Origin: Orbicella franksi
Taxonomy: Eukaryota
NCBI GenBank assembly: GCA_964199315.1
Contig: OZ116701.1
Coordinates: forward strand, 3,968,001 to 4,032,000
Length of the DNA: 64,000 bases
Direction: 5' to 3'
Positions 1 through 64,000 of the stretch are shown in pieces; within the stretch, counting starts at the first letter, position 1, and every line of letters begins with the position of its first letter. A program made the position numbers and the translations under genes. A model generated the notes under the pieces. The model saw nothing but the letters and a program-made list of their open reading frames with translations, made no database searches and was not told the DNA's origin.

Positions 1-1472
1 AAATGACTTACTATACACAACAAGTTCAGTGAGGAAATAAACGCACTCTGTTTAATATGGCTGAGAGTGGGAAACCGACAAGCGAGATAGTTTACAAATC
101 TGATTTTGCCATCAGTCTCCAAAACGAAATAGAGCTTTTCGTCTACCAATCTTGAGTTTAAAATATGTTTCTTCACACTTCAGTTACACAAATAAACAGT
201 AATTTGAGGTTCACTTAAAGAATGGCTTGATTTAGCTCGAAAGATCATTTCATGGGCACTTTATAAAATAGTAAATGAGTCAAGTTAAATGCTGTCTTAC
301 GGATAATAAAGGTTTAAAATTGACAGTGGAAGAGCAATGTGTTCGTCACGTAGAAAATAGCGGCAAGGTAGAACTGAATGAACTTTTCAATTCTCAAGAA
401 CTAGAAATCAACATACAATTTCTCCTAGCTGTCTTAGAACATTCTCAAAAAGTCAAGTGATGAGAATAAAGAAATAAAGCAACTGTATGAAATATTGTCT
501 TGATATCAAATCTGACAACATTGCCGAATTTTCTAGTACAAGTTTAGTCAGTGTATCCATGGATACCATTGTGATCTTTGCTGTTTTTAAGGTAGCTGAA
601 GTAGACGGATCTACAGTTCTTATTCATTTTAGCATAACACCTTGTTAACTTGACTTTCTGTAGGATGATAATAGAATCCTGGTTAACGGATTTTGTGATA
701 GAGTAGCACCCAAATATTGATGGCAACCTATCAAACCCAAAAGATACGAATAGCTTGTGTATGTGAAAAGAAATTAACGAAAGAAAACACTTGACATAGA
801 GATTTGAAATTTTGCGCTCATTCTTGTTAAACCAGTACAGTTGGTAAATTAGCATATAACGTCTCAGTGCGCGTATTTTCACTTGTCTAGATAGCCCTTA
901 CACTTGCCTTCTAGCTGATCAATAATGATAATTCTTGTCAACAGGATCACAGGATGGATCCGTTAAGAAAATGGGCTGCAGCACTTATCAATAAAAAATT
1001 CAACCACCTTAAAATAAAGTGTTAAGTGACTTTTTGGAAAACATTACTGAGTTTTTGAAAGCTATTTAATCAATAAACAAGACTTGCAAGGTAGCTTTCA
1101 TCAGCATTTTCTTCTCTGAAACAATGTGAATCAAAGTACAATACTTCAGTGAAATTTCGCAAAGCCTTTCCTAGTGTTAAGGAGGTGTAAGGGCTAATTA
1201 AAGGACTCACAAAAAAGAGCTCTTAAAACCTTCTACAACGTTAGATTATTACACAACGAAAAATATATATATATAAACAAGCCGCAAACTAAGTTTACGG
1301 CCAAATCTTGTGTCCTTGTCCATTACTTAAAAACTTAACCAAAGTGTGTTAATAAATAAAGATCTAAACCCCCCACCCCCAAATGATCGCAACATGTCAA
1401 TCTAGCATATCACAACATTATTGTGCGTAACATGTTGCGCGCGCTTGGTCACCCTCTTCAGACCTGTTCTGT

Positions 1473-2040
1473 CCTTCCTCCTCCCCAGAGGAGGTAGTAG
1501 GGAGCAAGATGACTCTTTTTCCCTCCTTCCTCCTCCCCAGAGGAGGTAGTAGGGAGCAAGATGACTCTTTTTCCCTCCTTCCTCCTCCCCAGAGGAGGTA
1601 GTAGGGAGCAAGATGACTCTTTTTCCCTCCTTCCTCCTCCCCAGAGGAGGTAGTAGGGAGCAAGATGACTCTTTTTCCCTCCTTCCTCCTCCCCAGAGGA
1701 GGTAGTAGGGAGCAAGATGACTCTTTTTCCCTCCTTCCTCCTCCCCAGAGGAGGTAGTAGGGAGCAAGATGACTCTTTTTCCCTCCTTCCTCCTCCCCAG
1801 AGGAGGTAGTAGGGAGCAAGATGACTCTTTTTCCCTCCTTCCTCCTCCCCAGAGGAGGTAGTAGGGAGCAAGATGACTCTTTTTCCCTCCTTCCTCCTCC
1901 CCAGAGGAGGTAGTAGGGAGCAAGATGACTCTTTTTCCCTCCTTCCTCCTCCCCAGAGGAGGTAGTAGGGAGCAAGATGACTCTTTTTCCCTCCTTCCTC
2001 CTCCCCAGAGGAGGTAGTAGGGAGCAAGATGACTCTTTCC
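1473..2040. repeat. 52-bp minisatellite, ~11 near-identical copies
   Basis: Unit CCTTCCTCCTCCCCAGAGGAGGTAGTAGGGAGCAAGATGACTCTTTTTCCCT recurs every 52 bp (1473, 1681, 1733, 1941). It explains the 52-aa periodic ORFs on the minus strand. Confidence 0.98.
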
Positions 2041-2156
2041 GTGGTTAATTTATTCATATATTCAATTAAGGTAATGACTCCAGAAATCGTAATAAACAAG
2101 GTGCAAATGCTTTTATTTTTAATATTGATTATCCTCTACGTTGCTTGGAAGTAGAA

Positions 2157-3036
2157 TTACTTTGCATTTAAATGTAGTTGAATCCAAGATACATTTTTAT
2201 TTCCAAAGCGGTGTGCAATGCCTTAAGAAAATCGTCAGTGAGAGATACCCCTACACTATATTTTGGGCACAGTGGTTTATCTTTTGGCCAAACATTCCCC
2301 ACTATCTTACCGGGGAATATTGTTCGAAGAACATTAATTTCTGTTCCTCAAACCTCCACTCCACTGACTGAAACAATCGCGCGTGAGGAATAAATTTCTT
2401 CCATAATCCTCTACTTTCCTAGGAAGGAGATTTGGAGGGAAGTGTACGTCTTAACCATAATCACTTAATCTTTCCTTAAAAGTGAAAAGTGGTTACATTT
2501 TGAGTAAAACTTCCTCTCAAAGTAATTTTCTTTAAGATGGTCAAGGTTTAGGAAATGGCTGAAAGACTAGACTGCTATATATGCCCATAGTGTCGACACA
2601 GAGTAGTTTAGTCTTACTGCTACTTCTTAACCTTTAACCCTCTCAGAGAAAAGTACTTTGGGAGGAAGTCTACCTCATATTACAACCCCTTTTTGAACTT
2701 TAAAGGACGAGTGGAGGATTATGGATGAGAGTTAAACTTCCTCTCCAAATATTCTCTCTAAGAAAGTAAAGGATTATGGAAGAGATTTAATCCTCCTTCG
2801 CGATTGTTTCATTCAGGGGAGTGGAGGTTTTAGGGGACAGGAATTAAGACCCTTCGAACAATCTTTCCCTGTAAGATGGTGGGGGATTTTTGGCCGAAGA
2901 TAAACTACTGTGCACAATGGCACGTGTAGGAATATCTCACGATTTTTTTATTATCTGACGATTTTTCCTGGCATTGCCCTCTGCTTTGGGAATGAGCAAT
3001 GTTCATTGGATTGAACTGAATTTAAATGCAAAGTAA
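2157..3036. repeat. 880-bp imperfect inverted repeat (fold-back), loop ~2577-2601
   Basis: Perfect 17-bp ends TTACTTTGCATTTAAAT (2157-2173) and ATTTAAATGCAAAGTAA (3020-3036). The arms stay alignable as reverse complements to the centre, e.g. 2268-2448 vs 2733-2912 and AGACTAGACTGCT vs AGTAGTTTAGTCT. Confidence 0.93.
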
Positions 3037-4660
3037 AGGACAACGAAACAGGTTTAACCGCACTCACCTTTCTGGTTCTGCGGCATATTTTTTCTACAGT
3101 TATTTTCTAAATAATATTTTACCACAGGAAGGTGCAAGAGCTTATTGGAGTCAAGTCTTTAATTTGCTCTTTGCAGCTTCCTTACATCAGCTAAGTTTAC
3201 TTTCTTTATTTGCGAAAATCTCTATCACTTTATTCTTCCCTCATACAGACTTGATATTATATATATTCACGTCCGCTTCATTTGTTAATCAACTATTCCA
3301 TGGTAACTTACTATGAGGATCGACAGATTTACGATAAACGGAGTACAGGTGCTTTTCTTAAAGTTTATTTCCAAGCTCAAAAACAATTTATTTGAAAGTG
3401 TTTCTGCATTTGTCTTTTAGCCAGTTGTTCGCTGTGGTGTATCCTTGTTCACTTTCTTTACTATTCCTCAGGCTACCTGTTGATCGAATCAAATATTAAC
3501 AGTTTGTCAGAATGTGTCACGCAGAATCAACATGTATTATTATGCGATGAACTGTCGGAGTGAGGGTGCTGCTGTGATACTCTCCTACTTGTTCTACATT
3601 TTCTCTCCAAATAAAACTTACGGTGCTTACATATATAATGAAATGTTCACAAGGTAACGCTACTTTTGGCTTCAGAAAAAAATAAACAAATACTAAGCAC
3701 AATAAACTAGTCGTTTAAATATAGAACTCTTACTAAATGATTGCCAATTAAATCTCTATACTTTAAGACGTCACCATAGTGTTATCGATAGCAGAATGAA
3801 CTGTCTTTTGAGTCCATCTTTCAGCTTGGCCCGAGCGATTATCAGTTTTTTTTCTAAAATTTCGGGTGCTGTAACAGCAAATGGCCTTGTTTCACTGAGC
3901 CCTCTGGAGAATTTGATTATCCATTCCATATTTCTAAATCCTCTTCCGAATCTTCGGTGAGACGAGAAAAAATGTCCCTATTTTGCAGACAATCTTCAAC
4001 CACTGAATAGTAATGGATGATCGTACAAAATATACCTTAGCCAATCAGAATGCAGTATTGCATTAGTATAATCCGGTAGATTTGTGCTAATGATAAACAG
4101 ATTGCTGTACCGTTGTCAAGCACAATAACTGTTGGTTATTAATTCTTACATAATGATCAAGAGTGATCACAATAAAACGTTTTCATGAAATCATTATGAA
4201 GACTAGTTGACTTTGTGAATTCTTTTGTTAGAAAACATTTTTGGACCTAGAAATTTTAAAGTTAAAATTGTAAATTCCATTTTCAAAGTTAAAACTTTAA
4301 CTTTGCAGCAACTATTTACTTCTGCTGGAATGTTGACACGACCTTGTTTCCTTACTTATGATCCACAACACGCTCTGCCTCGATCTGAACCAGTAGGGAA
4401 GAAATGACTTGCATTTAATGTCTTTTTTCAGGTTTTCTGAACTGCACTTAACAAATCTTAAGAAAGAAACTGACATATTCATTTCTACTTGTCTTATTCG
4501 CATCCTTGGATGGGCCTTGGCTTAATATTTCTCTGCAAACTGAAGTCGAGTGATACAAAACTTAAGCCCTGCTCCGCTGTGTTGATACTTGGTTGAATTA
4601 TCGCTTACAGAAAACAGCACCTCTTGTTACAGATGGTTTTCATGTTTTTGGTATCCTTAA

Positions 4661-7600
4661 GGGCGTGTTACACCTGAATTTGGTCAAAAAAATTGTATTT
4701 CAGCTGTTTGTATCTGGCCATGGATAATTTATTAAAGAAACAAATGCCGTTTATTCTGTGTCAATATCTAGCCCCGTTTTAAAGTTATATCGATTTTTCT
4801 CCGCTATGGTCAAATTTGAATTTGCCGCCATAATCAGTTACCATGGAAACAAGAAGTGTTTACACCATTAGACTGTAAAAAACTCGGGTACCAGAGGTTT
4901 AAAAACCGCTTCAATCGGTCCAAAAATAATTCTTAGGCAATAAATCGTCTAGGGAAACTGGGGACTAGTTAAAATGACCGAGAGTAAACTGGTGTTGAAC
5001 TATGAAAGTCAAGCACATGTTTTGAGTCGCCATATTGGATTTTGGCTCGTCTGTGAGGAGGATTCTAGCTTGTTCTATCGGTAACTTTCAACTATTTTTT
5101 ATCTGGACTTTAGTAATTTTAAAGATCTTAAATCGGTACTGAAATAAAGAAGTTTTCTAGCTGCCGAAAATGCCAAAAAAGTCTAAGAAACATCGTTTTC
5201 ACGGCACTCCGTTCTGGCGAAGAAAACAAGAGTTTCAGGAAAGTGCAAGCGAAGGCTCACAGCTTATGCCAGAGGTAAATGATCATCAAAGTGATCCAGG
5301 GGATCCAGATAACAGCCAGAGCGAGTCAGAATGCTCAAAAGAAACTGCATCAGAAAGAAAGCTGGGAACTGTTACACCTACTCGCACTGTGGAAGAGTAT
5401 TATGAGGAACCGGAGTCTTCAATCAGTTACCGCTTGGTTGAGCTCTCAAGTCTCATGAACACCTTTCAAGAGCTTCACAATTGTAAGAAAGGGAAGCTAG
5501 TCTTCAATGACGAGCAAGCAAAACGGTATGGAAACGCTTCGTTAATTCATATCGAGTGTACCAAATGTAAGAAGAAAGTGTATCTGCAGACATCAGCTAA
5601 TTGTGGTGGGAAATGGCAAGCCAAAAATGCATCCGACATAAATCGCCGCATGGTTTATTCTGCTTGTGAAATGGGTGTTGGACAGGAAGCCATTGCTGTT
5701 ATGTGTGATATTCTGAATATGCCACCACCTTGCCAGCTATCTTCTTGGAATGAACACACACAAGCATTGTATAAAGCACACAAAGATGCTGTTGAAGAAA
5801 AGCTTGCAAAAGCTAGAGAACATGTTCATGAACTTCACCGTAAGGAAAATCCAGATCTTACTGAAGATGATGTAATAGAAATTGCTGTTTCTTTTGATGG
5901 CACTTGGTCGAAACGAGGGTTTACGGCAAATTTTGGTGTCGGTTTTGTTATTTCTGTTGACTCTGGACAAGTGTTGGACTATGGTTTTGCATCAAAGATT
6001 TGTCGTCAGTGTTCACGTAAGAAGGAACAGGTTTCAGAGAATTCAGAGGAATTTAGAAACTGGTATGCAACTCACAGTTCAAATTGTACTGAAAATCATA
6101 CTGGATCCAGTGGAGCCATGGAGAAAGATATTGCAAGACGACTGTGGAGTGATTCTCTTGCATACAATCTGCGATACAAATACATGGTCTGTGATGGCGA
6201 CAGTAAGGTATACAACAGTGTATGGGATGTTTATGGGTGCTGTGAAGATTGTGATAAGTGGGAGCGAATGGACAAAAAGAGCAACCAATATAAGAAATGG
6301 GTCGACTCTGATGACCATAACAAATGGAAATCAGACCATGACCTTGGACACGCAAACTGTCCGTGAGTAATGAAACTTGACTGTATTGGTCATGTACAGA
6401 AAAGAGCGGGGACAGCTCTTCGTGAATTTCGAAAAAAGAATGCAGGGAAGTTGAAGGATGGACTGCCAGTTGGGGGAAGAAAACACAGGCTCACTGATAG
6501 CTGCATTGATAAACTCCAGAAACACTATGGGAATGCCATACGCAGAAATGTTATTTCTGGTGACATCAGTTCTGAGCAAGCAAAACGGCACATACAGAGC
6601 ATGCAAAATGACATTATGGCTGTGCTTTATCACAGTTGTAACATCAACAACAAGGAACGACACAAGTTTTGCCCTTCAGGGAAAGATTCATGGTGTGAAT
6701 ACAAAAGAACTGGGTCTTTTCAAAACAAAGACCACCATCTGGATCCAGTCTTTCTAGAGCTTCTTGAGCCAGTTTTCAAAAGGCTAAGTAGTGAGTCCCT
6801 TCTCCGCCGTTGTTTGCCAGGGTTCTCCCAGAACAATAATGAAAGCATAAACAGCTTAGTGTGGATGAGAGCCCCCAAGCATAAGTACCCACAAAGGGTT
6901 GAAATGGCAGCAATTGGTGCTGTTATCCAGTTCAATGAAGGAGCTTCTGGTAAGCAACTTGTAATGGAAAAGGCTGGGATCACATGGGGCAAACATGCCG
7001 AGAGTGGAAGTGCCCAGAAAAACAAGAAAAGGATCGACAGTGCAAAGCGGAAGTCATCCCAGCAGCACAAGAATGCCAGAAAGAAGATTAGGTTAGCAAA
7101 ACTGAGGGCAGAGGAGGAGAAAAAGTCAATTGAAAAAGCAACATATGGTGCAGGAAAGTTCAACAATGTTGACCCACTCCAGTTTTCCAGTAGCTCTGAC
7201 GACGACATGCCACTTGCCCAGCTGCAGTCAAAGAAAGCCAAGAAAAAATGACTTTTTTAGTGACATTGTGGTTTCCATTTGCTTGCCTTAACAAATGAAG
7301 TCATTTTGTGTAAATAAGTTGATGTGAAGTGGAGATTTAGACATAATTTGAACTCTCTGATCTTTAGCAATCATTTCCCGAAAAGTTCCTTTTTTGTGAC
7401 TAGTGAACTTAAAAATCTCATAACTTTAAAAGAACTCAATCAATTTGGCTGAAATTTTCAGCATTTATTGTTGACATGTAAAGAATCAAAATGATGATAG
7501 CATTTGAAGGAATAAGCCATAGTTTATGAGATATTGTTTCCAGAACTTAAAAGTATTATTTCCGTTCAGGTTTGGTTGCTATGACAACAGGAGTGATGAT

Positions 7601-7913
7601 AGCTCAAATTTCCTTCATGTTATAGCTTCACGCTTACACTATTGATTAAAAGTGTTCTCAGTACAATTTAGAAATGCATTTTTCATGAGATAGAATTTTG
7701 ATGTAATGTATTGGGTGTGGTCATTGTGAAAGTTAAATCACTCCAGGGGGCCCATATTGGTGGTAAAGGACAAAATTTTTACTTCAGTTTGTTGCTTAGT
7801 TCTTGCAGAACCAGAAAATGTATGGTTTTGCTTGGTTTAGCTCAGTCAGTTCTGAGATAATGAAACCTGAATCATTGGTACCCCAAATGTTGAAATTCAG
7901 GTGTAATACCCCC
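4661..7913 (+). mobile_element. Full-length Kolobok-type DNA transposon (3253 bp)
   Basis: TTAA TSD at 4657-4660 and 7914-7917. TIRs GGGCGTGTTACACCTGAATTT vs GGGGGTATTACACCTGAATTT (19/21). RR...YY termini with a TTAA target fit the Kolobok superfamily. Internal DDE transposase present. Confidence 0.88.
5170..7251 (+). pseudogene. DDE transposase interrupted by a single in-frame TGA (6364-6366); 693 aa if repaired
   Basis: ORFs 5170..6366 and 6370..7251 are in the same frame (CCG TGA GTA ATG). Motifs: FDGTWSKRG (D1), CDGDSK (D2), CIGHVQKR (CxxH), SQNNNES (E), plus Cys/His zinc-binding clusters. Confidence 0.88.
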
Positions 7914-7917
7914 TTAA

Positions 7918-8230
7918 AGGGACACAGTCGGCTTTGGGACCGCGCTGACCTGGACACCAGTTTCCTCACTTTGAAAAAGTTCACCTCAACCTGAAATCAA
8001 AGATACTCGTCGAGTACATCTAGAAACCCGCTTCAATCTTCGCAGTGTTTTGCTTGATTTTCAATCGTTTAGTGAAAAAACCTGCTTTTGAGTGGGCTTT
8101 TGCTCATCCTATGATAGTTTTTGTATCATATTTGGTTAAAAACAGTATGGATCGTGTCTCTGTGATATGCAAATTAACTATGAAATCAAATGGTATCTAA
8201 TGCGCATGTGCTCCAGCTGACTGTGTTCCT
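7918..8230. mobile_element. 313-bp TTAA-targeting non-autonomous element (Kolobok-like MITE)
   Basis: TIR AGGGACACAGTCGGC vs AGGAACACAGTCAGC (13/15). Flanked by TTAA at 7914-7917 and 8231-8234. Confidence 0.8.
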
Positions 8231-10049
8231 TTAACTTTTAATAGAGTACCACTCATTCATGCTTCAAAAGTATTGATATTATTGATAAAAGAACGTAAAA
8301 CCGAAAAATCAAAAACAAAGCCTCCGCAATCTTTTCAAGGCACTGGACGTTTTTATTTAAGCTTTTCGAAATGTACGAATTGATTATGTCGTTCTCAAAC
8401 CTTTTTATCAGCCTAGCGGTTTTGTCAGTAGTCCGACATCACCAAGTCCAATTACATCCTTTACAGGGACAGGATCCGGTACTTCTTTTTTTATTAGTTA
8501 ACGTCGGTCCTTGCAAATTGACCTTGTGTTTTCACTGCTTACCAAAGCGTCACTTATTTAACTATCAGAAACCATAGTACACTTGCCTGCCAAGGAGTTG
8601 AAAAACAAATATTGCTTCGGAAACAACATCAAAACTCGATCTGCTATTACCGACCACCTAAGAAATAGACTTACCAATGCGGGGTAAAAATACAGCCTTT
8701 ATCAGCAATGATGTGAAAAAATTTCCTGCTGCAAATTATTAACGACCTTTTAACATGTCCACGACTAAATTTCCTCACGGTTACGTGTTTGATTCTCGGT
8801 TCCAGTTTCTTACAGGTCATCGATACAATTTCAAGCATATCCTTCAGACAGTTGTATTTGTTCAAATCATAGTTAATAGAGGGAATGGTTAAGAAACATC
8901 AAAAAAGCAAACAAACAGGCTAAGAGTTATGTTGGAAGGTCTTTGACCCTGTGCATCTTTTTGTTTTATGCTCCTAGACTGTGCATGAATTACGTAATCG
9001 CGATGTTTCTATTGGTTAGTTGTATGAGCACACATAACCACTTTTTGGATTTTTCCAGATTTTGTGCAGGGTCAACCTCCCCCAGCGCCCCAAACAGCCA
9101 ACAAAAACATACAACAAAGAAATTTGCCATGATTCATAACCATTTCCCTTTATTAACTAGGTTCAAATGTATTGTGTTTAAGTACTTTCTTATTTCACTT
9201 TAATTATTGCCAATGCGTCTCGAAACAGGATTTAGGTCAATGCTCTTTCCAGTATCTTGATAAAGTGAAAACAATGGAAACTGACGCAGGTCAATATAAA
9301 TAACTAAACTTGGTAACTCCTTGTTAAAACAATCAGGGAACGTTTTGTTTTGTCAATTAGCTCATTGCTTTTTTTGACGTTCCTGTGGCAAACAAGCACG
9401 CTCAAAGGTGTTTTATGAATTTTGGTGTACTTTTCTAAGCTCAAGTCTATGAGATTTTCTTGGTCTTTACAAAGTCTTAAATAAAAAGAAAATATGAATC
9501 GCCATAGTTTTTAGTATTTTCAAACGTTTTGACATATTTGCAAAATTTTGAAATCCAAGATGGAGGTCCTTTTCAAAAGCACGATATCATTTTTACCTTA
9601 CAAGTTATTGCACGAAAATTAACATTCCTAGATGATTAATCACCACATACTGCATATATGTTTTATTACTATACCGCATTTATAATTTGATGAACATGGA
9701 AAGAGACACTCTCAGTTAATCTTCACCCTTTGCATGTTCTAAAATTTGTTTCATTTTTAAGAACTCCATATAAAAGATGAAAAGGATAGACGAATATGAT
9801 TAAAATTCAAAAGGTTTGTTCAAAAGTTCCAAAGCAAAAAATTAAACCTTAATGATAATTATGTCTTGAAACCTTTCCTCAGTAATACTGCTTGTAAATA
9901 CTTCTTGTAAAATCACGGTTCCCGCACTAAGTGAGACTAGTTTCTAACTTCTGATAATAACGTTTTTCAATGCAATAACTTTGTACTAATCTTCCCTATG
10001 TCGGATCGATGTGAAAATTATACACTGAGTTGCTAAAATGAGCTTAGAT

Positions 10050-11500
10050 CAGGAGCCATAATCGGGGACGGAGACCGTAAGCACGCGCCATTTCTAGTAT
10101 TGGGGCTGTCCCTATGATATGGGACAATTTTTCTATTTTTAGAACAAATTGCGCCATCGTGAGCGAAAAGCGCGCGTACATGCTGCGAGGATTTTTGCGG
10201 TTGTAGCGCGGGGGAAACGGCATCCGAAATTCCCGACATGAATTGTGCTTTTGGCCCACAACTCAATACGTTTATGCCTGTTGGAATTTTGCTAAAGTAT
10301 TTTCGTCGTAAGCTGCTCCAATTCGACTGAAGTAAGGCAGTGTCGAATTTAGGTACGTCCCGTTTTATATCACTCAGACCAAGTCGTGTTCCGCTGCTTC
10401 TTTTACACTGAAGAGTTCCACATTACTCCACTCTAAATTTCACATATGCTGAAGATTAACAGCTTTTCCGTAACACAACAAAAGACTAGTTGGAAAAATT
10501 TGGATATTGCAGCGTTCTAGGACTTCAAAGTTTCCCTCCTCTTGCCACACGCTTGCGGGGATTTCGCCAGAGTCTATCGCCACCGAAAAGTAGTAAAAAA
10601 TTGCAAGTTTGCATTTCGCCTGAATTGTAAGCAACACTTGATATTTCATCCAGGCCCAATAAGTTTACGTCTATAGATACGGTTAGGCTTTGTTTGTGTA
10701 AAAATTCGATAAATTGTCTGTTGTCGATGAATAAGAGCGCCCGCCGATGCGTGTTTTGTACAGTCAGTAAACATGACAAATTGGACTTCCGTAATAATAT
10801 CTCTAGTTTTTAAATATGTTCAAGGTTGATAAATGTTTGAGAACATATTAAACTGCTTAGCTGAAAATATGTGAATACAGCAGGAATAATCAGCAAAGTT
10901 ACGATGACGCTTTCTTTAATCAACTCGAATAACGATTTCGATTTTGTTGGCTGAGTTATCAAAACTCCTTGTCTATTTTATTTTCGCAGCTGTGTAAAAT
11001 TTCACTACGTTGAAGAAACACACATGAAAGTAGCCTTTTGGCGTGGGTGAAAATTGTTGCAGAATCTCAGCACAAGAGATAACGAAAGAACTCTTTGTCA
11101 AGATTTGTTGCCAATTAGCTACAATTGAAAACACCGACTCGGACTTTAAAGTGCACGCCCTGGAGCTACTTGTACGGGTCAGACTTTCCTTCCATAAATT
11201 TTTGCAAACTTGCCAAACGAGCAGAAATAATAAGAAACTATCAGAAACAGGTTTTGGTTATGGTTAAGCACTGTTTGAGAAATTCACAAATTACCTCGAT
11301 ACCAGAGTAGAGAGATTTCTTACATAAACTTTATTCTTTAGACAACATCCACGCGAGAACCCACGACATGTTCGTGGATTCGCGCGGATGTATGTCGTCA
11401 GGGTGGCGCAATTTGTTCTAAAAATAGCAAAAGTGCCCCATATCATTAGGTGCGCGCAGATCCCGAGACTTACGGTCTGCGTTCCCGGTTATGGCTCCTG
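10050..11500. mobile_element. 1451-bp non-autonomous TIR element with 7-bp TSD (P- or hAT-like)
   Basis: Exact direct repeat CTTAGAT at 10043-10049 and 11501-11507. CAGG...CCTG ends. Terminal 32 bp match 29/32. A second inverted block lies at 10111-10156 vs 11404-11450. Confidence 0.85.
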
Positions 11501-12899
11501 CTTAGATTGAAGATTGTTTATTTTTTACGGAAAACGACATTCCAAGGAAGCGGGAGACTGCGCGTGCAACAATTAACATACTATGCAAATTCAAAGCTTT
11601 CTAAAGTTTTCGATTCTATTTTATCTATTTTCCATTTCATTATTACATTTCATATGTGTAAACAGTAGTTTTGACACCTTTTGACCTGTGTACTTGTTTT
11701 ATTTATCTATTTTTCTCTGGGTCCATTTTTTTTGTGCTGTTTGTTATAAAATGTATCGACCATTACTTCAATTTATCATTTCAGCTACCTTGCGTCACAT
11801 ATTTATTCTAGCTGGAATGTTATTTGTTTGTTGTTTGCTTGAATACTGACACCAAAACTTTATTCACATGCAACAAACTGTTGTTTTCTTGAGAAAAAGA
11901 AAATACTCAAACTACACTTTGAAATCTATGTCAGTGAAACATCGCTACATCGAAAACATGACATTTCTCTCAAGGCTTGAGCCCACTTGTGCCCGGACAC
12001 ATGCAAGTACGTATCGAAACCAAACAACGCTCGTAAATATTTTCAGCCACCTGAAAAATTAATTTTGTTTTCTGTGTTCTAAACGTTAATTTTCCATATT
12101 AAATGGTGTAGCAAGACACTAATTTGCCCTAGGCGATGACATTTTTTCATTCACCTCCATGTTTAACACTGTACTTATATCAGTTACACAGAAGAAAAAG
12201 TAGTGCATGTTTATATAGATTTTGGTCAAGCTTCAAACATTGATGACCAAAAAATGATCGTGTTTACCAAAGCGCAATTAGAATTGTCATGCCGATAAAG
12301 TCATAAGCTCTATCAGTCGTTATAAATTAAGTTGCTGTTCGTTCTTGAATGCCTGACAATACTATTTTAAAACACATTTGATTTTGAGCAATTCCTTCTC
12401 TAAATGAATCGCCTTTAAAGTTCATTTGCGGCCTCGTATAAGGAAAGCATTGTTCGCACTGCAAATTATCATTGTATTATTAAACTGGAATTGTTCTCGT
12501 AAGTTGTCGTACATGGTTCTCTGTCTGCAGCATAAGTGGATCACTTCGTTAAATCTTCGTTCGCAAAGCCAAGCCGAGAGTAAGTTGAAATGCTACTTTA
12601 GAATCTTTGTTTTTCACAATGTTTATATCAAAATAAATTTGTAACAATTACTAGTACCACCACCACGTTTTTATTCTGTTAAATTTGAATTCAAAATGTC
12701 AGTAAAAAGCACTTCAATTTTTCATTGCGGAGAATATTCGGCCATTTCAAGTTGTCCTTTAATATAATAAATTGCGATGTTCAACCTTTCACTTCAGTCT
12801 CAAACTCAAAATAGTAATTTTCCCAATTGATTATCACACATTTCTTTTGTTCTTAGTTTGTGAATTTGGTAACATTGCCTTTGTAACATACTTGACAAC

Positions 12900-15310
12900 G
12901 CAACAAGGTACGATGAGGTTATATTTTGATCACTCTTGGACTGAATCCGTTAATGGTAAACGACTAGAGAAACAAGAAAACGACTTATCTGAAGTAAGAT
13001 ATTTCCAGGCCTGGGTCCAAAAGCCAGTACACTGCAATCCAAAATGACTACATATTTCTTTGAAAGGGCATTTAACCTAGAAAGAAAGGAAACATCAACA
13101 AAATAACTGGTTAATATTGATTGTATCACTTAACACTTACTGTTTTCACAATGTTCTTACGAAAGTTATAATAATTAACACCAGCATGTTGTTTTATTCT
13201 GTTAACTTTGATTCCATTATGTCACTGGACAAGTCTCCAATCCTCAAGTAAAATTCCTCTTACTAGTTACAATATATCCTGATTCTAATATTTTCTCTCT
13301 AACTGAGATACTTATAACAAGGGTCAGGAAGGCATTTATATGGTCAGACTCTGATCACTCTTTGGACTGAAACCGTTCAATGGTAAACAGAGAAGAAAAC
13401 GACTTACCTGAAAAAAAGGTGTTTTCAATGGCTGTCAACTTGACCCAGGCTTCGAGACCTTACACACTTTGATCCAGCATGGCTACACTTTCTACTGAAA
13501 CGATGCTTGCATTCAACCTGGTGATAAAAAGAGCAAAAAACGACAAATGAAATTACTTTTCAACGATTATCGGATCTCCAGTTGTGTTAATTTCGAATAT
13601 TTGCCCGTAAATACACATTTACAGTGCTTTTCTAAAGCATTACTTTATTGAAATTGATGAACAAATCTCTCGCAATCGTGTTACTTTTAAGAATTCGTTC
13701 GGAAGTCAGAACAATTCCTCGTTGCCCAACCGGTATCTAAGAGTTTATGGGTTCGAATCCCGTCACGGACTGAGATGTTCAATTCTTTGTCCCAAGCTCA
13801 CCACAGGATCAAAATTTCATCTTTCACTAAACAAATTCGAGACGTGTTTATAAATTTAATAACAGACAATTCTGCAGTGACTTCTTAAAGCAGGTATCAA
13901 TACTGTATGGTAAAACTATTTAAGAAAACACTAAATTTTTTTTGGCCGGCAAATCTCAAACAAACTTCCTGGTTCTGCCGAGGACATTAAAATAGTTAAA
14001 GATTTTCTCTGCAAGATACTTTGAAATGTATTGACATGGAAGGAGATTTTATTAACTTTGGACTGAAACCGAAAACAAAGGAAAATTTGAGGTGCCGGAC
14101 TTATTGTAGAGAAAAAGCGTTTCCAGCCATTAGCAAGCAGTGAACTACTGATTGAAACCACTGAGTCCAAGAGCTAACGAAGTTGCTTTTCTTGCATTGG
14201 CAAATTTTCAGTCTTTCGTTTCATAAATTTTCCAGAAACCAAGTGAAGCAAGTTGCAGATAAATTTCTAACACCGCCAAAAAATATTTTATGAACGTTAC
14301 TGCTTAGCTTTGGTGGTACATTTAGACAACATTTCTCAGTTAATGAATAGAAAACTGCGAAGATAATATCTGGTCTATCTGAACCAAGATGTTTGCAATA
14401 CTTACTTTGTACCAAAGAACATTAGAGCCACGCATTGTCGTACAAAATGGATTTGTTTTCTCTCAGCATATCTTTTACAAAACCTGCATGAAAAAGAAAA
14501 GAGGAAGCTTTGATATACTGACTTTTAAAAATTGCGTTAGGCTTAGGAATTTGGTCAAAACAATGCAGAGCTAGCGGTTCACAGAGACATTTAAAGCATA
14601 AATGCTATTCAGGCAGCGTTTGAACGCACAGAGCAGTATAAAATTATTATTATTTTTTTTGCTACATGAAGACAGTTTATTTGGTTATTTCCCTCAGGAT
14701 GTACTCAACATGATAAAAGAAAATCAATTATTTTCTTTCTTGGACTGATACTGTAAATGGTAGAAGACAGAAGAGTTAAGAAAATGACAACGAGCTTATC
14801 TGACTATAAAATCTTTCAGATGTCGTCTGCTTGCATCGAAGCGAAGGGTAAAACACTACAATCCAAAATGGCTGCATTTTCTTTCAATGCACGTGCACTC
14901 TGTGTTCAACCTTGGAAAAAAGAGAGCAAATGTTAATAAATAAAGTAAATCTCCTTTTATTCAATAGAACAGTCTTGTAGTTGTACAATCATGATGTCGC
15001 TATTTTCAGGCATATTACATTGTATTCGCTAGCCTGAAATCAAGAGACTAGAGAAATGCATTTTATAGTGGTGGCTGGCTTTCTTTTCGCTTAGAGAATT
15101 TACTGAGAACAAACGTGTTAGGTCTGGGATTCTGGTGGTATATTGTATTTCGATCAATCTTGCTCTGAATTAAATCGTTTACCAGGAAAACGACGAACAA
15201 ATGACAAAACTACGATGTACTTATCTGAAATCAGTCATTTCCTGTGGTCAACTACCAGGTTGCGCTAGAGCCCAAGAACTACAATCTGCAATCCAAAAAG
15301 GCTTCTGTTA
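12900..15310. repeat. Four dispersed degenerate ~200-bp direct repeats (~12900-13100, 13315-13550, 14730-14935, 15140-15310)
   Basis: Shared ordered motifs: GATCACTCTTGGACTGAA, AATGGTAAAC, ACTTATCTGA, CAATCCAAAATG(G/A)CT and AACCTGG..AAAAGAGCAAA. Confidence 0.7.
13725..13830 (+). mobile_element. tRNA-derived SINE fragment
   Basis: Pol III B-box GGTTCGAATCCC near 13750 with no intact cloverleaf. Confidence 0.55.
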
Positions 15311-18015
15311 CATTTTAATATAAATTACCATACACTAGAACAAAAAAATCATAAAATTGTAGCAAGGGTCAAACTGAGCCATAGCAATCAATTTATCGTG
15401 ATAGCTATCTTAGTCAGAATTTTTAAATCAGACTTTATAACAAGGTCAGATCATACTTGTAAAATAAAGATAAAAACCTAGAATTTGCCTGAAATTGGAG
15501 TTGATCGCAATATGAAGAGACTGATGAGGAAAGAACGGAGCTTCAAAGCTGAACACGGCTGCTCATAATGGTTACATTTCCTTTGGGTTCCCCTCTGTTC
15601 GTCTAATGCCAGAAGGAGAGAGGAAACTGTCAAAAATATATCACCTTTGAGTTTGAGGTGTTATCAGTCGGTCAATCAGTTTGGTAGTTAGAAACCGGCC
15701 ATATAACATCGGACAATATCGCCTGCATTAGCAAATTTCTTAATGTTCTCTTAGGATTATTTTCTCGCCAGAATTCAACGCACGTTTCAGTTGCTCAAAA
15801 TTGGTTCCATTCGTCAAGTAATTTCTGATTTCACGAAAATGTGAGCAATTATGAAAACATGACGATAAATGAACAAAAGCCACAATGCAATTATAACTCA
15901 AATCTGCCTTTACGTCTGAAATTCTAACCAAATATTTTGATATTACTTACCCGAAAATGTATCAGAAATCAATCGTGTGGCAAAGGACGGTACAAGGATG
16001 GCTGTGTAGCATCTCAACAAAGTCGCTCTCAAAGTAAAACCGACTAAATTAAACTCCAATTAAAACATTCACGAGCAGTAAGTTCAGCAATTGTATGGAA
16101 ACAAACTGTTCCTGCATGAGAAAAGAATTTAAATTCTCAGGGAATATTATTGACGTAACTTTAAAACTGTTGACATTAAGTCAGTCAGATCTTCATACCC
16201 TTTGCAACTCAGAGCATCGGAGCAATGGACAAAAAACCGGGTCTAAAACACAAGTCACATTCCACACGTCAAGAGTAGAAATCCTTACTCTACTGATGAA
16301 TAACTATGCCAAAAGTTCCCCCTCGATCTAAAACAACATTTTCGCAGAGTGCTAGGGCTAATTAGGGTTAGGAGACTGAATTTTGGTGCTGTTTAGTTAT
16401 CTGTAGCACAGTGACTCTGTACTCTGACCTGTGGAATGTGACCGGTAGTTCAGACCCGCCGTGGACAACATTAAACAGGTACAAATACGACGAACAAGAG
16501 AGCTAGTATTTCTGAAATGTGGTATTCAGTAAGAAACTTTCAAACCTGCTATTCCGATGTATTTGTCTAAACGAACTTGGTAATTCTTTATTCCGAAAGT
16601 TTCACACCCTCCCAGTATTCAACAATTTCTTCACTGTGTGGACGTAAAAAATTGCTTAACGAACTGGTTATACTAAACCACTAAACTGCGGAAAAGGGCA
16701 AGCGTAGCGAAACGAGGCGAAAAGCGAACAAGGTCATGAAATGAAAAAACCAAAGCGTATACTTATCTGCGAAGGGGAGCACATCGACGAAGATACTGGT
16801 TCACCTTCACAACACACGACGCTTTCTGACGCTAAAATGAACGGAATGTCCTTTGAGACTTCCTTACATACACGATTAAAATTCATTCCACCCACTAGAA
16901 AAGTGTTTGCCGCATCAGAATATTTCATTGAGATTTCTGTGCGTCAAACAATAGAGCAGACAATGATAGTCAATAAAAAAATATCGAATAAAGCACGCAC
17001 TCAGTAGCCAGTTATTTTCTTCTAAAAAAGTACAGGTATTTCAAATGAAATTCGTTGAATAGTTTTCAAGAAGTTGACTCTTGAAGTCCTTTGTGATATC
17101 ACTTAAAACCCCAAGGAAAGACTGAATATGTGTCTTCGGGAGCTTTAAATTCATCGCCGCGTTTTAAATGCACAACGTGTCTTATTCTCAGTTGTGTTGG
17201 CATTTTACAGAGCCAAGCCCTGAAAACTAAAGGTGTCAGGTGTTTACCATGATAGGCACGGAAGGCGTGCTCGGACTATTCGGTGACAACACTGGGACTG
17301 TAAAATTGTGTAAAAGCAAAAAATATAAACATATCAAAAATAATTCTGATAAATGTATTTAACATCAATTCTGTCTTGAATTCCAAACATGATTTGTTAC
17401 CCACAATGCAAGGTTTTGAGTTAGGGACAAAACTAGAGGTCCGGAACAATGCTTTTCTCTGACTTTCCCTTGATAAAAATGAAATTTCTCTAACCAAATA
17501 AACAGCAGACATAACTAGTAACGGTTTCTAGCCTGCCCTCAGGGGCAGCCCTCCTTTCCACCCATTCATTATGACTGACAAGTTTTTAACAAATCCTTTT
17601 TCATAGGGAAAATGTCTTTTTCCTGACCATTTCCTGACCTTTAGCAGGGTGTCTAAAAAAACTCGAATAGCGAATGGTGGTGAACAGTCACGGATAGTGG
17701 CGAATAGTCGTCAATAGTCACCGCTTTAGTTCAGCACTGGTCTGGGTTCGTTGAAACTGATCACGTGAAAAAACAAACAAACAAAAGAAACAGTAAAATA
17801 GTGCTCTGTGATTAGTTTATCAACTGAAAAGACACAAACGACCTGCTCTGATAACCGGTTATAAAAATAATAACATCTAAGCTACATCTTGCGTTAATTA
17901 ATTATCCAAACAAGCATGAGAATTTCAGTGAATTTATTACCTCTTCTTCTCAGGACTTAGGCTAGGGCTGACACCAAGAAAACAGAAAACACAAGGATAA
18001 CCTAATAGGTCTCTG

Positions 18016-18610
18016 TGAAGGTGGATGAAGGTGTATGAAGGCCTATAAAGGTGGATGAAGGTGAATGAAGGTCTATCAAGGTGGATGAAGGTCTATGAAG
18101 GAGGATGAAGGTAAATGAAGGTAAATGACGGTCAATGAAGGTCTATGAAGATGGATGAAGGTGTATGAAGGTGAATGAAGGTGTATGAAGGTGTGCGAAG
18201 GTCTATGAAGGTGTATGAAGGTGACTGAAGGTGAATGAAGGTGAATGAAGGTGAATGAAGGTGAATGAAGGTGTATGAAGGTGAATGACGGTGAATGAAG
18301 GTGGATGACGGTGAATGAAGGTGTATCAAGGTGTACGAAGTTCTAGGAAGGTGCATGAAGGTGGTGAAGGTGAATGAGGGTGTATGAAGGTGTATGAGGG
18401 TGGATGAAGGTGGATGAAGGTGTACGAAGGTGTATGAAGGTGAATTAAGGTGGATGAAGGTGGATGAAGGCGAATTAAGGTGCATGTAAGGTGTATGAAG
18501 GTGAATTAAAGTGTATGAAGGTCGATAAAGGTGTACGAATGTGAATGAAGATCTATGAACGTGTATATCAGTGAATGAAGGTGTATGGACGAACATGAAA
18601 GGTGGTGAAA
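18016..18610. repeat. 10-bp minisatellite (TGAAGGTG[A/T/G]A)n, ~60 variant copies
   Basis: Direct reading of GAAGGTGAAT, GAAGGTGTAT and GAAGGTGGAT units. Confidence 0.97.
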
Positions 18611-18611
18611 G

Positions 18612-19031
18612 TATAGGAGAATCTTTGTTTACAATATTTGCCTCATTACCATAAGCGATACAGTTTCTGATGGAGCTACAAAGAGATTAATACTGAATAT
18701 TGAAAGGGCACAGCACGATTAACTGTCCCAAGGAATTTGAGCGCGATGTATTGAATACTTTTTGTGCGACGAGGGTTTAAAAGCTCAAAATTTTACAAAG
18801 AATGTATGAGCTCATTAGCGCTTTTGCCACACAGAAATTTTGATGTTTTTGAAACCCAATTTCTCCTCGAATATTACACCCAAAGAACCAAAAATTTCAC
18901 CACTTACTAAGTTTCACAAGCTCTTTAAGTTTTTCTAGTAAAATCGTGTCTAGCATGATGCCTTCTATGCGCAAAGTCGTATGTTAATGAGGAAAAATGT
19001 AAACAATGACGTCAGCAAAGATTCGCCTATA
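18612..19031. mobile_element. ~420-bp MITE, possible TA target site
   Basis: TATAGGAGAATCTTTG at the left end, CAAAGATTCGCCTATA at the right end. Subterminal TGTTTACA..TTT.CCTCATTA is also inverted. Confidence 0.65.
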
Positions 19032-20150
19032 TGATGTAAGCAATTATGTCAGCATATACAGGTTTGGTCAGCGGTTTATTATCAAAAGGCTCGGAGCCAT
19101 TCCTGCCATTAACTTCATGTGATCCGTATTTTGTCTCTCATTAGCTGTTATTAATTACTTTCGCGCGAAATGTTTTCGCGTCGAATCAGATTTCTCCCTC
19201 TCGCAAGAAGGAATGAGTGAGAGTGATAACATAACAATAAATGATTTTTTCTTTACTTTTTTAACTTCGTTCTTTTATTCAGTGGAATTAGATTCATTAT
19301 TTTGAGCTCAAAATTTACAAAAGTTAAATTACGTCAAATTTTTGCTTTCTGTTCTTAGTTAAAACTGAGCCATAACGCACATGAACGTCAATAGGCTACA
19401 CAACTGATTGACAGTTATTGATTCACTCATTTATTGTAAAGGTTTATTTAATAATTGTCGCCTAAAGGAATCATTTTACAGTGTACGTTCTCAATATATC
19501 TTATCCGTCATTGGAAATTAATTAAATATTTTTCATTTAAAGAAATCATCTCGGTTCCTTCCATGTAGTAACTCCATCGTAGAAGATATATCTAGAGTAA
19601 GCTGTTCCAACAACCACTACATTGCATTCAAAGAAAATTGAATACACTGTTAGACTCAAAAGTAACAAAAAAATGGACTGTAATGAGTACGTTAAGCTGG
19701 AAAACAAAGGTTTGTGCAACATCGACTCTAACAGGTAAATGAAATAATGATAGCTTATTACTACATTCTTTTATTCTGATTTTCTTTTGTAAAAGAGCAA
19801 AGGACACTTAACTTGTTCCATAAACTGGAAGAGTCGTATCATGTGGATTTATATTAACCACTAGCTTAGTTATCAAATATATTTCAATGTCTCTTGAAGG
19901 TGAAGTTTTCTTTCAGTTTAAATCCAGACTAAACGAGATTTCAGCTAGATTATGAACTGTTGCCAGCTCTCTTCTCTTACAGTCGACAATTTCGCACGCG
20001 CTATCTTCTCCACCCTGTACGTGCGAGAAACTTAACTCGCTCCAAGAACTGTTCCACTTTGGTTTCAGTGACGCCTGTGTAAGGCATTGTTTTTACTCCA
20101 TCTGAGAATCATCAGCCTTTTGTCCAGTGATAACGTTGTGTGCCGAGCAC

Positions 20151-23100
20151 TCACAGCTTGGACAGATGCGAGGAGAACAGCGACGAATTGGACGGCAAGT
20201 CAAGAAATTCTCCTGAGGAAGATTAAACAAGAACATCATTTTAGTTTGACAAGACTATAGGTTTATTATTATCATCACTTCAAATTCTTTATCGAATTCA
20301 CTTTGTTTTGCAAGGACAGCATTCAAGAAAATTAATTTGTTGCTCACCTATTTTCTGGCAGGTTTCAACAGCCTTCGCGCCGCTTGGAACTGAGATTAAA
20401 ACAGCGCCATCAACACTACGAAAGATCACAGTTAAAACCGTTTAGACTGTAACATTTTAACGTAAATAAAGCTTGGAGCTTGGCACGATCAGACATAGTG
20501 GAAATTAAGTAACCACGATGGCGACGCCAAAGACAACGTCGATAAAAACCTGACTTAAAATTTTACTTACAAGTCAAAGCGATATTCTATAGTCATTCAT
20601 AACTTTGTTTATCACTGTTTTTGTTCATGTCGAAACTGAATCTGAAACACAAGTTATATTAGTCGTTGTGGTTCACATTCTCCAGACAACGCAGAATTTG
20701 GTCATTTCACGTTGTTATTTTGCAAAGGACGGCAAAGAAATGCACCAAGAATTATAACGCACGTGCACAGCCTCTGTACTGCTCAAAAACCCTTTTGTTC
20801 AACGACGTTCCCATGCCGTTACCGTTGTGGTTCATTTAAACTCCTTGTTGATGAACAAGAGCCGAGAAATTTAGTATGCACCGGGAACCGCGCGGTTTTA
20901 CCTTTTAGATGCTTTGAGGACTCGCAATTCGACCAAAGCCATAACAGAATTCCTTAACAAGTCGAGTGAGAGGACTTCATAGAACTTGACATCTCCTGAA
21001 GAAAACAACATGCACACAAACTGTTTTAAACAGTGACAGAAAACCAGTAAAAAGTGCATTTTGATTGTGATAATATATAGTAAGAATAAAAGCGATAGTT
21101 TCTTTCTGTGGTTCAATTTTGTAGAACATCACTTGACAGATGGCGAGAGCTAATTTAAACAGATTATAGATTGAAAATTATAGATGACAGATAGATTATT
21201 ACATGTGAATAGAACTACCCATTTTATCTTGTTTTCATTTACGCCGGCTAAAAACAAGATAATGATGCTATAGTGGAGGAGAGGGGGTTAGGGGAGTGCG
21301 ATGAGAGAATAGACAAAGTATGACCATAAAGTAATTTTTTTTAATTTGGCAGATTGGTCATCACATTCCTTCGGTTCATAGAACACATTTTCTAACCCCG
21401 AGGATATGTTCCCAAACATTGTGCCTACGGTTGTCTCGAGGGTGTTAGTGAGCCTCGCTTACCAGTAAGGACAAGTTCTGCTGCACTGTCCTGAGTTTGC
21501 CTTACAATCTCAGTCAGCGGTCTTTCGTGGTTACCATCAGGATAATTGACAAAGAACTGGGACGTAATCTAAAAAAAGCAAATTAAAAAGCCTTCAAAAC
21601 TACTCAACATAATTAATAGGGAGTTTTAAGTAATGACGACGGCGACCCCGAGGACAACGCCGAGTAAAAAATGAATTTATATTTTACCTTCGAATTTCGC
21701 AATTGTCTAGATCTGTTCAGTGCGCCTATCAGTCTCAGAACTTGCTCAAGCTAAATATGTAACACCAGCGTTCAATTGCAAATGAAAATAACGCACGTGC
21801 ACAGCCATTACTCTACTCATTGGTGACGCTCTCGTTGTGGTTTGCTGAAGTGCTCTATCACTTTGAGTAAACAAATTGTGGGGAATGAAATAACATAGTT
21901 TTGTCACGTGTATTTGGTCGGACAGCTCCATATGAACTGAGAAGTCTCTCTTATGTTACTCACCCAGTATGCTGTCAAAATTGGTCTCCACATGTTAGCG
22001 CTAAAGCTCACATCTTTGTCCTGAAGTATCGCAACTTTGCCATTGCGAACACTTATCGAGCCGTGCTCCTCTAGTAACTGAGTTGTCTCCCGAAAGTATT
22101 CAAAAGTCTGAAAAAAAGAAGAAAAACGAAAAAAGGCTTGAGTTATTGGCAAGCTGGAGTAGAGGCGTTCGAGCTCTTGCCAAATACCAAAGCATCGTCG
22201 GTCGTAACGAGTGATACTTTTTCAAAATTAAATTTTCCGTTGTACAAAGTGATTTTGTACTCAGCCTTTATATTCCTTAAGCATAATATGCGGGCTGTTG
22301 ACAAGACAGCTTCTCTCAATCTTGTCTCGCAATGCATGTGGTGCAGTCCTGTGTCAATGTGGGAACATTTCTCAGGACTGTTTCACGGAAACGCTACAGT
22401 GTTCATCAAGTTTTATAAAGCAAGTTGCACGAGATTGCATAGTGTGGCATGAATTAAGTAAATTGTGATGATAACCTCATTAGTTCTTTCCGTGACTTGA
22501 GGAACTTCTTTCACCAGCAGCTTGGCCAGGAACTGAAAGTCAGCGAACAATTGAACTAACGAGGAGAGGAAGAAAACAAAGTCAACAACGATGTTGCTTT
22601 TGGGCCTCGTCCACGCTACGCCGGAAAGATTTGATAACGGTGTTTTCACTCTGAAAACGCATCAAATCTTTTCACATGTCCACATAACGCCGGGGAATTT
22701 AAAAACGCAACAATCACCCGTCATTTTGGATTTGTGTTTGAGGAAAACTCGGGCAGGGAAATTTAATTAATCACATGATTATTGTGACGTTATCGCTTTC
22801 GATAAGCTCCGTTCTTCAAATCTTTTCCGTCCACACTAAACCGCAAAGCAAGCGTTTTCAAATCCCTCCGGCTTGAAGAGCGTTTTTTTCCAAAGCTCCA
22901 TTCACGTGACGGATTAGTGTGGACGGTAGACCCAAACGTAGAAATAAAGCTGCGTTTTCAAATTTCTCCGGCCTGGTGTAGACGGGGCCTCGGAATTCAA
23001 CAGTACTAACGTATATAGGACAGAAAATTGTCAACAAACCCAAATGTTTTTCGGAAGAAGGTTGCTTGTGTGCTGCTAGGGAAAACATTCCAATTCTGAA

Positions 23101-26100
23101 GAAATCATACAAGATGACATTCCTCTTGCACGCTAATAGCATTTGCATAGCAGCCTCGTCTTTGATGTTCGTGGCAGAATGGTTGAGATGTGTGCTGTTG
23201 TTTGCAGCTTTTCCAGGGGCCGTTTGCTCCCTATTTTCGCTCGCTTTATTGCCTCTGATCTTTACAAGTCCGTTTTCTGTTTTTTCCAAAGACGACTTCA
23301 GGAAATTAATGCTTTCACTGACAAGGGCCACATTATTTGAATCTCCTGGAGGTAGAAATTCAGTAGGAAAAAAAATTAGCACAAGAAATGTTACATCCAA
23401 CCACTAACTCGTGTTTCCGAGAAGTAAAAAAATGTTTCAACGACTTCTTTGTTTCTAATGTTCTCTCTTTGAACAGTACTCTCTTGTTTTCACCTTCCCA
23501 GAATACCAAAACGCATTTTTGGTCTTACCAGAGGGATAAGATCAACGAGGGTCAAACAGAACGATCTCGAAAGCGATAATATGTCCAAGGATTACTCTGT
23601 TGATCTCGGGACAGAAATGAAGTTCAGAACGGATCAAACTAAATAAAATACATACGCTTAGTATTTGTAAAAAGTAAGTTACTTCTCTCACGTTATTTCC
23701 TCCAAGACTTAATGTAAGTTGTTTCTCGTGACTCAGTAAGCCTACAATTCTGGACTGTTGGACCAGACTGTTGTCTATTTTCTCAGACCGTCACCGAGTG
23801 CGACACAAAACAAACTTGCAAGGGAAAAAAATGGCCACCCATTCTCTCTTTCGTCTCGCACCCGACGGACTATGAGAAAAGAAGGAGCTGCTTGTTGTGT
23901 AGGAAGTTACACCACAGGAGAGAAACAGAAGAAGGTAGAAGAAGAAGGTAGAAGTAAAATACAAACCTGCAGATTTGATTGGTATACTCCACATGTGACA
24001 CAGTTCTTTTAGCCACGTGAATTTTTCTACCAGTTCATCTGCAAAGTTTTGCAACAACAAGAAAACAACAGGTATTCCAATCGCGTTCCCAGAGCCAGCC
24101 AGAAAATGTTCCGGTTTGATCGTGCGCATGCGTTCAAGTTCAATAATGGTTCTTGAACATGCGCAGCGAGGGTAACTGCTGTAACTAATCCTGGCTCCCT
24201 TAACGACTTTTCCCGGAGGTTTCGATTTCTTGGTGCTATAACCAAAAGGATTACGTTCTCTGGGAACGATATTGCAGGCATTCAGGAACACTCCATGAAC
24301 CAGTCACTTAAGTAATTTAAATCAATTAATATGTTACATTGTAACATTAAATTCAATTAATTTGTTACACTGGCCATTGACTAACAGTGGGATGCCTGAT
24401 AGAGCGTTTTCACAAGGTGGTCATGTTGGTGTTCCCAAACAAATATGAAACTTTTCTCCTTTGAAAAACGAGCTCAATCAATGCAAAGTTTCTTATTGTT
24501 TCCACAGAAATTTTTAATTTGTTACTACACTAGCACCCTCATTCCAACCAAACATACCAAAATGGAGTCCTTGTAAGTTCTGTAGCATTATTGAGGCCAC
24601 AAGAACACTAGAAGAGCTGATCATGCCTGCTTGAAGATCGCAGAGGACTTTGTAACCAAGGGATTTGACAACCTTTTTCTCTTCATCAGACAAAAAATGA
24701 AACAAATGTCTGAAAAAGAAACAAAAAGAAGAGCTTAATTAGAACATGACATTGGTGAAACTTGGAAACAGTCATGAATCTGCATTACAAACAAGGCTAT
24801 TATTTGAACTTAACTAGACGATATACCTAGAGGCAGCGTGGCTGAGTGATTTAGGGTGCTAGTCTTGTAATCTGGAGGACCCAATTTCAAGCCCTTCCCC
24901 CTTAGCACTAACTGGCTTGGTTCTTAGTGGTTCTGAATTCACTCTTCATTAATGTGCTTTGTAAATAGCCAACTGGTCTGCATCCTTCCAGTTGGGAATA
25001 ATTTATAATTATTTATTGGAGGTCAAGGGGGTATTGATTTAACCTGCTTTCTCAGCACAGTCATGCACCTGAACATTAATTTGAAACAGAACAACTTGCT
25101 GTTTGAGATCATGACAAATGAGTGTCAGAAGATAGCTTCAAATATACTAACAGCATAAACTGCAATTATAAATCAACAGAGGAGCGTTTAAATTATCTGT
25201 GACAAGAAAAAAGTGCAATGCTGCTTCTTTAAATTAACCTTGGTATAGATGCATTGTGCGCTCTGTTGAGCTTTCCTTCTGTGAATCTGCTCAGAGGTAT
25301 GAGCTCTCCAATATGAACGTGGATACTTCCATAGTCCTCCGTCAGCACAGACCTGCTTTTGATCAAACCCTATAAAGAAAAACAATTAAATCAAACACAC
25401 TCAAGACCAGTAAGAATTTTAATGTGACAACAAGGGATGTCACTAATGACTAAGAATTTTAATGGCAAGGCTGTCACTAAGGGCCGAGGGATAGCGTCTG
25501 GGGCGATTTCCTCACATTGAAACAAAAGCTAGCCATTTAGCACTGAAAAAAATACACATCTAGACAAGAAAAATATGGAACATTGCAAGGATATCCCACA
25601 AAAAGGGACAGAAACAACCTCTCTTAAGGACAAGCCTCATAAAAATGACATCTTATCTTGCATGGGTTGAACTCACTTAGAACTATTACATTTCAGGGAA
25701 ACACACTGGGCTACATTAATCTCTGTACTCACTCTTAGAGATTCCTTTGGTTTGGGTATTCCCAACAGCTCATATGCATAGAGTGATTCTTCTGGTATTC
25801 TGTCATAACTAAAAGTGATTGGACAGATCAGGATGTCCGGCACCCGAGCGTTGGTGTACATGTCAAGAACCATGGAAAGGACACCTAATAAACAAAATTT
25901 CCAAAGTCAATTGGTGATTCACTGTGAAAATTTACAGTGAGGACAAAACTGGACAGTCATTGTCTTATTCAAATTTCACTTAAGCTTGAGCAGTCTGATC
26001 AATATGACTTTGTATAATATATAGATTTAGGCCAGCCTAAAAGCATAGCTCCTGGGCCGGGTTGTTCAGAGCCAAATTAAGCTAGCCCAGGAAAAGGTAC

Positions 26101-29100
26101 ATGTAGAATTTTGATTTGAGTTTTGAAACTTTGCATTGAGGTTTTCTGTATATTATTTGGCCTTCTGTTTTGAGTTTTAATAATCACTATGTACACAAAG
26201 AAAAAAACACCGAAAAACATTTGTATAGAAGGAAAAGTTATGATTTGGTTTGATTTGAGTTTTGTAACTTTGTATTGAGGTTTTCTGTATATTGCTTGGC
26301 CTTCTGTTTTGAGTTTTAATAATCACTATGTACACAAAAAAAGCAGCAAAAAACATTTGTATAGAAGAAAAAGTTATGATTCGGTTGACTTTTAATCCTG
26401 GGTTAGTGTTAACTGGCTTCCGAACAATCCTGTCCTGTTTTCAACAAGTTAACCTGAGATGAGACCGTGATCCAATCAAAAACCAGCCCTTGGTCAGCGG
26501 TCAACTTTAAAAAAAACATGTGACCTCGATGAGCTGTAAACTCTAGCCCGCGATATGGTCCGGTGATATTGGTCAGCGGATACCTTATTTTGACAGGTGT
26601 CAATTGATCGTAAAATGGATGTCTAATATCAAAGAAGTGCATGGTAAACCAAGGCTGCATGTCTCTGTCAACTTATTATTTGGAGTATGGCCGCCACGTT
26701 GCGTGACTCCGTTGTCGTTGTCATCCTTGCCGTCATGCGTAGGCGCCTGCGAGCAATACCGCTAGCCCTGATAACCATGAGAAAATCAACTCATGGGTTT
26801 CTTTTTCTTTCCTATAAGAGTATGGGGCTCTGCTTGGCGGCCCTTTGGGCCACCGCAGCTCTGCTATAAAATTTATTTCTTTATAAGTTACTGGACAATT
26901 CTTCACCTCCCCCCATGCCAGAGGGTGGTAAAGGGTGTTTTTGTGACCCGTGATCGGCCCTTTTTATTTCCTGTGAAATGTGAAATAGCCATTTTTTTTC
27001 CTCATGAATCGTGATCTCCATAGTCGCCGTGAACCGTGATTTTCCAAAATGTTCTCTTTTATTTTCCGTGAAGCGTGAAATGCCAATGTTGTATTTTTCG
27101 TGAATTGTGAAAGGGCTGCTTTATTTTCCATGAAACGTGATCTATACCTCCCCCCCTTTACCACCCTCATGTCAATGTTTGTTATTCTGTTACAAGTTGA
27201 GGAACTTTAGAACAGCTACAAGTACTAATGACTACAGTGAATTTAATATGCTAGTGAACTACTATGTTGGATAAGGTTATAAATGAGCAGATTATGCTTT
27301 GTACTCTGCGTCTGTTCTTTAAGATGCAATTTTAATTAATAAAATGAACACGTACCAAGTTTTGGCTGTAGAAACTTTCCAGTTCTACTTCTTGTTCCTT
27401 CTAAAAAGAACTCAAGCGGCTGATCACCATTCTGAAGTTGATTCTGAATGTACTCTGTAAACACAACCCAGTATAAGGGGTCAGACATGAAGGAGCGGCG
27501 CATGTAAAATGCTCCACTGTTTCTAAACAAGGTCCGTATAACACGCATGTTCATGAAATCTGCTGCAGCTGCAATAAACGGCAGTGGAATATCCATGGTG
27601 AAGCAGATGTATGATACAAGAAGAAAGTCCATGTAACTCCTGTGTGATGGAATAAACACCACAGGGTTGTTCTTTGCAGCATCCCTTAACTGAAAAAAAA
27701 AAAAAAAAAAAATACAGGAAAAATTGGGGTTACTGTGTATTACTTGGCATCACTGTGGAAGGTGCAGTTGCAGCCCAAAGGTTGGTTTGTTGGGCTCTAG
27801 ATTGCACCTGCCCAAGTCACAGGAGACCTACTATATCTGAAGATGTTGAATAGATCCAAGGGGGTTCCAAATATTTCTGAGCACAATCTAGACATAATCG
27901 TTTTCCTGGTCCCAGGATGCGTTTTGCTAAATATGACTCCATCACAAATATTTCTCCCTTGAAAATCAGAGAATTGGGGATGTATCCCGTCACTTACACT
28001 GACTAATTTCGTTTCTTGCATTGAACTGAATTGGCTCCAGTTGCTATATTTTTCAAAATTCTGTTAGTTCAAGTTGTTATAGCTTAGCAAAAGCCTGAGG
28101 AATTGGTCTGTAGGTGTGAGTGGGAGCAAGATTGAAGTTTTTGACCCAAACTTGGCACAAGTCTCAGGCATAAGGCATGAGAGTTTGCAGATACTCTTGA
28201 TCAAGAGGTACATATGTAATGTTGTATCCTTAGACAAAGCACTGCACTTTTAATAGCTTGCTCCACTCAAAAGTGTAAATAACTAATTGGCAACCTAAAA
28301 ATAGTGCTGCATGAGAAATCCAGGGTTCTCATTAATTTAGGGAGTAGAGGGCTAGATTCATGAAGCACTGATGGCTGACACCAATTCAAGTGCTGAAGGG
28401 ACAAGCCTCTGGGGAGGTCTGGGGGCATTCTCCACCAGAACATTTTAAATTGAGAGGCTCTGAAAAGCCATTTCATGCATTCTCTTGAACATATTTGTTA
28501 CTAGACAAAAAAAAGTCAATTTTAGAAAAGGTCAAAACACCAAGAATATTAAGGGTTACTAACTAAGACTTTTTTCAGGTTTTATCCTGCAGCACTAGCA
28601 TAATTGAAAACGTATGCCACACCCTGACCCCATGCCCCATCTCTAGCTACAGCCTTGACTGTCCTGAGACAAGGACAGTTAAGGTTCAGTCAGGTGCAAA
28701 AAAACACCTGTGTTTTTCCTAAAATTTATTACTCTTTACAACTAACCCACATATTATTTCACGAAAATGAGTGGCTCAGAAATTCAAGTAACAGATATTT
28801 TAGTCGATGGCCAGCACTTAAGGTCGTTTGCACTAATTGTTTCTGTGCATCCTTACTGTGCACGCAAATTCACATGCTATGTCATGCATGAGAGCGCACG
28901 CTAAGTAATAAAATAAGCAAATAAGAACCCCATTTTTTTACACTTCTGACATAACTAACTCATATTATCTTACTGTGGTAAAAGTCTCAGAAAAAAAATC
29001 AATGTTGGAAAATTTTCTCATGAACATCCTTAATGAGAACCCTAGGAACCTGTGATAGACAAGCAATGTCAAAATTCCTCACCACAAAGAGCTCTGAAAA

Positions 29101-30041
29101 AGGTTAATTGTTCCCTGTTCAGTAATATTTGCAAGCTTATGCCTTGTAAACTAATACCTATATATTTGCAGTTACAGTTAATTAATACTTACCCTCTCCA
29201 GGCCTTCTCTGTTGATGAGAACTTTGCGGAAGAGTGTGCAAAGAATTTTACGAAGCATCAGTGCCATAACTCTGATGCTACTAAGGTTAAAATTATGGCC
29301 CATTTCTTCTAAAATTGCTTTCACTTCATCAGTAACGGATTCAACAGTAGCATTTTTTTCTTCAGCAGTCTGCAAATTAATGATGAAATCAGAAGAAATG
29401 AAAACTACAGTAACTCATATATAGTATTAAATTTAATTGGCCAGTGATAGTAATTATTTGCCTTTCACTGACTTGGTAATGTGCACACACTCTACTATTT
29501 TTGGTTAATATGCCTTGACCTTAAACCAATTATTCTCTAGTCTGGCGGTCCCATTCAGTCAATAAGCTCATAAAATTTGCTAAATTTATGTTCCAAACCG
29601 CCTCATTAATCATTAGAAATTCATTTAGCACATTTGCAAAGTAAGATGTCAAATTTTATTTCCTACATTAAAAAGATAAAGCCAAGTCCAAGCTATTAAA
29701 GTTTTCTATCTATATATAGAAAAAGAAACAGCTGTTTTTGTGTATATTTTTGTGAAAATAATAATATAAAACCCCTTTGCATGATTATAGATATTATTTT
29801 ACATAGCTACAGGTCAGAAATAAAAACCCTGGTAAATGTTGATAATATTGGCTTGATATTATGGGCTTATTACCTTTTCGATAACATGCTGCACACGTCT
29901 GGAGTTCAGAACATCGGATTTTATCTGCTGTGGTGTCCTAGTCAGAGCGAATTTGTAGCCTTGAGGGGCATATCGCTTCAAGCTCCACAACAAGTCGCTC
30001 CAACCGCCCTCCTGCAACAAATCCAGATCAAACGGCTCCAT
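20151..30041 (-). CDS. GNPAT: Peroxisomal dihydroxyacetone phosphate acyltransferase (GNPAT/DHAPAT), 14 coding exons, 681 aa
   Basis: Exons: 30041-29874, 29369-29193, 27689-27356, 25884-25733, 25369-25239, 24709-24558, 24038-23967, 23345-23040, 22555-22476, 22107-21964, 21568-21463, 20995-20902, 20415-20348, 20212-20151. All GT-AG and phase-consistent, 2046 nt. Acyltransferase motifs PSHRSYMDF, GAFYMRR, FFLEGTRSR; GNPAT-type YELLGIPKPKES; C-terminal PTS1 SKL. An acceptor sits just before the ATG, so an upstream exon may exist. Confidence 0.95.
20510..20850. repeat. Interspersed repeat (MITE-like), second copy at ~21617-21850
   Basis: Both copies share GGCGAC..CC.A.GACAACG, ATAACGCACGTGCACAGCC and CGTTGTGG segments. 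Both lie in GNPAT introns. Confidence 0.55.
22603..22989. mobile_element. Palindromic MITE (Harbinger/PIF-like ends)
   Basis: GGCCTCGTCCACGCTACGCCGGAAAGATTTGA vs reverse complement of the right end GGCCCCGTCTACACCAGGCCGGAGAAATTTGA. Same family at 36615-37148. Confidence 0.7.
24830..25005 (+). mobile_element. Degenerate tRNA-derived SINE in GNPAT intron
   Basis: tRNA-like head with A-box-like TGGCTGAGTGATT and decayed B-box TTTCAAGCCC, followed by a non-tRNA tail. Confidence 0.5.
26052..26436. mobile_element. MITE with an internal ~140-bp tandem duplication
   Basis: Inverted ends CTGGGCCGGGTTGTTC / GAACAATCCTGTCCTG and GCTAGCCCAGGA / TCCTGGGTTAGT. The segment from ~26110 repeats from ~26250. 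Confidence 0.6.
26443..26868 (+). mobile_element. Interspersed repeat with GC-rich 3' hairpin (Helitron2/Helentron-like non-autonomous element)
   Basis: Starts AACAAG; ends with stem-loop GCGGCCCTTTGGGCCACCGC about 10 nt before CTAT. No TIRs. Class assignment is inference. Confidence 0.4.
26921..27168. mobile_element. 248-bp MITE
   Basis: Perfect 15-bp TIR GAGGGTGGTAAAGGG / CCCTTTACCACCCTC. Internal YGTGA sub-repeats. Confidence 0.75.
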
Positions 30042-30946
30042 ACTGAAGGTAAACAATCAATTGTCGGTGCTCATAGACTCGTTTATTTCGCACTTTATAG
30101 TTAACTTTATTTTGTATCCGGAAATGAGATTTAGTGCTCCATTCTAAGTGCTCCAAGCAGACGTTTGAAGCATGACCTGCAGTTTTGCGCAAGCCTTTTC
30201 ACGCATTGTGCGTGTGTCGTGGTGACTATTGTTTTCGAAGATGAACCTTGGACTGTGGACTTGGGAACTATGGACTAAAGATCGACTGCACACTTCACCA
30301 AGATCAGAAACCCTCTCTCAGTTAGCATTTATAAGTTGAGAAACGGATAAGCGTTTTCTGTGAACCTAGTAATAATTTCTGACAATCATATGTGGGCGGG
30401 CTGGGGGCTGAGTTAGAGGCGTTGGCCACAGCAGCCGGCAGCCCAGAGGAAGATGAAAATAATTATTCGCTTTCTTCCGGGTAAAAAAATACATCAATAA
30501 AAACACATTAAAAAACATCTTAAAAAAAACTTCCGCGGCTCAATTTAAGGAAGTCATTGCAAAGTTTCCATTTGCTAGCAAGTGACGAAAACAACAAGTT
30601 TTCAAAGTCGAAAATATACTTGGAAAAAAAAGAAATTCTGGGGCTACTTGAGCTTACTTGAGCTAAACTAGACTATGATTGGCCCCAGAACTACTGCGCG
30701 AGGTATTCGCTGCGAGGAGCACTCGAGTTTCATTCTATCATGAAATCTGATTGGCCAAAGAGAAACAAAAGTCATTACGTCACAGAAATCGTTTCCTGGC
30801 TCGGGTTCGCAGACGTCAAGTGACAGGCGGAAATACGTCTACGTTCGCAGGCTATCCCCTCCCCTCCCCTGCCAAAGTAACGCTTGGCTAAGCGAAGAAG
30901 TTCAGAGGTCTCAGAAGGTCAGCAGTAGCTCGTTGGAATAAATAAC
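30042..30946. promoter_or_regulatory. Probable bidirectional promoter between GNPAT and RCE1
   Basis: Divergent start codons ~900 bp apart. Two inverted CCAAT boxes (TGATTGGCC near 30677 and 30748), CRE-like TTACGTCA near 30776, and YY1-like AACATGGCGG over the RCE1 ATG. Confidence 0.55.
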
Positions 30947-33900
30947 ATGGCGGACGTGACAGACCACATTGGTCCTTTTGTAAGTTTCAGTACGATCACT
31001 CGTTTTAGAGGCATTATATCCTGCTTAGTACTCTCAGTAGCATATGTTGGAAGTTTGTATATTTTGAAATCTCCGTATCCCAGGTAAGTAAATGGTGACA
31101 TTGCGGGAAAAGCTTATCATGAGGACAATAAAATATTCCAACCAGCTGGCTCAATGGAAATCAACCTGTCACGGTTTGTGGGTTTTGTAATCGCAACTGA
31201 ATGTAAGAATTTATTCTGGCTTTGTTATTACTTGATCACTGAGTGATTGAACTAAATCAAAGTGAGAAATTAGATTATAACAAATATTTATGGTCGGATC
31301 GAGTTATAAATGTAAGTTTTCGAAAAATCATTTCAGAAATCGATGTGTTCTATTCGGTGGTTTCCAATCGATTTTTTGTTTTGTGAGTTTGATTACATTA
31401 AATTAATCGTAGTGAAATCAAACAAAACTCAATGTATGGATTTCATTTGGCTGAAATGCGTATTATTTTCGTTCGATTGACCGTATTACATAATAATACC
31501 AATTCATGTAGGTGTTCACATTAAATTTAATTTCATAGTCGGCTTGACACCTCTGGAAAATTTCTATCAATATCATCTACAAATTGTGCACAACTTTGTT
31601 CATTCCTGTTGTAGCCTTGAAAAATTGTCATACCAAAACTAGATACATTATTACGAAAATTGCTTACAATGCAGTAAAGATAAATTTTCGGTATGGTGGC
31701 ATGCAAGTTTAAAAGACGTTTGAAGAGTCCTTTAAAAAAAGTACTATTACAGTACTAGAGCTTTTGACAGCAAGTCCTCTTAAACTCACACTGGTCTGAA
31801 TATTTGCCATGCAAACACATTTACGTGGACTTAATTACACCTTAAAGTCTTTTGATTGTTCTTATTTATCTTCAGAGATCATCCCAAGACCATCAGGCAG
31901 AGATTTAGAAGTGTGTTTGTAATATCTCTTTTGGCTCCTCTGTATGTTTGGCTCTGGGCAGATGGAACATCAGATCGCAATGTACATATATCTTTATTAT
32001 TATTATTTTTCAAGAGCAAAAAAATAAAAAAAATAAAAAATACTTCCTTGCAAAACTGAGCACTAGAAATGGAAGAGATTGAGAGGAGGAAAAAATTCAG
32101 TGCTCTTGATTAGTTAACACGGTCTATACAACAGGCCAAAAGGTCACCGACGAAATATACTGTCGGGTGTCACCAAAGGAGGTAAACATAAAGATACTGG
32201 CGTGTGGGCTCTGGCTTAAGAGCCACATACATGTAGAGTCAACCAGGTCCCAACACAGTGTTCCCATACCACAGAAGACAAAACCAAAACAGACTTTGAG
32301 ACATTTAAACTGCCTGGTGCAAAACAACAAGATTAATCAACATTGCTATATAACTGTCATGAGTGTTTTTTTAGGTTCTCTCACTCTGGAAATACCTGGG
32401 AATTCATCTGGAAAACATACTTATTGCAACTCTATTTCCTTTGATACTGACTGTGGTAAGGCAAAATATATGCATTACAATATTTTAAGACAAAACTTTC
32501 TACCGCTTTAGAGAACCTAACTTCTTAGAAAAAATAAAATTGTTTTCAGTTGATTTTGTTGTCATTACTTTCTTTAGATTTTGTTTCTTGGACCAATCAC
32601 ATTATCATATTTCAGTGGAGAATCTGTAAATGTTAAAGGTAAATTATTGCATAACTGTAACGAATAATTTTTACAGATTTAAGCTGATGTGTTAGTAAAC
32701 ATATATTAAAGAGTCAAATTTCATGGTCTTAGCCAGCTAAGAATACACATTGCAATTAAAAAGTATACAGCAGCATTGATGCATGTAATTTGCAATTGGA
32801 GGCAACTTTTGTTTTTGTCTTGTTTTTTTCTTGTGCCAGGTTTTTTTGAATACCCAACAAGTTGGGTTAATACCATTAGTTTGCGGAATTATCTTGTGGT
32901 AAGGTACAATTTTCATGTTTGTTTCTTTTTTTATCATTAGATTTTGAGAGATTAGTTTCCTTTAAATTGTAATAAAAGGTGCTTTGAAAGTGGGTCAACC
33001 CTAAATTGAAATCCTTAGTAGACTTTAAAAAATTATTAAAGAGTGGGGTTTAATTGACTTTTGAGCAATCTGAGAAAGGCCCTGGAGTGTAACTGGGTTA
33101 TTTACAGTTATAGATGGTTGTCATGAGATACTTGCAAGTGTTGGATGTTACATAAATTATACATTATACTTGCAGTGAACTAGCATTGCATACAGAGGGT
33201 AGCAAAAGGGGGCGGGGGTGGGGGCAGGTTGTGATCCAGTTTCACACATAAATTTTAACACAATTCATGCATCACAAGTAATTTAGGCAACTGTCAACCA
33301 TGGGTTTTTTCATAGTAATGCTTACATCACATATGTCTTTAGTTGCTTTTCACACATGGCACTCTTATGTTTGCCCACATAAACCAGGAGCCCATCACAG
33401 GCTCTTGCATAAACCCCTTTGCCACCCTCTATCCAGGAGGGGGATTTACATTTGTAAGTAAAATCCCAACATTTAACCCCTGGAACAGACACTGTTAGTC
33501 TCACAGAAGTTAATGACTGTGTTGCTTTTGATCCATTGAATATATTTTTTGCATACAATGTAAACAAATTTTTTAAGCTACATTTACAGTTCTCTGGGTT
33601 TTTGGTGTATAACTCACGGCTAGGAATTTTTGTCACTTAATTGCTATTTTTTTTTGTACTAGGCTCCCCTGACTGAGGAGTTTGTATACAGAGCTTGCCT
33701 GGTGCCGATGCTTGTTCCAGGGTTTGGAAATGTGCTGCCAGTATTTATTTCTCCATTGTTCTTTGGAGTAGGTAAGGTATATACCAAGCTCAGAAGAACC
33801 CTGACATTTAACAAATTACCAGTAGACTCATTATAATGGGGGCTTGTTATACTAGGGTCAGTTTCACACATTTTACGTTTGGCTGAGCTGAACTGGGACT

Positions 33901-36900
33901 GTTGTTCTGTTATTACATAGGGGACGTCATTACAAAAGGTGTTCATTATATATAAGGTTTTCATATTAAAGAAATGTCTCAGAATTCTCTGTGTTGCTCT
34001 TTTCAATTACCTTTCTTATGATTCACATATTGTCAGTTCAGAGATTTCCTTTACTAAACTCTTGAATGCCTTTAGAGATAAGGGTTGAAGAATATCTCAT
34101 TCATAATTCTTGTTTGACCCTTCTGGCCTGCAATCTACAAAATGTGATAATTATTATTTTGCTATATTTGGTAAAGCCTTCATGTTTTTGTTAACCAGCT
34201 CACATTCATCATGTCATTGAAAGATTACAGCTTGGTGAGAATCCTAAAGATGTATGGTTTAGTGCAAGTGAGTAAAGTTATTATTAAATATGGCTAGCTC
34301 TGGGAGAGGGACAATGTGAACAGAATCCCTCGCTATGACTGGTTACCTGAGCACGCAAGCTTACCCACTATTTCTTATAAGAGGGAGTGTTTTTTATGTT
34401 GTTTACAAATTCTTTTTTTTCCACAATTGCTACTAATCTCGCAATCTGATTGGCTAATTTGCTGTTGTCGATAAGAGTCCAGACAACGCTGCTCGCGTCA
34501 ATGTGTCACGCAATGCCTTTTTCAGCTCGTGCTCTGAAAAAACCATTTTCTTTGAGGTTGATATTGTGGTAAAAAACAAATTGAATGTGGTTTAGTGTGG
34601 TCTGTACTCTTATCAACAATGGTACGCGTCATCACAGTGGTCAAAATTTGTAGTCCACAACATTTTGACCACTGTGATGACGCATATCGTTGCTGGTAAG
34701 AGTACAGACCACGCTAAACCACTTTCAATTTGTTAACTTGTTCATTCAAGATGGCTGGATATTGACGTCATAAATCTTTTTTGTGAGTTTATGGACCTTG
34801 ACTGCATCTCTGCCATAAACACACTAATTTTCAGCCATCTTGACTGGTTCACATATGGTCAAAAAGCCATATGTACAGTTAAAAGAAACTTAACATCACC
34901 TAATATCATCATATCTACAAAGAGTATCCAGTAGATATCTATATCCATTGGACAAGACCTCCATTTTGGTTCGCCACTCATTTGTGCTCTTGATATTAAG
35001 TTTTTCAGTTTGGTTACACAACAGTGTTTGGAGGATACACAGCTTTCTTATTTTTAAGAACTGGTGAGTGCTGAGGCCTGTAAATTACAAGTTTTGCAGC
35101 GAGTTTCTCAGTTAACCAGTCAAACTGTGTGTCTGTTAGTCTGTGAGCAGACTCTGTAATTGAGGATGACACAAAGAGAAAGCAGGAAGAAAGAGGATAG
35201 AAGAGAGAGGAGTGGAGAAAGGCTCTGATGCCTCAATCTCTTCCCCATTTCCCCCCTTGGCCACTTCACTCTCAGACTAGACACTCTAAGACAATCTCTC
35301 ACTCTCAAACACTCTCAGCTAGTTCCATGTAGTTCCAACTGTCTGTCTGTCTGTCTGTCTGTCTGTGCCTGCATGCTACTCTGGCCCATCAAACCGTCTG
35401 TTAGTCCCTTTCACTAACTGGGATACTTGTATCCATTTCCACTTGAGTGTTGATTGTTTTCTTGTTGTTTAGGTCATCTGATTGGTCCAGTGCTGTGCCA
35501 CAGTTTTTGTAATTTCATGGGATTTCCTGCTGTTGACCAGGTGCCAGGATCAAAGTATCCACGGCGTAAGTGTCGACTAGCCCCTAACCGTTTAGCCTCG
35601 ATTAGCCCTCAACCAGAAGTCGAAAACACTGTGTATTTCTGTGTATTTCGAACTCGAGTGGATTACGCATGTCGCAAATTGCTGCGCGTATTTATATACT
35701 ACAAGGTTTCCGCCATCTTGTATTATAAGTCGTGATTGTTTCCACGCCCCTATGTTGCAGACTGCGAGTCAAACCAAGCACTGCAAGCGCGAGATTTGAG
35801 AGGAAAACCTCAAAGCCGCAATTGCGAGTTTCATGGGCGTGCCACAAAGTTCGCGTTCGCTTCACGTGACGTTGGATAGCAAGAATCGGAATGAGAATGT
35901 GCAGATGTTATACGAGTGAAGGAAGTGAAAAGCAAAGATTCCTCTTTTTAGAACTTCCGTATTTCAATTTAAAGTGGAATGATACAAGCTGGAAATCAGA
36001 GAATTAACTTACTGGTGGCAAAATAGAATACGCACATTTTACGCGGTTTATGCCTTCAGAGTAAGAAACAAATCAACGAATCCGAGTGAGGGAAATAACG
36101 GTTATGCCATTAGACAGGCCTACCTTAAGGCGAAACGATAAGGTCACTTGTTTCAGTTGTAGACCTCTCTGCTTTTGTCATGTAAATGCACCTAGTTAGC
36201 ATTAGAACAACTTGATTTACATAACAAAAGCAGTGAGGTCTGTATCAAAACAAGGTCAACTCCAGCCTCGCTGCCATTCAAAGGCCAGGACAACTGTAAA
36301 ATGGTCTGGAAAGCGTTGTTGCACGTATTACCAACCATGTTGTAAGTTGCTGCAACATGTTGCGGAAAGTTTAACCCGTGTCTACCAAGTGCAACAACAC
36401 GTTACCACAAATTACAACACAGGTGGTAGTATATAAATACGCGCAGCAGTTTGCGACATGTTGGAATAAATAATTTCCCCTGTAACTCCGCCTTAATGCT
36501 CATTTCAGTAATTCCTAATGAAGGTTTTTTTCATAGTAAATGGTTTTAACCTAGGAGTGTCAATAATCGTGTAGTGGATCGTCCGGGTGAGGGAAGTTCC
36601 GAAAAGATCTGTTCATTACACCGGAAAAATTTGAAAAGGCAGCTTTATTTCTACGGTTAGGCTTACCTTCCTCACTAATCCGTCACGAAAACGGAGCTTT
36701 TCGAAAACGCTCTTCAGATGGGAGGAATTTGAAAACGCCGGCTTTACGTTTTAGCGTGGACGGAAAACATTTGATGCGTTTTCGAAGTGAAAACGCCGTT
36801 TCCAAATTTCTCCGGCATTGCGGCGGGGAGCCTTCGGCCCCGCCAACACTACGCCGGAGAAATTTGAAAAAGCAGCCATCACCGGCGACAGAAAAACTTG

Positions 36901-38348
36901 GGTGCACTCTTGAGGATTAATCACATGATTATCAAGACGTAGTTGTTTTTGAAAACCTCCGTTTTTAAAATGTTTTCCGTCCACAATAAAACGTAACTTA
37001 AGCCGGCGTTTTCAAATTCCTCATCTGCTTTGAAGAGCGTTTTTGAAAAGCTCCGTTTTCGTGACGGATTATTGTGGACGACAGGCCTAACCGCGGACTG
37101 AAATGAAGCTGCATTTTCAAATTTCTTCGACGTAGTGTGGATGCGGCCTTTAAATAGTGAGTTGTATTTCCGGATCGAGAGTTCCCGTTCGAGCCCTTTG
37201 TATTCTTGGGCGAGACAATTCAATTTTACAGTGCCTCTCTCCACCCAGTACAAGGGGTTTCAATAACATTAGTTATAAGCGGCCACTGAAGGTGTAATAG
37301 GCGGCTGTGACCACTAAAGGGGCCGTGAGGCCCCTTTCCCCAGGGGGAGTCTGGGGGCATCGCCCCCCCCCCCCCCTGAAAAAATTTGAAATCTAGAAGC
37401 TCGGAAATGCGATTTCCAGCGCTCTGGGCATCAAAAAGCGTGCTGTTGATGGGTATTTTTATTGACCACAAAGCAGGACTTTTTTTTTTTTACAAACTAT
37501 TAATTTTTTGATGCAAAGAGGTGCATTTTGAATACCTTTCTAGGCAGATATCTCTCAGTGACACTTGATATCCACAGAAAGTTATGGTAAAAACTAACTT
37601 AAAACAATGTGTCGAAAGCTGTTTATTTTACGGATTCGAACGAAACTACAATTCAGCAATAATCGGATTATTTTTTACATAACGGTAATCAATCCAAAGA
37701 AATGATAACATTATTCCTACCGGTTGACGGCGACTGGTTCCCGTTAGAGTTTGTCCCAGGGTCTGCTTTGTCATGATGTCGAGACTTCAGGTTTTTAGTG
37801 TATCGCTGGACGTTGAAATTATCGCTTCAGTTTTTTGGCCTTGGGTCTGTTTTGCCCGCTTTTTTGTAGTATTTAAAAATTTCAGTGGTCGTCGTTGTAT
37901 TTCCTTTTTTTTTTTTTTTTAATTAATATCATTTTTATTTTCATTAATGAAATCCAAACAGACGGCGGTAAGTGGTCGTACAGGCGGCGGTAGACCGCCG
38001 GTAACCGGCTTTTATTGAAACCCCTGTCAGTAGCATGAAGGAGTAATGGTGAAATGTAAAGAAAACCCGTAACAAGACACTGTTAGCACCCTATTTACGA
38101 GCAGTACCAGAACCCCATAGTTGCTTAAAGCCACAAAAGTCCGATGGGTCACCTTGGCTCCTCTAATCTTCAGGGCTGAAATATTACCGTCATGACAATT
38201 TTCGGTAATTTATAAGGTTTGTTTTTGTTTTCTTGCAGTCATAAGCGCTTCATTCGTGGCAGGACTTGTGTTGTTTCTGTTGCTTGCTGTACCTCTCACA
38301 AACCCAGCTTGGTATAATTCTGTATATTATCAACATCAAGTCATGTGA
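30947..38348 (+). CDS. RCE1: CAAX prenyl protease 2, 10 exons, 295 aa
   Basis: Exons: 30947-31083, 31876-31981, 32375-32455, 32578-32638, 32840-32898, 33663-33771, 34199-34267, 35001-35063, 35473-35565, 38239-38348 (888 nt, GT-AG, in phase). Motifs [32 protein letters not shown] and [19 protein letters not shown]. Confidence 0.95.
34575..34734. repeat. 160-bp near-perfect palindrome within an interspersed repeat
   Basis: AACAAATTGAATGTGGTTTAGTGTGGTCTGTACTCTTA...TAAGAGTACAGACCACGCTAAACCACTTTCAATTTGTT, with inner stem CGTCATCACAGTGGTCAAAAT / ATTTTGACCACTGTGATGACG. Confidence 0.75.
36615..37148. mobile_element. Two abutting copies (36615-36832, 36836-37148) of the MITE family seen at 22603
   Basis: TIR GGCCCCGCCAACACTACGCCGGAGAAATTTGAAAA vs GGCCGCATCCACACTACGTCGAAGAAATTTGAAAA. 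Shared internal segments with 22603-22989. Confidence 0.7.
37251..38026. mobile_element. hAT-like non-autonomous element, apparently inserted into a SINE
   Basis: TIR AGGGGTTTCAATAA at both ends; CAG-type right terminus. SINE-core-like sequence on the left (TTGGGCGAGACA..CAGTGCCTCTCTCCACCCAG) and SINE-tail-like sequence on the right (GATGGGTCACCTTGGCTC near 38145). Confidence 0.55.
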
Positions 38349-39071
38349 AGTAATAGCTCCTCAGCGATTCATTTGCCAAGAAAGTCAAGCCACAGACCTG
38401 CGAGCGATGCATCAATTGAAATCACAAATATTCACCTTTTAGGAATCTTATAGATATAATTCTCCTTAGGGTTGTCAGAAAAAAAATACGGACCTCACCT
38501 ACGTAAAGATTTGTCCGGTCAATCAATAAATGTTATTTTTTGTGCTAATACTTGGATAAATTTTTGAATAAATATTTTTTTTGTCAGGTGAAATATTTAA
38601 AAGGACAAAATAAAGTGACATACCAGACACTTTCCCACGCACAAACGGATAAACTGGTCTTGCTATTTGTGAGAATTAATTAAGAGGTAATTATTTTGAC
38701 ACTAGAAATATTTAATAAATCAGACAATCGAGTATCTATTTTTGTTTTGTTGTTGCTTGAGTGAATAAGTTAAAATGAGATCTCTGGGGTAAATATGGAG
38801 TTATTTTGCTCGTTTTTTCTGGGATTTTACTTGGAAATCCTAACGATATTATGACTGAGATATCTGGTAGGGGCTATGGAATAACCAAGAGTTGCGCGGT
38901 ATTTCGGCGAGTCCTGATACGGGGGAAAATTAAACTACGCCGCGACGTTATGCGATAAGACGCCTAAAACCTTAACTTAACTCTTCTTAAGCAGAAATCC
39001 AGTTTTTACCGCGTGCTTGTTTACTCTGAGTCGCGAAGCTTGGGGAACTAAGACAAGTGTAAGCAACTAAT

Positions 39072-39238
39072 AATAGACCAATTCCGATATATTAAAATTC
39101 TAACTTGGCTCCGAGGCTTAGGGGAATAAAACAAAGAAATTAATTATTCATCCCTCATCCTCGATGCGATTTATTTTGTTCTATTCCCCTAAGCCTCGGA
39201 GCCAAGTTAGAATTCTAATATATCGGAACTGGCCTATT
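39072..39238. mobile_element. 167-bp palindromic MITE
   Basis: Arms of ~55 bp, AATAGACCAATTCCGATATATTAAAATTCTAACTTGGCTCCGAGGCTTAGGGGAATA, nearly perfectly inverted. Confidence 0.85.

Positions 39239-64000: not shown

Follow-up and report, generated by a model that had tools for sequence, protein, structure and literature searches.

A rod-like 880-nt inverted repeat, probably a passive passenger of a large non-coding repeat unit in the coral Orbicella franksi

The hairpin, its host unit and neighbouring elements

The window analysed here (a stretch of 64,000 nt from the coral Orbicella franksi, contig OZ116701.1, referred to as chromosome C4 below, positions 3,968,001 to 4,032,000) contains an imperfect inverted repeat of 880 nt at 2157–3036, which was delimited by repeat search, RNAfold, and arm alignment and to which no strand is assigned. 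It is composed of a left arm (about 2157–2576), an apical loop of about 28 nt (about 2577–2604), and a right arm (about 2605–3036), and the repeat search tiled it completely with four arm pairs (I1–I4) of 73–85 % complementarity. In RNAfold, the plus strand of 2157–3036 adopts one continuous rod of −462.8 kcal/mol, as compared to −215 ± 5 kcal/mol for shuffled sequences (z −49), and the minus strand likewise forms a single rod of −421.1 kcal/mol (z −28 vs. shuffles), the plus-strand fold being the more stable one by 42–50 kcal/mol. The termini match perfectly over 17 bp, with G vs. T at the next position, and a TA dinucleotide is located directly inside both ends. The palindrome does not extend beyond 2157 and 3036, where the pairing score of flank against flank stays at null level. 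A rod-like hairpin with these borders, with ends perfect over 17 bp and a loop of about 25 nt, had been read from the sequence in the original prediction, and repeat search, folding of both strands against shuffles, and inspection of the termini bore out each of these features, the loop being slightly longer as measured here.

Both arms show further internal structure. A tandem sub-repeat of about 55 nt occupies 2401–2487 of the left arm (plus strand; D4 and I5 of the repeat search), with CCATAATC at 2401 and again at 2455, and is mirrored in the right arm at about 2710–2797, where GATTATGG is found at 2717 and 2772, in agreement with the octamer pair that had been noted twice per arm. The motif AAACTTCCTCTC(A/C)AA, thought to occur in both orientations, is indeed present on the plus strand at 2507 and 2734, but the copies in reverse orientation, near 2431 and 2655, are more degenerate and require more than two mismatches. 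Similarly, the branched fold that was suggested to compete with the rod is possible on paper, but the MFE and the centroid structure are both rods. The similarity between outer and inner arm halves does not exceed the null level, and no direct repeats of about 270 nt from which the arms could be built were detected. Immediately to the left of the hairpin, a stretch of 28 nt (2128–2155) resembles 2403–2430 of the left arm (local score of 18 vs. a shuffled maximum of 15), which hints at a shared origin of this flank segment and part of the left arm.

The hairpin is a module at a fixed place in a large, essentially non-coding repeat unit, which measures at least 15 kb (a young transposon excluded, see below) and extends from a point left of the window start to about 18,000; all coordinates of its parts refer to the plus strand. 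The left part (1–1471) is 85–91 % identical to about 40 collinear places, and the unit continues leftward from there. It is followed by 10.9 perfect copies of a 52-bp satellite (1472–2038), by a spacer of 118 nt that is conserved among copies (2039–2156), and by the hairpin. This order is fixed, in that every copy has the satellite, at variable length, on the left side of the hairpin. In sister copies, the satellite arrays are longer (>1 kb) and 96–98 % alike, and the six-frame ORFs across the satellite are repeat artefacts. To the right of the hairpin, 3037–4656 is 93–96 % identical among about 40 copies, has low polyA RNA coverage, and contains no coding exon.

The rest of the unit (7921–18007) is also non-coding, and the copies stop at about 17911 or about 18007. 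Probes covering 7921–9920 and 11000–13000 returned the same collinear places with 91–95 % and 91–96 % identity, respectively, and a probe from 16400 to about 17911–18007 did so as well. At the right border of the unit, there is a degenerate 10-bp minisatellite, (TGAAGGTGTA)n, with about 57 units (17954–18587) that only a few copies share; a few extend through it to about 18620. Since the probe 19000–21000 had no match at the unit places, this region lies outside the unit. In the part of the unit inside the window, no ORF exceeds 91 aa and none of 9 small ORFs gave a Pfam hit; neither terminal inverted repeats of the unit itself nor target duplications were found, its left end being located outside the window. 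A segment of 1.3 kb within the unit (10114–11446) is enclosed by 49-nt inverted repeats of 90 % complementarity and may, judging from this architecture, represent a nested non-autonomous transposon. The minisatellite harbours an ORF of 154 aa (18132–18596, minus strand) with no Pfam hit.

The unit copy in the window is interrupted by a young DNA transposon (4657–7920, plus strand), which shows a target duplication of TTAA and the inverted termini GGGCG...CCCCC. Its transposase domain, of the Mutator-like type (PF20700), is distributed over two ORFs (5170–6366 and 6370–7251), and the transposon has a 99 % identical copy on chromosome C6 (14739890–14743162). Because other copies of the unit join 4656 almost directly to 7921, the transposon is a young insertion private to this copy and not part of the unit. 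In line with this, RNA reads from sister copies have a loose end at 4640 that corresponds to the uninterrupted site of the insertion. The loose ends of RNA reads at 3136, 3485, 4287, and 4640 were also considered as exon borders, but appear to be sister-copy differences. Outside the unit, a dispersed repeat of about 350 nt (about 20496–20855) has dozens of matches with 74–79 % identity on many chromosomes and, with a core of about 190 nt at 85–91 % identity, is SINE- or MITE-like. Further to the right, von Willebrand factor A domains (PF00092, E about 6e-25) are encoded by ORFs at 47287–48063 and 54068–54712.

Copies, age and divergence of the hairpin

The hairpin and its unit are present in about 55–60 copies in the 497-Mb coral assembly. 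At all 40 scored places (59 first-look candidates), the hairpin was matched in full length with 90–94 % identity, 38 of these matches spanning hairpin positions 1–880 and the other two beginning at 67 or ending at 794. The two flanks (left ...GGAAGGAGAAT, right AGGACAACGACACAG...) are common to all 29 of the other loci that were fetched, and homology among the fetched loci reaches the locus edges on both sides. The shared position in the unit is thereby established by fetched sequence for 30 copies and by coordinates for the remaining genomic ones. That every examined copy has identical flanks follows from the hairpin being one module of the unit of at least 15 kb.

Independent mobility was addressed with the terminal 16-mer of the hairpin, which has 74 exact hits in the genome, nearly all of them paired ends within unit copies, from which the family size of about 55–60 derives, and 6 of them solitary. 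An exact pattern search of the genome for an empty site, in which the left and right flanks are joined with a gap of 0–12 nt, gave no hit, and no independent family with the hairpin arms or termini was found. None of these searches thus indicated that the hairpin had dispersed on its own and produced target-site duplications in doing so. Of the three candidates in the original prediction, the aged foldback-type element is the nearest, with sharp ends and perfect termini in its favour, but it does not hold with respect to dispersal, as the same flanks surround every copy examined. An arrangement of two head-to-head copies of a dispersed repeat of about 430 bp was considered as well and rejected, because the genome search revealed no other relatives of about 430 bp although it detected the opposite arm, which is 73 % identical, at every locus.

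A tree of 30 hairpins comprises ten singletons (including the copy in the window) that radiate in a star-like manner with terminal branches of 3–4 %, one clade that corresponds to an array on chromosome C10, and a well-supported clade of 16 copies with terminal branches of at most 1 % that are located on C1, C4, C6, and C7. Within the latter clade, the nearest relatives of a copy in a local array are other copies of that array. Altogether, copies of the unit occur on chromosomes C1, C2, C3, C4, C6, C7, C9, and C10, in all cases in the outer chromosome parts. The local arrays have periods of about 30–43 kb (C1 and C7), about 52–59 kb (C10 and C6), or about 105–120 kb (C9), and one pair of units on C6 is inverted at a distance of 36 kb (26660575, minus strand, and 26696855, plus strand). 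This distribution combines a spread between chromosomes, which may reflect transposition of a giant element or ectopic duplication, with local tandem duplication. A large non-coding unit that combines a recent interchromosomal burst with distal arrays bears on the growth of coral genomes and on assembly quality in these regions.

In the 30-copy consensus, the two arms are joined by 333 Watson–Crick and 37 G·U pairs, opposed by 16 A·C and 45 transversion mismatches as well as 21 gap columns, which amounts to an arm complementarity of 77 % (i. e., 23 % divergence). As the copies are about 95 % alike and the arms only 77 % complementary, most of the mismatches are common to the copies and arose before the amplification. 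The pairwise identity among copies is 94.9 % for the hairpin, 91.6 % for the 100 nt to its left, and 96.3 % for the 100 nt to its right, so that conservation of the hairpin falls between its flanks and not above them. Among 299 changes between copies at paired sites, 88 preserve the pair, and the change rate per site is 0.42 for paired and 0.50 for unpaired positions. Young transitions fit the plus-strand fold in 69 and the minus-strand fold in 64 cases, and a recount of polymorphic sites without ancestral state gave 87 exchanges between Watson–Crick and G·U as compared to 79 between Watson–Crick and A·C (p=0.59). Compensatory signal among the copies is absent, given that RNAalifold on the 30-copy alignment returned −315.24 (−316.11 + 0.87) with an unsupportive covariation term of +0.87 and that 3 of 313 pairs in this alignment have changed on both sides. 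By these measures, the hairpin has been drifting neutrally since the unit began multiplying.

Variability in the left arm is about double that in the right arm. Along the hairpin, diversity (π) among copies declines from 0.09–0.11 in the outer 150 columns of the left arm to 0.03–0.04 beyond column 350, a gradient that parallels the flanks, of which the left is more diverged (85–91 %) and the right less so (93–96 %). The two sides of the unit therefore seem, as far as these alignments tell, to differ in history or mutation rate.

The arm differences are nonetheless not symmetrical with respect to strand. The consensus has 37 G·U (wobble on the plus strand) vs. 16 A·C (wobble on the minus strand) positions (p=0.0055), and the imbalance is stronger for differences that are shared by at least 90 % of the copies (29 vs. 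8, p=0.00075). It is this old excess that results in the better folding of the plus strand by 42–50 kcal/mol. The mild plus-strand bias that had been proposed is hence real for the old differences, but it is absent in the young changes. A simple regional mutation asymmetry is unsupported as its cause, since the unit has no consistent G+T skew, (G+T)/(A+C) ranging from 0.89 to 1.07 in the flanks. On the branch that leads to the young subfamily, 18 of the 22 fixed changes are located in the left arm, and eight are C>T changes, including three CC>TT doublets, all of which convert C-G to U·G on the plus strand. The three doublets lie within 20 nt of one another at alignment columns 247–265 (window about 2402–2420, left arm). 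The p-values for the bias are binomial and assume independent events; with C>T events clustered in this way, they are too optimistic. Probably, the G·U excess is the footprint of a strand-coordinated C-to-T mutation process that acted mostly on the left arm, for which no selection on an RNA fold is needed, and a trace of past selection on the plus-strand fold is the minority reading. An old strand-specific wobble bias without current constraint cautions against taking G·U asymmetry alone as evidence of a functional RNA.

Origin of the hairpin and spread of the unit

Taken together, the hairpin is quite likely an old, decayed inverted repeat that became fixed within a large non-coding unit, is passively carried by it, and drifts neutrally. 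As a starting point, we infer that the ancestral unit would have received a foldback-type or long-TIR non-autonomous DNA transposon at a TA site. The arms would then have diverged by about 23 %, with an excess of C>T on the plus strand, before amplification set in. Subsequently, the unit would have multiplied to its present number of about 55–60 copies, with the hairpin being copied passively at each unit duplication. Any effect that the hairpin exerts today would presumably be incidental, for example, by way of dsRNA from read-through transcripts or as a local obstacle to replication. A striking rod-like fold thus seems to have turned out to be the passenger of a bigger repeat, which recommends checking the context of all copies before an RNA gene is called.

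With regard to the first of these steps, the sharp ends together with the perfect 17-bp termini favour insertion, which we consider somewhat the better supported origin. The TA 'target duplication' comprises only 2 bp and is located inside the palindrome, and a transposon origin is for this reason inferred rather than directly read from the sequence. Resemblance to foldback and long-TIR non-autonomous transposons (such as the FB-like elements of Drosophila and long MITEs) is considerable: a single inverted repeat with a short loop makes up the entire element, the ends are sharp with matching termini and TA on both sides, coding capacity is lacking, and each arm has a short tandem sub-repeat. 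On the other hand, the hairpin differs from these elements in that its roughly 55–60 copies were made via a larger unit and never have different flanks, that its arms have diverged by 23 %, that there is no convincing target-site duplication, and that neither an autonomous partner nor a sister family was found. It also departs from FB elements in the strict sense, the arms of which are arrays of tandem sub-repeats, by having one duplication of about 55 nt per arm.

Alternatively, the hairpin may never have been a transposon and instead have arisen in the ancestor of the unit when about 430 bp of the unit's own sequence were duplicated locally in inverted orientation by replication template switching, followed by decay. 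Neither an independent family that shares the arms or termini nor an empty site was found in the genome, as would suit such an event, and the similarity of the 28-nt left-flank stretch to a segment of the left arm points in the same direction. However, an extinct transposon family would likewise leave no other copies, and the sharp boundaries, the terminal 17 bp that are perfect despite an arm complementarity of 77 %, and the TA at either end argue against a local duplication, which we therefore regard as a possible but less likely start. Both origins are compatible with the passive carriage of the hairpin by the unit as outlined above.

A different view places function in the unit, which would be a giant mobile element with the rod serving as a cis-element of a single-stranded DNA or RNA intermediate, that is, as an origin or as a packaging or priming hairpin. 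Such an element could account for the transposon-like dynamics of the subfamilies (an old star radiation followed by a young burst on four chromosomes), for the fixed position of the hairpin beside the satellite in every copy, and for the strand-specific wobble bias; G·T is the most tolerated mismatch in DNA hairpins. Yet, the 15 kb seen have no protein-coding capacity, the unit (the left end of which is outside the window) revealed no TIRs or target duplications, young copies freely gain changes that break pairs, and the distal location and arrays of differing period fit segmental duplication equally well, all of which makes a role of this kind very doubtful. The unit is reminiscent of interchromosomal duplicons or macro-tandem repeats in being at least 15 kb long, non-coding, located distally on at least eight chromosomes, and organized in local arrays. 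It differs from them by its subfamily of at most 1 % divergence on four chromosomes, which resembles a mobile-element burst more than it does slow ectopic exchange.

RNA evidence and possible RNA roles

In each of fourteen RNA runs, which stem from at least five studies, 22–26 % of the sampled words of 2040–4656 were present, a share that is expected for sister copies of about 95 % identity. In four runs, reads were placed at a threshold of at least 90 % identity. The first polyA run contributed 10 reads, all of which fall within 3184–3535. In the second one (203 reads), depth is zero on 2128–2479 (left arm), 0.3–6.5 on 2480–2831 (loop and right arm), and 5–25 on the right flank, where both mate orientations are represented. 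All but one of the reads are less than 99 % alike and accordingly come from other copies or another individual. Two metatranscriptome assemblies gave even cover throughout with contigs of up to 29 kb, which may be due to DNA carry-over. Back-joints, strand-change joints, or splice joints around the hairpin were not observed in the four RNA runs, the coverage of the hairpin being very low; strong hairpins are under-represented in polyA RNA-seq. Hence, the right flank of the family is transcribed at a low level, and the long-RNA libraries provide no positive evidence of a hairpin precursor, which amounts to a weak negative result.

These data bear directly on the proposal that the hairpin is a working endo-siRNA precursor, in which the plus strand would be transcribed, the rod diced, and small RNAs supplied by about 55 copies. 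hpRNA endo-siRNA loci are described in Drosophila, and the hairpin shares with them an imperfect duplex of several hundred bp with G·U wobbles that favour one strand. In addition, hairpin-RNA loci have been reported in non-bilaterian animals (PMC6211395). The very stable fold, better on the plus strand by 42–50 kcal/mol, and the old G·U excess on this strand would suit a precursor, as would the presence of the family sequence in RNA libraries of several studies and the weak transcription of the right flank, and a dip in coverage over the hairpin is also what dicing would produce. However, structural constraint is absent since amplification, the hairpin is conserved no better than its flanks, polyA reads are absent from the left arm and limited to very few pairs on the right arm, the even metatranscriptome cover may be carried-over DNA, and no target gene is known. 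In contrast to hpRNA loci, the hairpin shows neither covariation nor conservation, has almost no long-RNA coverage, and is multi-copy within a repeat unit instead of being a unique regulated locus. Without covariation, extra conservation, or more than very few polyA reads on the hairpin, the precursor role put forward in the original prediction has become highly unlikely. If it were nevertheless true that about 55 hairpins yield small RNAs, they would constitute a multi-copy hpRNA family in a cnidarian.

Both functional ideas can be combined into a more speculative one, according to which the unit would be an undescribed giant non-autonomous coral element whose plus-strand intermediate or transcript folds as a rod, the G·U excess would be a remnant of selection, and the copies would feed the siRNA pathway; we give this scenario little credence. 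Finally, a viroid-like rod RNA copied into the genome had also been among the candidates. This reading, like a retrozyme-type origin, has only the rod-like fold in its favour and can practically be dismissed. At E≤1, neither hammerhead, HDV-like, and twister ribozymes nor those of any other type were detected. The hairpin lacks head-to-tail tandem repetition, its sequence is normal genomic DNA present in many copies, its site within the unit (at least 15 kb) is fixed, and the reads contain no back-splice or strand-change joints.

The underlying Rfam search (1400–3800, both strands) returned neither a ribozyme nor any other family at E≤1 apart from sub-threshold miRNA-hairpin hits and satellite noise. 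Among the former, MIR1435 aligned to the apical 166 nt of the hairpin (2507–2672) with 51.9 bits (E 2e-6). In this respect, the apical part is comparable to MIR1435 and to MITE-derived plant miRNA hairpins, with which it aligns as a long hairpin. Given that the score is far below the gathering score of 94 and that MIR1435 is a plant family, the match reflects a generic hairpin shape and not homology.
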